A program made the position numbers and the translations under genes. Under the pieces are notes generated by a model. It did no database searches, was not told the origin of the DNA, and worked only from the letters and a program-made list of their open reading frames with translations. From Obrimoposthia wandeli (Eukaryota), in assembly GCA_977020255.1 (NCBI GenBank), contig CDROCS010000253.1, forward strand, positions 2,356,001 to 2,420,000: a stretch of DNA of 64,000 bases. The letters run 5' to 3'. Below, piece by piece: positions 1 to 64,000 of this stretch (positions are counted from its first letter, which is position 1; each line of letters begins with the position of its first letter).

Positions 1-11
1 GTTAATGTAGA

Positions 12-52
12 TTAAAACGGCAACTTCGTAATACGTAGTCGCCGTTTTTTAA
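12..52 (-). terminator. Intrinsic terminator downstream of flgT
   Basis: Inverted repeat aaaacggc (14-21) / gccgtttt (41-48) with T-run on the minus strand just after the flgT stop. Confidence 0.6.
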
Positions 53-80
53 CTGTAAATTAGGGGCGTGGTTATCATTT

Positions 81-1253
81 TTAATAGCGCACAGCTAAAT
101 CATCCACTTGAATATTACCAAATAAGCGGCCATCTGTCGCCTCAGCCGTTGCTGTTTCTCTAGAGAGCTTAGTTACTTTCACCTTGTAAGGACTTAAGTT
201 AAAACCAGCATAAGACTTACCTGAATTATCCGTAAAATGATTAAGGTGCAGTAAGCTAAATTCATCACCTATTTTTAAGCCATGATCTCGGCCTATGTTA
301 ATGGTAACTTGGTTCCCTTGAATTTGAATTATTTTACCGCGGCTTGGCTCACACATAATATTTTCATCAATATCTTTAATGACTTTATCAAGAATATTTT
401 CCACCATCACTCCATAGTCACTTTGCCAAAATGCATTACCGTCAACATCCACCTTTATACGTTTTGTAAACGTCCATGGGGCAGAATTTTGATAACGTTT
501 TTGCCAAAGCAACTCACCATTTATACCGTTATATAAATAGAAATTGATAGCAAAATTTCTGGGGTACACACCTTGTTGCCAAAACGACCAACTATTAATT
601 GCTTGTTTATCAAATGAAACATTGGTGATTTCACTGAACATTACATATTGGCTATCGGTACTGTCACTCAAGGATTGAGTTAATAGAGATATTTCATCAC
701 TGGCTAAACTGTTATTAAGGCGTGAAAATTCAGTTTTATTCTTGAGTATACTCTTCGTTTTAGTAAAGTTACTTTGCTGGTTAAGTTGCACAGCCAGTTT
801 ACGCATAACCGCTTTATCAATTAAGTAAATTTCGCCTATATTCGCTTGTTCTCTTTGTAATAAATGACTACGAGTAATTAACAGAGACTTTTTAAAGTTG
901 ACCGCAAAGCACTTTTTCTCTTGTGGAAATATATCGGCGCGAATAGTTACCGTCATTAGGTTGTCGCTGTGTATTTCATCAACTAATTCAATAGAATTAA
1001 CACTGCCACTTGCTCTTATACTGATTTGATCTTGGGTTAGTAAACCGTTTACTACTTGCTGTACACTCGACACACTGGCACCAGAAACAAGCAGTGCTTT
1101 TTTAAGCGCATTTTCCATGGCTTTGGTACGTGCAAGTTCAATACTTATATCATTTGTACGGGCATGACCTTGGGTTTCATACCATTGACTACTAACAGAG
1201 AAACTGCATAAAAAGCTGACGATTAACGTTAATTGTGTGATGAGTTTATACAT
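81..1253 (-). CDS. flgT: Flagellar basal-body H/T-ring protein FlgT
   Basis: 390 aa with signal peptide, N-terminal 'WYETQGHA...ARTKAMENALKKAL', C-terminal 'GNQVTINIGRDHGLKIGD'; divergent from flgOP as in Vibrio/Shewanella. Confidence 0.9.
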   Translation of the reverse strand: MYKLITQLTLIVSFLCSFSVSSQWYETQGHARTNDISIELARTKAMENALKKALLVSGASVSSVQQVVNGLLTQDQISIRASGSVNSIELVDEIHSDNLMTVTIRADIFPQEKKCFAVNFKKSLLITRSHLLQREQANIGEIYLIDKAVMRKLAVQLNQQSNFTKTKSILKNKTEFSRLNNSLASDEISLLTQSLSDSTDSQYVMFSEITNVSFDKQAINSWSFWQQGVYPRNFAINFYLYNGINGELLWQKRYQNSAPWTFTKRIKVDVDGNAFWQSDYGVMVENILDKVIKDIDENIMCEPSRGKIIQIQGNQVTINIGRDHGLKIGDEFSLLHLNHFTDNSGKSYAGFNLSPYKVKVTKLSRETATAEATDGRLFGNIQVDDLAVRY

Positions 1254-1352
1254 AAGACTGTTTTTTCCTACTTGGCTTAGTCATATCAATAAGGACTAGC
1301 ACCCATGAATACGGTGTAATGACTGTAATTAATATTTAATGTATATATTCAA

Positions 1353-1368
1353 TGCATATTTCATGCCT
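1353..1368 (-). promoter_or_regulatory. Putative sigma54 promoter for flgT
   Basis: Minus strand AGGCATGAAATATGCA: GG-N10-GC. Confidence 0.55.
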
Positions 1369-1405
1369 TGTCACATTGAGTTGGATTTACGTTGATGAGG
1401 ATTAT

Positions 1406-1421
1406 TGGCTCAGAATGTGCA
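1406..1421 (+). promoter_or_regulatory. Putative sigma54 promoter for flgOP
   Basis: TGGCTCAGAATGTGCA: GG-N10-GC, about 90 nt upstream of flgO. Confidence 0.55.
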
Positions 1422-1508
1422 TTGTTATATTAAATATATATGAATGTATAAATTAACATACTATGACGAACGCCATCAGTATAGTACTTAGTTTTAAAGG
1501 GGAATATC

Positions 1509-2153
1509 ATGAAAAAATGGCTTATACCATTGATTCTGCCAGCTTTACTCTCGTGTGAATCCACAGGTGATAAGGGCTTTTATCAATCTACTCACATTGA
1601 AAAAGGTGAAATTGATAGCTATCAATTACCACGGCATGCCATTAATGATGTAGTAAAAGGGCTCGCTTATCAAATGCTCGCAAGCAGTAGTTTTGTTAAT
1701 GCAAAAACTCCGGTAGCTGTCGCTTCTTTTGTCGATCTTAAAGACCTTGAAACAACTAATTGGCTTGGTAATCAGCTTGCAGAAAGCTTTGTGCATGAGT
1801 TACAGCGCCATGGTTTAGTCGTTATAGATTATAAAACGACAGGGAGTATTCGTGTAACCAAAAAAGGTGATAATGTCTTTAGTAGGGATTGGCAGGAGTT
1901 ACCTGAACGTCAGATAATTGACTACATAGTTTCTGGCACTATGGTTGAGCAGGAAGACGGCGTTTTAGTCAATGCTCGTATGATTGGTATTCAATCAAAA
2001 GTTGTTGTTGCTACCGCACAGTCATTTATCCCTGCTTGGGTTTTGGGTGATGAAATGAACCACAGTGAAAAAGTGAAAATGAAAGACGGTATGATTATTC
2101 GTGACAGTGCTATGTTGCATAACGATGAACGTGCTGTGATTATACAAAACTAG
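1509..2153 (+). CDS. flgO: Flagellar outer-membrane lipoprotein FlgO
   Basis: Lipobox LLSC, 'PVAVASFVDL', 'LGNQLAESFVHEL' FlgO-type domain; adjacent to flgP/flgT. Confidence 0.85.
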   Translation: MKKWLIPLILPALLSCESTGDKGFYQSTHIEKGEIDSYQLPRHAINDVVKGLAYQMLASSSFVNAKTPVAVASFVDLKDLETTNWLGNQLAESFVHELQRHGLVVIDYKTTGSIRVTKKGDNVFSRDWQELPERQIIDYIVSGTMVEQEDGVLVNARMIGIQSKVVVATAQSFIPAWVLGDEMNHSEKVKMKDGMIIRDSAMLHNDERAVIIQN

Positions 2154-2236
2154 TATTCATTACATATTTCAGTTTTTATCAAAAAGAGTGACATCATAAT
2201 GCTATTTTATCAGCGATTAATATCAAAGGAGTATCT

Positions 2237-2704
2237 ATGAGTAACTCATTAACTCGATCCATTCTTATTTTGAGCATACTTTTTTTGACCAGTGCCTGCT
2301 CCCTTATTTACGATAAACATGTGCAGTGGCAAACAGTAAAACCTGAGGTTTTTCCTGTGCTTTATGCTACAGGGTTTGCTCCCATTAGTTTGCAAAAGTC
2401 AACGCATGGAACCCAGCGGATGCTAATGGCCATTAAAGCATCGAAAATTGCCGCTTATGCGGAGCTAGCTGAACAGGTATATGGTCAGCAAGTATCGAGC
2501 AAGGTTACTATGGCAGATTTACTCATTGAGGATCAGCAACTGGTGGCTTCGGTTCAAGGTATTATTCGTGGTGCTAAGGTGATGAAAAGCTATCCTGTAG
2601 GTGATGTTTATACGACGGAACTACAATTGAACTTTGAAGATGTTTATAATATTTATCAAGCAAATCAAAATAGAAAAGAAATTAAAGAAGTGACACACTT
2701 CTAA
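2237..2704 (+). CDS. flgP: Flagellar lipoprotein FlgP (LPP20-like)
   Basis: Lipobox TSAC, 'LMAIKASKIAAYAELAEQVYG', 'GIIRGAKV' typical of FlgP. Confidence 0.88.
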   Translation: MSNSLTRSILILSILFLTSACSLIYDKHVQWQTVKPEVFPVLYATGFAPISLQKSTHGTQRMLMAIKASKIAAYAELAEQVYGQQVSSKVTMADLLIEDQQLVASVQGIIRGAKVMKSYPVGDVYTTELQLNFEDVYNIYQANQNRKEIKEVTHF

Positions 2705-2735
2705 TTTATAGCAGTGTGCAATTTACTGCTAAGGA

Positions 2736-2778
2736 TACTAAAAAGGCGATAATCGTAATGATTAGCGCCTTTTTAGTA
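2736..2778. terminator. Bidirectional terminator between convergent flgP and flgN
   Basis: tactaaaaaggcg (2736-2748) / cgcctttttagta (2766-2778). Confidence 0.7.
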
Positions 2779-2810
2779 TTGAGAATAAGTTGTTTATGAT
2801 TTCAATAAAG

Positions 2811-3257
2811 CTAGGCTTTTAATCCTAAGCTAGAGAGCCCCGCGCTTTTTTTACCTTTCTTGTCATAAGTAATTGCGTTCTTATTATGATTTTCTAATAA
2901 GCTAGTTTTCATACGCTCTACCGCAAGTTGAGATTGTTGAATAATTTGACCATTGATTAAGTTTTGCTGTTGGCAATGGCTTAATAAATCGGTTATTTCA
3001 CCCAGTTCTTGGGTTAATTTTCCTGCTGCTTTATCTTGAGCAAAGCGCTGATTTTGACCTATCTTTTGGTCAAGTTGCTGAATTGCTATTAAAAGAGTAT
3101 TTTTTTCTTGGCTGATAGTGAGCAGCGCTTGAGGATCATGCTGCTGTAAAATATGCTTTTCGTTAGCAATGATCTGGGCAAGTGAGGTTAACTGCTGATG
3201 TTGTTGTATTAGCAGTTCATTGGATGTTAATCCTTGAGAATCGGGCCCTAGGGACAT
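2811..3257 (-). CDS. flgN: Flagellar export chaperone FlgN
   Basis: 148 aa helical protein, 'CQQQNLINGQII', 'TYDKKGK'; downstream of flgM. Confidence 0.88.
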   Translation of the reverse strand: MSLGPDSQGLTSNELLIQQHQQLTSLAQIIANEKHILQQHDPQALLTISQEKNTLLIAIQQLDQKIGQNQRFAQDKAAGKLTQELGEITDLLSHCQQQNLINGQIIQQSQLAVERMKTSLLENHNKNAITYDKKGKKSAGLSSLGLKA

Positions 3258-3305
3258 AAAGTTTGCCTTTGATTTTACTCTAAATGATGTATTTACAGTC
3301 TATCG

Positions 3306-3614
3306 TTAAACAAGCTTAAATTCAAAGTTAGCAATGCTAGCCGCTAATTTCTCTGGATTAATTTTATAATCGCCAGAGCTAATTGCTTTTTTCAGCTCAT
3401 CAATTTTTTTTTGGTTGATTACTGGTGCATCAGCTGCTTTTTTTTGTAATTCATTAAGCTGCTTTGCTTGCGGAGTAATAGACACAGAATCTTGCCCTGA
3501 GCTTTTTACTTGAGCACTATTCGATGCAGTTTGAGCAGAATGCTGCTTTACTTGATTTTGTTGAGCTTGCTGAACTTGATTTGTAGTATTCAAGTTGTTG
3601 ATATTTATAGCCAT
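3306..3614 (-). CDS. flgM: Anti-sigma28 factor FlgM
   Basis: 'DSVSITPQAKQL', 'KKIDELKKAISSGDYKINPEKLA'. Start moved to ATG 3614 because of the SD-like aaagga; the ORF track starts at TTG 3632. Confidence 0.93.
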   Translation of the reverse strand: MAININNLNTTNQVQQAQQNQVKQHSAQTASNSAQVKSSGQDSVSITPQAKQLNELQKKAADAPVINQKKIDELKKAISSGDYKINPEKLAASIANFEFKLV

Positions 3615-3666
3615 AATTTCATCCTTTAACAATGAAATGATATTTCAAAAGAGTTCTATTATCCCG

Positions 3667-3693
3667 TTATCGGCCATAGGCGTAATAACTTTA
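3667..3693 (-). promoter_or_regulatory. sigma28 (FliA) promoter for flgMN
   Basis: Minus strand TAAA-N15-GCCGATAA, perfect consensus. Confidence 0.85.
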
Positions 3694-3777
3694 GTTAAAA
3701 ATAGATTAAAATATAAATAACATCTTGCGTAGGTTAACAGCTAAACTTTTTGTTAACCTCGGTAGTTTTAACTTTGA

Positions 3778-4470
3778 TTATAGATTAATTATTACTTGGT
3801 TAATAGCTTTGACGCGTGGGGTAATTACTTTCTTTGACCGAGTGTTCCTGACGCTTATTTGTTCATTAATATTACCTGAACTTAACGCGACTCCTCTGGC
3901 TTTGATACTAAATGTCTTAGATGATGCAATAATAGTCACAACATCACCTTTGCAGATTAAACAGATACTCTTTTTACTGATGGCTCTACCTTTGGCAATT
4001 CGCTTTTTCGCTTTAGCGCCAAAAACAATATTTGTATTAGTTAATTTTTTACCGCGAATCCTATTAATTGGTATAAAAGCTAGCTCAACATTACTTTCGT
4101 CAAGCTTGTCTCCTTTACTAATTGTACTTTTTGCAATTAAAACTGCTTTAGTTATTTCAACTTTTGCCGATAAATATATTTTCCACTGTATTGATTCATC
4201 GCAACTAATTTTTATATTTACATTTATTGCGCCATTTTTTTCAGGTATATTTGCAGTTAAAGGTATTTTACAGGGTTTAATGTTAATTCTGGGGTCTAAA
4301 TTTGCAACTGAAATACGTACCTTCTCTTCCTCTGTTGAAGGAAATTGCTCAGTCAAATAAGCTTTTGCAAAACGCTCAATAAAAGTACTGTCTAGCTCAG
4401 TTGCAACAGCAATTGTTTGCTTAATAAACAATAAGAATGAAAAAGTAAAAAAAAGTTTGGTAAAGCGCAT
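3778..4470 (-). CDS. flgA: P-ring assembly chaperone FlgA
   Basis: Signal peptide, 'NLDPRINIKPC', SAF-like domain, C-terminal 'GVALSSGNINEQISVRNTRSKKVI'. Confidence 0.92.
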   Translation of the reverse strand: MRFTKLFFTFSFLLFIKQTIAVATELDSTFIERFAKAYLTEQFPSTEEEKVRISVANLDPRINIKPCKIPLTANIPEKNGAINVNIKISCDESIQWKIYLSAKVEITKAVLIAKSTISKGDKLDESNVELAFIPINRIRGKKLTNTNIVFGAKAKKRIAKGRAISKKSICLICKGDVVTIIASSKTFSIKARGVALSSGNINEQISVRNTRSKKVITPRVKAINQVIINL

Positions 4471-4556
4471 ATATTTTGTTATCTATCGTTAAGTAAGTGT
4501 AAATAGTCGTCTATGCTTAACCTAGGTCAGCAGCGTGAAATAAGGTTCAATCATGC

Positions 4557-4570
4557 GTCAAATTTAAGAC
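4557..4570. promoter_or_regulatory. Putative FlrA/FleQ box in the flgA-cheV intergenic region
   Basis: GTCAAATTTAAGAC within gcgtc...gacgc palindrome; one mismatch to GTCA-N6-TGAC. Confidence 0.4.
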
Positions 4571-4607
4571 GCTTAGTGTGATTATAAACTCTATACTTTA
4601 AATACAA

Positions 4608-4623
4608 TTCAAGAATTGTGCCT
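4608..4623 (-). promoter_or_regulatory. Possible sigma54 promoter for flgA
   Basis: Minus strand AGGCACAATTCTTGAA; correct spacing but GA instead of GC at -12. Confidence 0.35.
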
Positions 4624-4677
4624 TATGTGTTTATTAGGTTAAACATAATAATTGGTACAGTCTTACATGAGGTTCAT

Positions 4678-5607
4678 ATGGCAGGCATACTCGATTCAGT
4701 AAACCAACGTACGCAACTTGTTGGTGAAAACAGGTTAGAATTGTTACTTTTTAGACTTAATGGCAGGCAAAAATTTGGTATTAATGTTTTTAAAGTGCGT
4801 GAAGTGATGCCATGTCCGCGGTTAACTATATTACCTAAGCAAGATGCCTTTATAAAGGGGGTTGCACATATTCGGGGGCAAACTATATCCGTTATTGATT
4901 TAAGTAAATCAACAGGCGGGCGGGCAATTGAGCAAACAGCAGAAAGCTATATTATCATTGCTGAATATAACCGTAGTGTGCAAGGTTTTCTCGTTGCCGG
5001 TGTTGAGCGCATAGTAACGCTAAGCTGGACTGATGTCATGCCACCACCAGAAGGAGCAGGTAAATTTAGCTACTTAACTGCGGTGACTGAAATAGATGGT
5101 CAGATGGTATCAATATTAGACGTTGAGAAAATTTTAAATGAAATTAGTCCAGTCTCAACTGATGTAAGTGAAGAACTTATTGATGTCTCTATTGGTGAAA
5201 ACTTAGGTGATAAGCTCGTGATGATTGCAGATGATTCAACCGTTGCAAGAAATCAAGTAAGAAGAGCATTAGAGCCATTAGGTATTAATATGATTCTAGC
5301 TAAAAATGGTCGTGATGCTTTAGAGCAACTATTGGCCATTGAAGCGACCTGTGAAAATAGCATCACTGAAAAAGTGGCGTTGATGATCTCAGATATCGAA
5401 ATGCCGGAAATGGATGGTTATACCTTAACCGCAGAGGTAAAAGGTAATGATCGCATGTCAAAAATGCCAATTATTTTACATACCTCGTTAAGTGGCGTCT
5501 TTAATAATGCTATGGTTGAAAAAGTTGGTGCAGAAGATTTTATTCCTAAATTTCATCCAGATGAGCTAGCAACAGCGGTAAAAAAATGGTTGAAAATAGA
5601 AGAGTAA
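4678..5607 (+). CDS. cheV: Chemotaxis coupling protein CheV (CheW plus receiver domain)
   Basis: 'MAGILDSVNQRTQLVGENRLELLLF', receiver 'DIEMPEMDG'; ATG 4678 has SD gagg, whereas the ORF track starts at GTG 4618. Confidence 0.95.
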   Translation: MAGILDSVNQRTQLVGENRLELLLFRLNGRQKFGINVFKVREVMPCPRLTILPKQDAFIKGVAHIRGQTISVIDLSKSTGGRAIEQTAESYIIIAEYNRSVQGFLVAGVERIVTLSWTDVMPPPEGAGKFSYLTAVTEIDGQMVSILDVEKILNEISPVSTDVSEELIDVSIGENLGDKLVMIADDSTVARNQVRRALEPLGINMILAKNGRDALEQLLAIEATCENSITEKVALMISDIEMPEMDGYTLTAEVKGNDRMSKMPIILHTSLSGVFNNAMVEKVGAEDFIPKFHPDELATAVKKWLKIEE

Positions 5608-5701
5608 CAACATCTCAAGTTGAATAGTCGTTATCGAGCGTTAATGACGGCCTTCATTTTATGGAGGCTTTAGGAAAATACTAAATAAATAGGAAGTAAT
5701 A

Positions 5702-6532
5702 GTGTCAGCAAGAGAACTTGATGAAAAAAGTTACAATCAATTTAGAACATTCTTGGAACAACAATGTGGCATAGTACTCGGTGAAAATAAGCAATATTTA
5801 GTTAAAAGCCGATTAGCGCCATTGATGGCTAAGTTTGAACTCAGTTCATTGACAGAATTAGTTAATCGTACGATAACACCCGTTGAGCGGAAAATGCGTG
5901 CCGCTGTTATAGATGCTATGACTACGAATGAAACCTTATGGTTTCGTGATGACTACCCTTTTAAGCTACTTCAAAGCAAGTTGTTACCTGATTTTGCCAA
6001 TCGTAAAACACCCGTTAAAATTTGGTCTGCGGCAAGCTCTTCTGGTCAAGAACCATATTCGATTGCTATGTCAGTGTTGGAGTATCAACAAAAAAATCCG
6101 GGAGCATTCCCGCGTGGTGTACAAGTCATCGGTACTGATATATCAACGACTATGCTAGAGCATTGTAAATACGGTCACTATGATAACTTAGCACTGGCTC
6201 GAGGGTTGTCTGCTGAGCGTAAGCAACGCTTTTTTGAAGCGGGTGACAATGGTATGTTGAAGATAAAAGATGAAGTAAAGAAAATGGTTAGTTTTAGACC
6301 GCTTAATTTACTCAATAGCTATAGCCTAATGGGCCGCTTTGATATTGTATTTTGTCGTAATGTATTAATTTATTTCTCGCCAAAGATAAAAGCGCAAATA
6401 ATTAGTCAAATTCATGGCGTGTTAAATAACGACGGCTATTTATTTTTAGGTGCTTCAGAGTCCTTATCAGGCATAAATCAAGATTTTACTATGTTACGCT
6501 GTAATCCTGGTATCGTTTATCAGAAAAAATAA
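5702..6532 (+). CDS. cheR: Chemotaxis methyltransferase CheR
   Basis: 'TTNETLWFRD', 'IWSAASSSGQEPYS', 'FDIVFCRNVLIYF'. Confidence 0.96.
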   Translation: MSARELDEKSYNQFRTFLEQQCGIVLGENKQYLVKSRLAPLMAKFELSSLTELVNRTITPVERKMRAAVIDAMTTNETLWFRDDYPFKLLQSKLLPDFANRKTPVKIWSAASSSGQEPYSIAMSVLEYQQKNPGAFPRGVQVIGTDISTTMLEHCKYGHYDNLALARGLSAERKQRFFEAGDNGMLKIKDEVKKMVSFRPLNLLNSYSLMGRFDIVFCRNVLIYFSPKIKAQIISQIHGVLNNDGYLFLGASESLSGINQDFTMLRCNPGIVYQKK

Positions 6533-6548
6533 CTGAATCACTATCTCC

Positions 6549-6590
6549 GACTAACAGCCATTTTTACTGGCTGTTAGTCCTTTTATTTTT
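6549..6590 (+). terminator. Intrinsic terminator after cheR
   Basis: gactaacagcca / tggctgttagtc 12-bp stem followed by T-rich tract. Confidence 0.7.
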
Positions 6591-6630
6591 TACCCCTTCT
6601 TACGTTTTTCTCTTCTATAGATTTCTTAAT

Positions 6631-6646
6631 TGGCACAAATATTGTA
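6631..6646 (+). promoter_or_regulatory. Putative sigma54 promoter for the flgB operon
   Basis: TGGCACAAATATTGTA; perfect -24 element, GT instead of GC at -12. Confidence 0.55.
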
Positions 6647-6683
6647 TACCCTTTAGCTAAACGTTAATCATTGTGAGGCTCTT

Positions 6684-7082
6684 ATGGCCATAGGTTTTGA
6701 TAAAGGCTTTCAGCTGCATACACAGGGCATGCTTATTCGCTCTCAACGTGCAGAGGTTATTGCCAGTAATATTGCCAATGCAGATACCCCAGGCTACAAA
6801 GCTAAAGGACTAGACTTTAAACAAGCATTCGCGCAAGCGGCAGCTAAGCAGCAAATGGGTATGTCTCGCACGAATGATAAACACTTTGATGTACGAACCG
6901 AATTAAATAATTCCGTCGATTTTCGTGTTCCTAATCAACCTGATACAGGTGATGGTAATACGGTTGACGTACAAGTGGAACGAAACTTGTACCTAAAAAA
7001 TTCAATGGAATATCAAGCAAGTGTTCAGTTTCTCAATGGAAAAATTAAAGCCATGAAGAAAGTGATTAGCGGAGGTCAATAA
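6684..7082 (+). CDS. flgB: Proximal rod protein FlgB
   Basis: 'ASNIANADTPGYKAK', 'DGNTVDVQVER'. Confidence 0.96.
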   Translation: MAIGFDKGFQLHTQGMLIRSQRAEVIASNIANADTPGYKAKGLDFKQAFAQAAAKQQMGMSRTNDKHFDVRTELNNSVDFRVPNQPDTGDGNTVDVQVERNLYLKNSMEYQASVQFLNGKIKAMKKVISGGQ

Positions 7083-7084
7083 TT

Positions 7085-7516
7085 ATGAGTCTTTTTAACG
7101 TATTTAATATCACCGGTAGTGGTATGAGCGCACAATCAGTCCGCTTAAATACCACCGCGAGTAATATTGCCAATGCTGATAGTGTTAGTAGCAGCGCCGA
7201 TAAAACTTACCGTGCTAGGCATCCTGTTTTTGCCGCTGCCATGCAAAAAGCTGCCGCAGGGCAGGGAACACATGAAGGTAGTGGCGTTGGTGTTGATGTC
7301 TTAGGTATTGTTGAAAGTGATAAACCATTGAATGTGGAATATGCACCTAGTCATCCTATGGCAGATAAAGACGGTTTTATCTACAAGCCGAACGTCAATG
7401 TCATCGAAGAAATGACCAACATGATTTCAGCGTCGCGTTCATATCAAACAAATGTGCAGTTGGCTGAGTCAGCCAAAAATATGTTAAATAAAACATTACA
7501 ATTAGGCCAAAGATAG
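7085..7516 (+). CDS. flgC: Proximal rod protein FlgC
   Basis: 'ASNIANADS', 'HPMADKDGFIYKPNVN', 'SRSYQTNV'. Confidence 0.96.
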   Translation: MSLFNVFNITGSGMSAQSVRLNTTASNIANADSVSSSADKTYRARHPVFAAAMQKAAAGQGTHEGSGVGVDVLGIVESDKPLNVEYAPSHPMADKDGFIYKPNVNVIEEMTNMISASRSYQTNVQLAESAKNMLNKTLQLGQR

Positions 7517-7567
7517 TGAACAACGTTGATATATCATTTAGTCTATTGCAAAACGTAGGAGTGGATA

Positions 7568-8260
7568 ATGGAAACAGTTAAGGGTACTAACCCGTTAGAG
7601 GCTATTCGTTGGCAGAAAGAAGAATATAAAGTCGCTGAGCAAGATAAAGGCATGCTTACACAGGCTGATTTCTTCGCTTTATTGACTAAAGAATTATCTA
7701 ACCAGGATCCAACTAAACCTGTTGATAACAATGAAATGATCTCACAAATGACTGCCTTTTCTACCACTGATGGTGTTCAGAAACTTAACAGTTCATTTGA
7801 CAGCTTTGCTACGTCGATGACTTCTAGCCAAGCATTACAGGCATCTTCTCTCGTGGGTCGAAGTGTCTTAGTTGAAGATAATGTATTTGGTATGACAGAA
7901 GGTGAAGCGGTAAAAGGTAAGTTGGTATCAGATAAGCCTGCTAGTAATGTAAATATTTATGTTGAGAATGTTGCCGGTGAAGTAATTCAAACAGTCCCTG
8001 TTGGTAATATTAAAGCAGGCGGCTTTACTTTTACTTGGGATGGACAAACAGCTAAAGGCGAACCTGCTGCAGAAGGCGCTTATCGTTTTCGCATTGCTGG
8101 TTTAGTTGAAGGACAAGCATCAGAACTACAAGCAATGACTTACCGTAAAGTTGATAGTGTTACGTTAGCAGGTACCGGTGGGAAAATAGTACTTAACCTT
8201 AATGGTGGCAGCGCTATGGCATTATCCGATGTAGTTGAAGTATCCGAAGGTGATACTTAA
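7568..8260 (+). CDS. flgD: Hook capping protein FlgD
   Basis: 'DFFALLTKELSNQDPTKPVDN', 'FTWDG'. Confidence 0.95.
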   Translation: METVKGTNPLEAIRWQKEEYKVAEQDKGMLTQADFFALLTKELSNQDPTKPVDNNEMISQMTAFSTTDGVQKLNSSFDSFATSMTSSQALQASSLVGRSVLVEDNVFGMTEGEAVKGKLVSDKPASNVNIYVENVAGEVIQTVPVGNIKAGGFTFTWDGQTAKGEPAAEGAYRFRIAGLVEGQASELQAMTYRKVDSVTLAGTGGKIVLNLNGGSAMALSDVVEVSEGDT

Positions 8261-8372
8261 ATTTTTAACAAAATAATTATGCAAAAATATAGGCTTTACC
8301 TGACAGAGTAAATATAAACATTGAGCAGTACAGGTGTTAAGCAAAATATAGAATTTTAAAAAGGATTAAATT

Positions 8373-9860
8373 ATGTCATTTAATATTGCATTAAGCGGGT
8401 TAAACGCTGCACAAAAAGACTTAGATGTTTCATCAAATAACATTGCTAACGTTAATACAGTTGGCTTTAAAGAGTCACGCGCTGAATTTGTTGATGTTTA
8501 TGCATCATCACTGCTTGCTTCAGGTAAAACTAAAGTGGGTGACGGTGTTTTAACAGCGGATGTTGCGCAGCAATTTTCACAAGGTAGTATTCAATTTACT
8601 AATAATGCGCTTGATTTAGCTATCACAGGTAATGGCTTTTTTGCCACCGTACCGGAGCTTGGTTCCTTGGAGACTTCTTATACACGAGCTGGTCAGTTTA
8701 AGTTAAATTCAGATAATTTTGTTGTTAACTCGCAAGGTGGTCATCTTTTAGGTTTTCCGGTTAATCCTGATGGCTCATCAGCGTCAGTAAGTTTAAGTAC
8801 TGCAGAGCCCATTCGTATACCTACCGCATCGGGTGCGCCTACGAAAACCAGTGAAGTAGATGTACGAATGAATTTACCGGCAGGTGATGGCTATATTACT
8901 AGCGCACCCGCTAATTTCGACCCAGAAGATCCATTAACCTTTAATAACTCGACCTCAGTAACTATTTTTGATTCATTAGGTGATAGTCATATTATGACTT
9001 ACTTCTTTGTTAAAGATGACCCTGCAGTCGCGCCTAATCAATGGATGATGTTTGCCTCTGTTGATGGTAAACCTATCGACTTAGCTGATGATTCTCTTGT
9101 GCAGGCTCCAGCAGATGCTGCAGTAGTTACAGCAAAGACAGCGGTTGATACAGCTCAAACTACTTATGGAACAACGCCTACAGCAGTGAATTTAACTGCG
9201 CTCAATACGGCAAAAGCGACATTGGCCAATGCAATTGCAGCAACAACACCTGAAAGCGGCACAGGAACAAAAGGGGCACGCTTAACGTACAATTCGTCTG
9301 GTGATTTTATTTCTCAGTCACCATCGCCAACTAATGGTGGTATCCGAACCGTTGATTTTTCTAACCATTTACCTAATGGTGCTGATCCATCTCAATTGGT
9401 TAAAGTTAATTTTAATTTAGATGCTGCAGGACCGAACCCGAATGAGCCTACCCAGTTTGCTTCAAATTTTGAAGTGACAGCCTTAAATCAAGATGGTTTA
9501 GCGGTGGGGCGATTAACGGGTATTGACATTGGTGTTGATGGCTTAGTGAGAGCTACTTATAGTAATGGTACTTCTCAACCATTAGCACGTATTGCCATGG
9601 TGAATTTTGCCAATGAACAAGGTTTATCACAAACAGGTAGCACCAACTGGAAAGAAAGTCTTGTTTCAGGTGAGGCGCTTGCCGGTGAGGCAGGCTCAGG
9701 TACTTTTGGTACCATTAACTCTTCAGCGTTAGAGCAATCGAATGTGAACTTAACAACAGAGCTAATTGATTTGATTTCAGCGCAACGTAACTTCCAAGCT
9801 AACTCGCGCGCATTAGAAGTTGATAACCAGTTGAACCAAACCATTTTACAAATTAGATAA
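8373..9860 (+). CDS. flgE: Hook protein FlgE
   Basis: 'SNNIANVNTVGFKESR', 'YTRAGQF', 'LEQSNVNLTTEL..AQRNFQAN'; carries an Ala/Thr-rich insert. Confidence 0.96.
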   Translation: MSFNIALSGLNAAQKDLDVSSNNIANVNTVGFKESRAEFVDVYASSLLASGKTKVGDGVLTADVAQQFSQGSIQFTNNALDLAITGNGFFATVPELGSLETSYTRAGQFKLNSDNFVVNSQGGHLLGFPVNPDGSSASVSLSTAEPIRIPTASGAPTKTSEVDVRMNLPAGDGYITSAPANFDPEDPLTFNNSTSVTIFDSLGDSHIMTYFFVKDDPAVAPNQWMMFASVDGKPIDLADDSLVQAPADAAVVTAKTAVDTAQTTYGTTPTAVNLTALNTAKATLANAIAATTPESGTGTKGARLTYNSSGDFISQSPSPTNGGIRTVDFSNHLPNGADPSQLVKVNFNLDAAGPNPNEPTQFASNFEVTALNQDGLAVGRLTGIDIGVDGLVRATYSNGTSQPLARIAMVNFANEQGLSQTGSTNWKESLVSGEALAGEAGSGTFGTINSSALEQSNVNLTTELIDLISAQRNFQANSRALEVDNQLNQTILQIR

Positions 9861-9914
9861 TTAGTAAAATAACTAATTTTCTAGCAATCTAAAGCTAGTA
9901 TTCGTTCTACAAAT

Positions 9915-9957
9915 AAAGCTGCTAGTTAAGTATACGTACTTAACTAGCAGCTTTTTT
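9915..9957 (+). terminator. Intrinsic terminator after flgE
   Basis: aaagctgctagttaagta / tacttaactagcagcttt long stem plus T-run. Confidence 0.75.
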
Positions 9958-10026
9958 ATTGCTATAGCCTCGTACTCATTTAAAAATCCATTTACATTTA
10001 ACCACTTAATTAATATTGTAAATAGC

Positions 10027-10042
10027 TGGCACTCTATTTGCA
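10027..10042 (+). promoter_or_regulatory. sigma54 promoter for the flgF operon
   Basis: TGGCACTCTATTTGCA, near-perfect consensus, after the flgE terminator. Confidence 0.8.
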
Positions 10043-10080
10043 TTTATTCAATATATACTTTTATTTTTTGGAAAATCATT

Positions 10081-10824
10081 ATGGATAAGTTGCTTTATAT
10101 CGCCATGAGTGGCGCTAAACAAAACATGCAAGCCTTATCAATTAATGCCAACAATCTGGCGAATGCTAAAACTACAGGCTTTAAAGCTGATTTAGCACAA
10201 GCACGAAGTATGCAGGCTTATGGTGAAGGCATGCCTTCACGTGTTTTTTCAATGACAGAGCGTGCTAGCCAAAATTTTGACTCAGGATCTATTCTTCATA
10301 CCGGTCGGTCATTAGACGTAGCTGTTGAAGGTGATGGTTTCTTTGCGGTTCAAGCAGAAGATGGCCAAGAAGCTTACACACGTGGCGGCCACTTTCGCCT
10401 AACCGAAACCGGAGCGTTAGAAACTAACGATGGGGAACTCGTTATAGGTGAAGATGGACCTATAACGTTACCGCTACCAGTGAATAATATTCAAATTAGT
10501 CGCGATGGCACCATCATGGTACAGCCTGAAGGTGCTCCAAATAGTGTTAAAGAAGAGGTTGGCCGTATAAAAATGGTTAACCCTGACACGCGTCTTGTTG
10601 AAAAAGGCAATGATGGTTTATTTCGCGCTAAAAATGGTGGGCAATTAGTTGCCGATATTAATGTCAATGTTCTTAGCGGTGCACTCGAATCGAGTAATGT
10701 TAACCCTATAAACGAAATGACAGAAATGATTGCTTTACAGCGTCAGTTTGAAATGCAACTAAAAATGATGAAAACAGCAGAAGAAATTGATTCAAGCGCA
10801 GCTTCTCTATTAAAAGCTTTCTAA
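10081..10824 (+). CDS. flgF: Proximal rod protein FlgF
   Basis: 'ANNLANAKTTGFKAD', 'TGRSLDVAVEG', 'LESSNVNP'. Confidence 0.95.
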   Translation: MDKLLYIAMSGAKQNMQALSINANNLANAKTTGFKADLAQARSMQAYGEGMPSRVFSMTERASQNFDSGSILHTGRSLDVAVEGDGFFAVQAEDGQEAYTRGGHFRLTETGALETNDGELVIGEDGPITLPLPVNNIQISRDGTIMVQPEGAPNSVKEEVGRIKMVNPDTRLVEKGNDGLFRAKNGGQLVADINVNVLSGALESSNVNPINEMTEMIALQRQFEMQLKMMKTAEEIDSSAASLLKAF

Positions 10825-10894
10825 GTATTAACAATATTTCAGTAGTTGTTTTTTATTATAAAGCAAACAACTACTACCCAATCAGAGGTGATGT

Positions 10895-11683
10895 ATGAAC
10901 GCAGCATTATGGATTAGTAAAACTGGCTTAGATGCGCAAAATAAAGACATTGCGGTAATTTCTAATAACTTAGCAAACGCCAGTACTATTGGTTTTAAAA
11001 AAAGCAGAGCTGTTTTTGAAGATTTACTTTATCAAAACATTAATCAGCCAGGTGGCAGAACCGCGCAAGATACTGAAGCACCGTCAGGTTTAATGTTAGG
11101 CGCTGGTACCAAAGTAGTAGCGACCCAAAAAATTCATACACAAGGTGACATGCTTACTACAGATAACGCGCTTGATTTAATGATTCAAGGTGAAGGTTTC
11201 TTTGAGATAGGAATGCCTGATGGTAGTTCGGCTTATAGTCGAAATGGTCAATTTACCATGGATGATGAAGGCAATATGGTTACCCCAGGTGCCGGGTACA
11301 TGATTCAACCACAAGTAACTATTCCTGAAGATGCGTTAAGCATAATCGTTTCTCAAGATGGTGAAGTGTCAGTGACGTTACAAGGACAACCTGATCCTGC
11401 AGTTGTTGGCCAAATAAACTTAATTAACTTTGTTAACCCAACCGGTCTTCAACCAATAGGGCAAAACCTATACACAGAAACTGCGGTAAGTGGTGCGCCA
11501 CAAGAAGGCGTACCAGGTCTTGAGGGCTATGGCATGTTAGTTCAGGGCGCGTTAGAAACATCCAATGTAAATACCACCGAAGAATTGGTTAATCTAATTG
11601 AAAGTCAGCGTGTATATGAAATGAATTCAAAAGTGATTTCAGCTGTTGATGAAATGCTGAGTTATATCAACCAGCAACTTTAG
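10895..11683 (+). CDS. flgG: Distal rod protein FlgG
   Basis: 'SNNLANASTIGFKKSRAVFEDLLYQ', 'LETSNVN..EELVNLIESQRVYEMNSK'. Confidence 0.97.
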   Translation: MNAALWISKTGLDAQNKDIAVISNNLANASTIGFKKSRAVFEDLLYQNINQPGGRTAQDTEAPSGLMLGAGTKVVATQKIHTQGDMLTTDNALDLMIQGEGFFEIGMPDGSSAYSRNGQFTMDDEGNMVTPGAGYMIQPQVTIPEDALSIIVSQDGEVSVTLQGQPDPAVVGQINLINFVNPTGLQPIGQNLYTETAVSGAPQEGVPGLEGYGMLVQGALETSNVNTTEELVNLIESQRVYEMNSKVISAVDEMLSYINQQL

Positions 11684-11705
11684 TAAAGAATAAATGGAGG
11701 CAGTG

Positions 11706-12461
11706 ATGAAAAGTATTCATAGATTAAATAGACTTAAGTTAAACGTAGCAACGCTTCGTACCGTTAAGCTTCGTATTGTGAAGTTGCTTACCGTTAGCTT
11801 ACTCATTGCTATTACTAGCGCTTGTAGTAATACCGTAGAGTTAAGTAAAGCGCTGCCAAATGATCCTGATTTTGCGCCGATAATGCCTCAAGAAGAAGAA
11901 GAACGCATTGTACCATCGGGCTCATTATTCAAACCGAACTATGTTAATAACATTTATTCAGACTCTAAAGCGCATCGTGTTGGCGACATTATTTCCGTTA
12001 TTTTGAGCGAGAAAACTCAAGCCAAGAAAAATGCAAAAACTGAGTTGAAAAAGGCAAACAAAACTAGCTTAGATGCGGTAACTGGTTTAGGTGGGGTTCC
12101 CGTTAGCATTAATGGTGAGTCATTACAGTTTGGTATCAGCCAAGATTCAAACTTTAAAGGTGATGCAAAAGCGGATCAAGGTAACAGCTTAAGCGGCAAT
12201 ATTTCTGTGCATGTACTGAGAGTGTTACCCAATGGTAATTTAATGATACGCGGTGAAAAATGGTTAACGTTAAATAGTGGTGATGAATATATTCGTTTAA
12301 CGGGCGTTATTCGCTCAAAAGACATTAATTCTAATAACACTATTTTATCTAACAAAGTTGCCAACGCGCGTATTCAATATGCAGGTACGGGTAGCTTTGC
12401 CGATTCTAATGAACAAGGCTGGTTGGTTAAATTTTTCAGTAGCTCTTGGTGGCCATTTTAG
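11706..12461 (+). CDS. flgH: L-ring lipoprotein FlgH
   Basis: Lipobox TSAC, 'KAHRVGDII', 'VLPNGNLMIRGEK', C-terminal 'WWPF'; start uncertain (11694, 11706 or GTG 11778). Confidence 0.95.
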   Translation: MKSIHRLNRLKLNVATLRTVKLRIVKLLTVSLLIAITSACSNTVELSKALPNDPDFAPIMPQEEEERIVPSGSLFKPNYVNNIYSDSKAHRVGDIISVILSEKTQAKKNAKTELKKANKTSLDAVTGLGGVPVSINGESLQFGISQDSNFKGDAKADQGNSLSGNISVHVLRVLPNGNLMIRGEKWLTLNSGDEYIRLTGVIRSKDINSNNTILSNKVANARIQYAGTGSFADSNEQGWLVKFFSSSWWPF

Positions 12462-12577
12462 TTGAAGTACAGGTTAAAAATATTTCATCCTATGTTGTTT
12501 TAATAGCTGAAATTAAGGTCTTATTTCAAAGTGTTTTTTTAGATGTTATTTCAAGGTATTGTTTAAGGTACTAAAAT

Positions 12578-13669
12578 ATGAAAACTGTAATAAATATATT
12601 TATCTTTTTCTCCTTACTGACTTCTTTGTCAGTAAATGCTCAGCGCATTAAAGATTTAGCTGATGTTGCTGGCGTGCGCTCAAACCAATTAATTGGTTAT
12701 GGCTTAGTTGTTGGCTTACCCGGTACCGGTGAGCAAAGCCCGTTTACCGAGCAAAGTTTTAAAACGATGTTAAGTAATTTTGGTATTACGATGCCCGAGA
12801 ATTTAAAACCTAAAATCAAGAACGTTGCCGCGGTAGCTGTTCATGCAGAGTTAGGGGCCTTTACCAAACCAGGCCAAACTATTGATGTTACTGTTTCTAG
12901 CATGGGTAGTGCACAAAGTTTACGCGGTGGAACTTTAATACAAACTATTTTAATGGGTATTGATGGTAATGCTTATGCCGTAGCGCAAGGTTCTTTAATC
13001 GTTAGTGGGTTAGGAACACAAGGCTTAGATGGCTCTAAAGTGTTAGTGAATATTCCCACTGTGGGTCGTATCGCCAATGGTGGTATTGTTGAGCGTGAAG
13101 TCAAATCACCTTTTTCCTCAGGTGATCATATAACCTTTAATTTACGCCATTCTGATTTTACTACTGCAAAACGTTTGTCTGATACCATTAATGAACTTAT
13201 TGAAGGTTCAGCTAAAGCAATGGATGCCACTTCGGTACGCGTTTCAGCACCCAGAGATATTAGTGACCGAGTTAGTTTTTTGTCGGTATTGGAAAATCTT
13301 GAATTTGAGCCAGCATCGCCAGCAGCAAAAATTATTGTCAATTCACGTACCGGTACTATTGTCATTGGCTCAGAAGTAACATTGCTTGCCGCTGCTATTA
13401 CCCATGGTGGAATTACAGTCACCATTAATGAAGTTCAAGATGTCTCTCAACCGAATGCTTTTGCCGAAGGTGAAACGGTAGTAACCAATCAATCAGCAGT
13501 CAATGTCAGTAACTCAGATGCGCGTATGTTTGTGTTCAAACCCGGTGTAACACTAGAAACCTTAGTTCGCGCAATCAATGAGGTTGGCGCAGGACCTGGT
13601 GATGTAATGGCTATTTTAGAAGCATTAGATCAAGCGGGTGCTATACGCGGTGAGTTAGTCATTATATAA
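12578..13669 (+). CDS. flgI: P-ring protein FlgI
   Basis: '[25 protein letters not shown]', 'LRGGTL', '[11 protein letters not shown]'. Confidence 0.97.
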
Positions 13670-13671
13670 AT

Positions 13672-13789
13672 TAACTGCTCAGCTTGTCGCTGTAGTGCTC
13701 TATTTAGGCGTCAAAAGTACTCACTGACATTCGTCAGCTCCGTGCTTTATCCTTTAACTTGAACAATACAGCTTAAAGCTAAACAGTTA
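13672..13789. repeat. MITE-like element with imperfect terminal inverted repeats
   Basis: Left TAACTGCTCAGCTT; right end reverse-complements to TAACTGTTTAGCTT; 118 bp, noncoding. Confidence 0.45.
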
Positions 13790-13971
13790 ATAACTGAACA
13801 GATAATTGTTAACAGTTCAGAAGTAAAATTTAATGTTTTTCGTGCTTATGCATAGGGTTCAGGGACGTCATCCCCGTGGTGTGTTAATCGATGTATGGAC
13901 TCTAAAGTTTGATGGTTTTTTAATAGGAATTTCGAAGATCACGTTCACGCAAAGTCCTGAATTAACAACAT

Positions 13972-13987
13972 AGGCATGATAATTGAA
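13972..13987 (+). promoter_or_regulatory. Possible internal sigma54 promoter for flgJ
   Basis: AGGCATGATAATTGAA, GG-N10-GA variant about 35 nt before the start codon. Confidence 0.35.
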
Positions 13988-14023
13988 TAAAAAAAGTAAT
14001 TATATTTTTAGATAAGAGAAATT

Positions 14024-15163
14024 ATGGATATCAATTCAAGCCTCAAACAAAATTTTGATCAAGCGCGTAATGCCCTTGACCTAAATGGTTTAAATGATAT
14101 TCGTCAGCAATCGCGTGCCGGAGATGGCGAGGCCAAAAAGGAAGCTTTACAAGAAGCCGCTCAGCAGTTTGAAGCCATCTTTATGAAAATGCTATTGTCG
14201 AGTATGCGTAAAGCGCAGGAAGTACTTGAATCAGACAGTCCATTTAACTCCCAATCAACCAAATTTTATCGTGATATGCATGACCAGCAAATGGCGGTTG
14301 AGCTATCTTCTAATGGCTCTTTAGGATTAACGGATTTAATCGTTAGGCAGCTTGGTGGTGATAGCGGCAATTTCAAACCAAGCTCAGTGTTGCGTAATGA
14401 TGGTAATTTGACGGTAAAAGAGAGTGTTAACTCTACAGATGATAAGGACAACAAAGCTAAGAAGGACAGTCAACATAATTCATTAGTAGAAAAAATGCTG
14501 GCGGATAAAAATCAAATTAAGTCAGATATTGATATTCCATTTGCGGGCAGCTATCAACCTCAAAATATTACTAGCAATCAAGCAAACAGTGCTGCAAATC
14601 AATTTGTGATCCGCGAAGTGGATAAAAGAACAAATAAAGTTAGCGGCCAATCAGAAAGCGTCAATAATTCAGCAGCTTTATCAAATCACAGCTTTGATGA
14701 ACCCAAAGATTTTGTCACCGCTTTAATTGAACCTGCACAAAAAGTGCAGCAACAGTTAGGTGTACCTTTTGAAGTGGTTATTGCCCAAGCCGCGCTAGAA
14801 ACAGGTTGGGGACAAAAAATTATAAAAGGTCAAGATGGGGAGAGCTCTAATAACTTATTTAATATTAAAGCTGATTCTCGTTGGGCTGGCGATAAAATAA
14901 CGAAAGACACTTTAGAGTTTGAACAAGGCGGGATGATTAAAAAATCAGAGCCTTTTAGAACTTATCAATCACTTACCGAAAGTGTCGATGATTACATAAA
15001 CTTCCTCTCTACTAGCGAACGTTACCAAGATGCATTGCAAGACTCAGGCAATGTGGAACACTTCCTGCAAGGTTTACAGAAAGCAGGTTACGCAACAGAT
15101 CCTCAATATGCTGACAAAATTTTAGGCACGTTGAAAACTGTTACTAACCTTTTAGCTAAATAA
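14024..15163 (+). CDS. flgJ: FlgJ rod-cap/peptidoglycan hydrolase
   Basis: Rod-binding domain 'AAQQFEAIFMKMLLSSMRKA' plus glucosaminidase domain 'AQAALETGWG', 'NNLFNIKA', 'GYATDPQYA'. Confidence 0.96.
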   Translation: MDINSSLKQNFDQARNALDLNGLNDIRQQSRAGDGEAKKEALQEAAQQFEAIFMKMLLSSMRKAQEVLESDSPFNSQSTKFYRDMHDQQMAVELSSNGSLGLTDLIVRQLGGDSGNFKPSSVLRNDGNLTVKESVNSTDDKDNKAKKDSQHNSLVEKMLADKNQIKSDIDIPFAGSYQPQNITSNQANSAANQFVIREVDKRTNKVSGQSESVNNSAALSNHSFDEPKDFVTALIEPAQKVQQQLGVPFEVVIAQAALETGWGQKIIKGQDGESSNNLFNIKADSRWAGDKITKDTLEFEQGGMIKKSEPFRTYQSLTESVDDYINFLSTSERYQDALQDSGNVEHFLQGLQKAGYATDPQYADKILGTLKTVTNLLAK

Positions 15164-15346
15164 ATAGCTAAGTAAATCAGCTCAGTTAATTTTTAGTTAT
15201 CTGAGTACATTAGGGAAGGGTTACGCCGTAAGGCAAGCATAAAAATTTTTATTGCTGCAACCTTTCATAAACATTATTTATAACAAGCATACCGCTAATT
15301 TTCGGTTGACTGTTTACCCGTATGCTTTGTTATTGGAGACAATATT

Positions 15347-17332
15347 ATGTCAGTGAGTTTGTACCAATCAGGTGTGAGTGGCTTATTAGCTGCTCAACAG
15401 CAGCTGGCGACAACCGGTCATAATATTTCCAACGTTAATACTGATGGTTATAACCGTCAACGTGCAGAACAGAGTTCATCGCTAGGTCTTAATAATGGTA
15501 ATAACTACATTGGCGGTGGTACTTATATTCAAGACATTACCCGTCTTTATGATCAATTTTCACATAAAGAACAAGTAATGAATCAAAGTAAATTAGGTAA
15601 TGCGGACTCACTTCACGCACGCTTAACACAACTTGACCAAGTTATGTCTACTTCGGGTAATGCCGTTGTTGGCTCGCTAGATAAATTCTACCAAGCGGTA
15701 AATGGTGTTGCTGACAATCCTAATGACTCAGGTCTTCGTAGTATCGTACTTAATCAAGCGAATATATTGAGTACAGACTTTAACGAGTTAACTAACAATT
15801 TTGACACCATGAGCAAATCGGTCAATGGTGAAATAGAGCAAGTAACCAGCAGAGTTTCCGAAATATCAAAAGAGCTTGCCAAAATTAACGAAACCATTAT
15901 GCACTCGCAGCAAGGAGGCCAGCCTAATGACCTACTTGATAAGCGTGACCAACTTATTGGTGAGTTGAGTAATTACACCCGTGTAACCACAGTAAAAGAT
16001 GCTAATAATGTAATGACGGTTATGATTGGGCAAGGTACTACGCTCGTTGCGGGTATAACGCCAATGACACTGCAAGTAAATGCTGGCGACCCTGATTCAC
16101 AAAAAACAGAATTAAGGCTAGTCAGTGGTAGCAGCAGTGTTGCACTAAAGGGATCGACCCTAGGTGGCTCATTAGCGGCAAGCTTTGAATTTAGAGATGA
16201 ACATTTAAGCCAAACGCGAGCTGAAATAGATCGCTTAGCGATGGCGATATCATCTACGTTAAATGATAGCCAAGCCAGTGGTTTAGATTTAAACGGTTTT
16301 CAAGGTGCCAATATCTTTACTGATATTAACAGTACGCAATTACAGCAAGGTAGATCATTAGCCCATTCAGGTAATTCTGCTACCATACAAACACAAGTTA
16401 CTATTAATGATGTATCTAAGTTATCTACTGATGAATTTGAAGTACGTTACGATGGTACTGACTTTACGCTATATAATTTAACTTCAGGTGGAAGTGAAAA
16501 TATAGGTCCTCCAATTTTACCTACTGGTACTGGCATTCATACATCTTCATCGCCAGATTACGGTTTTTCATTTATTGAAACAAATGGCTCATCGCTACAA
16601 GCAGGCGATACATTTACCATAATACCTACTAAAAGCAGTGCTGCATTGATGAAAGCAACATTAACTGATGGCAATGCCATTGCAGCTAGTAGTGCAATAG
16701 CAGTTACACCATCAAGTAATAATGTTAACGATGGTAAAGTTGAAATAATCAATGTCACCAATCCTGAAGCGGCAAGTGCTTCGGATATTACTGTGGATGT
16801 TTATGAAACACCACCAGCAGGTACTGGCACATTCACTTACCGTGTCTATAACACCACCACGCCAACTATTATTATCGACACTAACGTGTACAACCCTGGG
16901 CAAAGTGCTGAGGTAGACATTCCCGCAGGATTTACAATAAAGATAAGTGGTGACCTTTTTGGCTCAGGCGCTAATGCTCGAGAAACCTTTACCATTGGTA
17001 ATGCTTTTGGGGTAGGTAATGGTAACCATGCCGTTGCTATGGCAAAAACACAAGAAGTTGGCATAACCAATGGTGGCAAAGAAAGCTTTAGTCAAAGCCT
17101 CGCAGTATCAACGTCAGTTGTTGGTTCAAAAGCGAGTAATGCAGAGTTAACCGCAGACACAGCACAAGCCTTATTTACTCAAGCTTATAATCGCAATCAA
17201 TCTACATCAGGAGTTAATCTGGATGAAGAAGCGGCTAATTTATTAAAGTTTCAGCAAGCTTATCAAGCTGCATCACAAATTATTTCTACGGCAAATACTA
17301 TTTTTGACACTATTTTAGCTGCAGTTAGGTAA
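15347..17332 (+). CDS. flgK: Hook-associated protein FlgK
   Basis: 'GHNISNVNTDGYNRQR', 'NDLLDKRDQL', 'SGVNLDEEAANLLKFQQAYQAAS'. Confidence 0.96.
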   Translation: MSVSLYQSGVSGLLAAQQQLATTGHNISNVNTDGYNRQRAEQSSSLGLNNGNNYIGGGTYIQDITRLYDQFSHKEQVMNQSKLGNADSLHARLTQLDQVMSTSGNAVVGSLDKFYQAVNGVADNPNDSGLRSIVLNQANILSTDFNELTNNFDTMSKSVNGEIEQVTSRVSEISKELAKINETIMHSQQGGQPNDLLDKRDQLIGELSNYTRVTTVKDANNVMTVMIGQGTTLVAGITPMTLQVNAGDPDSQKTELRLVSGSSSVALKGSTLGGSLAASFEFRDEHLSQTRAEIDRLAMAISSTLNDSQASGLDLNGFQGANIFTDINSTQLQQGRSLAHSGNSATIQTQVTINDVSKLSTDEFEVRYDGTDFTLYNLTSGGSENIGPPILPTGTGIHTSSSPDYGFSFIETNGSSLQAGDTFTIIPTKSSAALMKATLTDGNAIAASSAIAVTPSSNNVNDGKVEIINVTNPEAASASDITVDVYETPPAGTGTFTYRVYNTTTPTIIIDTNVYNPGQSAEVDIPAGFTIKISGDLFGSGANARETFTIGNAFGVGNGNHAVAMAKTQEVGITNGGKESFSQSLAVSTSVVGSKASNAELTADTAQALFTQAYNRNQSTSGVNLDEEAANLLKFQQAYQAASQIISTANTIFDTILAAVR

Positions 17333-17342
17333 GGGGATTTTT

Positions 17343-18566
17343 ATGCGCGTATCAACAGCTCAATTTTACTTACAAAGCTCATCACAAATGAGTCAAAAAA
17401 GTTCAGATGTTAATGAGCAAATGGCTCACTTAACATCGGGTAAACGAGTCATTACTGCGAAAGATGATGCGGTGTCATATAGCACGTTAGCTGGCTATAA
17501 AAATGATTTAGCTAATATTGAAAAATATAAACGTAATATTACCATGGCGGAAAGTCATAATAATAGACAAGAAACTGTTTTTTCGGGTGCTAACGATATT
17601 TTAAATAATATTAAAGAGCAGATGTTACAAGCAAATAATGGCGCTATGACTGATGACGATTTACAAGCCATAGCCAAACAAACTAGAAATAGCTTTAATC
17701 AAATGCTTGATCTTGCGAATAGTCAAAATGAAAGCGGCGATTATATATTTTCGGGTTATAAAACAGATCAACAACCCTTTAGTCAACATGTTGACGGTAG
17801 TGTGTCTTATAGTGGCGACTCTGGCGTAAGAGAGTTACAAGTAGCTAGAAATATAAAAATTCCCACTAATCATGCGGGCGATGATGCTTTTTTGAATATA
17901 GCTAATCCTATCGGGGATTTTACCGCTAATTATAATGCCGCCAATACTTCAGACGTAGCTTTAGCCAGTGCCAATGTTACCGACCGAAGTGCTTATAACG
18001 TTAGCACTACACCTCATGATTATACGTTTACCTTTGATGTTAATAATGCATTAACGGTGACTGATAGTGGTAATACCCCTGTTTTTCCGGTATTGCCAGC
18101 AATACCGGTGCCTTATGTTGCAGGGCAAACTATTACCTTTGACGGAATTAACGTTACCTTAGGTGGCAACCCATTGCCGGGTGACATCATTAAAATGAGT
18201 GAACAAGAAGATGTGAGTATATTTGATACTATTAACAATGCTATTACTTGGCTGGAAAGTACCACAGCGTCAACCAATCCAGAACAATATCAAGTAGATT
18301 ACAACACGGTACTTGACCAACTTAATTCAGCCATGAATCACATTACCTCAAAACGAGTCGATGCTGGCGTTCGCTTGCAGGTTCTTGAAAGCCAGGAGAG
18401 TAGACACCTAGACATGGAACTGAATATTACTAGCGGCAAGTCAATAATCGAAGACTTAGATTTTGCTAAAGCTATTTCAGAGTTTGAGCAGTCCAAAATA
18501 GCTTTGCAAGCGTCACAGCAAGCCTTTACCAAGGTTCAAGGGCTTACTTTATTCAATTATATTTAA
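17343..18566 (+). CDS. flgL: Hook-associated protein FlgL
   Basis: 'MRVSTAQF', 'SGKRVITAKDD', 'GDYIFSGYK', 'ALQASQQAFTKVQGLTLFNYI'. Confidence 0.95.
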   Translation: MRVSTAQFYLQSSSQMSQKSSDVNEQMAHLTSGKRVITAKDDAVSYSTLAGYKNDLANIEKYKRNITMAESHNNRQETVFSGANDILNNIKEQMLQANNGAMTDDDLQAIAKQTRNSFNQMLDLANSQNESGDYIFSGYKTDQQPFSQHVDGSVSYSGDSGVRELQVARNIKIPTNHAGDDAFLNIANPIGDFTANYNAANTSDVALASANVTDRSAYNVSTTPHDYTFTFDVNNALTVTDSGNTPVFPVLPAIPVPYVAGQTITFDGINVTLGGNPLPGDIIKMSEQEDVSIFDTINNAITWLESTTASTNPEQYQVDYNTVLDQLNSAMNHITSKRVDAGVRLQVLESQESRHLDMELNITSGKSIIEDLDFAKAISEFEQSKIALQASQQAFTKVQGLTLFNYI

Positions 18567-18588
18567 TTATATTACCGTCAATATTAAG

Positions 18589-18604
18589 TGGCACGGTTCA
18601 TGCT
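18589..18604 (+). promoter_or_regulatory. sigma54 promoter for flagellin 1
   Basis: TGGCACGGTTCATGCT, GG-N10-GC. Confidence 0.7.
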
Positions 18605-18761
18605 TTATTTATAGGCAGTAATAAAAGGCAACAAAGATAACAAATACAAGCGATGAAAACCGAACATAAGTAACTGAGTCGTTTTATTAACATCAGTAAA
18701 AGTTAAGAGGCTTGCTGGACAAGCTTCTAATAAATAAAATTAATACATTAGGAGCTATATC

Positions 18762-20327
18762 ATGGCCATAACAGTCAATACAAATGTAACCTCGTTGAAT
18801 GCTCAACGTAACTTATCAAAATCAGGCGAATCCTTATCTACGTCAATGCAACGTTTGTCTTCTGGTATGCGTATCAACAGCGCCAAAGATGATGCCGCCG
18901 GTATGCAAATATCCACACGTTTAACCTCACAAATTAGTGGTTTAGCCGTGGCCCAGCGTAATGCTAACGATGGTATCTCAATGGCGCAAACAGCAGAGGG
19001 TGCATTGCAATCTTCTACTGATATATTACAACGTATGCGTGACTTGTCTTTACAATCATCAAATGGTTCGAACTCAACGGCTGACCGTGAAGCACTGCAA
19101 AAAGAAGTATCTGCATTACAGTCAGAATTAACCCGTATTTCTGAAACGACTACGTTCGGTGGACAAAACCTATTAGATGGTAGTTATGGTACACAACAGT
19201 TTCAAGTAGGCTCAGACAGTAATCAAACCATTGGCGTTACACTTAACTCAGCAGCAGCAGAGGATATCGGTTTAAGCGGTAAGGGGTTCGATATTGCGGC
19301 TATTGCTGGTTTTTCAGGTGCAAGCGAAACAGCGAAAATATTTACAACGGATGATAAATTAAGTATTACCACGGGGGGTAAAACAAACGAACTTACCTTA
19401 ACAACAGGTATGAGTGCAGCTGATCTAGCAGGCCAAGTAAACAGTACTGAAGGTGTTTTCGGAGTGAGCGCAACAACACAGGTTGCTCTTGGCTCGTTTG
19501 CAACTGATACAACGGGTGGCGATATTATAACATTAAATGTTTCGGGTGTTGAAGTCGTTGTACCTGCTTTGACCGCAGGCGACGATAATGACGCTATTGT
19601 TGCTGATATTAATACTGCAGTGAATGGTAATACAGCCATCAAAGAAGCGCTAGCAGCGAAAGGTATTGTCGCAACAGTTGACCCAGATAGTGATTTAATG
19701 GTTTTTACCAATACTAATGGTGAGAATATTGATGTAACCATGAAGATAGCAGCTGGCGCTACAGATACCGGTGGTGCTAGTGCTGCTGGTACCGTCTCAG
19801 CTTACGATGGTGCAGCAGCACTTGCGGGTGGTACTGTAACGACTGCAGATGCAGATGTAACTGCCAACAATACTACAACAGTAACTGGTCGCTTAGATTA
19901 TACTAATGCAGTTTTGGATGTTGACAATGCAACATTAACCGTTACGGGCGGGGGAACGCTTAATGGGGCCACATCATCTTCAGCTGCTCTTGATACAACA
20001 GTCAAATTATCATCTATTGCTAAGGTAGATATTTCTACTGCAGGCGGCTCACAGTCTGCTATTGATGTAATTGACGCAGCATTAGCTTCAATTGGCGATA
20101 CGCGCGCCGATTTAGGTGCTACACAAAACCGTTTTAGTCAAACCATTGGTAACTTGGCAAATATTCAAGAAAATGCTTCTGCATCACGTAGCCGTATTCA
20201 AGACACTGACTATGCGACCGAAACGGCAGTAATGACTAAGAACCAAATATTGCAACAAGCCGGTACCTCAATTTTGGCGCAAGCGAACCAAATACCACAA
20301 GCAGCTATTAGCTTAATTGGTGGTTAG
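18762..20327 (+). CDS. fliC: Flagellin 1 (521 aa)
   Basis: Conserved D0/D1 termini '[17 protein letters not shown]', '[11 protein letters not shown]', '[14 protein letters not shown]'. Confidence 0.97.
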
Positions 20328-20365
20328 TTGTAATGGCGAATTTATTCGCCATTAACTAGTGTAAA

Positions 20366-20398
20366 ATAAAACCGAACTCTGTTCGGTTTTATTGTTTT
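20366..20398 (+). terminator. Intrinsic terminator after flagellin 1
   Basis: ataaaaccgaac / gttcggttttat stem followed by T-run. Confidence 0.7.
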
Positions 20399-20423
20399 TG
20401 GTGCGGGGTGTTTATTGATAAAT

Positions 20424-20496
20424 GGGCGACTAAAGTCGCCCCTACGGCAAGGGGGCGGACAGAATATTGCAATAATACGCAGCGACTTCAGTCGCC
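20424..20496. repeat. REP doublet left of the RAYT gene
   Basis: 20424-20445 reverse-complements to GTAGGGGCGACTTTAGTCGCCC; degenerate partner gcgacttcagtcgc at 20482-20495. Confidence 0.8.
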
Positions 20497-20578
20497 AAAT
20501 AACTTTTAATTTTTCTCGAAGTTAACGCCACATATCCGTTTATAATAAAAACACATCGCATCAAAAGGATTTTTGACT

Positions 20579-21037
20579 ATGCCACGTAATAATCTCACGA
20601 AAGGAAGAGTATCCCTCAAACATCATATTTACCATATAACAACATGTACAGAAAACCGTCAGCCATTCTTTTATAATTTCCAATGCGCTCGTCTTTTGAT
20701 AAATGAAATGAAAAAATTAGTAGATACGCAAGAAGTAAGCTCTATTACTTGGGTAATCATGCCGGACCATTTACATTGGTTATTTCAGTTAACGTCGGAT
20801 AATAATTTAGCAAAAGTTATTCAAACATTAAAAGGGCGTAGTTCAAGGATCATTAATTTGTACGACAAGGGATTAGGTTTTTCATGGCAACGCGGTTTTT
20901 ATGATCACGCAATTAGAACCGAAGAAAGTTTATTATCCGTATCACGTTACATTGTAGCGAACCCATTACGAGCAGGTTTAGCTGATAATGCAGGGGATTA
21001 TCCATTATGGGATTCGGTGTATTTACAAGATGAATAA
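20579..21037 (+). mobile_element. rayT: REP-associated tyrosine transposase (RAYT / TnpA-REP, HUH Y1 family)
   Basis: 'YHITTCT', HUH motif 'IMPDHLHW', 'WQRGFYDHAIR', catalytic Tyr in 'RYIVANP'; GTAG REPs on both sides; ATG 20579 preferred over TTG 20573. Confidence 0.92.
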
Positions 21038-21078
21038 GGCAGGGGGATGTTCATGTTATCCATGGGCGATTATATTCA

Positions 21079-21175
21079 GGCGACTGAATTCGCCCCTACG
21101 GATGGTGTATCGCAATAAGATGTAGCGCGGCTTTAGTCTTGTTGTTGTTGTTTTGTAGGGGCGACTTTAGTTGCC
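21079..21175. repeat. REP cluster right of the RAYT gene
   Basis: 21079-21099 reverse-complements to GTAGGGGCGAATTCAGTCGCC; degenerate gtagcgcggctttagtc at 21122-21138; GTAGGGGCGACTTTAGTTGCC at 21155-21175. Confidence 0.8.
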
Positions 21176-21220
21176 AAATAAACATCACACATTAATAATA
21201 AAATAAATTTATAAAAACAT

Positions 21221-21247
21221 TAAAGTAATTTTAATGGCTGCCGTTAC
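21221..21247 (+). promoter_or_regulatory. sigma28 promoter for flagellin 2
   Basis: TAAA-N15-GCCGTTAC. Confidence 0.75.
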
Positions 21248-21365
21248 TGTTAGTAGAACGGGTACTTAATGACACTTTCTCATCACGAAAAGCATCAAAT
21301 TGAGTTCCTGACTTATAAAAATTGTTTAACTAACGTATTACATATTGTAATCAGGAGTTTTAAAA

Positions 21366-22928
21366 ATGGCTATTTCAGTAAATACCAATGTTACCTCATT
21401 AAATGCACAACGTAACTTATCAAAATCAGGCGCGGCACTAAGCCAGTCGATGGAACGTTTATCATCGGGTATGCGAATCAACAGTGCAAAAGATGATGCC
21501 GCAGGTATGCAGATTGCTACACGTTTAACCTCGCAAATTAGTGGTTTAGGTGTTGCACAACGTAATGCCAACGACGGTATTTCAATGGCACAAACGGCAG
21601 AGGGTGCATTGCAATCTTCTACTGATATATTACAACGTATGCGTGACTTGTCTTTACAATCATCAAATGGTTCGAACTCAACGTCTGACCGTGAAGCACT
21701 GCAAAAAGAAGTTTCAGCATTACAATCAGAATTAACCCGTATTTCTGAAACGACTACGTTCGGTGGACAAAACCTATTAGATGGTAGTTATGGTACACAA
21801 CAGTTTCAAGTAGGCTCAGACAGTAATCAAACCATTGGCGTTACACTTAACTCAGCAGCAGCAGAAGATATTGGTTTAAGCGGTAAAGGTTTTGATATTG
21901 CTGCTATTGCAGGTTTTTCAAGCGCGAGTGAAACAGCAAAAACATTTGCAACGACAGATAAATTAAGCATTACCACGGGGGGTAAAACCAACGATCTTAC
22001 CTTGACAACAGGTATGAGTGCAGCAGATTTAGCAGGCCAGGTAAACAGTAGTGAAGGTGTTTTCGGAGTGAGCGCAACAACACAGGTTGCTCTTGGCTCG
22101 TTTGCAACTGATACAACGGGTGGCGATATTATAACATTAAATGTTTCGGGTGTTGAAGTCGTTGTACCTGCTTTGACCGCAGGCGACGATAATGACGCTA
22201 TTGTTGCTGATATTAATACTGCAGTGAATGGTAATACAGCCATCAAAGAAGCGCTAGCAGCGAAAGGTATTGTCGCAACAGTTGACCCAGATAGTGATTT
22301 AATGGTTTTTACCAATACTAATGGTGAGAATATTGATGTAACCATGAAGATAGCAGCTGGCGCTACAGATACCGGTGGTGCTAGTGCTGCTGGTACCGTC
22401 TCAGCTTACGATGGTGCAGCAGCACTTGCGGGTGGTACTGTAACGACTGCAGATGCAGATGTAACTGCCAACAATACTACAACAGTAACTGGTCGCTTAG
22501 ATTATACTAATGCAGTTTTGGATGTTGACAATGCAACATTAACCGTTACTGGCGCGGGAACGCTTAATGGGGCCACATCATCTTCAGCTGCTCTTGATAC
22601 AACAGTCAAATTATCATCTATTGCTAAGGTAGATATTTCTACTTCAGGTGGCTCTCAGTCAGCTATTGATGTTATTGATGCAGCATTACAACAAATTGGT
22701 AATGAGCGTGCCGAGTTAGGTGCAACACAAAACCGTTTTAGTCAAACTATTGGTAACTTGGCGAATATCCAAGAAAATGCTTCAGCATCACGTAGCCGTA
22801 TTCAAGATACTGACTATGCGACAGAAACAGCGCAAATGACCAAGAACCAAATATTGCAACAAGCCGGTACCTCAATTTTGGCGCAAGCTAACCAATTACC
22901 ACAAGCAGCATTAAGCTTAATTGGTTAA
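21366..22928 (+). CDS. fliC: Flagellin 2 (520 aa)
   Basis: Same conserved termini as flagellin 1; colinear with it at a constant 2604-nt offset. Confidence 0.97.
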
Positions 22929-22989
22929 TTTGATAGGCAATCCCAAGTAACAAGTCAGGTTAATTAACTGGCATTGTTAGAAAAATACG

Positions 22990-23021
22990 AGGAAGGTCTA
23001 TTTTATAGCACCTTCCTTTTT
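22990..23021 (+). terminator. Possible terminator/attenuator between flagellin 2 and flaG
   Basis: aggaaggt / accttcct stem followed by TTTT. Confidence 0.5.
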
Positions 23022-23076
23022 CCGTATTTATCTGTGATGTTTTAGTTTGAAGATTTAATTTGATGTTTAGGAGTTA

Positions 23077-23517
23077 ATGATGAGTACAATAAATACTTCA
23101 ACGGTTAATAGTTTGAATGTTAATACCAACGTTAATGTTGACTCGAACCGAGCAGATAATGTTGAAAAGCATTTTCAAGCCAATGATAGTGCTGCAACAA
23201 AAAGTCGTGCGACTGATATTGTAACTGAGAAAAAAACCGTTGAATCAATGGCTAAGATGGATAACTTAGAACAGCAGGATAAAGTGCTAATATCTTCAGA
23301 TCAGCTAGAGAAGGTGGCGCAAAAGTTGCAAGATTTTGTTGGTGAAATGAACAAGGGTTTAGAGTTTTCAGTAGATAAAGATTCTGGTCGAGACGTCATT
23401 AAAGTAATAGATAAAAAGAGTGGTGACTTGATAAAACAGTACCCCACAGAAGAAGTGTTAGACTTAGTCGCGAAGCTTTCTGAGGCAACAGGTAACTTTA
23501 TTAATACCGATGTATAG
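23077..23517 (+). CDS. flaG: FlaG family protein
   Basis: 'LEFSVDKDSGRDVIKVIDKKSGDLIKQYPTEEVL'. Confidence 0.93.
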   Translation: MMSTINTSTVNSLNVNTNVNVDSNRADNVEKHFQANDSAATKSRATDIVTEKKTVESMAKMDNLEQQDKVLISSDQLEKVAQKLQDFVGEMNKGLEFSVDKDSGRDVIKVIDKKSGDLIKQYPTEEVLDLVAKLSEATGNFINTDV

Positions 23518-23661
23518 ATATGAAGTTACAGATAGATAGTGTTTATCACACTGATAAGTAATTTTGATTGGTCGTTAATCTACTAGCTAAGGTACAATTG
23601 ACAGCAGTGGCTGATATAGCCAGACAAGTAGCGCTAACAAATAGATGAGATGTGGTGATTT

Positions 23662-25101
23662 ATGCCTAGTATTACATTCAATGGTTTAGGATCTGGTTTA
23701 CAAGTAGCCGACATAGTCGGCGCTATTGTAGGTGCTGAACAAGTGCCTTTCGAAACGAGACTTAATCGAAAAGAAGCGGCAATGACAACAGATATCTCTG
23801 CTGTCGGCGCATTGAAGTCAGCGCTACAAAAAGTGCAAGATTCCATGACTAATTTAGCCAATGCTGATAGGTATCAATTACGCGAAGCAAAGGGTAATGA
23901 TGATTTCATCTCTATGGCATCAAATAAAGACGCTGAAATAGGTAATTATTCGGTAAAAGTAGATCGGCTTGCTGAAAAGCATAAATTAGTTTCTGCAGGT
24001 ATCGACAGTGAAGAAGCTGTTGGTGAAGGTACGCTAACCATAAATTCAGGTGATAATAGTTTTGCGGTTGTGGCGTCAGACACGGCGACATTAGCGGATA
24101 TTCGTGATGCAATAAACGATAGTAGCGATAACGAATCAGTTATCGCAACCATTATAACCGATGATGACGGTCAGCATTTAGTGTTATCGAGCAAAGAAAC
24201 AGGGGTTGCCAATGCAATTACCGTGATTGCGGACGATGTAGGTGATCTAGGTGTAGATGGCTTTAATAACACCGATGCGGATGGTCTTTCACGTTTGGCC
24301 TATGATCCTGACCCTTCGTCGCCAACTCATTCGCTAAGTATGACAGAAGCGACACCAGCTGTTGATGCACAAATAACTATTGATGGTACTTTAATAGTCA
24401 CTAATAGTACCAATACTTTTACCAATGTAATTGACGGTGTTGATATAACAGCAAAGAAAACCCATGCAGTCGATGATGATTTAAGTAGCGTAACATTAAG
24501 TGAAAATAACGCTAATATTGAAGCGGGTCTTAATCAGTTTGTTAAAAATTATAATGAACTCTTAACGTTAAGCAAAACCTTAGGTCAAGCAGGTGAGGGT
24601 AAATCAGGCCCATTAGCGGGAGACTCTCTTTTACGTGGCGTTATGAGTAAATTACGTCAGCAAATAAGTACCCCCTTTGAAACCAGTGGTGGTGATAGTT
24701 TATCGCTTTCACAGCTAGGTGTTCGCAGTGATCGTTATGGTGTATTGTCGTTAGAAAAAAGTGACTTAAACGATTACATCGCACAAGACGTTGATGGTGT
24801 ACAAAACTTTTTTGTTGGCTCTGAAGATGTCCCCGGCTTTGCTGCATCAGTTGATACCTTAATGAAGTTTTATACCGACTCAGATGGCTTGATTCAAAGT
24901 CGCATTGATGGCAAAAAAAACCAATTAGAAAATTTAGATGATGATCGCCTTTCTTTTGGTCGAAAAATGGATGCTTTAGAAGCTCGTCTTTATAAACAAT
25001 ATAATGCGATGGACTTGTTAGTAGCTAACCTAAATGCTACCGGTAGTTATATTACCGCACAGTTGGATAATATGCCGGGTGTTGTTAGGAAAAGTAAGTA
25101 A
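23662..25101 (+). CDS. fliD: Filament cap protein FliD
   Basis: 'GLGSGLQVADIV', 'ISAVGALKSAL', 'LSQLGV', 'LEARLYKQYNAMD'. Confidence 0.95.
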   Translation: MPSITFNGLGSGLQVADIVGAIVGAEQVPFETRLNRKEAAMTTDISAVGALKSALQKVQDSMTNLANADRYQLREAKGNDDFISMASNKDAEIGNYSVKVDRLAEKHKLVSAGIDSEEAVGEGTLTINSGDNSFAVVASDTATLADIRDAINDSSDNESVIATIITDDDGQHLVLSSKETGVANAITVIADDVGDLGVDGFNNTDADGLSRLAYDPDPSSPTHSLSMTEATPAVDAQITIDGTLIVTNSTNTFTNVIDGVDITAKKTHAVDDDLSSVTLSENNANIEAGLNQFVKNYNELLTLSKTLGQAGEGKSGPLAGDSLLRGVMSKLRQQISTPFETSGGDSLSLSQLGVRSDRYGVLSLEKSDLNDYIAQDVDGVQNFFVGSEDVPGFAASVDTLMKFYTDSDGLIQSRIDGKKNQLENLDDDRLSFGRKMDALEARLYKQYNAMDLLVANLNATGSYITAQLDNMPGVVRKSK

Positions 25102-25233
25102 ACCCTAATGTACTTATACTAAAAGGTATTTAATTAATAATGCTTTATTTATGAGACCTTTAGGGGGATTTCTGCCTAGTAGCAATCTACCGAGTTTCCA
25201 TTTTCCTATAGAGATTAATTGCTTGGCTGTTAG

Positions 25234-25602
25234 TTAATATTTTTGATAGGACTTTGCGACTTTTTTACTCTTTTTAAGTTTTAATACTTGTTCAGCTATT
25301 TCTTGTTTACATATTGCAGACTTGGTCGTTAATTCACTATCAAGGATAAGCATTTCTTGTAGAAGAGCCTTATGTGAACTTACATCTTCAGTAGTGTGAT
25401 GTTCAAATAAGTGAGTTATTAATGTTTGTCTTGTGAACACTAAATCAGTTAGTTCTTTATTCGAGAGTAGATCTTCAGTGTTTTCTACAGGTGAATTTTT
25501 TTTGGTGGGCTGTATGCTAATTTGTACTGATAATATACGCGACAATAGCTGCCGCGATACATCGTTGATTTGCTCAATAGACTCTTTTGTGTCAAAAGTC
25601 AC
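25234..25602 (-). CDS. FliT-like flagellar chaperone
   Basis: 122 aa helical protein with FliT-like pattern 'LVFTRQTLITHLF...LLQEMLILDSEL...LKKSKKVAKSYQKY'; GTG start overlaps the fliS stop (TAGTG). Confidence 0.6.
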   Translation of the reverse strand: MTFDTKESIEQINDVSRQLLSRILSVQISIQPTKKNSPVENTEDLLSNKELTDLVFTRQTLITHLFEHHTTEDVSSHKALLQEMLILDSELTTKSAICKQEIAEQVLKLKKSKKVAKSYQKY

Positions 25603-26000
25603 TAAAAACTGACCTGACCTTGAGTCTCAAAAGGTATAGAGTCCCAACCCGCCTTTATTGGTAATAGAATTTGGATGACTTCTTCTAACTTATCAGCGTC
25701 ATTATTAGTACTAGCGACTAATAGCTGCTCTGAACAAAACTTATAAAGAGAAGCTAAATTTTGTGATACTTCACCGCCTTGTTTAAAATCAAGAGAGCCT
25801 TCTAAAACGCCAATAATAGCGATCGCATTAGATAGCTCAGTGCCTTTTTTTTCAAAGTTATTTTGTGAAATAGCGCCTTTAGCGGTAGCGATATTACCTA
25901 ATAACTTTTGAAATAGCATAGCAACTAACTGATAAGGCGAAGCTTGCTGAGCCATGCTCTTATTGGTTTGATGATATTTTTTAAGTGATGCATGTGTCAT
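25602..26000 (-). CDS. fliS: Flagellin export chaperone FliS
   Basis: 'ASPYQLVAMLF', 'LEGSLDFKQGGEVSQNLASLYKF', 'IKAGWDSI'; ATG 26000 follows SD AGGAGG. Confidence 0.93.
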   Translation of the reverse strand: MTHASLKKYHQTNKSMAQQASPYQLVAMLFQKLLGNIATAKGAISQNNFEKKGTELSNAIAIIGVLEGSLDFKQGGEVSQNLASLYKFCSEQLLVASTNNDADKLEEVIQILLPIKAGWDSIPFETQGQVSF

Positions 26001-26027
26001 AGACACCTCCTAGTTTACTATAATGTT

Positions 26028-26056
26028 ATTATAGAAAACTTGTAGAATTGAAACAA
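26028..26056 (-). promoter_or_regulatory. Possible sigma70-type promoter upstream of fliS
   Basis: Minus strand TTGTTT-N17-TATAAT; AT-rich background lowers confidence. Confidence 0.35.
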
Positions 26057-26097
26057 TAGCCTTAGGGCTTAACTAAGTTAAAATAAGTTAAACAAGC

Positions 26098-26382
26098 CTA
26101 AATTAAGGGGTGGTTATTTACGGTTACAGCAAGGCCTTCATTTTTTGCTTTTGTATAGGCTTGTTGTAATACGTTATGGGTTATATCTTCTTCATTGTTA
26201 ATAACGCCGTTGCTCAATACTTCAATATTATCCCAACCACGAGCGACTAAATATTCTTCAATTTGGCTAAGTTGCTGTTCGAAAGGCATTTCCCGTGAGA
26301 ACATATTAAATTCGTGACGTGTGCCTTTAGTGAGTTCTTCATTATCATGCATTAATTCAGCAGTACCGTTTATGATTAACAT
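26098..26382 (-). CDS. Hypothetical acidic protein (94 aa)
   Basis: ATG with SD-like gtagg; no signal peptide or transmembrane segment; lies between proteolytic flagellin and fliS; no family recognised. Confidence 0.75.
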   Translation of the reverse strand: MLIINGTAELMHDNEELTKGTRHEFNMFSREMPFEQQLSQIEEYLVARGWDNIEVLSNGVINNEEDITHNVLQQAYTKAKNEGLAVTVNNHPLI

Positions 26383-26434
26383 CTAATTTACCTACTTTTA
26401 TAAAATATGGTTATTAATACTCATAGATTGCACA

Positions 26435-26450
26435 TGCTTTTTTTGTGCCA
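26435..26450 (-). promoter_or_regulatory. Putative sigma54 promoter for the 94-aa ORF (-fliS-fliT)
   Basis: Minus strand TGGCACAAAAAAAGCA, GG-N10-GC, about 50 nt before the ATG. Confidence 0.5.
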
Positions 26451-26557
26451 ATATTATGTTCTTACGTTTTTTTTGTTTTATCTTTTTGATTTTTAATGTT
26501 TATGTTGATTGGTTTATATTTTCACTAATCAGGATTTAAAAGTTATAGGTAATAAAT

Positions 26558-26571
26558 ATCAACATTTTGAC
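26558..26571. promoter_or_regulatory. Putative FlrA/FleQ enhancer box
   Basis: Minus strand GTCAAAATGTTGAT (one mismatch to GTCA-N6-TGAC), about 108 bp upstream of the sigma54 site. Confidence 0.4.
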
Positions 26572-26578
26572 ACTAACA

Positions 26579-28345
26579 TTAACCTAATAATTTAAGTATA
26601 GACTCTGTTGCTATATTGCTCTGGGCAAGTAAAGATGTCGTTGCCTGTTGCTTTATTTGTAAGGAGGTAAGTTTTGCTGTTTCTGTGGCGTAATCTGTAT
26701 CTTGGATGCGAGAACGGCTGGCCGAAACATTTTCACTTATATTGCTTAAATTGGTGATGGTGTACTCTAATCTATTCATAAATGCCCCTAAACCAGAACG
26801 CTGCTGAACTAAATAATTTAGCGCTTCATCAATGCTGTTTATTGCAGATTGTGAATTTGTGACTAAGTTAATATTTTCTAATCCCATATTTTTGCTTGAA
26901 AAGCCTGCAAGTTCAAGATCTATTATTTGATTAGCATCAGCCCCCACTTGAAATGCTGTTTTTTTACCGCTTAACGTAAGGTCAGCACTATAATCTTGTA
27001 AAGCGACTTCATTAAATATGGTTGGATCCCAACCTACGTTTGAGGCAAAATCTGCTGGGCTTGCGTCATTATCACCACTAACAAAATAAGTATCAAAGTC
27101 TGCGGTGGTGCTTGATCTATTAGCACCTACAATGGTTTCGGCTTTACTGGGACCACCAGAGGCATCTAAACCACCAAAAGCACCATTATCAGCATTAGCC
27201 ATGTTAATATTTGCCGTAACGAAGTCTTGAAAAACACTACCCGTGTCCATTAATGCAGTTTCTAATGCCGCATTATTGGCAAAGGTTCCTTCTGCAGCAA
27301 GGGCATCGTCGAATGTTGCATTAGCAGAAAGGCTAGTCATAATTGCTTTTATGCCGGACTCTCCTATTTGATCTTCTAAATAACGCATGGCGATATATCC
27401 ACCGGAATAAACACCGGCTACCTCTATGCCATTGGTAAGTGGTGCATTATTATCATCAAAGATTGTTTTTAATTGGGCTTTAATAGCTAGAACACTATTT
27501 CCTGCTGATATATCATCAGCGACACGATCATCAGCACCACTTACTGCCTCAGCAGTTCCTTCAACAAACCAAGTAGGCACGGATGTTAAATCCATATTGT
27601 TCGCCATTACGGCATGGGTCATTTCGTGCAGTAAAGTAGATTTTAACCGAGCGGTTGTAGTGTCATCAAGTGTTGAAAAGTCATCTAAATCAATAGTCAT
27701 TACTAAATTAGTACCAGGATTCCCCGTACTTCCTAAGTATGAAACAGAGGCAAGTTTACCGCTAACACCATCAATATTCTCTAAATCTATTTTCATTTTT
27801 GAACCATCACCTGATAGCCCAAGCACACTTTGAATGATGTCTTCAGACTCGGCCAATACGCCACTTTGCAATATTTGAACAATGTTACGTTCAGCGTCAC
27901 TGCCACTATTAGAAGATACTTCATCTGTTTGTTCGAACAGTTGGTTACCACCAAACGTTGTGGTGCTATTAATACGATCTAATTCTGCTTTTAATTGCTC
28001 TGACTCTTTGTTGAGGGCTTCTCTGTCTACTTCAGATAATGCTCCATTACTTGCTTGGAGTGATAAATCTCGTATTCTAATTAAAATATCTGTTGACTGG
28101 GTTAAAGCCCCCTCTGCTGTTTGCGCCATTGAAATACCATCATTTGCATTACGCTGGGCGACAGCTAAGCCGTTAACTTGCGAGGTCAATCGATTCGATA
28201 TTTGTAAACCTGCGGCATCATCAGCGGCTGAGTTAATGCGCATACCAGATGACAGGCGAGAAAAAGTCACAGCTAACTTATTAGTGTTATCTGTTAGTTG
28301 TCGCTGTAAAAATAAGCTTGTCATGTTGGTATTTATTGTGTTCAC
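26579..28345 (-). CDS. Proteolytic flagellin (flagellinolysin-type): flagellin D0/D1 with an inserted zinc metallopeptidase domain
   Basis: Flagellin N-terminus '[17 protein letters not shown]' and C-terminus '[11 protein letters not shown]'; central 'TLLHEMTHAVM' (27614-27628) and 'WFVEGTAE' (EGTAE 27548-27562). Start re-placed at GTG 28345 (588 aa). Confidence 0.92.
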   Translation of the reverse strand: MNTINTNMTSLFLQRQLTDNTNKLAVTFSRLSSGMRINSAADDAAGLQISNRLTSQVNGLAVAQRNANDGISMAQTAEGALTQSTDILIRIRDLSLQASNGALSEVDREALNKESEQLKAELDRINSTTTFGGNQLFEQTDEVSSNSGSDAERNIVQILQSGVLAESEDIIQSVLGLSGDGSKMKIDLENIDGVSGKLASVSYLGSTGNPGTNLVMTIDLDDFSTLDDTTTARLKSTLLHEMTHAVMANNMDLTSVPTWFVEGTAEAVSGADDRVADDISAGNSVLAIKAQLKTIFDDNNAPLTNGIEVAGVYSGGYIAMRYLEDQIGESGIKAIMTSLSANATFDDALAAEGTFANNAALETALMDTGSVFQDFVTANINMANADNGAFGGLDASGGPSKAETIVGANRSSTTADFDTYFVSGDNDASPADFASNVGWDPTIFNEVALQDYSADLTLSGKKTAFQVGADANQIIDLELAGFSSKNMGLENINLVTNSQSAINSIDEALNYLVQQRSGLGAFMNRLEYTITNLSNISENVSASRSRIQDTDYATETAKLTSLQIKQQATTSLLAQSNIATESILKLLG

Positions 28346-28382
28346 GTAAATATTATCTTTAATAATTAAGTGTGATAGTAGT

Positions 28383-28409
28383 GTATCGGCATAGCGTATG
28401 AGATCTTTA
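28383..28409 (-). promoter_or_regulatory. sigma28 promoter for the proteolytic flagellin
   Basis: Minus strand TAAA-N15-GCCGATAC, 38 nt before GTG 28345. Confidence 0.8.
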
Positions 28410-28589
28410 GCGTAAATAGAATTTAAACTAAAGCTCTCATCTATTAGCTTAATTTTGATATATGACAATAAAATGACGAGTACGCGTCAAGTTTTTGTTG
28501 CTTAAAATCAATTAACGGCTAAAATTGCTTGAAACGCTATAAAACAATATTAAAAATAGCACGTTAGTATTAGCCGTGAAGAGTTAAGT

Positions 28590-30110
28590 ATGAGTGATAG
28601 TCCAGTAGTTACATCGGTAGTAACAGGTCATAAAAAAATTTTAGTCGTTGATAACGACATCAATAGAAGTCAGCAACTAAGTACAGTACTTGCTTTTGTT
28701 GGTGAACATTTTATCCATTGCTCGCAAGAGCAAGCGATTGAAAGTGTGGCTGATAATAGTCACATTCTCACAGTAATATTAACAGGTAATGTTAGTCATG
28801 ATTGTGCTGCTTTAATTAAAGCGACCCCGAGCGTTCCGTTTATTCTTCATGATGTACTCGATGCCAATGAACTAGCTATTAACGTTAATGTCATTGGTAT
28901 TCTTGCGGCACCACTTAATTATGCTCAGCTCACTGAGCTTATTCACCATTGTCATCAATATCATAATAAATTACCGCGTAAAGGTAGCAAACTCAATTCC
29001 AGTGCTTTATTTCGTTCATTGGTTGGTAGTAGTGAGCCGATGGCGCAAGTGCGATTTTTGATTGAGCAAGTTGCGAAAACACCCGCCAGTGTTTTAGTAC
29101 TTGGGGAGTCAGGGACAGGTAAAGAGGTGGTTGCACGAAATATTCATAATTTATCTGAGCGGGCAAAAGAAGCCTTTGTACCGATTAACTGTGGTGCTAT
29201 TCCTGCTGAATTGCTTGAAAGTGAATTATTTGGTCATGAAAAAGGTGCTTTCACGGGAGCTATTTCTACCCGTAAAGGTCGTTTTGAATTAGCTGAAGGT
29301 GGCACGCTCTTTTTAGATGAAATAGGTGATATGCCGCAACCTATGCAGGTAAAATTATTACGTGTTTTACAAGAGCGTACCTTTGAACGTGTTGGTGGCA
29401 GTAAAAGTATTAAGGCCAATGTTCGTATTGTTGCAGCTACTCATCAAGATTTAGAAGAAATGATCAAAGAAGGGAGTTTTAGAGAAGATTTATACTATCG
29501 TTTGAATGTCTTCCCAATAGAAACTCCAGCATTACGTGATCGAAAAGAAGACATCCCGCTGTTATTGAAAGAGTTACTTACTCGCTTTGAACATGAACAA
29601 AATAAGACGGTTCGCTTTACTGAAAAAGCCATAGAATCGTTGATGGAACATCCTTGGGCGGGTAATGTTCGAGAACTATCAAACTTAATTGAACGTATGT
29701 TAATTATGTACGGTGATCAAATTGTTGATGTTGCAGAGTTACCTTATAAATATCAGCATATAGATGTGCAAGCTTATAACCCCGAATACCCTGAAGAGTT
29801 ACAAGAACATGATGTTATTAACGAGCTTTTTGGTGGTTTTGATTATGGTGATGACGAAATAGACGATGAAGATGAGTTAGCGGTTGAAAGTGATGTTAAT
29901 GGCACACAAAATACGGCAGATGCGACCTTATTACCTCATGATGGTTTAAACTTAAAAGAACATTTAGCCAATCTTGAAGTGTCTTTAATTAATCAATCGT
30001 TAAGTAAACATGATTATGTGGTTGCTAGAGCGGCAGAAACACTTGGTATGCGCAGAACTACGTTAGTCGAAAAAATGCGTAAGTATAATTTACATAAACC
30101 CAGTGAGTAA
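28590..30110 (+). CDS. flrA: Flagellar master regulator FlrA/FleQ (sigma54 activator)
   Basis: FleQ-type N-terminal domain, 'LFRS', 'GESGTGKE', 'GAFTGA', C-terminal HTH '[19 protein letters not shown]'. Confidence 0.95.
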
Positions 30111-30135
30111 CTTAAGCTAGAGCAATTTGGCTTAG

Positions 30136-30149
30136 GTCAATAGATTGAC
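30136..30149. promoter_or_regulatory. FlrA/FleQ box upstream of flrBC
   Basis: GTCAATAGATTGAC, a full match to GTCA-N6-TGAC, about 65 bp upstream of the sigma54 site. Confidence 0.6.
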
Positions 30150-30213
30150 AGTGAGATTTAACTGATTTTGATGTTTTTATTTTTTAATTTATTGAATTAT
30201 AAGATAAAAATAA

Positions 30214-30229
30214 TGGCATAGTAAATGCT
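30214..30229 (+). promoter_or_regulatory. sigma54 promoter for flrBC
   Basis: TGGCATAGTAAATGCT, GG-N10-GC. Confidence 0.7.
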
Positions 30230-30265
30230 TTATAAGTACTAGATAGTTTTTTTGAGTACCTATGT

Positions 30266-31603
30266 ATGGCACACATTATGTCACAAGCAAACCCTACCGC
30301 AATCCCTAGCATTATGCCTTTAGCAAGGGAAGCAAGCGCCAATGCTGCGTTTCATTCAGTGAATATTGTTGGGGCAAGTAAGCCATCCTTACTTGAGCAT
30401 GAAGCGTTTCCGGGGGAATTAGCGGCATTGAGGGCACAAGCAACTCAAAATACAAAGCATAAATTTTCTCTTCGCTCAATCGCGAGTACTCACCATTTTA
30501 ATAGTGCAACGTCAGAAAAAAATCCTCTTAGTTATAATTTATTAGCAGACCAGCTAATAGAAGTGATGCCAACAGGTTTAGTTATGCTTGATGGTAATGG
30601 TATCGTGGTGAAGATAAACCAAGTGGCTAGAAACTTACTTGATGAGCCCATTCTTGGCCAACCTTGGTTTAATGTTATTGCCCGTTCATTCGATCCACGT
30701 GAAGATGATTGGCATGAGATATCACTTAAAGATGGTCGCCGAGTAAAGCTAGAAATTACTAGCTTAGGCTCACAACCAGGTCAGTTGATCATGATAACAG
30801 ACCTAACTGAAACCCGATTACTGCAAGATAAATTAGCGCAAATGCAACGTCTTTCTTCGTTAGGAAAAATGGTGTCAACACTCGCTCATCAAATACGTAC
30901 GCCTTTATCTGCCGCCATTTTATATAGCGAAAATTTATCAACGAATAAACTAGCAGAAACTTCGCGGCTTAAATTTCAAGGAAAACTAAATGACCGCTTA
31001 CATGATTTAGAGCAGCAAGTGAACGATATGCTGTTATTTTCTAAAAGTGGCAAAGAACAAGTGGTTGCCCCTGTCGATGTAGGAGAACTCATTAATGATG
31101 CGGTTAGTTCAATGGATGCATTACTGGATAAAGAAAATACCCAAGTAAAAGTGCAATTACCTGAAAATGATCTTTATATACTCGGTAATAAAAATGCCTT
31201 AACAGGGGCCATTCAAAATTTATTACATAATTCCTTACAAGCGTTCAGTACTAATAAGGTTATTGAACCGCTGATAAATATTCAAGCTTATAGTCAAGCC
31301 AACCATTTATATTTAAGTTTTAAAGACAATGGCCCAGGTATTGACGGTAAAATTATCGATCAAATATTTCAGCCTTTTTATACTTCAAGTAGTAAGGGCA
31401 CCGGTCTTGGTTTGGCTGTTGTTAAATCGGTAGTGAACGCGCATCAAGGTGAAGTGAGTTTACTTAACGAAACTAATCCTAATGGAAAAAGTACTCACGG
31501 AACCAATACTCACGAAAAAAATACAGGCGCACACTTTGTTATTAAGCTACCTTTGCTAGAGCAAGGTAACGTGATGAATAGTAGTCCAATGGGAGAGTGT
31601 TAA
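30266..31603 (+). CDS. flrB: Sensor histidine kinase FlrB/FleS
   Basis: PAS region, H-box 'LAHQIRTPL', 'DNGPGI', 'GTGLGLAVV'; no transmembrane segment; start uncertain. Confidence 0.93.
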   Translation: MAHIMSQANPTAIPSIMPLAREASANAAFHSVNIVGASKPSLLEHEAFPGELAALRAQATQNTKHKFSLRSIASTHHFNSATSEKNPLSYNLLADQLIEVMPTGLVMLDGNGIVVKINQVARNLLDEPILGQPWFNVIARSFDPREDDWHEISLKDGRRVKLEITSLGSQPGQLIMITDLTETRLLQDKLAQMQRLSSLGKMVSTLAHQIRTPLSAAILYSENLSTNKLAETSRLKFQGKLNDRLHDLEQQVNDMLLFSKSGKEQVVAPVDVGELINDAVSSMDALLDKENTQVKVQLPENDLYILGNKNALTGAIQNLLHNSLQAFSTNKVIEPLINIQAYSQANHLYLSFKDNGPGIDGKIIDQIFQPFYTSSSKGTGLGLAVVKSVVNAHQGEVSLLNETNPNGKSTHGTNTHEKNTGAHFVIKLPLLEQGNVMNSSPMGEC

Positions 31604-32943
31604 TGACTGAACATAAAATTCTTGTTGTTGAAGATGATGCCGGTTTGCGCGAAGCGTTGGTAGATACACTTTCATTAGCCAATTATCACTGCGTTGAAGC
31701 TGATTCTGGCGAAGCTGCCTTGTTGGCGTTAAAAAAACATCAAGTGGATATTGTCATCAGTGATGTACAAATGGGCGGAATGTCTGGTTTATCTTTACTA
31801 AAAAGTATCAAAAGTCAGCATGCTAATTTACCCGTCTTATTGATGACTGCTTATGGCACCATAAACGATGCCGTACAAGCGATGAAAGATGGTGCTTGTA
31901 ACTATATTGCCAAGCCCTTCGCTCCACAAGTATTGCTCAATATGGTCAGCCAATATATTCCGCCACAAATAGTGAATAAAAATGACCCCATTGTCGCGGA
32001 TAAACGATCATTAGAACTACTTACTTTGGCTAAAAAAGTTGCCAGCACTGATGCTTCTGTGATGATCCTTGGCCCAAGTGGCTCAGGTAAAGAAGTGTTA
32101 GCGCAGTACGTTCACAATCACTCGAAACGAAATACTCAGGCTTTTATCGCTATTAATTGTGCTGCTATTCCTGAAAATATGCTTGAAGCAACATTATTTG
32201 GTTATGAAAAAGGCGCTTTTACTGGCGCAATTCAAGCCTGCCCAGGAAAATTCGAACAAGCACAAGGCGGCACAATTTTACTTGATGAAATAACCGAAAT
32301 GGACTTGGGCTTACAAGCAAAAATTTTACGGGTATTACAAGAGCGTGAAGTAGAGCGCTTAGGCGGCAGAAAAACCATTAGCCTTGATGTCCGTGTTATT
32401 GCGACCAGTAACCGAGATTTAAAAGCAGCGGTAAGTGATGGCGTATTTCGGGAAGATCTTTATTATCGCCTTAATGTATTTCCGCTGTCTTGGTTACCGT
32501 TAGCTCAACGAGTTGATGATATCTTTGTTTTAGCAGAACACTTAGTTTCCCTACATTGTCAAAAAAATGGCGATAGTATTCCTGATTTTTCAGCTGCGGC
32601 ACGCAGTAAGCTTAATGCTTACCATTGGCCTGGTAATGTTCGTGAACTAGACAATGTTATTCAAAGAGCACTTATTTTACATACTGATCAGCTTATTGAT
32701 GCGGGAGACTTACTGATTGAAAACTTCGATACTGCCTTGGTAGTAGAGCCAGAAAATCTTACCAGTAGTGATGATAAGCTCGGCAGTGAGCTAAAGTTGC
32801 AAGAGCATCAAATTATTCTAGATACCTTACAAGCTTGTCATGGCAGTCGCAAAGACGTAGCAGAACGCTTAGGGATAAGTCCACGAACACTGCGCTATAA
32901 AATTGCTAAAATGCGTGATTCAGGTATTGAAATTCCAGCGTAA
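31603..32943 (+). CDS. flrC: sigma54-dependent response regulator FlrC/FleR
   Basis: Receiver 'SDVQM', 'GPSGSGKE', 'GAFTGA', HTH 'AERLGISPRTLRYK'; ATG overlaps the flrB stop. Confidence 0.95.
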   Translation: MTEHKILVVEDDAGLREALVDTLSLANYHCVEADSGEAALLALKKHQVDIVISDVQMGGMSGLSLLKSIKSQHANLPVLLMTAYGTINDAVQAMKDGACNYIAKPFAPQVLLNMVSQYIPPQIVNKNDPIVADKRSLELLTLAKKVASTDASVMILGPSGSGKEVLAQYVHNHSKRNTQAFIAINCAAIPENMLEATLFGYEKGAFTGAIQACPGKFEQAQGGTILLDEITEMDLGLQAKILRVLQEREVERLGGRKTISLDVRVIATSNRDLKAAVSDGVFREDLYYRLNVFPLSWLPLAQRVDDIFVLAEHLVSLHCQKNGDSIPDFSAAARSKLNAYHWPGNVRELDNVIQRALILHTDQLIDAGDLLIENFDTALVVEPENLTSSDDKLGSELKLQEHQIILDTLQACHGSRKDVAERLGISPRTLRYKIAKMRDSGIEIPA

Positions 32944-32960
32944 AACTCATTTAACTTATC

Positions 32961-32995
32961 ATTCAGGTTATCATTGACGATAACCTGAATTTTTA
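32961..32995 (+). terminator. Intrinsic terminator after flrC
   Basis: attcaggttatc / gataacctgaat stem plus T-run. Confidence 0.7.
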
Positions 32996-33060
32996 TTTAA
33001 CCCTCAATTAATGCTCAATTAAATTTCCCTAGATCACTTCATCACTTAAATATTTTCTTT

Positions 33061-33076
33061 TGGCACTATGCTTGCA
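33061..33076 (+). promoter_or_regulatory. sigma54 promoter for the fliE operon
   Basis: TGGCACTATGCTTGCA, near-perfect consensus. Confidence 0.85.
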
Positions 33077-33101
33077 ACCTCACTGTTATATCTTGTGTAA
33101 A

Positions 33102-33115
33102 GTTAAAAAATTGAC
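33102..33115. promoter_or_regulatory. Putative FlrA/FleQ box in the fliE leader
   Basis: GTTAAAAAATTGAC, one mismatch to consensus, downstream of the sigma54 site. Confidence 0.4.
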
Positions 33116-33130
33116 AAAAGTGAGTGCCCT

Positions 33131-33499
33131 ATGGATATCAAAAGTAATTCTCTATTTAGCCAGATGCAAAGCATGTCATTACAGGCCATGGGTAACAAAC
33201 CACCAGCAATTGATGTTGATTCTGTTGGTATAAACGGTACGGCAAGTAATAGCGTTGGTAAAATCAATGAATCTACCAGTAATTTTGGCGATATGCTTAC
33301 CAGTGCACTTAAGAGTGTCAATGAGCTACAAACAGAAGCAGGCGAAAAGAAAACTGCTTTTGAAATGGGCGATAGTAACGTTACCCTTGCAGAAGTAATG
33401 ATTGCTTCTTCTAAATCAGGCATAGCCCTGGATGCAACAGTGCAAATACGAAATAAATTTGTTGAAGCATATAAAGAAATAATGAGCATGCCAGTCTAA
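33131..33499 (+). CDS. fliE: Hook-basal body protein FliE
   Basis: 'EVMIASSKS', 'QIRNKFVEAYKEIMSMPV'. Confidence 0.95.
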   Translation: MDIKSNSLFSQMQSMSLQAMGNKPPAIDVDSVGINGTASNSVGKINESTSNFGDMLTSALKSVNELQTEAGEKKTAFEMGDSNVTLAEVMIASSKSGIALDATVQIRNKFVEAYKEIMSMPV

Positions 33500-33681
33500 T
33501 TCAACTAGCCTAAATCATGTATAATGTCGTTACTTTTAGTAAATAGCTGGGTAGGCTAGATATCAATTAAGCGCCTTGTTTTAAATGATTTATTCATAGT
33601 TGAATCTGAGTATATAAAAATAGTTCCCCCTCGATTAATTTGTAAACTTTGTCTTAAAAAACAGTACCACGGAGAAGTGAA

Positions 33682-35418
33682 GTGTCTGATACAAACGCAA
33701 TGGTTGCAGCCGATAGTAGTGGCGATATGATCGCCAGTGAAGCTGATAGTGCGGGGATTGGAGAGCAAAAATCAGGATTCTCTGCTTCACTAGGTAACGT
33801 TGACATTTTACGACAAATCACCATAGTGGTGGCTTTGGCTATTTGTTTAGCTATTGCCGTATTTGTTATTATGCTGGCTAATGAGCCTGAATATCGAGTG
33901 CTGTCAAAGTTACCGACTAAACAATTGATTACCGCCATGGACTTTCTTGACGCCAATCAAGTGGAGTATCGCCAAGAAAACAATATTATATCGGTGCCTA
34001 CAGATGAATATCAAAATATAAAACTATTGTTAGCTAGAGAGGGCTTAACAGATGAACCTTCACAAGGTGAAGATATTTTAATGAAAGATATGGGCTTTGG
34101 TGTTAGCCAACGTCTTGAACGAGAAAGATTAAAATATGGCAGAGAACAGCAAATTGCTAAAACAATAGAACAGTTAAAAAGCATAAGCCGAGCTAAAGTA
34201 TTACTGGCTATTCCTCGTGAAAATATATTTGCCCGTCGAGAAAAAAATCCTTCAGCGACCGTAGTGCTTACTATGCAACGTGGTAAAATGCTTTCTGAAG
34301 AAGAAGTTGATGCCGTTGTTGATATTGTTGCCTCAGCGGTACAAGGTTTAACTCCCAATCGTGTCACCGTTACCGATCAAAATGGACGCTTACTTAATTC
34401 AGGCTCACAAGACTCTATTTCATCTCGCTCAAGAAAAGAGTTTGAGATTGAACAAAAACGTGAACAAGAATACATGGAGAAAATTGACAGTATTCTTATT
34501 CCCGTGGTTGGTTTAGGTAACTATACTGCGCAAGTTGATATCACCATGGATTTTACCAATGTTGAAGAAACACAGCGTCGCTATAATTCAGATTTACCAG
34601 CACTACGTAGTGAAATGAGCGTTGAAACCAGTAATATTGGTGGCGGATTAGGAGGTATTCCAGGCGCTTTAACAAACCAGCCACCCATTGCATCTGTTAT
34701 TCCTGAAGATGCAATTGGCGGGCAAAAGAAAAGCATGCCAAGCCGAAAACATTCTGAGTCGACTAAAAATTATGAACTTGATGAAGCCATTAGCCATACT
34801 AAGCAGCAAGCGGGTGTTATTAGACGTGTTAGCGTATCTGTAGCACTAGATTATGTGGCAGGCATTGCAGCAGCACCTGTTGAAGGAGCTACAACCACGC
34901 CAGCGCCGAGTTTTGTACCACGCTCTGCAGGTGAAACAGCCAGTATTCGTCGTCTACTACAAGGTAGTATTGGTTTTGATTTACAACGTGGTGATGTTTT
35001 AGAAGTAGTCACTATTCCCTTTAATCGTCCAGACTTTGGCGTAGTAACAGAGGTGCCTATTTGGCAACAACCTTGGTTTATTAAAGTACTTAAATTAGTA
35101 TTGGGAGCCTTGGTTATTATTGTGCTGATCCTCGCTGTTGTTCGCCCAATGCTGAAACGTTTAATCTACCCAGAGCAAACGCCAGATGATTACGGTGACA
35201 AATCACTAGATGGTCATATCGATTTAGGTGATGAAACTATGGATATGCTGACGTCTGATTTTGATGCTGGCGCAGTTGGCTTTGCAGCAGATGGCAGTTT
35301 ACAATTACCTGATCTTCATCGAGATGAAGATGTATTAAAAGCGGTTCGAGCGTTAGTCGCTAATGAGCCAGAATTATCATCGCAAGTAGTAAAAAGTTGG
35401 TTGAACGAAGATGAGTGA
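33682..35418 (+). CDS. fliF: MS-ring protein FliF
   Basis: Two transmembrane segments, 'GFGVSQRLE', 'PSATVVL', 'GFDLQRGD'. Confidence 0.96.
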   Translation: MSDTNAMVAADSSGDMIASEADSAGIGEQKSGFSASLGNVDILRQITIVVALAICLAIAVFVIMLANEPEYRVLSKLPTKQLITAMDFLDANQVEYRQENNIISVPTDEYQNIKLLLAREGLTDEPSQGEDILMKDMGFGVSQRLERERLKYGREQQIAKTIEQLKSISRAKVLLAIPRENIFARREKNPSATVVLTMQRGKMLSEEEVDAVVDIVASAVQGLTPNRVTVTDQNGRLLNSGSQDSISSRSRKEFEIEQKREQEYMEKIDSILIPVVGLGNYTAQVDITMDFTNVEETQRRYNSDLPALRSEMSVETSNIGGGLGGIPGALTNQPPIASVIPEDAIGGQKKSMPSRKHSESTKNYELDEAISHTKQQAGVIRRVSVSVALDYVAGIAAAPVEGATTTPAPSFVPRSAGETASIRRLLQGSIGFDLQRGDVLEVVTIPFNRPDFGVVTEVPIWQQPWFIKVLKLVLGALVIIVLILAVVRPMLKRLIYPEQTPDDYGDKSLDGHIDLGDETMDMLTSDFDAGAVGFAADGSLQLPDLHRDEDVLKAVRALVANEPELSSQVVKSWLNEDE

Positions 35419-36466
35419 TGAAAGAGAAATCGGCGAATTAGCCGCTGCTCCTGCAGGCTTTGATGTAGATAAATTAGAAGGTGCTGAAAAAGCAGCTATA
35501 TTACTGCTTAGTTTATCTGAAGAAGATGCCGCGCAAATTTTAAAACACCTTGAACCAAAACAAGTGCAGCAAGTGGGCACGGTTATGGCGGCGATGCAGG
35601 ATTTTACTCAAGAAAAAATCACTGCTGTTCATAAGTTGTTTATTCATGAAATACAAAACTTCTCAACTATTGGCTTCCAAAGTGAAGAATTTGTTCGCAG
35701 AGCCTTAACTGCAGCATTGGGTGAGGATAAAGCGGGTAACTTAATTGACCAAATTGTTATGGGCGGTGGTGCTAAGGGCCTAGACTCATTGAAATGGATG
35801 GACTCTAAACAGGTCGCAAATATAATTCGTAATGAGCATCCTCAAATTCAAACGATTGTGCTTTCATACCTTGAACCTGAGCAATCTGCGGAAATCATGG
35901 GACAGTTTACCGATAAAGTACGCTTAGACTTAATGATGCGTATTGCCAACTTAGAAGAAGTACAACCCGCAGCATTACAAGAATTAAATGAGATAATGGA
36001 AAAACAGTTTGCTGGTCAAGCTGGCGCGCAAGCTGCGAAAATGGGCGGCTTGAAAGCGGCTGCAGATATCATGAACTACCTTGATACCAATGTTGAAGGT
36101 ATGTTGATGGATTCAATTCGCGAAAATGATGAAGAGATGAGTCAGCAAATTCAAGACTTAATGTTTGTCTTTGAAAATCTTGCTGATGTTGATGATCGTG
36201 GTATGCAGGCTATCTTACGTGAAGTTCAACAAGAAGCCTTGATGAAAGCCATTAAAGGTACTGATGAAGCGTTAAAAGATAAAATAATGAGTAACATGTC
36301 AAAACGTGCTGCAGAAATGATGGCCGATGATTTAGAAGCGATGGGCCCAGTACGTATTAGTGAAGTTGAAGCGGCACAAAAAGAAATATTATCTGTTGCC
36401 CGACGACTTTCTGACGCCGGTGAAATTATGCTCGGCGGCGGTGGCGGCGGTGATGAGTTCTTATAG
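35411..36466 (+). CDS. fliG: Motor switch protein FliG
   Basis: 'KAAILLLSL', 'EHPQIQTIVL', 'MSKRAAEM', 'EVEAAQKEIL'. Confidence 0.97.
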   Translation: MSDEREIGELAAAPAGFDVDKLEGAEKAAILLLSLSEEDAAQILKHLEPKQVQQVGTVMAAMQDFTQEKITAVHKLFIHEIQNFSTIGFQSEEFVRRALTAALGEDKAGNLIDQIVMGGGAKGLDSLKWMDSKQVANIIRNEHPQIQTIVLSYLEPEQSAEIMGQFTDKVRLDLMMRIANLEEVQPAALQELNEIMEKQFAGQAGAQAAKMGGLKAAADIMNYLDTNVEGMLMDSIRENDEEMSQQIQDLMFVFENLADVDDRGMQAILREVQQEALMKAIKGTDEALKDKIMSNMSKRAAEMMADDLEAMGPVRISEVEAAQKEILSVARRLSDAGEIMLGGGGGGDEFL

Positions 36467-36501
36467 CAGCAAACTAATTTAATGTAGTCAAAGGTATTTT
36501 A

Positions 36502-37290
36502 ATGAGTAAATCCACTATCCGTATTATAAAAGCGTCTGATGAAGAAGCGACAGATGTTTGGTCTCTGCCTAATGTGCAAAATCAACCTAGTACTCAAGAT
36601 AAAGAGAAAACAAACGCTTTAGGTAAAAAAACTAACTGGGTATATGAGCCCCCAGAGCAGGAAGAAGCAGAGCCTCAACCCTTAACAGCGCAAGATATTG
36701 AAGAAATTCGTCAAGCAGCAAGTGAGGAAGGTTTTGGTCAAGGCAAAGAAGAAGGTTTTGCTAAAGGCTATGAAGAAGGTAAAGCTAAAGGTTTAGAAGA
36801 AGGTCAGGCACAAGGTATTGAAGAAGGTACTGAACAAGGTTTAACGCAAGGCAAAGAGCACATTGAACAACAAAGTGCTACTTGGCAAAGTTTAATTGCT
36901 CAATTACATCAACCGCTTGCCAGTGTGGAAAAAAATGTCGAAGAGCAATTACTGAATTTAGTTTTACAATTGACTGAGGCGGTGGTTTTACACGAAGCAA
37001 AAACCAACCCAGACATTTTAATGGCGGCGATTGCTACAGGTATCAAAAGTTTACCTAGCAGTGATACACAGACACAAATATTCTTGAATCCAAGTGATAT
37101 TAAGTTGGTAGAAGCTCAATTTGGCGCCGAACACATTAGCCAAGAAGGCTGGCGTTTACTTCCTGCCCCACAAGTTTCTCAAGGTAGTTGTCAAATAGAA
37201 AACAGCACTTCAAATATTGATTTACAGATGAAAGCTAGATTAAAGCAAGTGCTGGAACCTTTCTTGCAAGAAGCTTTACATCAGAGCTAA
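36502..37290 (+). CDS. fliH: Export apparatus protein FliH
   Basis: xxxG repeat run 'EEGFGQGKEEGFAKGYEEG', 'LNPSD', 'GSCQIE'. Confidence 0.93.
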   Translation: MSKSTIRIIKASDEEATDVWSLPNVQNQPSTQDKEKTNALGKKTNWVYEPPEQEEAEPQPLTAQDIEEIRQAASEEGFGQGKEEGFAKGYEEGKAKGLEEGQAQGIEEGTEQGLTQGKEHIEQQSATWQSLIAQLHQPLASVEKNVEEQLLNLVLQLTEAVVLHEAKTNPDILMAAIATGIKSLPSSDTQTQIFLNPSDIKLVEAQFGAEHISQEGWRLLPAPQVSQGSCQIENSTSNIDLQMKARLKQVLEPFLQEALHQS

Positions 37291-37352
37291 TAAGTTATTT
37301 ATTTTTTACACTGTTTAGTCTCGAATTTTTTATTTTAAGGTAAATAAACACT

Positions 37353-38702
37353 ATGGTTGATAGCGTGCGCTTAACCGAGCGTTTAAAAAAAAATCAACAA
37401 TTCATTCATGATTTCAAAGCGCCAGTCGCGGGCAGATTAGTGCGTGTTGTCGGCTTAACACTTGAAGCTGTTGGCGTTAAAGCGCATGTCGGTAGTCAGT
37501 GTCTCGTTGAAACAGCACATGGTGACTTACTGGCAGAAGTTGTTGGCTTTGCTCAAGATATTACTTACTTAATGCCAGAAGAAAGCCTTCGCGGTGTTAT
37601 GCCAGGCGCGCGCGTATTGCCTATTTCTAGTAAAGCTAAAGTACCTTTATCAATGGACTTACTCGGCCGTGTTATTAACGGTGTAGGTAAACCACTTGAT
37701 GGTAAAGGACCTATCAAGTCTGATGACGACTATTATCATGATAGTAGACCAATTAATCCATTATCACGACGAGCCATTACTGAAGTACTTGATGTTGGTG
37801 TTCGTTCTATCAATAGTTTTATCAGTATTGGTAAAGGTCAGCGTATGGGACTTTTTGCCGGATCAGGTGTCGGTAAAAGTGTACTCATGGGTATGATGAC
37901 TCGCGGAACAACCGCTGACGTGGTGGTGGTTGGTTTAGTGGGTGAGCGCGGCCGAGAAGTGAAAGAATTTATCGAAGAAATTTTAGGTGAAGAAGGATTA
38001 AAGCGCGCCGTTGTGGTCGCCGCACCCGCCGATAATTCGCCGTTAATGCGTCTTAAAGGTTGTGAAACTGCGGTACAAATTAGTGAGTACTTTCGCGACC
38101 AAGGCTTAAATGTTTTGTTATTACTTGATTCATTAACACGTTATGCACAAGCGCAAAGAGAAATTGCTTTAGCGGTTGGTGAACCACCAGCGACTAAAGG
38201 CTATCCACCCTCGGTATTTTCGAAGCTACCTCAACTCGTTGAACGTGCAGGTAATGGCGGTGAAGGACAGGGCTCAATAACGGCTTTTTATACCGTATTA
38301 ACTGAAGGCGATGATTTACAAGACCCCGTTGCTGATGCCGCTCGTGCTATTCTAGATGGCCATGTGGTTTTATCTCGAGAGTTAGCCGATGCTGGGCATT
38401 ACCCCGCGGTAAATATTGAAGGCTCTATTTCCCGAGTAATGCCAATGGTTACCAGTGCTGATCATCAAGAACTAGCAAAAAGATTAAAGCAAATGTATGC
38501 ACTGTATCAGCAAAATAAAGATCTTATTGCCATAGGCGCTTATACCAAAGGAAATGATCCACGAATTGACCAGGCAATCAATGTGCTACCTGTCATTAAT
38601 TTCTTTTTACAGCAAAAAATTAGTGAAGTTATTCCTTATGATCAAAGCATTGCTCAATTGCAAGAAATCATTGCAGCAGCACATGCTCATAATAATCAGT
38701 AA
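37353..38702 (+). CDS. fliI: Export ATPase FliI
   Basis: Walker A 'GSGVGKS', 'GERGREV', 'DSLTRYAQAQREI'. Confidence 0.97.
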   Translation: MVDSVRLTERLKKNQQFIHDFKAPVAGRLVRVVGLTLEAVGVKAHVGSQCLVETAHGDLLAEVVGFAQDITYLMPEESLRGVMPGARVLPISSKAKVPLSMDLLGRVINGVGKPLDGKGPIKSDDDYYHDSRPINPLSRRAITEVLDVGVRSINSFISIGKGQRMGLFAGSGVGKSVLMGMMTRGTTADVVVVGLVGERGREVKEFIEEILGEEGLKRAVVVAAPADNSPLMRLKGCETAVQISEYFRDQGLNVLLLLDSLTRYAQAQREIALAVGEPPATKGYPPSVFSKLPQLVERAGNGGEGQGSITAFYTVLTEGDDLQDPVADAARAILDGHVVLSRELADAGHYPAVNIEGSISRVMPMVTSADHQELAKRLKQMYALYQQNKDLIAIGAYTKGNDPRIDQAINVLPVINFFLQQKISEVIPYDQSIAQLQEIIAAAHAHNNQ

Positions 38703-38714
38703 AGAGTACTCAAC

Positions 38715-39158
38715 ATGCCAATGAAGCAACTTGATACCATTTTAAAGTATGAACGAGACAACGAGCAACGTTGCGCCGATCAATTAAAGATTGCTGAAAA
38801 TGAATATCAACAAAATATTATTCGTTTACAGGGTGTTGCCGACTATCGTTTAGAATACATGAAACGTTTAAGTCAAAAAGCAGAAAACGGTCTAGATAGC
38901 GCCACATACAGTCATTATCATGCTTTTATTGGCAAGCTCGATACCGCCTCTAAACAAGTTGAAATAGCGATGCGACAAGCAAAAGCATTGGCTGAGCAAA
39001 GTAAAACCCTTTGGCTTAAGCAACGACAGAAAGTAAAAGCCGTGGAGTTATTACGTGATAAGCGTTTTAAAAAAGTCGCGGTGGCAGCAGACAGAGCTGA
39101 GCAAAAAATGTTTGATGAAATAGCGACACAACAATATATTCGCCGCCCCATGCGTTAA
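38715..39158 (+). CDS. fliJ: Export chaperone FliJ
   Basis: 147 aa coiled-coil protein after fliI; 'EQKMFDE' C-terminal motif. Confidence 0.9.
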   Translation: MPMKQLDTILKYERDNEQRCADQLKIAENEYQQNIIRLQGVADYRLEYMKRLSQKAENGLDSATYSHYHAFIGKLDTASKQVEIAMRQAKALAEQSKTLWLKQRQKVKAVELLRDKRFKKVAVAADRAEQKMFDEIATQQYIRRPMR

Positions 39159-39328
39159 TTTTCTATGAAAGTGAGTTGTCCACTTAGTCACTATGATGAA
39201 GTGGAATGATTTTTGCTGTACTTTCCTTATAAAAAAAGAACAGATTAGAATTGTAGGACGCGCTGTACTAATGACATGCGGTGTGATTTTTCTAATGGAA
39301 ACTATTTAAATTGATCTAAGTTATTGGG

Positions 39329-41305
39329 ATGATTATGAAACCAGTGAATGTTTTACCTGCCTTTGTATCACAAGATACTGATTTAAAAAATAAAGATTCA
39401 TCAGGTACTTCTGTAGATAGTAATAAAGATGTTGGTTTTTCTAGCTTAGTTGCACAGCACCTTACGGATGAAAATAAAGTGAACAGTGGCAAAAAGTCGA
39501 CAGCAACAGCACAGACTACTTCGGCAACCCAAGGTAAAGCTATTGCCGCCAACGGCAAAAATGATCTAGATGAGATTAATAGTCGCCAAGAAAGTGACTC
39601 TAATGAGTCACTTGAAGCTAGTAAGAGCAGTAAAGCCGCTATGGATGAAAGGTTGGGAAAAGAAAAAGACGCCGAGAAAGGTGGCTCTTTAGCTAAGTCT
39701 GAGCAATTTATTTCATTACTTTATAATAGCGACCAAACCTTAGCTCAGGCAACAGAGCCGAGTAAGGGCACATCAACCGTTAATGCTAGCCAAGGTACTG
39801 ATGCTATTATCAACAGCAGCAATGTCGTTAATACTAATGTTATCAAGACTAAGGATAATAATGGCCAAGCAGAGACCGTGCAAAGCGAGGACCACGAAAG
39901 TAAAGTCCTAGTAAGCGAACATAGATTAAGCGCCTTTTCAAAAGACGAACTATTCGCTCGAGCGCAGCTAAAAAACAACAATGCGTTAGCACCGCAAGCA
40001 AGTGATCAGGCATTAAAAGATTACCAGTTGTCGTTGCAATCACAGCAAAATGCTATTAAGAACCAAAGCATTACTAGCGAACAATTAATGAATACACAGC
40101 TGGCCAATTCGCAACTGAATAATAAAGTTACCGATCTGGCTGCTGGCGTATCACAAGCGAACAAAAACCAACTAACTGAGCAAGTAGACACTGGCCTATA
40201 TCAATTACCTGTTGAGCCTATTGGTAAAGAGAATTTCACCGCTGGTGATGTGTCTCATTCGGCTAAAGAATCAGTTGCTAAAGGCGAAGAAAATCAAGGT
40301 GATATAGATGCTGAATTGGCAACTGAAGTTACTAATATACCTGCAACAAAAAAGCTTAATAGTTCGTCAGAAGTTTTAAATGTTAACCCGAGCAATAGTG
40401 AACCTGGGAAATTTCCGTTAAGCAAAGCTAATACAGATAAAGTAATCGCAGAGCGAAATTCACAAGCAACAGCAAACATTGAAAATATCTCTCAAGAACA
40501 ATTTGTGGCGGCTCAAGAAAAAAAATCTGTGATGACAAGTGCTCAATTACAGCAAGCTCAGGTGCAACAAAAAGTACAAGCAGAGAGTAGTGGGCAGCAA
40601 GCTATTGACGATGCGGCTGAGGAGTTTATTGATTCACCGCTGTTGGCAGAAGACAATCCCATAGAGCAGGGCATAAAAACAACCAGTAAAGTTATAGATA
40701 GTATTGCGATGCGTACTGTGTCTGAGCTACAAGCGCAAACTGTGCAAGCGATCCAAACTAAACAAAGTAATGATGCTTATCTTGAACATCAGGTATCTGA
40801 AGTATTAAATCATAACGTTGCTAGTGATACCGCACAAATACAAAAAAATAATATCCAGCTTCAACAAGAAACAGTCTCTATTTACAGAAAAGATTTTGCT
40901 GATGCGGTGAAAGATAAAGTGATGATCACCATTAATCAGAAATTGCAGCAATTTGATATCACCTTAGACCCGCCAGAGTTTGGTAATATGCAAGTGCGCG
41001 TTAACTTACAAGGTGAACAAGCTACCGTTAACTTTGTTGTGCAAAATCAGCAAGCAAAAGAGGCACTAGAACAAAATATGCACAAATTACGCGATATGCT
41101 GTCTGAGCAAGGTGTTGATGTAGGTGGCGCTAATGTTGAGCAGCAAGACCAACAGCAAAATAAAAATGAACAAAGCTTAGGACAAAATAATGACAATGGC
41201 TCTGCTTTAAAAAATGGTGCTCAAAAAGAAGCGCATAATGTCGAGCATATATTATCGGCGAAATTGTTTGATTCTTCTGCAACTGGCGTAGATTACTACG
41301 CTTAA
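39329..41305 (+). CDS. fliK: Hook-length control protein FliK
   Basis: Low-complexity N-terminal region plus C-terminal domain 'LDPPEFGNMQVRV', 'KLRDMLSEQG', 'GVDYYA'. Confidence 0.93.
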   Translation: MIMKPVNVLPAFVSQDTDLKNKDSSGTSVDSNKDVGFSSLVAQHLTDENKVNSGKKSTATAQTTSATQGKAIAANGKNDLDEINSRQESDSNESLEASKSSKAAMDERLGKEKDAEKGGSLAKSEQFISLLYNSDQTLAQATEPSKGTSTVNASQGTDAIINSSNVVNTNVIKTKDNNGQAETVQSEDHESKVLVSEHRLSAFSKDELFARAQLKNNNALAPQASDQALKDYQLSLQSQQNAIKNQSITSEQLMNTQLANSQLNNKVTDLAAGVSQANKNQLTEQVDTGLYQLPVEPIGKENFTAGDVSHSAKESVAKGEENQGDIDAELATEVTNIPATKKLNSSSEVLNVNPSNSEPGKFPLSKANTDKVIAERNSQATANIENISQEQFVAAQEKKSVMTSAQLQQAQVQQKVQAESSGQQAIDDAAEEFIDSPLLAEDNPIEQGIKTTSKVIDSIAMRTVSELQAQTVQAIQTKQSNDAYLEHQVSEVLNHNVASDTAQIQKNNIQLQQETVSIYRKDFADAVKDKVMITINQKLQQFDITLDPPEFGNMQVRVNLQGEQATVNFVVQNQQAKEALEQNMHKLRDMLSEQGVDVGGANVEQQDQQQNKNEQSLGQNNDNGSALKNGAQKEAHNVEHILSAKLFDSSATGVDYYA

Positions 41306-41445
41306 TTGTTTAAAATGAAGTGAAGTTGATGAAAACACATTGGCTCAAAGACTATTCAAGGATATAGTCTATCCATCAACACTATGTCATTAATTAGTCA
41401 CTTATTATTATCACTATTTGTGGCTGTATAACTTAAAGGGTTCTC

Positions 41446-42006
41446 ATGGCAGACGAAAAAGAAAATGGCAAAGAAGGCGAGTTAGAATTAGACAAGTCAG
41501 GCAAAAAGAAAAAAATGATTATTATCATTATTGCTTTGGTTGTTCTACTTGGTGGTGGTGCCGGTGCGTATTTTTTCTTTATGGGTGGTAGTGATAGCGA
41601 TGTAAGTCAAACCGAACTTGATGCAGAATTAAATAGTGATTCAGATGAAGCTAAAGTCGCTAATGCAGATTCAGGTGCACAATTAGGCTCTGCTTTGTAT
41701 GTACCAATGCCTAGACCGTTTCGTTTTAATGTGCCGGGGGCAGCCCGAGATCGTTTTGTCGAGATTCGCGTGCAGTTACTTGTTCGCGGTGGCGATAACG
41801 AAGAGAGTGCTAAGATGCATATCCCATTGATAGAAAGTACCTTGTTGGGTGTTTTCTCACAAGCCAATGCAGACGATTTGGGGACAAGTGCAGGAAAGGT
41901 TGCTTTAAAGCAGCAATCATTAGCTGCTGTACAGAAAATAATGACAGATGTTGAAGGTGATAAAACCGTTGAAAAAGTACTTTTTACCGGTTTTGTCATG
42001 CAATAA
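41446..42006 (+). CDS. fliL: Basal-body-associated protein FliL
   Basis: Single N-terminal transmembrane segment, 'YVPMPRPFRFNV', 'VEKVLFTGFVMQ'. Confidence 0.93.
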   Translation: MADEKENGKEGELELDKSGKKKKMIIIIIALVVLLGGGAGAYFFFMGGSDSDVSQTELDAELNSDSDEAKVANADSGAQLGSALYVPMPRPFRFNVPGAARDRFVEIRVQLLVRGGDNEESAKMHIPLIESTLLGVFSQANADDLGTSAGKVALKQQSLAAVQKIMTDVEGDKTVEKVLFTGFVMQ

Positions 42007-42081
42007 TTAGTTAAGTTTATCGGCTAAAGAGCCCATTTTTCTAGTTAACAATAAGCAAAGTAAATAAGAAGAGACTATCGA

Positions 42082-43146
42082 GTGAGTGATTTATTATCCC
42101 AAGACGAAATTGATGCCTTATTACATGGTGTTGATGATGTTGAAGAAGAAGACGTAGTTGAGGATGTCGTGCAATCGCGAGACGGCACTTCTGATTATGA
42201 TTTTTCTTCACAAGATCGTATTGTACGTGGCCGTATGCCAACGTTGGAAATGGTTAATGAACGTTTTGCTCGCCATATGCGCATTAGCTTATTTAATATG
42301 ATGCGTCGGACTGCTGAAGTCTCTATCAATGGTATTCAGATGATAAAGTTTGGTGAGTACATACATACCTTGTTTGTACCTACCAGCTTAAATATGGTGC
42401 GTTTTCGTCCGTTAAAGGGAACCGCACTAATCACCATGGAAGCTCGTTTGGTTTTTATTCTGGTCGATAACTTCTTTGGTGGTGATGGTCGTTACCACGC
42501 TAAAATAGAAGGGCGTGAATTTACCCCGACAGAGCGTCGCATTATTCAAATGTTATTAAAGCTTATTTTTGAAGATTATAAAGAAGCTTGGTCACCAGTG
42601 ATGGATGTCTCCTTTGAATATTTAGATTCAGAAGTTAACCCTTCAATGGCAAATATTGTTAGTCCAACTGAAGTGGTAGTTATTAGTTCTTTTCATATTG
42701 AATTAGACGGCGGCGGCGGCGATTTCCACATTGCATTACCTTATTCTATGCTCGAGCCAATTCGTGAATTACTTGATGCCGGTGTGCAAAGTGATAAAGA
42801 AGATACCGATATGCGCTGGTCTAAAGCGTTACGTGATGAAATTATGGATGTACCCGTTACCATTAATACTAAATTTATTGAGGTTGATATCTCATTAAAG
42901 CAAGTGATGGAATTAAGGGCAGGAGATATTATACCGATTGAAATGCCTGAGCATATTACGGTGCTAGTTGAAGACTTACCAACCTTTAGAGCCAAGTTAG
43001 GTCGTAGTCGAGATAATATAGCATTGAAAATTGAATCGAAAATTAGGCGACCAGAGTCAGCTAAATCTGAATTAACTATCTTAACTAAAGGCGGTAAACG
43101 CCTTGATAGTGACGCAGAACTTCACCTGTTAGAAGATGACTTTTAA
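42082..43146 (+). CDS. fliM: Motor switch protein FliM
   Basis: 'LLSQDEIDALL', 'GRMPTLEMVNERFAR', 'EGREFTPTE'. Confidence 0.97.
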   Translation: MSDLLSQDEIDALLHGVDDVEEEDVVEDVVQSRDGTSDYDFSSQDRIVRGRMPTLEMVNERFARHMRISLFNMMRRTAEVSINGIQMIKFGEYIHTLFVPTSLNMVRFRPLKGTALITMEARLVFILVDNFFGGDGRYHAKIEGREFTPTERRIIQMLLKLIFEDYKEAWSPVMDVSFEYLDSEVNPSMANIVSPTEVVVISSFHIELDGGGGDFHIALPYSMLEPIRELLDAGVQSDKEDTDMRWSKALRDEIMDVPVTINTKFIEVDISLKQVMELRAGDIIPIEMPEHITVLVEDLPTFRAKLGRSRDNIALKIESKIRRPESAKSELTILTKGGKRLDSDAELHLLEDDF

Positions 43147-43160
43147 TAAGTCTATGTATA

Positions 43161-43214
43161 TATACCTGTTCCACTTGAAGATGCAAACTCGGATCTTCAA
43201 GTGGAACAGGCATA
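43161..43214. repeat. Minimal (internally deleted) ERIC-like element
   Basis: 22-bp arms TATACCTGTTCCACTTGAAGAT / ATCTTCAAGTGGAACAGGCATA around a 10-nt loop; same termini as 61265-61495 and 63620-63932. Confidence 0.75.
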
Positions 43215-43256
43215 AATTGATCTATTTGAACAAAATTATAAATTGAGGCCAGTGGT

Positions 43257-43652
43257 ATGAGTAACGATAAAGATGAAGATCTAAGTATGTGGGATGAGGC
43301 GCTAGATGAGCAAGCTGAAGCAAAAGCAGGTGCTGAAACAGTTGAACTGGAAGAGTTAACGCCAGATGACGCACCTATTACGGGTGAAGATAAGCGAAAG
43401 CTTGATGCTATTCTAGATATTCCGGTTACTATTTCGATGGAAGTAGGTCGGAGTAATATCAGCATCAGAAATTTATTACAATTAAACCAAGGCTCGGTAG
43501 TTGAATTAGACCGAGTAGCGGGCGAGTCACTTGATGTATTAGTGAATGGTACCTTAATTGCCCATGGCGAAGTGGTGGTTGTTAACGATAAATTTGGTAT
43601 TCGTTTAACCGATGTGGTTAGCCAAGTTGAGCGTATTAAAAAATTAAAGTAA
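43257..43652 (+). CDS. fliN: Motor switch protein FliN
   Basis: 'ILDIPVTISMEVGR', 'LIAHGEVVVVNDKFGIRLTD'. Confidence 0.97.
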   Translation: MSNDKDEDLSMWDEALDEQAEAKAGAETVELEELTPDDAPITGEDKRKLDAILDIPVTISMEVGRSNISIRNLLQLNQGSVVELDRVAGESLDVLVNGTLIAHGEVVVVNDKFGIRLTDVVSQVERIKKLK

Positions 43653-43723
43653 AACAATTTAGTCAGTATGAATTAGTAAATAGAATTTATTAATCATGAA
43701 GTAAATAGAGATATAAAATCAAA

Positions 43724-44293
43724 ATGATAATAAAAACAATACGCATATTACTGGCTTTTAGTTGTTGTTTACTGTCTTTAATGGTTTTAGCGCAAGAAAG
43801 TGTTTCTGAAAATGAGTCAGTCAAAAGTACTGTTACTGAAAACGTTGTTAATGATCAAGCTGCAGTCCAGCAAGATTTCATTCAGCAAGGCGCAACTCAG
43901 CCAGAATTAGCTCAGCAACCTTCTGCGCCACCAGAACTCAATAACAATACTCCGCAAGTAGGTAAGCATGTTATGGCCAATATGGATGCTGGCAGTATGA
44001 TATTATCCTTGTTAATGGTACTCGCATTAATTGTTATTTGTGCTCTGGTGCTTAAGCGTTTTAATCTGACACAACAAGGTGTTAGTCAACTTAAAGTAGT
44101 GACGAGTTTATCATTAGGCGCTAAAGAACGTGTGGTTGTTATTCAAGCAGGGGAGCAACAATTGCTCTTAGGGGTTACCGCTCAACAAGTGACCTTAATT
44201 GAGCGTTTAGAAGTACCGTTGGCGACTCAAACGTTAACAGCAACTGAGTTGCCAAAAAGTCTATTGTCTTTTCTATCTGCTAAAAAGTCTTAG
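43724..44293 (+). CDS. fliO: Export chaperone FliO
   Basis: 'LKVVTSLSLGAKERVVVIQAGEQQLLLGVT'; N-terminal signal-like extension. Confidence 0.9.
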   Translation: MIIKTIRILLAFSCCLLSLMVLAQESVSENESVKSTVTENVVNDQAAVQQDFIQQGATQPELAQQPSAPPELNNNTPQVGKHVMANMDAGSMILSLLMVLALIVICALVLKRFNLTQQGVSQLKVVTSLSLGAKERVVVIQAGEQQLLLGVTAQQVTLIERLEVPLATQTLTATELPKSLLSFLSAKKS

Positions 44294-44378
44294 TATCAAA
44301 TAGATTAAACATCCTCACTAATAAATATCAGCACAACGACTTTACATCAGGTTGTTTTTTAGGGGTTACCAACGAACC

Positions 44379-45137
44379 ATGAAAAGAATTTCGTTATTCA
44401 TCATCATAGCACTATCCTTGCTCAGTATGAGTTTTGGTGCGTTTGCCGAAGATTTGTCTCTATCAGCATTAACACTCACCACTAATCCTGATGGCTCACA
44501 AGAGTATTCGGTAAACTTACAAATTTTGATTTTTATGACGGCGCTGAGTTTTATACCAGCAGCCGTTATTATGATGACCTCATTTACCCGTATTGTCGTA
44601 GTGATGGCTATTTTACGACAAGCCTTTGGTCTTCAGCAAACCCCCTCTAATCAGGTGATTATTGGCTTAACGCTCTTTATGACTCTGTTTATTATGACAC
44701 CGGTTTATAATCAAATAGATAAAAGTGCCATTCAACCCTATTTATCAGAGGAGTTAACTTCCACTGAAGCGATTAATCTAGGTAAGGTGCCATTACGTGC
44801 CTTTATGCTAGAGCAAACACGCGTTAAAGATCTTGATACGTTAGCAGCAATGGCTGGTATTGATGCGGTAGATAAACCTACTGATTTACCTATGACAGTA
44901 ATTATTCCTGCTTTTATCATTAGTGAATTAAAAACAGCTTTTCAGATTGGCTTTATCCTCTTCATTCCCTTTTTGATTATTGATTTGGTTGTGGCGAGTA
45001 TTTTAATGGCAATGGGTATGATGATGCTTTCACCTATGATCGTATCTTTACCTTTTAAACTGATGTTATTTGTTTTAGTTGATGGATGGAACTTAGTTAT
45101 CGGTACCATCGCAACCAGTTACGGAATGGGTAGTTAG
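44379..45137 (+). CDS. fliP: Export gate FliP
   Basis: '[17 protein letters not shown]', '[14 protein letters not shown]', '[14 protein letters not shown]'; ATG 44379 preferred. Confidence 0.97.
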
Positions 45138-45193
45138 CAAAACAGTAAGCTGTAATGGTATATAGCAACGAGTTAAGTAAAAGAGAGTAAGTT

Positions 45194-45463
45194 ATGGGAC
45201 CTGAAATTTATGTAGATATATTAGGCGATGCGTTATTACTCGTGATCATACTGGTGAGTGCTATTATTCTTCCTAGTTTGGCTGTGGGTCTTATGGTTGC
45301 TGTTTTTCAGGCGGCCACATCGATTAACGAGCAAACCTTAAGTTTTTTACCACGATTAATTGTCACCTTGCTTTCTCTGATATTTGGTGGCCATTGGTTA
45401 CTACAAAAAGTGATGGACTATACTATTCGACTCATTGCTAGTATTCCCAGTGTGATCGTCTAG
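45194..45463 (+). CDS. fliQ: Export gate FliQ
   Basis: 'VFQAATSINEQTLSFLPRL'. Confidence 0.96.
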   Translation: MGPEIYVDILGDALLLVIILVSAIILPSLAVGLMVAVFQAATSINEQTLSFLPRLIVTLLSLIFGGHWLLQKVMDYTIRLIASIPSVIV

Positions 45464-45512
45464 GTATGTGTTTAGTTATGTTGTTAGACACCCTTATTGC
45501 TAGAGCAGCTTA

Positions 45513-46295
45513 ATGGAATTTACCGAGTCTATAATTAATCAATATATGGCCGATTTTATTCTGCCCTTTAGTCGTATTTCGGCTTTGATTATGACAATGA
45601 TAGGCTTTAGTTCAAAGACCATTCCTGGTCGAGTCAAAGTGTTTTTATGTCTCAGTATTACCATCGCTGTGATGCCAGCGATTCCTTCTGCTAGTGTAGA
45701 TACCCTTGTGTCACTCAATACTGCCATTCTATTGGGCCAGCAAATGATTATCGGCGTTATGCTGGGCTTTGTAACTATCATGGTGGTTAATACTTTTACC
45801 CTAGCGGGCCAAATTATTGCGATGCAATCGGGTCTTGGTTTCGCTTCTTTAGTGGATCCCGCCAGTGGTATGAATGTACCTGCCATTGGGCAATTTTTTC
45901 TCATTCTATCTTCATTGTTATTTTGGGTGATGGATGGTCACCTTGCTTATTTACAATTTATTGTCGCTAGTTTTGATACTTTACCAATCCCCACTGAGCA
46001 CTTATCTAGCATCAAATATCGAGAAGTTGTTGAATGGGGGGGATGGATGTTTGCAACAGCTTTGTCACTTGCTTTAGCACCAATAACGGCGATGTTATTA
46101 ATCAACTTTTCGTTTGGTATTATGACCAGAGCCGCTCCGCAGCTGAACATTTTTGCCATTGGTTTCCCTATCACCATGATGGCCGGTTTACTTATCATGT
46201 GGCTAACCTTTGGTAACTTCTTTACTCACTTTGAATTACAGTGGCAACGGGCGCTGGACTTTAGCTGTTATCTTATTGATTGTAAGGCGACGTAA
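45513..46295 (+). CDS. fliR: Export gate FliR
   Basis: 'AGQIIAMQSGLGFA', 'RAAPQLNIFAIGFP'. Confidence 0.96.
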   Translation: MEFTESIINQYMADFILPFSRISALIMTMIGFSSKTIPGRVKVFLCLSITIAVMPAIPSASVDTLVSLNTAILLGQQMIIGVMLGFVTIMVVNTFTLAGQIIAMQSGLGFASLVDPASGMNVPAIGQFFLILSSLLFWVMDGHLAYLQFIVASFDTLPIPTEHLSSIKYREVVEWGGWMFATALSLALAPITAMLLINFSFGIMTRAAPQLNIFAIGFPITMMAGLLIMWLTFGNFFTHFELQWQRALDFSCYLIDCKAT

Positions 46296-47426
46296 ATGGC
46301 TGATTCTGATAGCGGTGAAAAAACTGAAGAACCCACGGCAAAAAAGCTTACCGATGCCCGGAAAAAAGGGCAAATTGCTCGCTCTAAAGATTTAGGGACT
46401 TTTTTTGTTCTCGTGGGTAGTGCTTGCGCCATGTTATTGATGGGAAAATCTTTAGCTACGTCAATGGCTAATATGATGAGCCATATGTTTAGCTTAAGTC
46501 GACAAGAAGCAATGGACATAAATGCACTCTTTAAAGTTATCAATGATGGGATTTATCAAATTGTCCCGCCATTATTATGGATATTTTTTATCGTCATGTT
46601 AGCGGCATTTATTGGTAATACGTTACTTGGTGGCATGAGTTTCTCATCGGATGCCATGATGCCAAAAGCAAGTAAACTATCTCCTATGGCCGGCTTTAAA
46701 CGTATGTTTGGCGTACAAGCAGCCGTTGAACTTGTTAAGTCTATTTTGAAGTTTTTTGTGGTTTTTATCGTCGCTTTTTTATTATTAAGTGGTTTGTTTG
46801 AGGAAATTCTTGGTTTAAGTCGAGAGACTATTCCTACTAACTTTGAACATGCTATTACCATGTTACAGTGGATGTTTTTGGTGCTTGCTCTATCCATAGG
46901 GATTATTGTTGTTATTGATGCGCCTTATCAAGTTTGGAATCACAATCGCCAGTTAAAAATGACTAAACAAGAAATTAAAGATGAGCATAAGGGAACGGAG
47001 GGTAATCCTGAAATCAAGGGCCGTATTCGCCGAACCCAATATGAAATGTCGCAACGGCGCATGATGCAGGACGTACCTGACTCTGATGTAGTTATTACCA
47101 ACCCCACCCATTTTTCTATTGCACTTAAATACGATGCCGCTGCTGGTGGTGCTCCCGTGTTATCAGCGAAGGGCGTTGATGAAATGGCGATACATATTCG
47201 TACCATTGCTAAGGAGCATCAAATAGAAATAATTCAATCACCCGCTTTAGCTCGATCACTCTATTATACTGCAGAGGTTGGCGATGACATTCCAGAAGAA
47301 TTGTTTGCTGCTGTTGCGCAAGTCTTAGCCTTTATATTTCAACTCAATGAACATAAAAAAGGTAAAGCTAGAAAGCCAACGCCCATTGCTAAAGAGCTTC
47401 CTATACCCGATGAGTTTAGATATTAG
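46296..47426 (+). CDS. flhB: Export switch protein FlhB
   Basis: 'EKTEEPTAKKL', autocleavage motif 'NPTH', 'PALARSLY'. Confidence 0.97.
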   Translation: MADSDSGEKTEEPTAKKLTDARKKGQIARSKDLGTFFVLVGSACAMLLMGKSLATSMANMMSHMFSLSRQEAMDINALFKVINDGIYQIVPPLLWIFFIVMLAAFIGNTLLGGMSFSSDAMMPKASKLSPMAGFKRMFGVQAAVELVKSILKFFVVFIVAFLLLSGLFEEILGLSRETIPTNFEHAITMLQWMFLVLALSIGIIVVIDAPYQVWNHNRQLKMTKQEIKDEHKGTEGNPEIKGRIRRTQYEMSQRRMMQDVPDSDVVITNPTHFSIALKYDAAAGGAPVLSAKGVDEMAIHIRTIAKEHQIEIIQSPALARSLYYTAEVGDDIPEELFAAVAQVLAFIFQLNEHKKGKARKPTPIAKELPIPDEFRY

Positions 47427-47432
47427 AGACTA

Positions 47433-47696
47433 GGGTCTGTTGAACTTTGGAGGTTGTTTTTGCAGCTGTTTGTTGGGTATTTATACAAGGCAGAGCCTTT
47501 GTCATGTGGTTGTTCCACATAAAAAGGCGATAACGCCGTAAAAGTGACCAATAAACGCTGTCCGAAGGATTCGGCTAAAAGCGCTTTACTCTTTGTTGAG
47601 CAGTATTTGCTTAGAGTGACTAGGCTACAGACTACTCGCCGCGATTAAAACGCTTTTATCTCGAACAAAATTTAACCGCGAAAGATCAACAGACCC
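47433..47696. mobile_element. MITE with GGGTCTGTTGA terminal inverted repeats and TA flanks
   Basis: Left GGGTCTGTTGAACTTTGGAGGTT; right end reverse-complements to GGGTCTGTTGATCTTTCGCGGTT; TA at 47431-47432 and 47697-47698; 264 bp, noncoding. Confidence 0.75.
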
Positions 47697-47774
47697 TAAG
47701 AGACGGGAAGTATTATTTGACTATAACTGTTGAAAGCTTTATTTTGCACAGCAACTAAGCACGACAGCCTTTTT

Positions 47775-47790
47775 TGGTATAATAATTGCT
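47775..47790 (+). promoter_or_regulatory. sigma54 promoter for the flhA operon
   Basis: TGGTATAATAATTGCT, GG-N10-GC; FleQ-like half box GTCAAAAAAA at 47805 in the leader. Confidence 0.7.
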
Positions 47791-47829
47791 AATTCAAGGC
47801 AACTGTCAAAAAAACATCATGAAGTAGTA

Positions 47830-49932
47830 ATGCAATTAGCCGCTTATTTTAATCAGTTTGATAAATCTAAATTACGCCACCTTTCGGGCTTAGGCACACC
47901 TATATTGGTGATGGCTGCCTTAGGCATGATTATTTTACCTATGCCTGCTTGGTTATTAGATATTCTTTTTTCTTTTAACATAGCGCTTTCCCTCGTTGTC
48001 TTACTTATTACCGTTTACACCTTAAAACCACTCGATTTTGGCTCCTTCCCTGCCGTTTTACTGGTAGCGACTATTTTAAGGCTGGCGCTTAATGTGGCCA
48101 GTACCCGAGTCGTTTTATTAGAAGGTCATGAAGGACCTGAAGCTGCAGGTAAGGTAATTGAAGCTTTTGGCTCCGTTGTTATCGGCGGGAACTATGCTGT
48201 TGGCTTAGTGGTTTTTCTTATTTTGATCATTATTAACTTTGTTGTTGTGACCAAAGGTGCTGGACGAATAGCTGAAGTAACGGCTCGCTTTACCTTAGAT
48301 GCAATGCCAGGTAAACAAATGGCTATTGATGCTGATTTAAATGCCGGCTTTATTACGCAAGAGCAAGCGAAAGAACGAAGAACTGAAGTCACCAGTGAAG
48401 CTGATTTTTATGGCTCTATGGATGGTGCCAGTAAGTTTGTAAAAGGTGATGCGATTGCCGGTATTTTAATATTATTCATCAATATCGTTGGTGGCTTAAT
48501 TATTGGCATGGTACAGCATGATTTATCTTTTAGTCGTGCTGTTGAGATATATACCTTGCTTACTATTGGTGATGGTCTGGTTGCGCAAATACCTGGCTTG
48601 TTGTTATCAATTGGTACTGCCATAGTGGTAACGCGTCAAAATACCTCGCAAGATATGGGCGAGCAAGTAAGTAGTCAACTTGGTCAAGAGAAGTCACTTT
48701 ACGTAGCAGCAGGTGTGATGTTTGTCATGGGTGTCATTCCAGGTATGCCGCATTTTGTCTTTTTGTTATTTGCAGCAATCATTGCCGCCGCTGCTTTTTT
48801 TGGCGCTAGAAATAAAGTAAGTCAAAAAGTTGAACTTGAAAAATTAGCACAAGATGAGCAAGTTCAACATCAACAAAAAGAAGAGGAAGTAAAAGAGCTG
48901 GATTGGGATGATGTTAATCATGTTGATGTCATTGGTTTAGAAATTGGCTATCGTTTAATTCCATTGGTAGACAAAGCACAGGGTGGTGAGCTACTGAGCA
49001 GAATTAAAGGTGTACGTAAAAAACTTTCCCAAGAACTTGGCTTTTTAGTGCCGGCAGTACATATTCGCGACAATTTAGATTTAGACCCAAACAGTTATCA
49101 AATATCGTTAATGGGCGTTGTGGTCGGCACAGCACAAATTAGACATGACCAAGAACTTGCCATCAATCCGGGACAAGTATTTGGCCAGTTAGATGGCGTA
49201 GCTACTAAAGATCCTGCTTTTGGTCTTGATGCAACTTGGATTAACCAAAATCAACGTGAACAAGCGCAAACATTGGGCTACACTGTCGTTGATTCTGCAA
49301 CGGTATTAGCTACTCATTTAAGCCAAATATTAACCAATAATGCTGCCCAGTTGTTAGGCCATGAGGAAGTTCAAAATTTATTGGACTTACTTGCTAAAAA
49401 CTACCCTAAGTTAGTTGAAGGCTTTGTTCCTGATACTTTGACTTTAGGTACGGTTGTTAAAGTATTGCAAAGCTTAATGAATGAAGGTGTTGCTGTACGC
49501 GATATGCGCTCTATTGTACAAACCTTGGTTGAATATGGACCAAAAAGTCAAGATGCGGAAGTGTTAACAGCGGCGGTGCGAATTAGTTTAAGAAAATTTA
49601 TCGTGCAAGACCTTGTTGGTGGTGCACAAGAAATACCCGTCATAACATTGGCTCCAGAGTTGGAACAGATGTTGCATCAGTCAATGCAAATGGCAGGAGA
49701 TGATGGTGCTGGTATTGAACCAGGGTTAGCTGAACGCTTACAACAATCATTAACTGAAGGAGCAAACCAGCAAGAGATGGCTGGTGATACACCAATATTA
49801 TTAACGTCAGGGATTTTGAGACATGTTTTGGCTAAATTTGTTAAATATACTATTCCAAGCCTACGTGTTATTTCATATCAGGAAATACCTGATGACAAAC
49901 AAATTAAAATAGTTAGTGCTATTGGGCAGTAA
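47830..49932 (+). CDS. flhA: Export gate FlhA
   Basis: 'ARFTLDAMPGKQMAIDADL', 'FYGSMDGASKFVKGDAIAG'. Confidence 0.98.
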   Translation: MQLAAYFNQFDKSKLRHLSGLGTPILVMAALGMIILPMPAWLLDILFSFNIALSLVVLLITVYTLKPLDFGSFPAVLLVATILRLALNVASTRVVLLEGHEGPEAAGKVIEAFGSVVIGGNYAVGLVVFLILIIINFVVVTKGAGRIAEVTARFTLDAMPGKQMAIDADLNAGFITQEQAKERRTEVTSEADFYGSMDGASKFVKGDAIAGILILFINIVGGLIIGMVQHDLSFSRAVEIYTLLTIGDGLVAQIPGLLLSIGTAIVVTRQNTSQDMGEQVSSQLGQEKSLYVAAGVMFVMGVIPGMPHFVFLLFAAIIAAAAFFGARNKVSQKVELEKLAQDEQVQHQQKEEEVKELDWDDVNHVDVIGLEIGYRLIPLVDKAQGGELLSRIKGVRKKLSQELGFLVPAVHIRDNLDLDPNSYQISLMGVVVGTAQIRHDQELAINPGQVFGQLDGVATKDPAFGLDATWINQNQREQAQTLGYTVVDSATVLATHLSQILTNNAAQLLGHEEVQNLLDLLAKNYPKLVEGFVPDTLTLGTVVKVLQSLMNEGVAVRDMRSIVQTLVEYGPKSQDAEVLTAAVRISLRKFIVQDLVGGAQEIPVITLAPELEQMLHQSMQMAGDDGAGIEPGLAERLQQSLTEGANQQEMAGDTPILLTSGILRHVLAKFVKYTIPSLRVISYQEIPDDKQIKIVSAIGQ

Positions 49933-49990
49933 CAATCAGTTAAACGTATGCAATGCATCGTGGTAATGCAGAGCTAAAAAGAGGTTGGAT

Positions 49991-51541
49991 ATGAAAATTA
50001 GACGTTTTGTTGCCAAAGATATGCGCACAGCATTAGCGCAGATAAAAGAAGAGCTTGGCGTTGATGCGGTTATCATGTCCAATAAAAAAATTCCAGAAGG
50101 TGTGGAGTTAATGGCTGCTGTTGATTATAACCAAGCGGTGCCTCCGGCAAAATTTTCAGAACAGAAGCCTCAAGAAATCCAAGATCAGCAACATTCACCA
50201 AGTGCTAGAGAGATTAGCAATGACGTGGTAAAGCTTGGTCAACAAACACCGGTTAACATTAATAATTCATTATTAACTACCAATGAAAGTATGGCGGATC
50301 ATGCACCTGCTGATAGCTTATCAGCGTTACTTAGTCGTCAAGTGCAACAACCAGTTCCGCAACAATTAGCTTCACAACAAGAGCCAACTCATTTAGGCGA
50401 TGGCAGTATTGAGCAACAGTTAAAGAATTTCACCGACCGCCTAAGTCATTCAACTTCTGATAGTATGTCTGATAATGTACAACAACAACAGGCATCTAAC
50501 TCTGAAGATGCGCAATATAATAGTGACCTTATCACGGCCAATATATCCAACAATATGTCCTCTACAAGTCCTCTTGCTATTGGTATAAATGATGATGCAC
50601 AGGTATCTTCACAAGACTTTGCTAAAATGCAGCAAGAAATGGCTTCTATTCGTTCATTATTAGAGCATCAAGTTTCAGGTTTAATGTGGCAAGATATGGC
50701 GCAAAAAGATCCTCAACGAGCTGTCTTGGTAAATCGCTTACTTGCTTTAGGTTTAAATGAACAAATAGCGGATCAAATTGCAGGTTATGTTCCTGAGCAA
50801 TCCCATGAAAAAGAAGCTTGGCTACAAGCTACACAACTCATTGCTCAACAAATAAATACTACGCAGAATGATATAATCAATCGTGGCGGGGTGGTTGCTT
50901 TAGTGGGCCCTACAGGCGTAGGTAAAACCACTACTATTGCCAAGCTTGCAGCAGGTTTTTCACAAGTACACGGCAGCGATCAGGTTGCGCTCATTTCTAC
51001 TGATACTTTCCGTATTGCAGGCTTTGAGCAATTAGCAACCTATGGAAAAATTATTGGCTGTCAGGTGAGCCTTGCTAAAGACAGTAAAGCGTTAGATGTT
51101 ATATTACAGCAGTATTCAAAGAAGAAATTAATATTAATTGATACTGCTGGCATGGGACAACGGGATATGCGTTTAGCTGAACAATTAACCGCATTAGTTT
51201 CAAATGCTCGCGTAAGGATTCGAAATTATTTGGTATTAGCAGCGAATACTCAGCAGGGTGTCATGCAAGAAAATGTAGATCGTTTTAAAAAAGTACCATT
51301 GTCGGGTTGTATTTATACTAAACTTGACGAAAGTATCAGTATTGGTGAAATAATTACAACTTCGATTCAAAATGGCTTACCAATAGGTTATCTTACTGAT
51401 GGACAAAGGGTTCCAGAAGATATTAAAGTTGCAAATGCTGAGAAATTAGTTACTCTTGCAGATAAGATGGCGATTAAGTCAGTAAATAATAATGTCACTG
51501 TATTGCGGCCGATGCCTGTTGCACCCGCCGCAACTTTATAA
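49991..51541 (+). CDS. flhF: SRP-type GTPase FlhF
   Basis: 'MKIRRFVAKDMR', 'GPTGVGKTTT', 'DTFRIAG', 'TKLDE'; ATG 49991 after SD gagg. Confidence 0.96.
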   Translation: MKIRRFVAKDMRTALAQIKEELGVDAVIMSNKKIPEGVELMAAVDYNQAVPPAKFSEQKPQEIQDQQHSPSAREISNDVVKLGQQTPVNINNSLLTTNESMADHAPADSLSALLSRQVQQPVPQQLASQQEPTHLGDGSIEQQLKNFTDRLSHSTSDSMSDNVQQQQASNSEDAQYNSDLITANISNNMSSTSPLAIGINDDAQVSSQDFAKMQQEMASIRSLLEHQVSGLMWQDMAQKDPQRAVLVNRLLALGLNEQIADQIAGYVPEQSHEKEAWLQATQLIAQQINTTQNDIINRGGVVALVGPTGVGKTTTIAKLAAGFSQVHGSDQVALISTDTFRIAGFEQLATYGKIIGCQVSLAKDSKALDVILQQYSKKKLILIDTAGMGQRDMRLAEQLTALVSNARVRIRNYLVLAANTQQGVMQENVDRFKKVPLSGCIYTKLDESISIGEIITTSIQNGLPIGYLTDGQRVPEDIKVANAEKLVTLADKMAIKSVNNNVTVLRPMPVAPAATL

Positions 51542-51587
51542 GACTTTAGCGAATAGCTAAATATATATAATTAGAAGTAATAATTAA

Positions 51588-52430
51588 ATGATAGATCAAG
51601 CGAGCGGCCTAAGAAAAATGCAAGGTTTACAGCAAGTTAAAGTGGTAGCGGTTTCTGGCGGAAAAGGCGGTGTGGGTAAAACCAACACCTCGCTGAATAC
51701 CGCTATTGCGCTAGGACAACTAGGCAAGCGGGTTTTGGTACTCGATGCCGATTTAGGCCTTGCCAATGTAGATGTAATGCTAGGATTAAGGGTTAAGCGT
51801 AATTTATCTCATGTATTATCAGGCGAGTGTGAACTCGATGATATTATTATTGAGGGTCCTGCTGGCATAAAAATTATTCCTGCAACATCTGGTTCACAAT
51901 CAATGGTGGATTTAACGCCATCTGAACATGCTGGCCTCATTCGAGCCTTCAGTGAAATGAAAACGCAGTTCGATGTGCTTATTGTTGATACGGCGGCTGG
52001 TATTTCTGATATGGTCTTGAGCTTCACTCGTGCTGCGCAGGATGTCATATTAGTGGTTTGTGATGAACCAACTTCAATTACAGATTGTTATGCTCTGATG
52101 AAATTATTGAGCCGTGATCACGGCGTATTCAAATTTAAAGTTGTTGCTAATATGGTGCGTAGCCCTAAAGAGGGTCAGCAGCTTTTTGCAAAGTTAACTA
52201 AAGTAACCGATAGATTTTTAGATGTAGCAATAGAGTTAGTTGGCGTTATCCCATTCGATGAAAATGTTAGGAAATCTGTTCGTAAACAACAGGTTATAGT
52301 TGAGGCTTTCCCGCAATCACCCGCTTCGTTGGCTTATGTTGATTTAGCAAAGAGGGTTAGCCAATGGCCAATCCCCAAACAAGCTTCGGGACATTTAGAG
52401 TTTTTTATTGAACAGTTATTAGGTAATTAA
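51588..52430 (+). CDS. flhG: MinD-like flagellar number regulator FlhG/FleN
   Basis: 'DQASGLR', 'SGGKGGVGKT', 'DADLGLANV'. Confidence 0.96.
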   Translation: MIDQASGLRKMQGLQQVKVVAVSGGKGGVGKTNTSLNTAIALGQLGKRVLVLDADLGLANVDVMLGLRVKRNLSHVLSGECELDDIIIEGPAGIKIIPATSGSQSMVDLTPSEHAGLIRAFSEMKTQFDVLIVDTAAGISDMVLSFTRAAQDVILVVCDEPTSITDCYALMKLLSRDHGVFKFKVVANMVRSPKEGQQLFAKLTKVTDRFLDVAIELVGVIPFDENVRKSVRKQQVIVEAFPQSPASLAYVDLAKRVSQWPIPKQASGHLEFFIEQLLGN

Positions 52431-52469
52431 CTGACCAATTTAACATTATATCAGTGAGAGCAATATTAC

Positions 52470-53189
52470 GTGGTAAAAGCGAATAGCTATAATAATCAAA
52501 TTGATAAAACAGCTCTTCTTGAACAACAAACTGTTTTAGTTAAGCGCATTGCTTATCATCTTTTAGCAAGGCTTCCTGCAAGCGTTCAAGTAGATGACTT
52601 GATACAATCAGGAATGATTGGTTTATTTGAAGCGGCAAATAATTTTGATAACAGTAAAGGCGCGAGTTTTGAAACTTTTGCTGGAATTCGAATCCGTGGC
52701 GCCATGTTAGATGAAATACGTCGAGGTGATTGGACACCACGATCTGTTCATAAAAATAGCCGAATGATTAGTGGAGCGATAAAACAACTTGAGGCACAAT
52801 TTGGTCGAGATGTTTCTGATATTGAAGTTGCTGAAAAACTTGATATTTCACTCAATGACTACCATCATATATTAAGTGAAGTGAGTACAGGAAAAATTCT
52901 CGGCATTGATGATCTTGGCGTTAATGAAGATGCTATAAAATTGAGTGATGACTGTCTCGGAGATGATCCATATCAACGTATTGAGCAGATTGCCTTTAAA
53001 AAGGGCTTAAGCGAATGTATTAAGTCTTTACCGGAACGAGAAGCTCTAGTACTGTCTTTATATTATGATGAAGAATTAAATTTACGAGAAATAGGGCAAG
53101 TGCTCGATGTGAGTGAATCACGGGTAAGTCAAATTCATAGTCAAGCGATGCATCGTTTAAAAGCACGTATGCAATCTTGGAGAAGTTAA
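52470..53189 (+). CDS. fliA: Flagellar sigma factor sigma28
   Basis: 'DDLIQSGMIGL', 'RIRGAMLDE', 'SESRVSQIHSQA'. Confidence 0.97.
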   Translation: MVKANSYNNQIDKTALLEQQTVLVKRIAYHLLARLPASVQVDDLIQSGMIGLFEAANNFDNSKGASFETFAGIRIRGAMLDEIRRGDWTPRSVHKNSRMISGAIKQLEAQFGRDVSDIEVAEKLDISLNDYHHILSEVSTGKILGIDDLGVNEDAIKLSDDCLGDDPYQRIEQIAFKKGLSECIKSLPEREALVLSLYYDEELNLREIGQVLDVSESRVSQIHSQAMHRLKARMQSWRS

Positions 53190-53302
53190 CTGGACTAATT
53201 GTAAGTTATTGATAGTTAAGTTTAAAATAAAAAACCTTATTAGGTAAATAATTAAAATGTTAGAAAAAATAATTAATTTTGAATGTCTCGCCGGAGGATG
53301 CC

Positions 53303-53686
53303 TTGGATAAAAATATGAAAGTGCTTGTAGTTGATGATTTTTCAACTATGAGACGTATAGTGAAAAACTTGTTACGTGATTTAGGTTTCACCAACATTCA
53401 AGAAGCTGATGATGGCAATACCGCGTTACCCATGCTTCAAGGTGGTAATTTTGATTTTGTTGTGACGGATTGGAACATGCCTGGTATGCAAGGTATAGAT
53501 TTGCTTAAAGCGATCCGTGCAGATGCTAATCTATCGCATATTCCCGTTCTGCTTATTACTGCGGAAGCTAAAAAAGAGCAAATCATTATGGCTGCTCAAG
53601 CAGGTGTAAATGGTTATATTGTTAAACCATTTACAGCCGCCACATTAAAAACCAAGTTAGACAAAATTTTTGAGCGCTTAGCTTAA
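53303..53686 (+). CDS. cheY: Chemotaxis response regulator CheY
   Basis: '[11 protein letters not shown]', 'TDWNMP', 'KPFT'; TTG 53303 after SD ggagg (ORF track starts at 53279). Confidence 0.97.
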
Positions 53687-53758
53687 TGTGAAGGCCTTAG
53701 CTAACAGTAAGCTGTTAGCTAAATTAAGGTGTTGATAAATATTCTATAAGGACTTTGC

Positions 53759-54502
53759 ATGAGTATAGCTATGACGGGGCGGATCTCATTAGAGCAAGCA
53801 AAATCTTTGGTTGTTTTTTTAGAGTCTGATCAGCAAGATGCCGCGGATGCGGTTATTGCTGAGATTCAAAACCCAATCAATTCAGAACTTTTTGCAGAAA
53901 TTGGTAAATTAACTCGTCAACTTCATGACTCGTTGACAAATTTTCAACTAGATTCTAGATTGAATGATTTAGCTACGACAGATATCCCCGATGCGAAAGA
54001 GCGGTTGAATTATGTTATTACCAGAACAGAAGAAGCTGCAAATAAAACAATGGATGCCGTCGAGGCGATATTTCCTGTAGTTGATACTATTGCTGAGCAA
54101 GTGGCGACCGTCAATCCTTCGTGGACTAAGTTGATGAATAACGAGTTAGACTTAAAAGAGTTTAAATCGCTGTGCCTTGATATTGATACTTTATTAAAAA
54201 ATACTGGTAAAGAAACTCAGCATATTCATAGTTTAATGACCGATGTATTAATGGCACAAGACTTTCAAGACTTAACAGGTCAAGTGATTAGAAAAGTTAT
54301 TGAGTTAGTAAGAGAAGTTGAAGAAAGCTTAATCAATATGTTGACAGCTTTTGGTATCTCTGCAGAGAAAGCGCAAGAAAATTCTCGTCCTAAAGTAGGT
54401 GAAAACCTTGTTGAAGGGCCGATTGTAAATGCAGCAAACAGAGATGATGTAGTAGAAGATCAAGATGATGTTGATGATCTTTTATCAAGTTTAGGATTTT
54501 AA
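53759..54502 (+). CDS. cheZ: CheY phosphatase CheZ
   Basis: 'QDFQDLTGQVI', C-terminal 'DDVDDLLSSLGF'. Confidence 0.96.
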   Translation: MSIAMTGRISLEQAKSLVVFLESDQQDAADAVIAEIQNPINSELFAEIGKLTRQLHDSLTNFQLDSRLNDLATTDIPDAKERLNYVITRTEEAANKTMDAVEAIFPVVDTIAEQVATVNPSWTKLMNNELDLKEFKSLCLDIDTLLKNTGKETQHIHSLMTDVLMAQDFQDLTGQVIRKVIELVREVEESLINMLTAFGISAEKAQENSRPKVGENLVEGPIVNAANRDDVVEDQDDVDDLLSSLGF

Positions 54503-54515
54503 TGGGAGTTACTGA

Positions 54516-56669
54516 ATGTCTTTTGAAGTAGATGAAGAAATTTTACAAGACTTTTTAGTTGAAGCGGGTGAAATCTTAGAGTCGCTTTCAGAAGAGCTAG
54601 TTGAGCTTGAAAATGACGTAGATAATGCTGAGTTATTGAATTCTATTTTCCGAGGTTTTCATACGGTTAAGGGCGGGGCTGGTTTTTTAAGTCTGGGTCA
54701 TTTAGTTGATGTCTGTCATGGGGCAGAAAATATATTCGACTTATTACGTACTGGAAAACGCTCTGTCAATGCAGAACTTATGGATACCATTTTATCAGCA
54801 CTAGATACTGTCAATGATATGTTTGTGATGGTACAAAATAAGGAAGCATTAGTTCCGGCGGATGCTAATCTACTTGCTGAACTTGCTCGACTGAGTCATC
54901 CTGAGGACGCAAGTCAAGTTGACAATGTGGTGATAGCTGAAGTGATAGAACAACCCGTTGTTAGTCATGAACAATCAAGCTCAAGTGATGAAATGAGTGA
55001 AGATGAATTTGAACGGCTATTAGACGAACTACATGGCTCGGGCAGTGTTTCAGCAGCGCCAAATGTTACTAAACAAGAGCCTAATTCACCCTCTACTCAG
55101 AATATGGGTGGTTCAAGTGATGAGATTTCAGACGATGAATTTGAGTCATTATTAGATGAATTACATGGACAAGGTGCATTTTTAGCCAAGGCTGCGGACA
55201 CAACCAGTAGCGCTCTAAGTACTTCCAGCGATGATATTGATGACCTTGAATTTGAAAAGTTATTAGATGAGCTACATGGTAAAGGTAATGCGCCAAAATC
55301 AGTAGAAAGCTCGATAATTAATGACACGAGTAGCATTGTAACCCCTCCACCTGAAAAACAAGTACCAGCAAAGGTAGTAGCACCTAAAGTAACGCCTCAA
55401 ATACCTATACAGAAAAAAGTAAAGGAAATACCGGTAAAAGCAGCGGTTAAAAAAGCAGCCTCTACACCCGCATCTCAAAGTGAGACAACGGTTCGTGTCG
55501 ATACTAAACGACTTGATCAGATAATGAATATGGTTGGTGAACTCGTTTTAGTAAGAAATCGATTAACAAGCTTAGGTTTAATTTCTGATGACGAAGACCT
55601 GAATAAGGCTGTTACCAATTTAGATGCCGTAACTACAGACTTACAAGGTGCTGTAATGCAAACGCGTATGCAGCCGATTAAAAAAGTTTTTGGTCGCTTC
55701 CCTCGTGTTGTACGTGACTTAGCGCGTAGTTTAAATAAAGATATCTCATTGATTTTAGAAGGTGAAGAGACTGATTTAGATAAAAATCTAGTAGAAGCTC
55801 TTGCTGACCCCTTGGTACATTTAGTTAGGAACTCGGTAGATCATGGTATTGAAGCACCAGATGTTCGAGAAGCAATGGGTAAACCTAGGGAAGGTACGGT
55901 ACTTCTTTCTGCCTCACAAGAAGGTGATCATATACTGTTAACCATTAAAGATGATGGTGCAGGAATGGATGCTGAAAAATTGAAGAGTATTGCTATTGAG
56001 CGTGGCGTACTTGATGAAGAATCTGCTGCTAGGATGTCGAACAAAGAAGCGTATAGTCTTATTTTTGCACCAGGATTTTCTACTAAAACTGAAATTTCAG
56101 AAGTATCAGGCCGTGGTGTTGGCATGGATGTTGTAAAAACCAAAATTACACAGCTTAACGGTACGGTAAATATTGATTCAGAATTAGGTGTTGGTACTAT
56201 ACTCGAAATAAAAGTGCCATTAACCTTAGCCATACTACCAACATTAATGGTTATTGTTGGTAAGCAAACCTTTGCTTTACCGCTGGCTTCAGTAAATGAA
56301 ATTTTTCACCTCGATTTATCTAATACCAATAGTGTTGATGGACAATTAACCATTATCGTTCGAGAAAAAGCAATTCCGTTGTTTTATTTAGATCAATGGT
56401 TAGTGCGTAACTTCGTTAAAAAGTCTCGTGATAAAGGTCATGTAGTTATAGTGCAACTTGGCAATAAGCAAGTTGGGTTTGTTGTTGATAGCTTAATTGG
56501 TCAAGAAGAAGTTGTTATTAAACCTCTTGATAGGTTACTACATGGCACGCCAGGAATGGCAGGGGCGACTATCACAAGTGATGGTGGTATTGCGCTAATT
56601 TTAGATATAGCGAATATGCTTAAATTTTACGCAAAAAAATCACCGATTAATAAAAAATTGCGAAATTAG
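54516..56669 (+). CDS. cheA: Chemotaxis histidine kinase CheA
   Basis: HPt 'FRGFHTVKGGAG', 'HLVRNSVDHG', 'SGRGVGMDVV', CheW-like P5 domain. Confidence 0.97.
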   Translation: MSFEVDEEILQDFLVEAGEILESLSEELVELENDVDNAELLNSIFRGFHTVKGGAGFLSLGHLVDVCHGAENIFDLLRTGKRSVNAELMDTILSALDTVNDMFVMVQNKEALVPADANLLAELARLSHPEDASQVDNVVIAEVIEQPVVSHEQSSSSDEMSEDEFERLLDELHGSGSVSAAPNVTKQEPNSPSTQNMGGSSDEISDDEFESLLDELHGQGAFLAKAADTTSSALSTSSDDIDDLEFEKLLDELHGKGNAPKSVESSIINDTSSIVTPPPEKQVPAKVVAPKVTPQIPIQKKVKEIPVKAAVKKAASTPASQSETTVRVDTKRLDQIMNMVGELVLVRNRLTSLGLISDDEDLNKAVTNLDAVTTDLQGAVMQTRMQPIKKVFGRFPRVVRDLARSLNKDISLILEGEETDLDKNLVEALADPLVHLVRNSVDHGIEAPDVREAMGKPREGTVLLSASQEGDHILLTIKDDGAGMDAEKLKSIAIERGVLDEESAARMSNKEAYSLIFAPGFSTKTEISEVSGRGVGMDVVKTKITQLNGTVNIDSELGVGTILEIKVPLTLAILPTLMVIVGKQTFALPLASVNEIFHLDLSNTNSVDGQLTIIVREKAIPLFYLDQWLVRNFVKKSRDKGHVVIVQLGNKQVGFVVDSLIGQEEVVIKPLDRLLHGTPGMAGATITSDGGIALILDIANMLKFYAKKSPINKKLRN

Positions 56670-56752
56670 TGGATTACAAGTAAATCATTGAAATATATTG
56701 CAATAGTGTGAGTTTTTAGTGTAAATATAAATAGCATAAGCAGAGAGATTAA

Positions 56753-57892
56753 ATGGCCTACCAGGTACTTGTTGTTGATGATTCTAGTTTTTTTAGACGT
56801 CGAGTCACTGACATCCTTAATAAAGATCCAAAATTAAATGTTATTGATGTGGCTGTAAATGGCCAAGAAGCAGTAGAAAAAACTTTATTGCTTAAACCAG
56901 ATGTAATTACGATGGATATCGAAATGCCAATTCTTAATGGCATTGAGGCAGTCAGAAAAATTATGGCTCAATCTCCGACATCAATATTAATGTTTTCATC
57001 GCTAACCCATCAAGGAGCGAAAGCAACGTTAGAGGCACTTGATGCAGGTGCATTGGATTTTTTGCCAAAAAAATTTAGCGAAATAGCAAAAAATAGTGAT
57101 GAAGCTGGCAGTCTATTGCGTCAACGCGTCGTTGAAATAGCGAGAAAATCTGAATTTTCAAAACAACGCACACGTACTCGGCCAGCGGCAGTAAATATTA
57201 GTCCAAAGTCTTCGAGATTAATTGCAGATCAACATAGGCCATTAGCATCAACTTCTTCTTTAGTAACTAAAGATAAAAAAGTTATGGCTGCTATTACTCG
57301 AAGTTCGGGTAAAGAATATAAATTATTGGCAATTGGTACATCAACAGGTGGTCCAGTAGCCCTACAAAATATATTAGTCCAACTTGAAGAGAATTTTCCT
57401 TTACCGATCATAATCGTTCAGCATATGCCCGCAGCATTTACAGCAGCATTTGCTAGTCGCTTGAATTCTTTGTGTAAAATATCGATTAAAGAAGCCGCTG
57501 ATGGGGATGTTTTAAAACCCGGTTGTGCTTACTTAGCCCCAGGTGGGCGACAAATGCTTATTACCGGTAGTGAAAATTCAGCAAAAATTAAAATTTTAGA
57601 TGATGATTCTCCTAAAATAACCTTTAAACCCAGTGTTGATATTAGCTTTGGCTCAGCAGCAAAAACATTTGCTGGCAAAGTGCTAGGAGTGATCTTAACC
57701 GGAATGGGCTCTGACGGTAAAGAGGGAGCAAGAATGCTAAAAGCTAAAGGAGCGACTATTTGGTCGCAAGATGAAGAGTCCTGTGTCGTTTATGGTATGC
57801 CTCAGGCTATTGATAAAGCAGGTATATCTGTACTATCACTCTCTTTAGACTCTATGGCGGCATCCATAGTGAAGGAAACTAGTCGTGGATAA
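56753..57892 (+). CDS. cheB: Chemotaxis methylesterase CheB
   Basis: Receiver domain plus 'GTSTGGP', 'QHMP', 'LTGMGSDG'. Confidence 0.97.
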
Positions 57893-58631
57893 GCTGAGTG
57901 TTGCTGGACTCACAATTGCCATTCTAGCTGTTTATATAGGTTTTAGCTTAGATGGTGGTCACTTATCTGCTTTATTTGAACTCCCTGCTTTTATCATAGT
58001 ATTTGGCGGTACTTTAGGTGCCGTCATGCTGCAATCTTCCATGGTGCAATTTACCCATGCAATATCATTACTTAAGTGGGTTTTTTTCCCTCCCAAATAC
58101 AATATTGAGCAAGGGATTAGCGAGATTGTAATATGGGCAACCAAGGCAAGAGAGAAGGGCTACCTAGCACTCGAAGATACAGCACTTGAAATTGAAGACA
58201 GTTATACTCAAAAAGGTTTGAACCTACTCGTTGATGGTATTGAACTTGATAATTTTCGAGTTGCTTTAGAGTTAGATTTAGATATTTATCGCGAGCATAA
58301 TTTACGCTCTGCTAATGTTTTTGAGGCAATGGGTGGTTATAGCCCAACGATCGGTATTCTTGGTGCCGTGCTGGGTTTAATTCATGCAATGAGCAACTTA
58401 ACTGAACCTGACTTATTAGGGCAGGGTATAGCTACCGCTTTTATTGCGACAATATATGGTGTTGGCTTTGCAAATTTATTTTATTTGCCTATCGCAAATA
58501 AAATTCGATCTATAGTTCATGAACAAACCATGTACCGCGAAATGGTTTGTGAAGGATTAGTCTCTATTGCTCATGGAGACAATCCTCACGCGATAGAAAA
58601 TAAATTATCGGCCTTTAGGCTAGACCAATGA
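57885..58631 (+). CDS. motC: Stator A subunit (MotA family, MotC-like)
   Basis: '[10 protein letters not shown]', '[16 protein letters not shown]', 'AFIATIYGV'; position after cheB as in Pseudomonas. Confidence 0.8.
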
Positions 58632-59617
58632 ACCGTTTGCGGAAAAGAAGACATGTGGTAGAGCATGATAACGTTCATCGCTGGTTAGTCTCTTATGCGG
58701 ACTATATGACACTAATGTTTGCTCTTTTTGTGGTGTTATATGCAATGGCTATGGTAAACGAAAAGCCTTTTGAAAGTATCACTGAATCCTTTGGCCGAGT
58801 GTTCCAAGCTTCTGAAGAGGAGACTAAAAATCGTGGTCATGGTGATGGTGTTTTAATGGTTAATACCAGTAAAACGAATAAAATATTATATGGAAATGGC
58901 ATCTTAGATGTTGCTGGGCCTGAGTTACTTAATAACGAAAAAAACTTATCTAATATCTCTGATGCAGAGGTAGGCAGTAACTTAAGCTCTTTAGAAGAAA
59001 AACTTCACACTGCCCTATATGATCTTATTGAATCCGGCTTTGCACAATTACAAATTGATGGTGACTGGTTAGAAATTGAATTAAATAGTGGTTTGTTATT
59101 CCCCAGTGGCTCATCATCGGCGACCCTCTCTGCTGAAGCTATTTTGACGGTGATTTATGACGTTATTGGTCAAGCAAGTAACTTCATTCGTATTAGGGGC
59201 TACACGGATAATCAAGTCATTAATAATGAAATCTATTCATCAAATTGGGAGTTATCTGTTTTTCGAGCTACTGCAATTTTGAGGGGGTTGGAAGGCTTGG
59301 GACTAAACCCTGCTCGTATGGCTATTGAAGGGTATGGACAATATTATCCTAGTGCAGATAATTTAACACCTAAAGGTAGAGCAAAAAATAGAAAAGTCGT
59401 TGTTGCTATTTCTAAGTATGGCTTAGAAAATGCCAACTTGCTGAAAACCCCAACAATAGCTTTACAAGAAATAGAAAATATAAAGGTAGCGGAAGACTCT
59501 AATGGACCAGATATAGATGAATCAAATAACATCAAGGTCATACGTTTAAAAGATGGTGGTATTCGTATCACAACTCGAAATGAAAATAATGAAGACGTTG
59601 AGAACAATCTTGAATAG
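58628..59617 (+). CDS. motD: Stator B subunit (MotB family, MotD-like)
   Basis: 'WLVSYADYMTLMFALFVVL' with the conserved Asp; OmpA-like 'GYTDN', 'NWELSVFRA', 'NRKV'. Confidence 0.8.
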   Translation: MNRLRKRRHVVEHDNVHRWLVSYADYMTLMFALFVVLYAMAMVNEKPFESITESFGRVFQASEEETKNRGHGDGVLMVNTSKTNKILYGNGILDVAGPELLNNEKNLSNISDAEVGSNLSSLEEKLHTALYDLIESGFAQLQIDGDWLEIELNSGLLFPSGSSSATLSAEAILTVIYDVIGQASNFIRIRGYTDNQVINNEIYSSNWELSVFRATAILRGLEGLGLNPARMAIEGYGQYYPSADNLTPKGRAKNRKVVVAISKYGLENANLLKTPTIALQEIENIKVAEDSNGPDIDESNNIKVIRLKDGGIRITTRNENNEDVENNLE

Positions 59618-59704
59618 ACCTTTCCAACGATAAATAAAGAATAATGAGATAGAGCAAAAAATCGTAAAAGCGATTAATAATCTTTAATTAAAAATAAGTG
59701 AGTA

Positions 59705-60499
59705 GTGCTCTTGGTAGTTTGGACTGTTGCAAATCAAAAAGGTGGTGTTGGTAAAACCACTACAACTATAGCGCTTGCTGGTATTCTAGCTGAACAAGGG
59801 CATCGAGTATTATTGGTTGACACTGATCCACATGCTTCATTAAGTTACTACTTTGGTATTGAGTCTGAAGATTTAGACCTTAGTGTCTATGAATTATTTA
59901 CCCAAGTATCTTCAAGAGAACAAATTCTACAAACCTTATGTCCAACTGATTACCCTAATATTGATATTTTACCTGCTACTATGGGCTTAGCTACTTTAGA
60001 TCGCTCTTTAGGTAATAAAGGAGGTATGGGATTAGTATTAAAAAAAGCAATACAAAAAGTAGCTGATAGCTACGATTATGTATTGATGGATTGTCCGCCA
60101 GTGCTTGGTGTACTTATGGTAAATGCCTTAGCTGCAGCCGATCGTATTATTATTCCTGTTCAAACTGAATTTTTAGCATTAAAAGGTTTAGAACGTATGG
60201 TTAAGACGATGGAAATAATGCAAGGGGAGCAAGATGCTCCATTTAAATATACAATAGTGCCAACCATGTTTGATAAAAGGACAAAAGCATCCATTTTAGC
60301 CTTTAAAAAACTACAGGAAGTCTATACTAATACTATATGGCCCGGAGTCATTCCCGTTGACACTAACTTGAGAAATGCGAGTTTCGTGCAAAAAGTACCG
60401 TCAGATTTTGCTGCGAATTCTCGAGGAACATTAGCTTATAAAAGCTTATTAAATTATTTAGTTAAGCAGAACATTAAGTACAAAGAGGTTGAAGGTTAA
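59705..60499 (+). CDS. ParA-family ATPase (ParC-like, chemoreceptor array positioning)
   Basis: 'NQKGGVGKTTT', 'DTDPHASL', 'DCPP'; lies within the che operon. Confidence 0.88.
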   Translation: MLLVVWTVANQKGGVGKTTTTIALAGILAEQGHRVLLVDTDPHASLSYYFGIESEDLDLSVYELFTQVSSREQILQTLCPTDYPNIDILPATMGLATLDRSLGNKGGMGLVLKKAIQKVADSYDYVLMDCPPVLGVLMVNALAAADRIIIPVQTEFLALKGLERMVKTMEIMQGEQDAPFKYTIVPTMFDKRTKASILAFKKLQEVYTNTIWPGVIPVDTNLRNASFVQKVPSDFAANSRGTLAYKSLLNYLVKQNIKYKEVEG

Positions 60500-61252
60500 A
60501 TGAGTGAATCATTAACGGCTAGTAAAAAGATAATGAAAAACTATTTATCTGAATTACTAACAGAGCCGGAGGTTGCTGAAGAGCTATCAAAAAAAAGTAT
60601 TGCTAAAAAAACGATCAGCAGACCATTAGCGCATAAAGAAAATCAGTCTTTAGAAAACTTATTGAAAACAGTAAATGTACCAAAAGAAAACACGATCAAA
60701 AAAGAGGTAAATGACAGTACTTTTACAGCGATTGATTTATTACCTATTTCCACTGAAAAAAGCCGCGCTGCAACGTCTAGTTCATCGGAGAAAAGCTACC
60801 GTCAAGGTGACTTTCAAGCCATGTTTTTTGATGTGGCAGGTTTAATTATTGCGGTGCCTCTAATTGAGTTAGGTGGGATTCATAAAATAGATAAAACGAC
60901 TAGTCTAATGGGTAAACCTGATTGGTTTAAAGGAATCATGCTTTATCGTGATGAAAAAATTAATGTTGTCGATACAGCATTATGGGTTATGCCAGAAAAA
61001 TGTGACGAAGCATTAAGAAGCTCACTAAACTATCAATATATCATTATGTTAAATGATAGTTCTTGGGGACTGATGGCTGAACATTTGGTCGATACTGTCA
61101 CATTGTCTCAAGATCAAGTGAAATGGCTAGACTCTAGTGATAAACGCCCATGGTTAGCGGGCTTAGTCAAAGAAAAAATGTGTGCTTTACTTGATGTAAG
61201 TGCTTTGATTGAATTGCTTGATAAAGGCAGTGATATCTATCAAGAACGGTAA
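60500..61252 (+). CDS. CheW-domain protein (ParP-like)
   Basis: Low-complexity N-terminus and C-terminal CheW-like domain 'FDVAGLIIAVPL', 'RPWLAGLVKEKMCALLDV'. Confidence 0.8.
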   Translation: MSESLTASKKIMKNYLSELLTEPEVAEELSKKSIAKKTISRPLAHKENQSLENLLKTVNVPKENTIKKEVNDSTFTAIDLLPISTEKSRAATSSSSEKSYRQGDFQAMFFDVAGLIIAVPLIELGGIHKIDKTTSLMGKPDWFKGIMLYRDEKINVVDTALWVMPEKCDEALRSSLNYQYIIMLNDSSWGLMAEHLVDTVTLSQDQVKWLDSSDKRPWLAGLVKEKMCALLDVSALIELLDKGSDIYQER

Positions 61253-61264
61253 ATAACCCCTATC

Positions 61265-61495
61265 TATACCCGTTCCACTTGAAGATGTATGATTCAGCTG
61301 GAATTAGAAACGCCTTTAGGCAAGGCTGAGCAAATCATACTCTGCGTTACATTTTTTTTTAAGGGCGCTACATGGATGTAGCTTTTTAGAGAATGCAGGA
61401 GCATATTCTCCTGAATGACCCTTAATAAAAAATGCGCATTGATTATGAATCGCTCAGACTTCCTGAAACGAGCATCTTCAAGTGGAGCGGGTATA
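61265..61495. repeat. ERIC-like MITE (231 bp)
   Basis: TATACCCGTTCCACTTGAAGATG ... CATCTTCAAGTGGAGCGGGTATA termini; internal palindromes gctacatggatgtagc and caggag..ctcctg. Confidence 0.8.
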
Positions 61496-61539
61496 CGTTA
61501 TAGGCGACTTAAAAGTAAGTTATGTGAGAGGCGAGTAAT

Positions 61540-62034
61540 ATGTCAAATGTAAGACGAAGTGCAAGTGATAAGGTTGAAACTAATGATGAGGTACTGCAAT
61601 GGGTTACCTTTAAGTTAGAAAATGAAACTTATGGTATTAATGTTATGCAGGTACAAGAGGTTTTACGTTATAGTGAAATAGCTCCAGTCCCCGGCGCACC
61701 ACTTTATGTGCTTGGTATCATTAATTTACGTGGTAATGTGGTAACCGTTATTGATACCCGATCTCGGTTTGGCCTAGAGCCCTGTGATATTACCGATAAT
61801 ACCCGTGTTGTTGTTATAGAGTCAGAAAAGCAAGTTATAGGTATTCTGGTTGATAGTGTTGCCGAGGTTGTCTACTTAAAGTCATCAGAAATTGATGTAG
61901 CACCAAATGTTGGTAATGAAGAAAGCGCTCAATTTATCCAAGGGGTGTCTAATCGTGATGGCGAATTGCTTATTTTAGTCGACTTAGATAAGTTACTTTC
62001 TGATGATGAGTGGGATGAGCTTAAAGAATTCTAA
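61540..62034 (+). CDS. cheW: Chemotaxis coupling protein CheW
   Basis: 'LQWVTFKLENETYGINVMQVQEV', 'GIINLRGNVVTVID'. Confidence 0.96.
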   Translation: MSNVRRSASDKVETNDEVLQWVTFKLENETYGINVMQVQEVLRYSEIAPVPGAPLYVLGIINLRGNVVTVIDTRSRFGLEPCDITDNTRVVVIESEKQVIGILVDSVAEVVYLKSSEIDVAPNVGNEESAQFIQGVSNRDGELLILVDLDKLLSDDEWDELKEF

Positions 62035-62073
62035 TTTTACCATTACTTCAGCGCTGTAATTATTTGTCAGAAG

Positions 62074-62097
62074 AAAGTCTGTATTAGCAGACTTTTG
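62074..62097 (+). terminator. Possible terminator after cheW
   Basis: aaagtctg / cagacttt stem followed by T-rich tail. Confidence 0.45.
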
Positions 62098-62150
62098 TAT
62101 TTTATAGTTATGTAGTTTTCGTTTAGTTTTATTCAAGGCAAAAGTTCTTA

Positions 62151-62621
62151 ATGTCATTATTAGCCGTACCAATTATTGCAGTGCTAGCCCTGTTTCTGGT
62201 GTTACTCACCAGTACCTTTATATTTGTTTATTTTACTAAACTCAAAAGTAAAGTGGTAATGCTGAATAGTCAAATGCAAAGTACATGTTTACTGGTTAAT
62301 GAATTACAAATATTAAATAGCAAGTTACAGCAAGAGTTTGATGCTATGGCAGTAAGTAATGAGCAGCTTGCCGCTGAAAATGAACAAGTCTCAAAACAGT
62401 TAGAGCATCGAATTAAAAGCTTACAAGACCAAGCTTTCGAGCAACAACAGCTATTAACACAGTGGCAAGAAAGCCAAGGACAGGATAAATTTTATAATCG
62501 AGCCTTTAAATTAGCTGCAAAGGGAGCTGATATTGAAGAGATTATAAGTGAATGTGAACTACCGCGAGCAGAAGTGGAAATGCTACTTTCAGTCTACCGA
62601 CAACGTGCCCGCTCCCAGTAA
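62151..62621 (+). CDS. DUF2802-like membrane-anchored protein
   Basis: N-terminal transmembrane segment, coiled coil, C-terminal 'YNRAFKLAAKGADIEEIISECELPRAEVEML'; usual position after cheW. Confidence 0.8.
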   Translation: MSLLAVPIIAVLALFLVLLTSTFIFVYFTKLKSKVVMLNSQMQSTCLLVNELQILNSKLQQEFDAMAVSNEQLAAENEQVSKQLEHRIKSLQDQAFEQQQLLTQWQESQGQDKFYNRAFKLAAKGADIEEIISECELPRAEVEMLLSVYRQRARSQ

Positions 62622-62757
62622 AATTTGTACTCTCCATTATTTACTGTAATAAATATTGTAAAACTGTACTCAAACGTTATTCACTCAACTGTGCATTTTA
62701 TGTTAAAGTGCTCTCGTTTTTAATACGCCTTCATGTAACGGCAAGGATCTAAGCCCA

Positions 62758-63558
62758 GTGAGTTCAGCTACAATGCTATATTTTCGACTTCTTATATTAG
62801 TTTTTATTCTCATTCTCTCGGGGTGTTCAACGACGCCGGAACAAAAAATTCAAGAAGAGGTGGCTGAATCTACTAATTTTAGTGACCCAAGAGATCCCTT
62901 TGAAGTTATAAATAGGCCATTTTGGACGTTTACTTGGGATTACGTAGATAAATATATTGCTAAACCTGCCTCAGAAGTTTATACCACTTACACGCCACCG
63001 TTTTTGCGTACTGGTTTATATAATATGGCATTAAATTTAAATGAACCTGCGAGTATTATTAATAACGTACTCCAGCTAAAGTTTACAGCCGCGGCAAAAA
63101 ATACCGGTAGATTTGTACTTAACTCCACTATTGGTTTATTTGGATTTTATGATCCCGCCAGTGATTTTGAATGGTCTGGTGAACAAGAAGAATTTGGTGA
63201 GGTATTAGGTACGTATGGCATTGGCGATGGACCCTATTTAGTTGTTCCAGGATTGGGACCAAGTTCTGTTCGTGAAGAGGTTGGTGATTACGTTGATGGT
63301 CTTTATTGGCCTTTAGCTATCATTGACTTTTGGCCTAACATCGCTCGTTTAGGGATATTAGCATTAGAGAAAAGATCTGCAGTACGAGATCAGGAGCAAT
63401 TAGTGGTCGAGTCTGAGGACCCGTATGAATTTATTAAAAATGCATACTTTCAAAACATGAACTATAGACTCTATGATGGTAATCCACCGATCATAATTAA
63501 CGAAGCTGAAGAAGCAGAAATAGATGCTTTGCTCGATGATTTTGATGATATAGACTAA
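62758..63558 (+). CDS. mlaA: MlaA/VacJ lipoprotein
   Basis: Lipobox LSGC, 'DPFEVINR', 'RFVLNSTIGLFG', 'GDGPYLVVPGLGPSSVR'. Confidence 0.93.
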   Translation: MSSATMLYFRLLILVFILILSGCSTTPEQKIQEEVAESTNFSDPRDPFEVINRPFWTFTWDYVDKYIAKPASEVYTTYTPPFLRTGLYNMALNLNEPASIINNVLQLKFTAAAKNTGRFVLNSTIGLFGFYDPASDFEWSGEQEEFGEVLGTYGIGDGPYLVVPGLGPSSVREEVGDYVDGLYWPLAIIDFWPNIARLGILALEKRSAVRDQEQLVVESEDPYEFIKNAYFQNMNYRLYDGNPPIIINEAEEAEIDALLDDFDDID

Positions 63559-63619
63559 TTTTAGAATAAACGAGTACCTATGCCGATAACTATTTGTTAG
63601 AATTGCGGCAATTTTTATA

Positions 63620-63932
63620 TATAGCCATTCTACTTGAAGATGCAGGATTCAGCTGGAATTATAAACGCCTTTAGGAAAGGCATTGATTGAAGAGAATAGT
63701 TATTCTATTGTCTAAATCAATAACGTAGCATAAAGCGTTTATAAACCAGCCCTTTGGGGAAAACTGAGCAAGCCATACCCGTGGTTACATTTGTTTTTAA
63801 GATCGCTACATGGATGTAGTTTATTAGAGAATGCAGGAGCGTATTCTCCTGAATAACCCTTAACAAAAAATGTGCCTTGATTATGATTCGCCAGATTTCC
63901 TGAAACAAGCATCTTCAGATGGAGTGGGTATA
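63620..63932. repeat. ERIC-like MITE (313 bp) with an extra internal segment
   Basis: TATAGCCATTCTACTTGAAGATGC ... GCATCTTCAGATGGAGTGGGTATA; internal part homologous to 61265-61495. Confidence 0.8.
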
Positions 63933-63953
63933 CACCCTAATTGGAATTATTAA

Positions 63954-64000
63954 ATGAATATTATTGAAGGTTCGTTTGAAGCAAAAGGCAAGAAGTTTGC
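63954..64000 (+). CDS. ribH: 5' end of probable lumazine synthase RibH (truncated by the window edge)
   Basis: MNIIEGSFEAKGKKF resembles RibH N-termini; only 15 codons visible. Confidence 0.45.
   Translation, partial: MNIIEGSFEAKGKKF

What the first reader, a model, noticed from the sequence alone, without database searches (positions are those of the whole stretch)
26579..28345. Proteolytic flagellin (flagellinolysin-type) with an intact zinc metallopeptidase active site
Seen: flagellin D0/D1 termini enclose a roughly 325-aa insert (about 26954-27930) unrelated to the variable domain of the two other flagellins. It contains HEMTH followed about 18 residues later by WFVEGTAE, the HExxH...E gluzincin arrangement with the catalytic Glu intact. 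Established: flagellinolysins such as Clostridium haemolyticum FliA(H) are flagellins carrying a surface-exposed gluzincin domain that makes the filament proteolytic. Inference: this bacterium builds a mixed filament that displays protease activity, e.g. for degrading particulate protein or biofilm matrix. If the host is a cold-adapted Colwellia-type organism, this would be a candidate cold-active enzyme.
Basis: partly seen in the sequence, partly recalled or inferred. Interest (0 to 1): 0.9.

Follow-up and report, generated by a model that had tools for sequence, protein, structure and literature searches.

The report
Flagellinolysin: a known protease-carrying flagellin
This Colwellia-type marine bacterium has a third flagellin gene with a zinc protease domain built into it, which is real and looks intact but belongs to the flagellinolysin family described in 2017, whose published list already included a Colwellia species.

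Summary
A 588-aa protein is encoded on the minus strand at 26579-28345. It has flagellin N- and C-terminal core domains around a ~325-aa insert. The insert carries HEMTH (H240/E241/H244) and, 18 residues later, WFVEGTAE (E262, A265).

The protein scores 344.6 bits (cut-off 205) on NCBIfam NF033876 'flagellinolysin'. Its nearest named relatives are annotated flagellinolysin in Colwellia, Thalassotalea and Thalassomonas. A confident model of the insert (pLDDT 89) matches M9 collagenases, M30 and M1 gluzincins (Z 10-12.5). H240, E241, H244 and E262 are invariant in 50 diverse relatives.

New details found here:
- A consensus sigma-28 promoter lies 36 nt upstream. The only other strict match in 64 kb is in front of flgM.
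- In Colwellia and its close relatives the gene sits at a fixed site, divergent from fleQ and followed by orf94-fliS-fliT.
- The protease is inserted before the D1 beta-hairpin, unlike the variable domain of the two paralogous flagellins.
- A second nearly invariant N-x-D-x-G-A-x-G-G-x-D motif is present.

Proteolysis, filament incorporation and cold activity remain inferences. The 2017 discovery paper already listed the Colwellia piezophila ortholog, so this is ordinary.

The parts
26579..28345 (-). Flagellinolysin gene (588 aa, GTG start, TAA stop)
   Evidence: ORF. NCBIfam NF033876 scores 344.6 bits against a cut-off of 205. Pfam finds Flagellin_N and Flagellin_C. Orthologs are named flagellinolysin.
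27932..28345 (-). N-terminal D0/D1 helices (residues 1-138)
   Evidence: Pfam Flagellin_N covers residues 4-140 at E 3.8e-38. It is 66-69% identical to the two paralogous flagellins.
26954..27931 (-).
   Evidence: It has no counterpart in the paralogs. It is covered by the flagellinolysin HMM. It is 56-88% identical among Colwelliaceae orthologs, so it is not hypervariable.
27197..27895 (-). Gluzincin peptidase core (residues 151-383)
   Evidence: The AF2 model has pLDDT 89.2. VIA-align gives Z 12.5 to Grimontia collagenase and lugdulysin, and 11.6 and 11.2 to ColT and ColG, over model residues 1-233. The Foldseek top 50 are all M1 gluzincins.
27614..27628 (-). HEMTH zinc-binding/catalytic motif (H240, E241, H244)
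   Evidence: Translation. The three residues are invariant in 50 of 50 diverse family members. The motif aligns to the HExxH of collagenase ColT.
27548..27562 (-). EGTAE: third zinc ligand E262 and 'basement' A265
   Evidence: Translation. E262 is present in 50 of 50 members and A265 in 49 of 50. It aligns to TWFEEGSAEF of ColT. An 18-residue spacer is the commonest form in the family, 87 of 135 motif instances.
27152..27196 (-). NADNGAFGGLDASGG, a nearly invariant glycine/aspartate motif after the peptidase core
   Evidence: Translation. D386 and G388 are in 50 of 50 members; N384, G391, G392 and D394 are in at least 45 of 50. Its function is untested, and a calcium site is only a guess.
26582..26953 (-). 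D1 beta-hairpin (FQVGADANQIIDLEL) plus C-terminal D1/D0 helices (residues 465-588)
   Evidence: Pfam Flagellin_C covers residues 503-587. The hairpin aligns to the FQIGANAGQ hairpin of solved short flagellins 5gy2 and 6t17. In the paralogs the hairpin lies before the variable domain.
28384..28409 (-). Sigma-28 (FliA) type promoter TAAAG-N14-GCCGATA; its GCCGATAC element ends 36 nt before the GTG start
   Evidence: There are 2 matches in 64 kb against 0.04 expected, and the other one precedes flgM. The element is kept at the same distance in L001, L002, L004, L006, L011 and L019.
26435..26450 (-). Sigma-54-like element TGGCAC-N7-GCA between the flagellinolysin stop and orf94
   Evidence: All four matches in the window lie upstream of flagellar genes. 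With the strict pattern it is conserved only in C. hornerae L001.
26098..26382 (-). orf94, a conserved unknown gene downstream
   Evidence: It has no Pfam match. It is found at the same place in 13 Colwellia-type loci, but it does not travel with the gene in Thalassomonas or Ferrimonas.
25602..26006 (-). fliS (flagellin export chaperone), the only copy in the window
   Evidence: Pfam FliS at E 4.8e-34. tblastn finds a single copy in the window.
25234..25602 (-). fliT-like gene
   Evidence: Weak Pfam FliT hit, E 2.7e-4, below the cut-off.
18762..20327 (+). Ordinary flagellin 1, with a sigma-54-type element at 18589-18604
   Evidence: Pfam and NCBIfam flagellin matches. Promoter element.
21366..22928 (+). 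Ordinary flagellin 2, 95% identical to flagellin 1, with TAAAG-N14-GCCGTTAC upstream
52470..53189 (+). fliA (sigma-28) gene, the factor predicted to drive the flagellinolysin promoter
   Evidence: Pfam Sigma70 regions 2, 3 and 4 in a 239-aa protein that follows the flhA and flhG-like genes.

Best explanation
The gene encodes a flagellinolysin, which is a flagellin with a complete M9-related gluzincin zinc endopeptidase domain spliced into domain D1. The D0/D1 helices are conserved.

Shown here:
- The protein is a full-length member of the flagellinolysin family.
- The zinc ligands H240, H244 and E262, the general base E241 and the basement residue A265 are all intact.
- The insert is predicted with confidence to adopt a gluzincin fold.
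- The gene has a consensus sigma-28 promoter, like flgM.
- In Colwellia-type genomes it occupies a conserved position in the polar flagellar cluster: fleQ <-|-> flagellinolysin, orf94, fliS, fliT |<- fliD.

Inferred by analogy with the two characterised members:
- It is made late in flagellar assembly.
- It is exported through the flagellar type III channel with the help of FliS.
- It co-polymerises as a minority subunit with the two ordinary flagellins.
- It exposes a Zn/Ca-dependent, broad-specificity endopeptidase on the filament surface. This would let a swimming or attached cell cut proteins in its immediate surroundings.
For: Family membership: NF033876 'flagellinolysin' equivalog scores 344.6 bits against a cut-off of 205, covering model positions 1-383 of 384. 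Pfam Flagellin_N and Flagellin_C flank the insert. There are 166 homologs, and the NCBI-named ones are called flagellinolysin in Colwellia, Thalassotalea and Thalassomonas. The protein is 69% identical to the C. piezophila protein, whose species is listed in Supplementary Table 2 of the discovery paper.

Active site: H240, E241, H244 and E262 are present in 50 of 50 diverse members and A265 in 49 of 50. HExxH-18-EGxAE is the commonest form in the family.

Fold: the insert model has pLDDT 89.2 and pTM 0.86. Z is 12.5 to Grimontia collagenase, 11.6 to ColT, 11.2 to ColG and 10-12 to M1 peptidases. The Foldseek top 50 are all gluzincins. The family profile aligns HExxH and TWFxEGxAEF to ColT at E 2.5e-3.

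Selection: the insert is 56-88% identical among orthologs, about as conserved as the C-terminal core.

Expression: a strict sigma-28 box lies 36 nt upstream, the only other one precedes flgM, and 0.04 are expected by chance. The box is kept in six other loci, including two where the gene lies outside the flagellar cluster. fliA is in the window.

Assembly competence: the D0/D1 core is 58-69% identical to the two co-resident flagellins, and fliS lies two genes downstream.

[quoted passage not shown] HgrFlaMP is a Ca-dependent Zn peptidase (PMC7643111).
Against: There are no expression, proteomic or enzymatic data for this organism. Activity and filament incorporation rest entirely on homology.

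Pfam's own peptidase models hit only below their cut-offs: Peptidase_MA_2 scores 27.6 bits against a cut-off of 32.4, and M9 scores 18.9 against 26.

The sequences of the two characterised enzymes could not be retrieved. The calcium-site residue Asp206 of FliA(H) could therefore be matched only approximately, to D219 or D222.

Whether this bacterium's polar flagellum carries a membrane sheath, which would hide the protease, is unknown (searches found nothing).

Model coordinates could not be inspected, so the zinc-site geometry was not measured.
Confidence: 0.85

Rival explanations
1. The protein is a secreted protease rather than a filament subunit. It uses its flagellin termini only as an export signal for the flagellar type III system and is released as a monomer, or its protease domain is clipped off.
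For: The authors of the H. gracilis study raise this possibility themselves and saw autolysis and self-aggregation of the full-length protein. The D0/D1 core is more diverged from the two ordinary flagellins (58-69% identical) than those two are from each other (95%). The protease is inserted at an unusual point in D1, before the beta-hairpin.
Against: In C. haemolyticum, immunogold labelling and LC-MS/MS placed the full-length protein in filaments. All D0/D1 segments, including the hairpin and both terminal helices, are complete and conserved.
Confidence: 0.1
2. The domain is catalytically silent. In this reading it serves as an adhesin or a structural outer domain that merely kept a protease-like fold.
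For: Outer domains of flagellins often serve adhesion or filament mechanics (general knowledge). No activity has been measured for any marine member of the family.
Against: The zinc ligands and the general base are invariant across 50 sequences that share only 26-40% identity elsewhere. The protein's only two histidines are the zinc ligands. Both members tested so far are active.
Confidence: 0.04
3. The gene is a poorly expressed or silent paralog, a leftover of horizontal transfer with no role in the present organism.
For: The family has a patchy distribution attributed to lateral transfer. An IS200-type transposase sits nearby, between the two ordinary flagellin genes.
Against: The reading frame is intact and a consensus sigma-28 promoter is conserved across genera. 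The synteny is fixed in 13 Colwellia-type loci. The insert is under clear purifying selection.
Confidence: 0.03

Closest known systems
Flagellinolysin family (NCBIfam NF033876; Eckhard et al. 2017, PMC5595980), including the listed Colwellia piezophila, Thalassomonas viridans, T. actiniarum and Ferrimonas proteins
   Same: The architecture is the same: flagellin N-terminus, gluzincin insert, flagellin C-terminus. HExxH, the third-ligand Glu and the Ala basement residue are all present. The protein is 69% identical overall to the C. piezophila protein. Its gene neighbourhood matches the C. piezophila contig NZ_KB905162.1 that the paper used in its context figure.
   Different: Nothing differs in kind. 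It is another ortholog, at most 90% identical to anything in the databases searched.
Clostridium haemolyticum FliA(H), the founding characterised flagellinolysin
   Same: It has the same domain order and catalytic motifs, and it likewise co-exists with ordinary 'structural' flagellin genes inside a flagellar cluster.
   Different: The published numbering gives 25 residues between His237 and Glu262 in FliA(H). Here the spacer is 18 residues, which is the majority form of the family. The host is a Gram-negative marine gammaproteobacterium with a polar sigma-54/sigma-28 flagellar hierarchy. A direct sequence comparison was not possible because the FliA(H) sequence was not retrieved.
Hylemonella gracilis HgrFlaMP (PMC7643111)
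   Same: It is a Gram-negative flagellinolysin, shown to be a Ca-dependent Zn endopeptidase with broad specificity.
   Different: The H. gracilis gene lies away from flagellar genes. Here the gene is embedded in the flagellar cluster next to fleQ and fliS.
M9 bacterial collagenases (ColG, ColH, ColT; Grimontia hollisae collagenase)
   Same: They share the gluzincin catalytic fold and the HExxH ... TWFxEGxAEF signature.
   Different: Sequence identity is only 13-17%. Pfam Peptidase_M9 scores below its cut-off. There are no collagen-binding or activator domains. Characterised flagellinolysins did not cleave collagen.

Membership tests
Flagellinolysin (proteolytic flagellin) | [quoted passage not shown] | tested here: met
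   Pfam Flagellin_N covers residues 4-140 at E 3.8e-38, and Flagellin_C covers 503-587 at E 1.6e-21.
Flagellinolysin (proteolytic flagellin) | Score above the curated cut-off of the family's equivalog HMM over its full length | tested here: met
   NF033876 scores 344.6 bits against a cut-off of 205, at E 9.5e-103, covering model positions 1-383 of 384.
Flagellinolysin (proteolytic flagellin) | HExxH with both zinc-binding His residues and the general-base Glu | tested here: met
   H240, E241 and H244 are present and invariant in 50 of 50 relatives.
Flagellinolysin (proteolytic flagellin) | Distal third zinc ligand Glu with Ala three residues later (E262/A265 in FliA(H) numbering, PMC5595980) | tested here: met
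   E262-G-T-A265-E is present. It aligns to EGSAE of ColT. The Glu is in 50 of 50 relatives and the Ala in 49 of 50.
Flagellinolysin (proteolytic flagellin) | Acidic calcium-site residue upstream of HExxH (Asp206 of FliA(H)) | tested here: inconclusive
   The conserved I-D219-L-D-D222-F lies 18-21 residues before H240; D219 is in 43 of 50 relatives and D222 in 40 of 50. Exact equivalence could not be fixed without the FliA(H) sequence or model coordinates.
Flagellinolysin (proteolytic flagellin) | Thermolysin-like/M9-like gluzincin fold of the insert | tested here: met
   The model has pLDDT 89.2. Z is 12.5, 11.6 and 11.2 to M9 collagenases and 6.8 to thermolysin. The Foldseek hits are all gluzincins.
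Flagellinolysin (proteolytic flagellin) | Metal-dependent endopeptidase activity | not testable with these tools
   This needs recombinant enzyme assays.
Flagellinolysin (proteolytic flagellin) | Incorporation into the flagellar filament with the protease exposed | not testable with these tools
   The only indirect support is the sigma-28 promoter, the conserved D0/D1 core and fliS two genes downstream.
Peptidase family M9 (microbial collagenase) | Score above the Pfam PF01752 gathering threshold | tested here: not met
   It scores 18.9 bits against a cut-off of 26. It is related at fold and motif level only, consistent with the published view that flagellinolysins are a discrete family distant from M9.

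The most novel reading that the evidence does not exclude
Two family-wide features seen here may matter, and I did not find either mentioned in the parts of the two flagellinolysin papers I read. First, the peptidase is inserted before the D1 beta-hairpin rather than at the usual D2/D3 site. Second, there is a nearly invariant N-x-D-x-G-A-x-G-G-x-D motif about 120 residues after the zinc site. If that motif were a second, regulatory calcium site, it could hold the enzyme inactive during export through the narrow flagellar channel and switch it on in calcium-rich seawater. In Colwellia this would add up to a cold-active, sigma-28-timed, filament-borne protease.
Probability: 0.12. Interest if true: 0.5.

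Novelty: already known. Interest (0 to 1): 0.22.

Why it matters
Flagellinolysins turn the flagellar filament into a very large protease assembly. Only two have been studied biochemically, one from Clostridium and one from a freshwater betaproteobacterium, and none has a solved structure.

A Colwellia ortholog would be a convenient marine representative, and possibly a cold-adapted one, for enzymology and for asking what filament-borne proteolysis does on marine particles or sea ice. As a genome-scan finding, however, it adds a correctly recognised member to a described family rather than new biology. Standard annotation pipelines already name it.

Tried and rejected
1. A sequence search of the insert alone against all PDB chains found nothing meaningful. 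No flagellinolysin structure is deposited. The full-length hit 9n59 matched only through the flagellin core.

2. The full-length AF2 model built on 13 close orthologs was mediocre, with pLDDT 66. I replaced it with an insert-only model built on 50 diverse sequences.

3. I tried to retrieve the characterised FliA(H) and HgrFlaMP sequences for a direct alignment. Cluster look-ups of 10 representatives and a second homolog search seeded with a Clostridium flagellinolysin reached Clostridium oceanicum, Pseudoalteromonas ulvae and Anaerovibrio, but not the two characterised proteins. Residue equivalences to FliA(H) therefore rest on published numbering and motif logic only.

4. I tested whether orf94 is a dedicated partner of the protease, such as an inhibitor or chaperone. 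This looks unlikely. It accompanies fliS in Colwellia-type loci but is absent next to the flagellinolysin genes of Thalassomonas, MedPE, Thalassotalea PLHSN55 and Ferrimonas.

5. I looked for a single flagellinolysin-orf94-fliS-fliT operon. No terminator-like site was found in the 196-nt gap. A sigma-54-like element does sit there, so two co-oriented transcription units are at least as likely. This is unresolved.

6. A literature search for a flagellar sheath in Colwellia found no statement either way.

7. A search for Colwellia flagellin protease experiments found none.

8. I did not attempt a composition-based test of cold adaptation, because it would not be decisive.

Full report
**1. What is there**

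The finding's coordinates hold a minus-strand ORF, 26579..28468. The sensible start is the GTG at 28345. It yields M-N-T-I-N-T-N-M-T-S-L, the standard flagellin N-terminus, and orthologs start at the same place. The product has 588 residues, no cysteine and only two histidines.

Pfam finds Flagellin_N at residues 4-140 and Flagellin_C at 503-587. Between them are only sub-threshold hits to Peptidase_MA_2 and Peptidase_M9. HEMTH lies at residues 240-244, and WFVEGTAE follows with its first Glu 18 residues after the second His. That includes the insert limits (residues 139-464) and the statement that the insert is unrelated to the variable domain of the two other flagellins.

**2. Family assignment**

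The curated NCBIfam equivalog model NF033876 ('flagellinolysin', flagella_HExxH) matches residues 111-518. It covers model positions 1-383 of 384 and scores 344.6 bits against a cut-off of 205.

A search of 5.8 billion proteins with the insert returned 166 relatives. Those that carry an NCBI name are 'flagellinolysin' from Colwellia hornerae (72% in the insert), several Colwellia spp., C. piezophila, Thalassotalea and Thalassomonas. The nearest hits, at 88-90%, are unnamed metagenomic proteins. An exhaustive HMMER scan of 1.84 billion cluster representatives found 320 clusters with E<=1e-3. Nearly all have the domain starting near residue 150 of a 550-600-aa protein.

In those representatives HExxH followed by EGxAE is nearly universal. 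The 18-residue spacer seen here is the commonest form, in 87 of 135 motif instances.

**3. Active site and fold**

I aligned 50 sequences that share only 26-40% identity with the query outside its own clade. In that alignment H240, E241, H244, E262, G270, Y313, D386 and G388 are invariant. W259, F260, G263, A265, E266, D272 and R274 are present in at least 48 of 50.

These correspond to the features the discovery paper uses to define the family: the HExxH ligands and general base, the distal Glu ligand, and the Ala 'basement' three residues later (PMC5595980).

An AlphaFold2 model of the insert built on this alignment is confident, with mean pLDDT 89.2 and pTM 0.86. An unbiased structural comparison with 48,161 PDB chains gives these top matches, all over model residues 1-233:

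| Match | Z |
|---|---|
| Grimontia hollisae collagenase (M9) | 12.5 |
| Lugdulysin (M30) | 12.5 |
| M1 aminopeptidases | 10-12 |
| ColT | 11.6 |
| ColG | 11.2 |
| Thermolysin | 6.8 |

Foldseek's top 50 are all M1 gluzincins. A profile of the family hits ColT by sequence at E 2.5e-3. That alignment places HExxH on HExxH and 'ptWFkEGtAEf' on 'iTWFEEGSAEF'.

This reproduces the published conclusion that the domain is a discrete gluzincin family nearest to, but distant from, M9. The peptidase core is residues 151-383. No flagellinolysin has a solved structure.

**4.

(a) Insertion point. The two ordinary flagellins carry the D1 beta-hairpin ([15 protein letters not shown]) right after the N-terminal helices and before their variable domain. 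In the flagellinolysin the hairpin (FQVGADANQIIDLEL, from residue 465) comes after the protease and leads straight into the C-terminal D1 helix. The protein is thus a 'short' flagellin with the enzyme inserted into the loop ahead of the hairpin. The same arrangement holds across the 50-sequence alignment.

(b) A second conserved motif. N384-A-D386-N-G388-A-F-G-G-L-D394-A-S-G-G is nearly invariant family-wide. Its role is unknown. A calcium site is a guess, prompted by the calcium dependence of HgrFlaMP.

(c) Conservation. The insert is not hypervariable. Among 12 Colwelliaceae orthologs it is 56-88% identical, similar to the C-terminal core at 57-87%.

**5. Regulation and context**

The window is a Vibrio-like polar flagellar regulon. 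Its gene order is flgN, flgM, flgA, cheV, cheR, flgB...L, two flagellins, flaG, fliD, then this block, fleQ, flrB, flrC, fliE ... flhA, flhF, flhG, fliA.

*Sigma-28.* A strict sigma-28 box (TAAAG-N14-GCCGATA) ends 36 nt upstream of the GTG start. Only one other exists in the 64 kb, and it lies in front of flgM, the classic sigma-28 target. Chance expectation is 0.04. The box is retained at the same distance in C. hornerae, Thalassotalea, two other Colwellia loci, the MedPE MAG and Ferrimonas. In the last two the gene is not in a flagellar cluster. I infer late (class IV-like) expression.

*The other flagellins.* Flagellin 1 has a sigma-54-type element (TGGCACGGTTCATGCT). Flagellin 2 has a near-consensus sigma-28 box.

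*Synteny.* The gene is divergent from fleQ and is followed on the same strand by orf94, by fliS (the only copy in the window) and by a fliT-like gene. These converge on fliD. This order is conserved in 13 Colwellia, Cognaticolwellia and Thalassotalea loci. One of them is the C. piezophila contig shown in the 2017 paper's context figure.

*Operon structure.* A sigma-54-like element sits in the 196-nt gap before orf94, and no terminator was detected there. Whether the four genes form one transcript or two is open.

**6. Mechanism**

The shown parts are family membership, an intact catalytic set, the fold, the promoter and the synteny.

The inferred parts are FliS-assisted export, co-polymerisation with the two ordinary flagellins as a minority subunit, surface exposure, and Zn/Ca-dependent broad-specificity endoproteolysis. 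These rest on C. haemolyticum and H. gracilis. In C. haemolyticum the protein is the second most abundant filament protein, is labelled by immunogold, is sensitive to EDTA and is inactivated by E234A. The H. gracilis data are.

Rival readings cannot be excluded without experiments, but the conservation pattern disfavours them. They are a secreted monomer, a silent domain and an unexpressed paralog. An unresolved caveat is whether the filament is sheathed. The cold-activity suggestion is plausible only because the host is a Colwellia. It was not tested.

**7. Novelty**

The family was described in 2017. Its supplementary table lists Colwellia piezophila, two Thalassomonas species and Ferrimonas. 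NCBI has an equivalog model that names such proteins automatically.

Two other first-stage notes of this scan describe the same cassette and orf94. This is a correct identification of a known kind, so I score interest low.

Noticed in passing
window 20573-21037 (+): An IS200-type (Y1 transposase) gene sits between the two 95%-identical ordinary flagellin genes. Colwellia sp. 12G3 (L017) also has a 78%-identical copy near its flagellin.
   Followed up: partly
window 26098-26382 (-): orf94 is a 94-aa protein with no Pfam match. It is conserved upstream of fliS in 13 Colwellia-type loci and preceded by a sigma-54-like element. It does not accompany flagellinolysin genes that lie outside the flagellar cluster.
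   Followed up: partly
window 10027-10042, 18589-18604, 26435-26450(-), 33061-33076: All four TGGCAC-N7-GCW (sigma-54-type) matches in the window lie just upstream of flagellar genes. These are the gene at 10081, flagellin 1, orf94 and fliE. Chance expectation is 0.89 matches.
   Followed up: partly
proteins P0160, P0190, P0192, P0201, P0220, P0224, P0229, P0244: Some relatives of the peptidase domain sit at about residue 330-450 of much longer proteins (about 990-1560 aa) that still begin with a flagellin-like N-terminus. This suggests giant flagellins with extra domains ahead of the protease.
   Followed up: no
proteins P0169, P0245, P0264: A few full-length family representatives (551-597 aa) lack any HExxH, so they are possibly inactivated flagellinolysin-like flagellins.
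   Followed up: no
L010, L011, L012, L013, L018, L019: In Thalassomonas, MedPE, a Colwellia MAG, Thalassotalea PLHSN55, an uncultured gammaproteobacterium and Ferrimonas, none of the window's neighbouring flagellar genes is found within 8 kb of the flagellinolysin gene. In Thalassomonas (L010) and Ferrimonas (L019) the neighbours are unrelated genes such as SAM decarboxylase, DUF2066 and Hda. At least MedPE (L011) and Ferrimonas (L019) still keep the sigma-28 box.
   Followed up: partly
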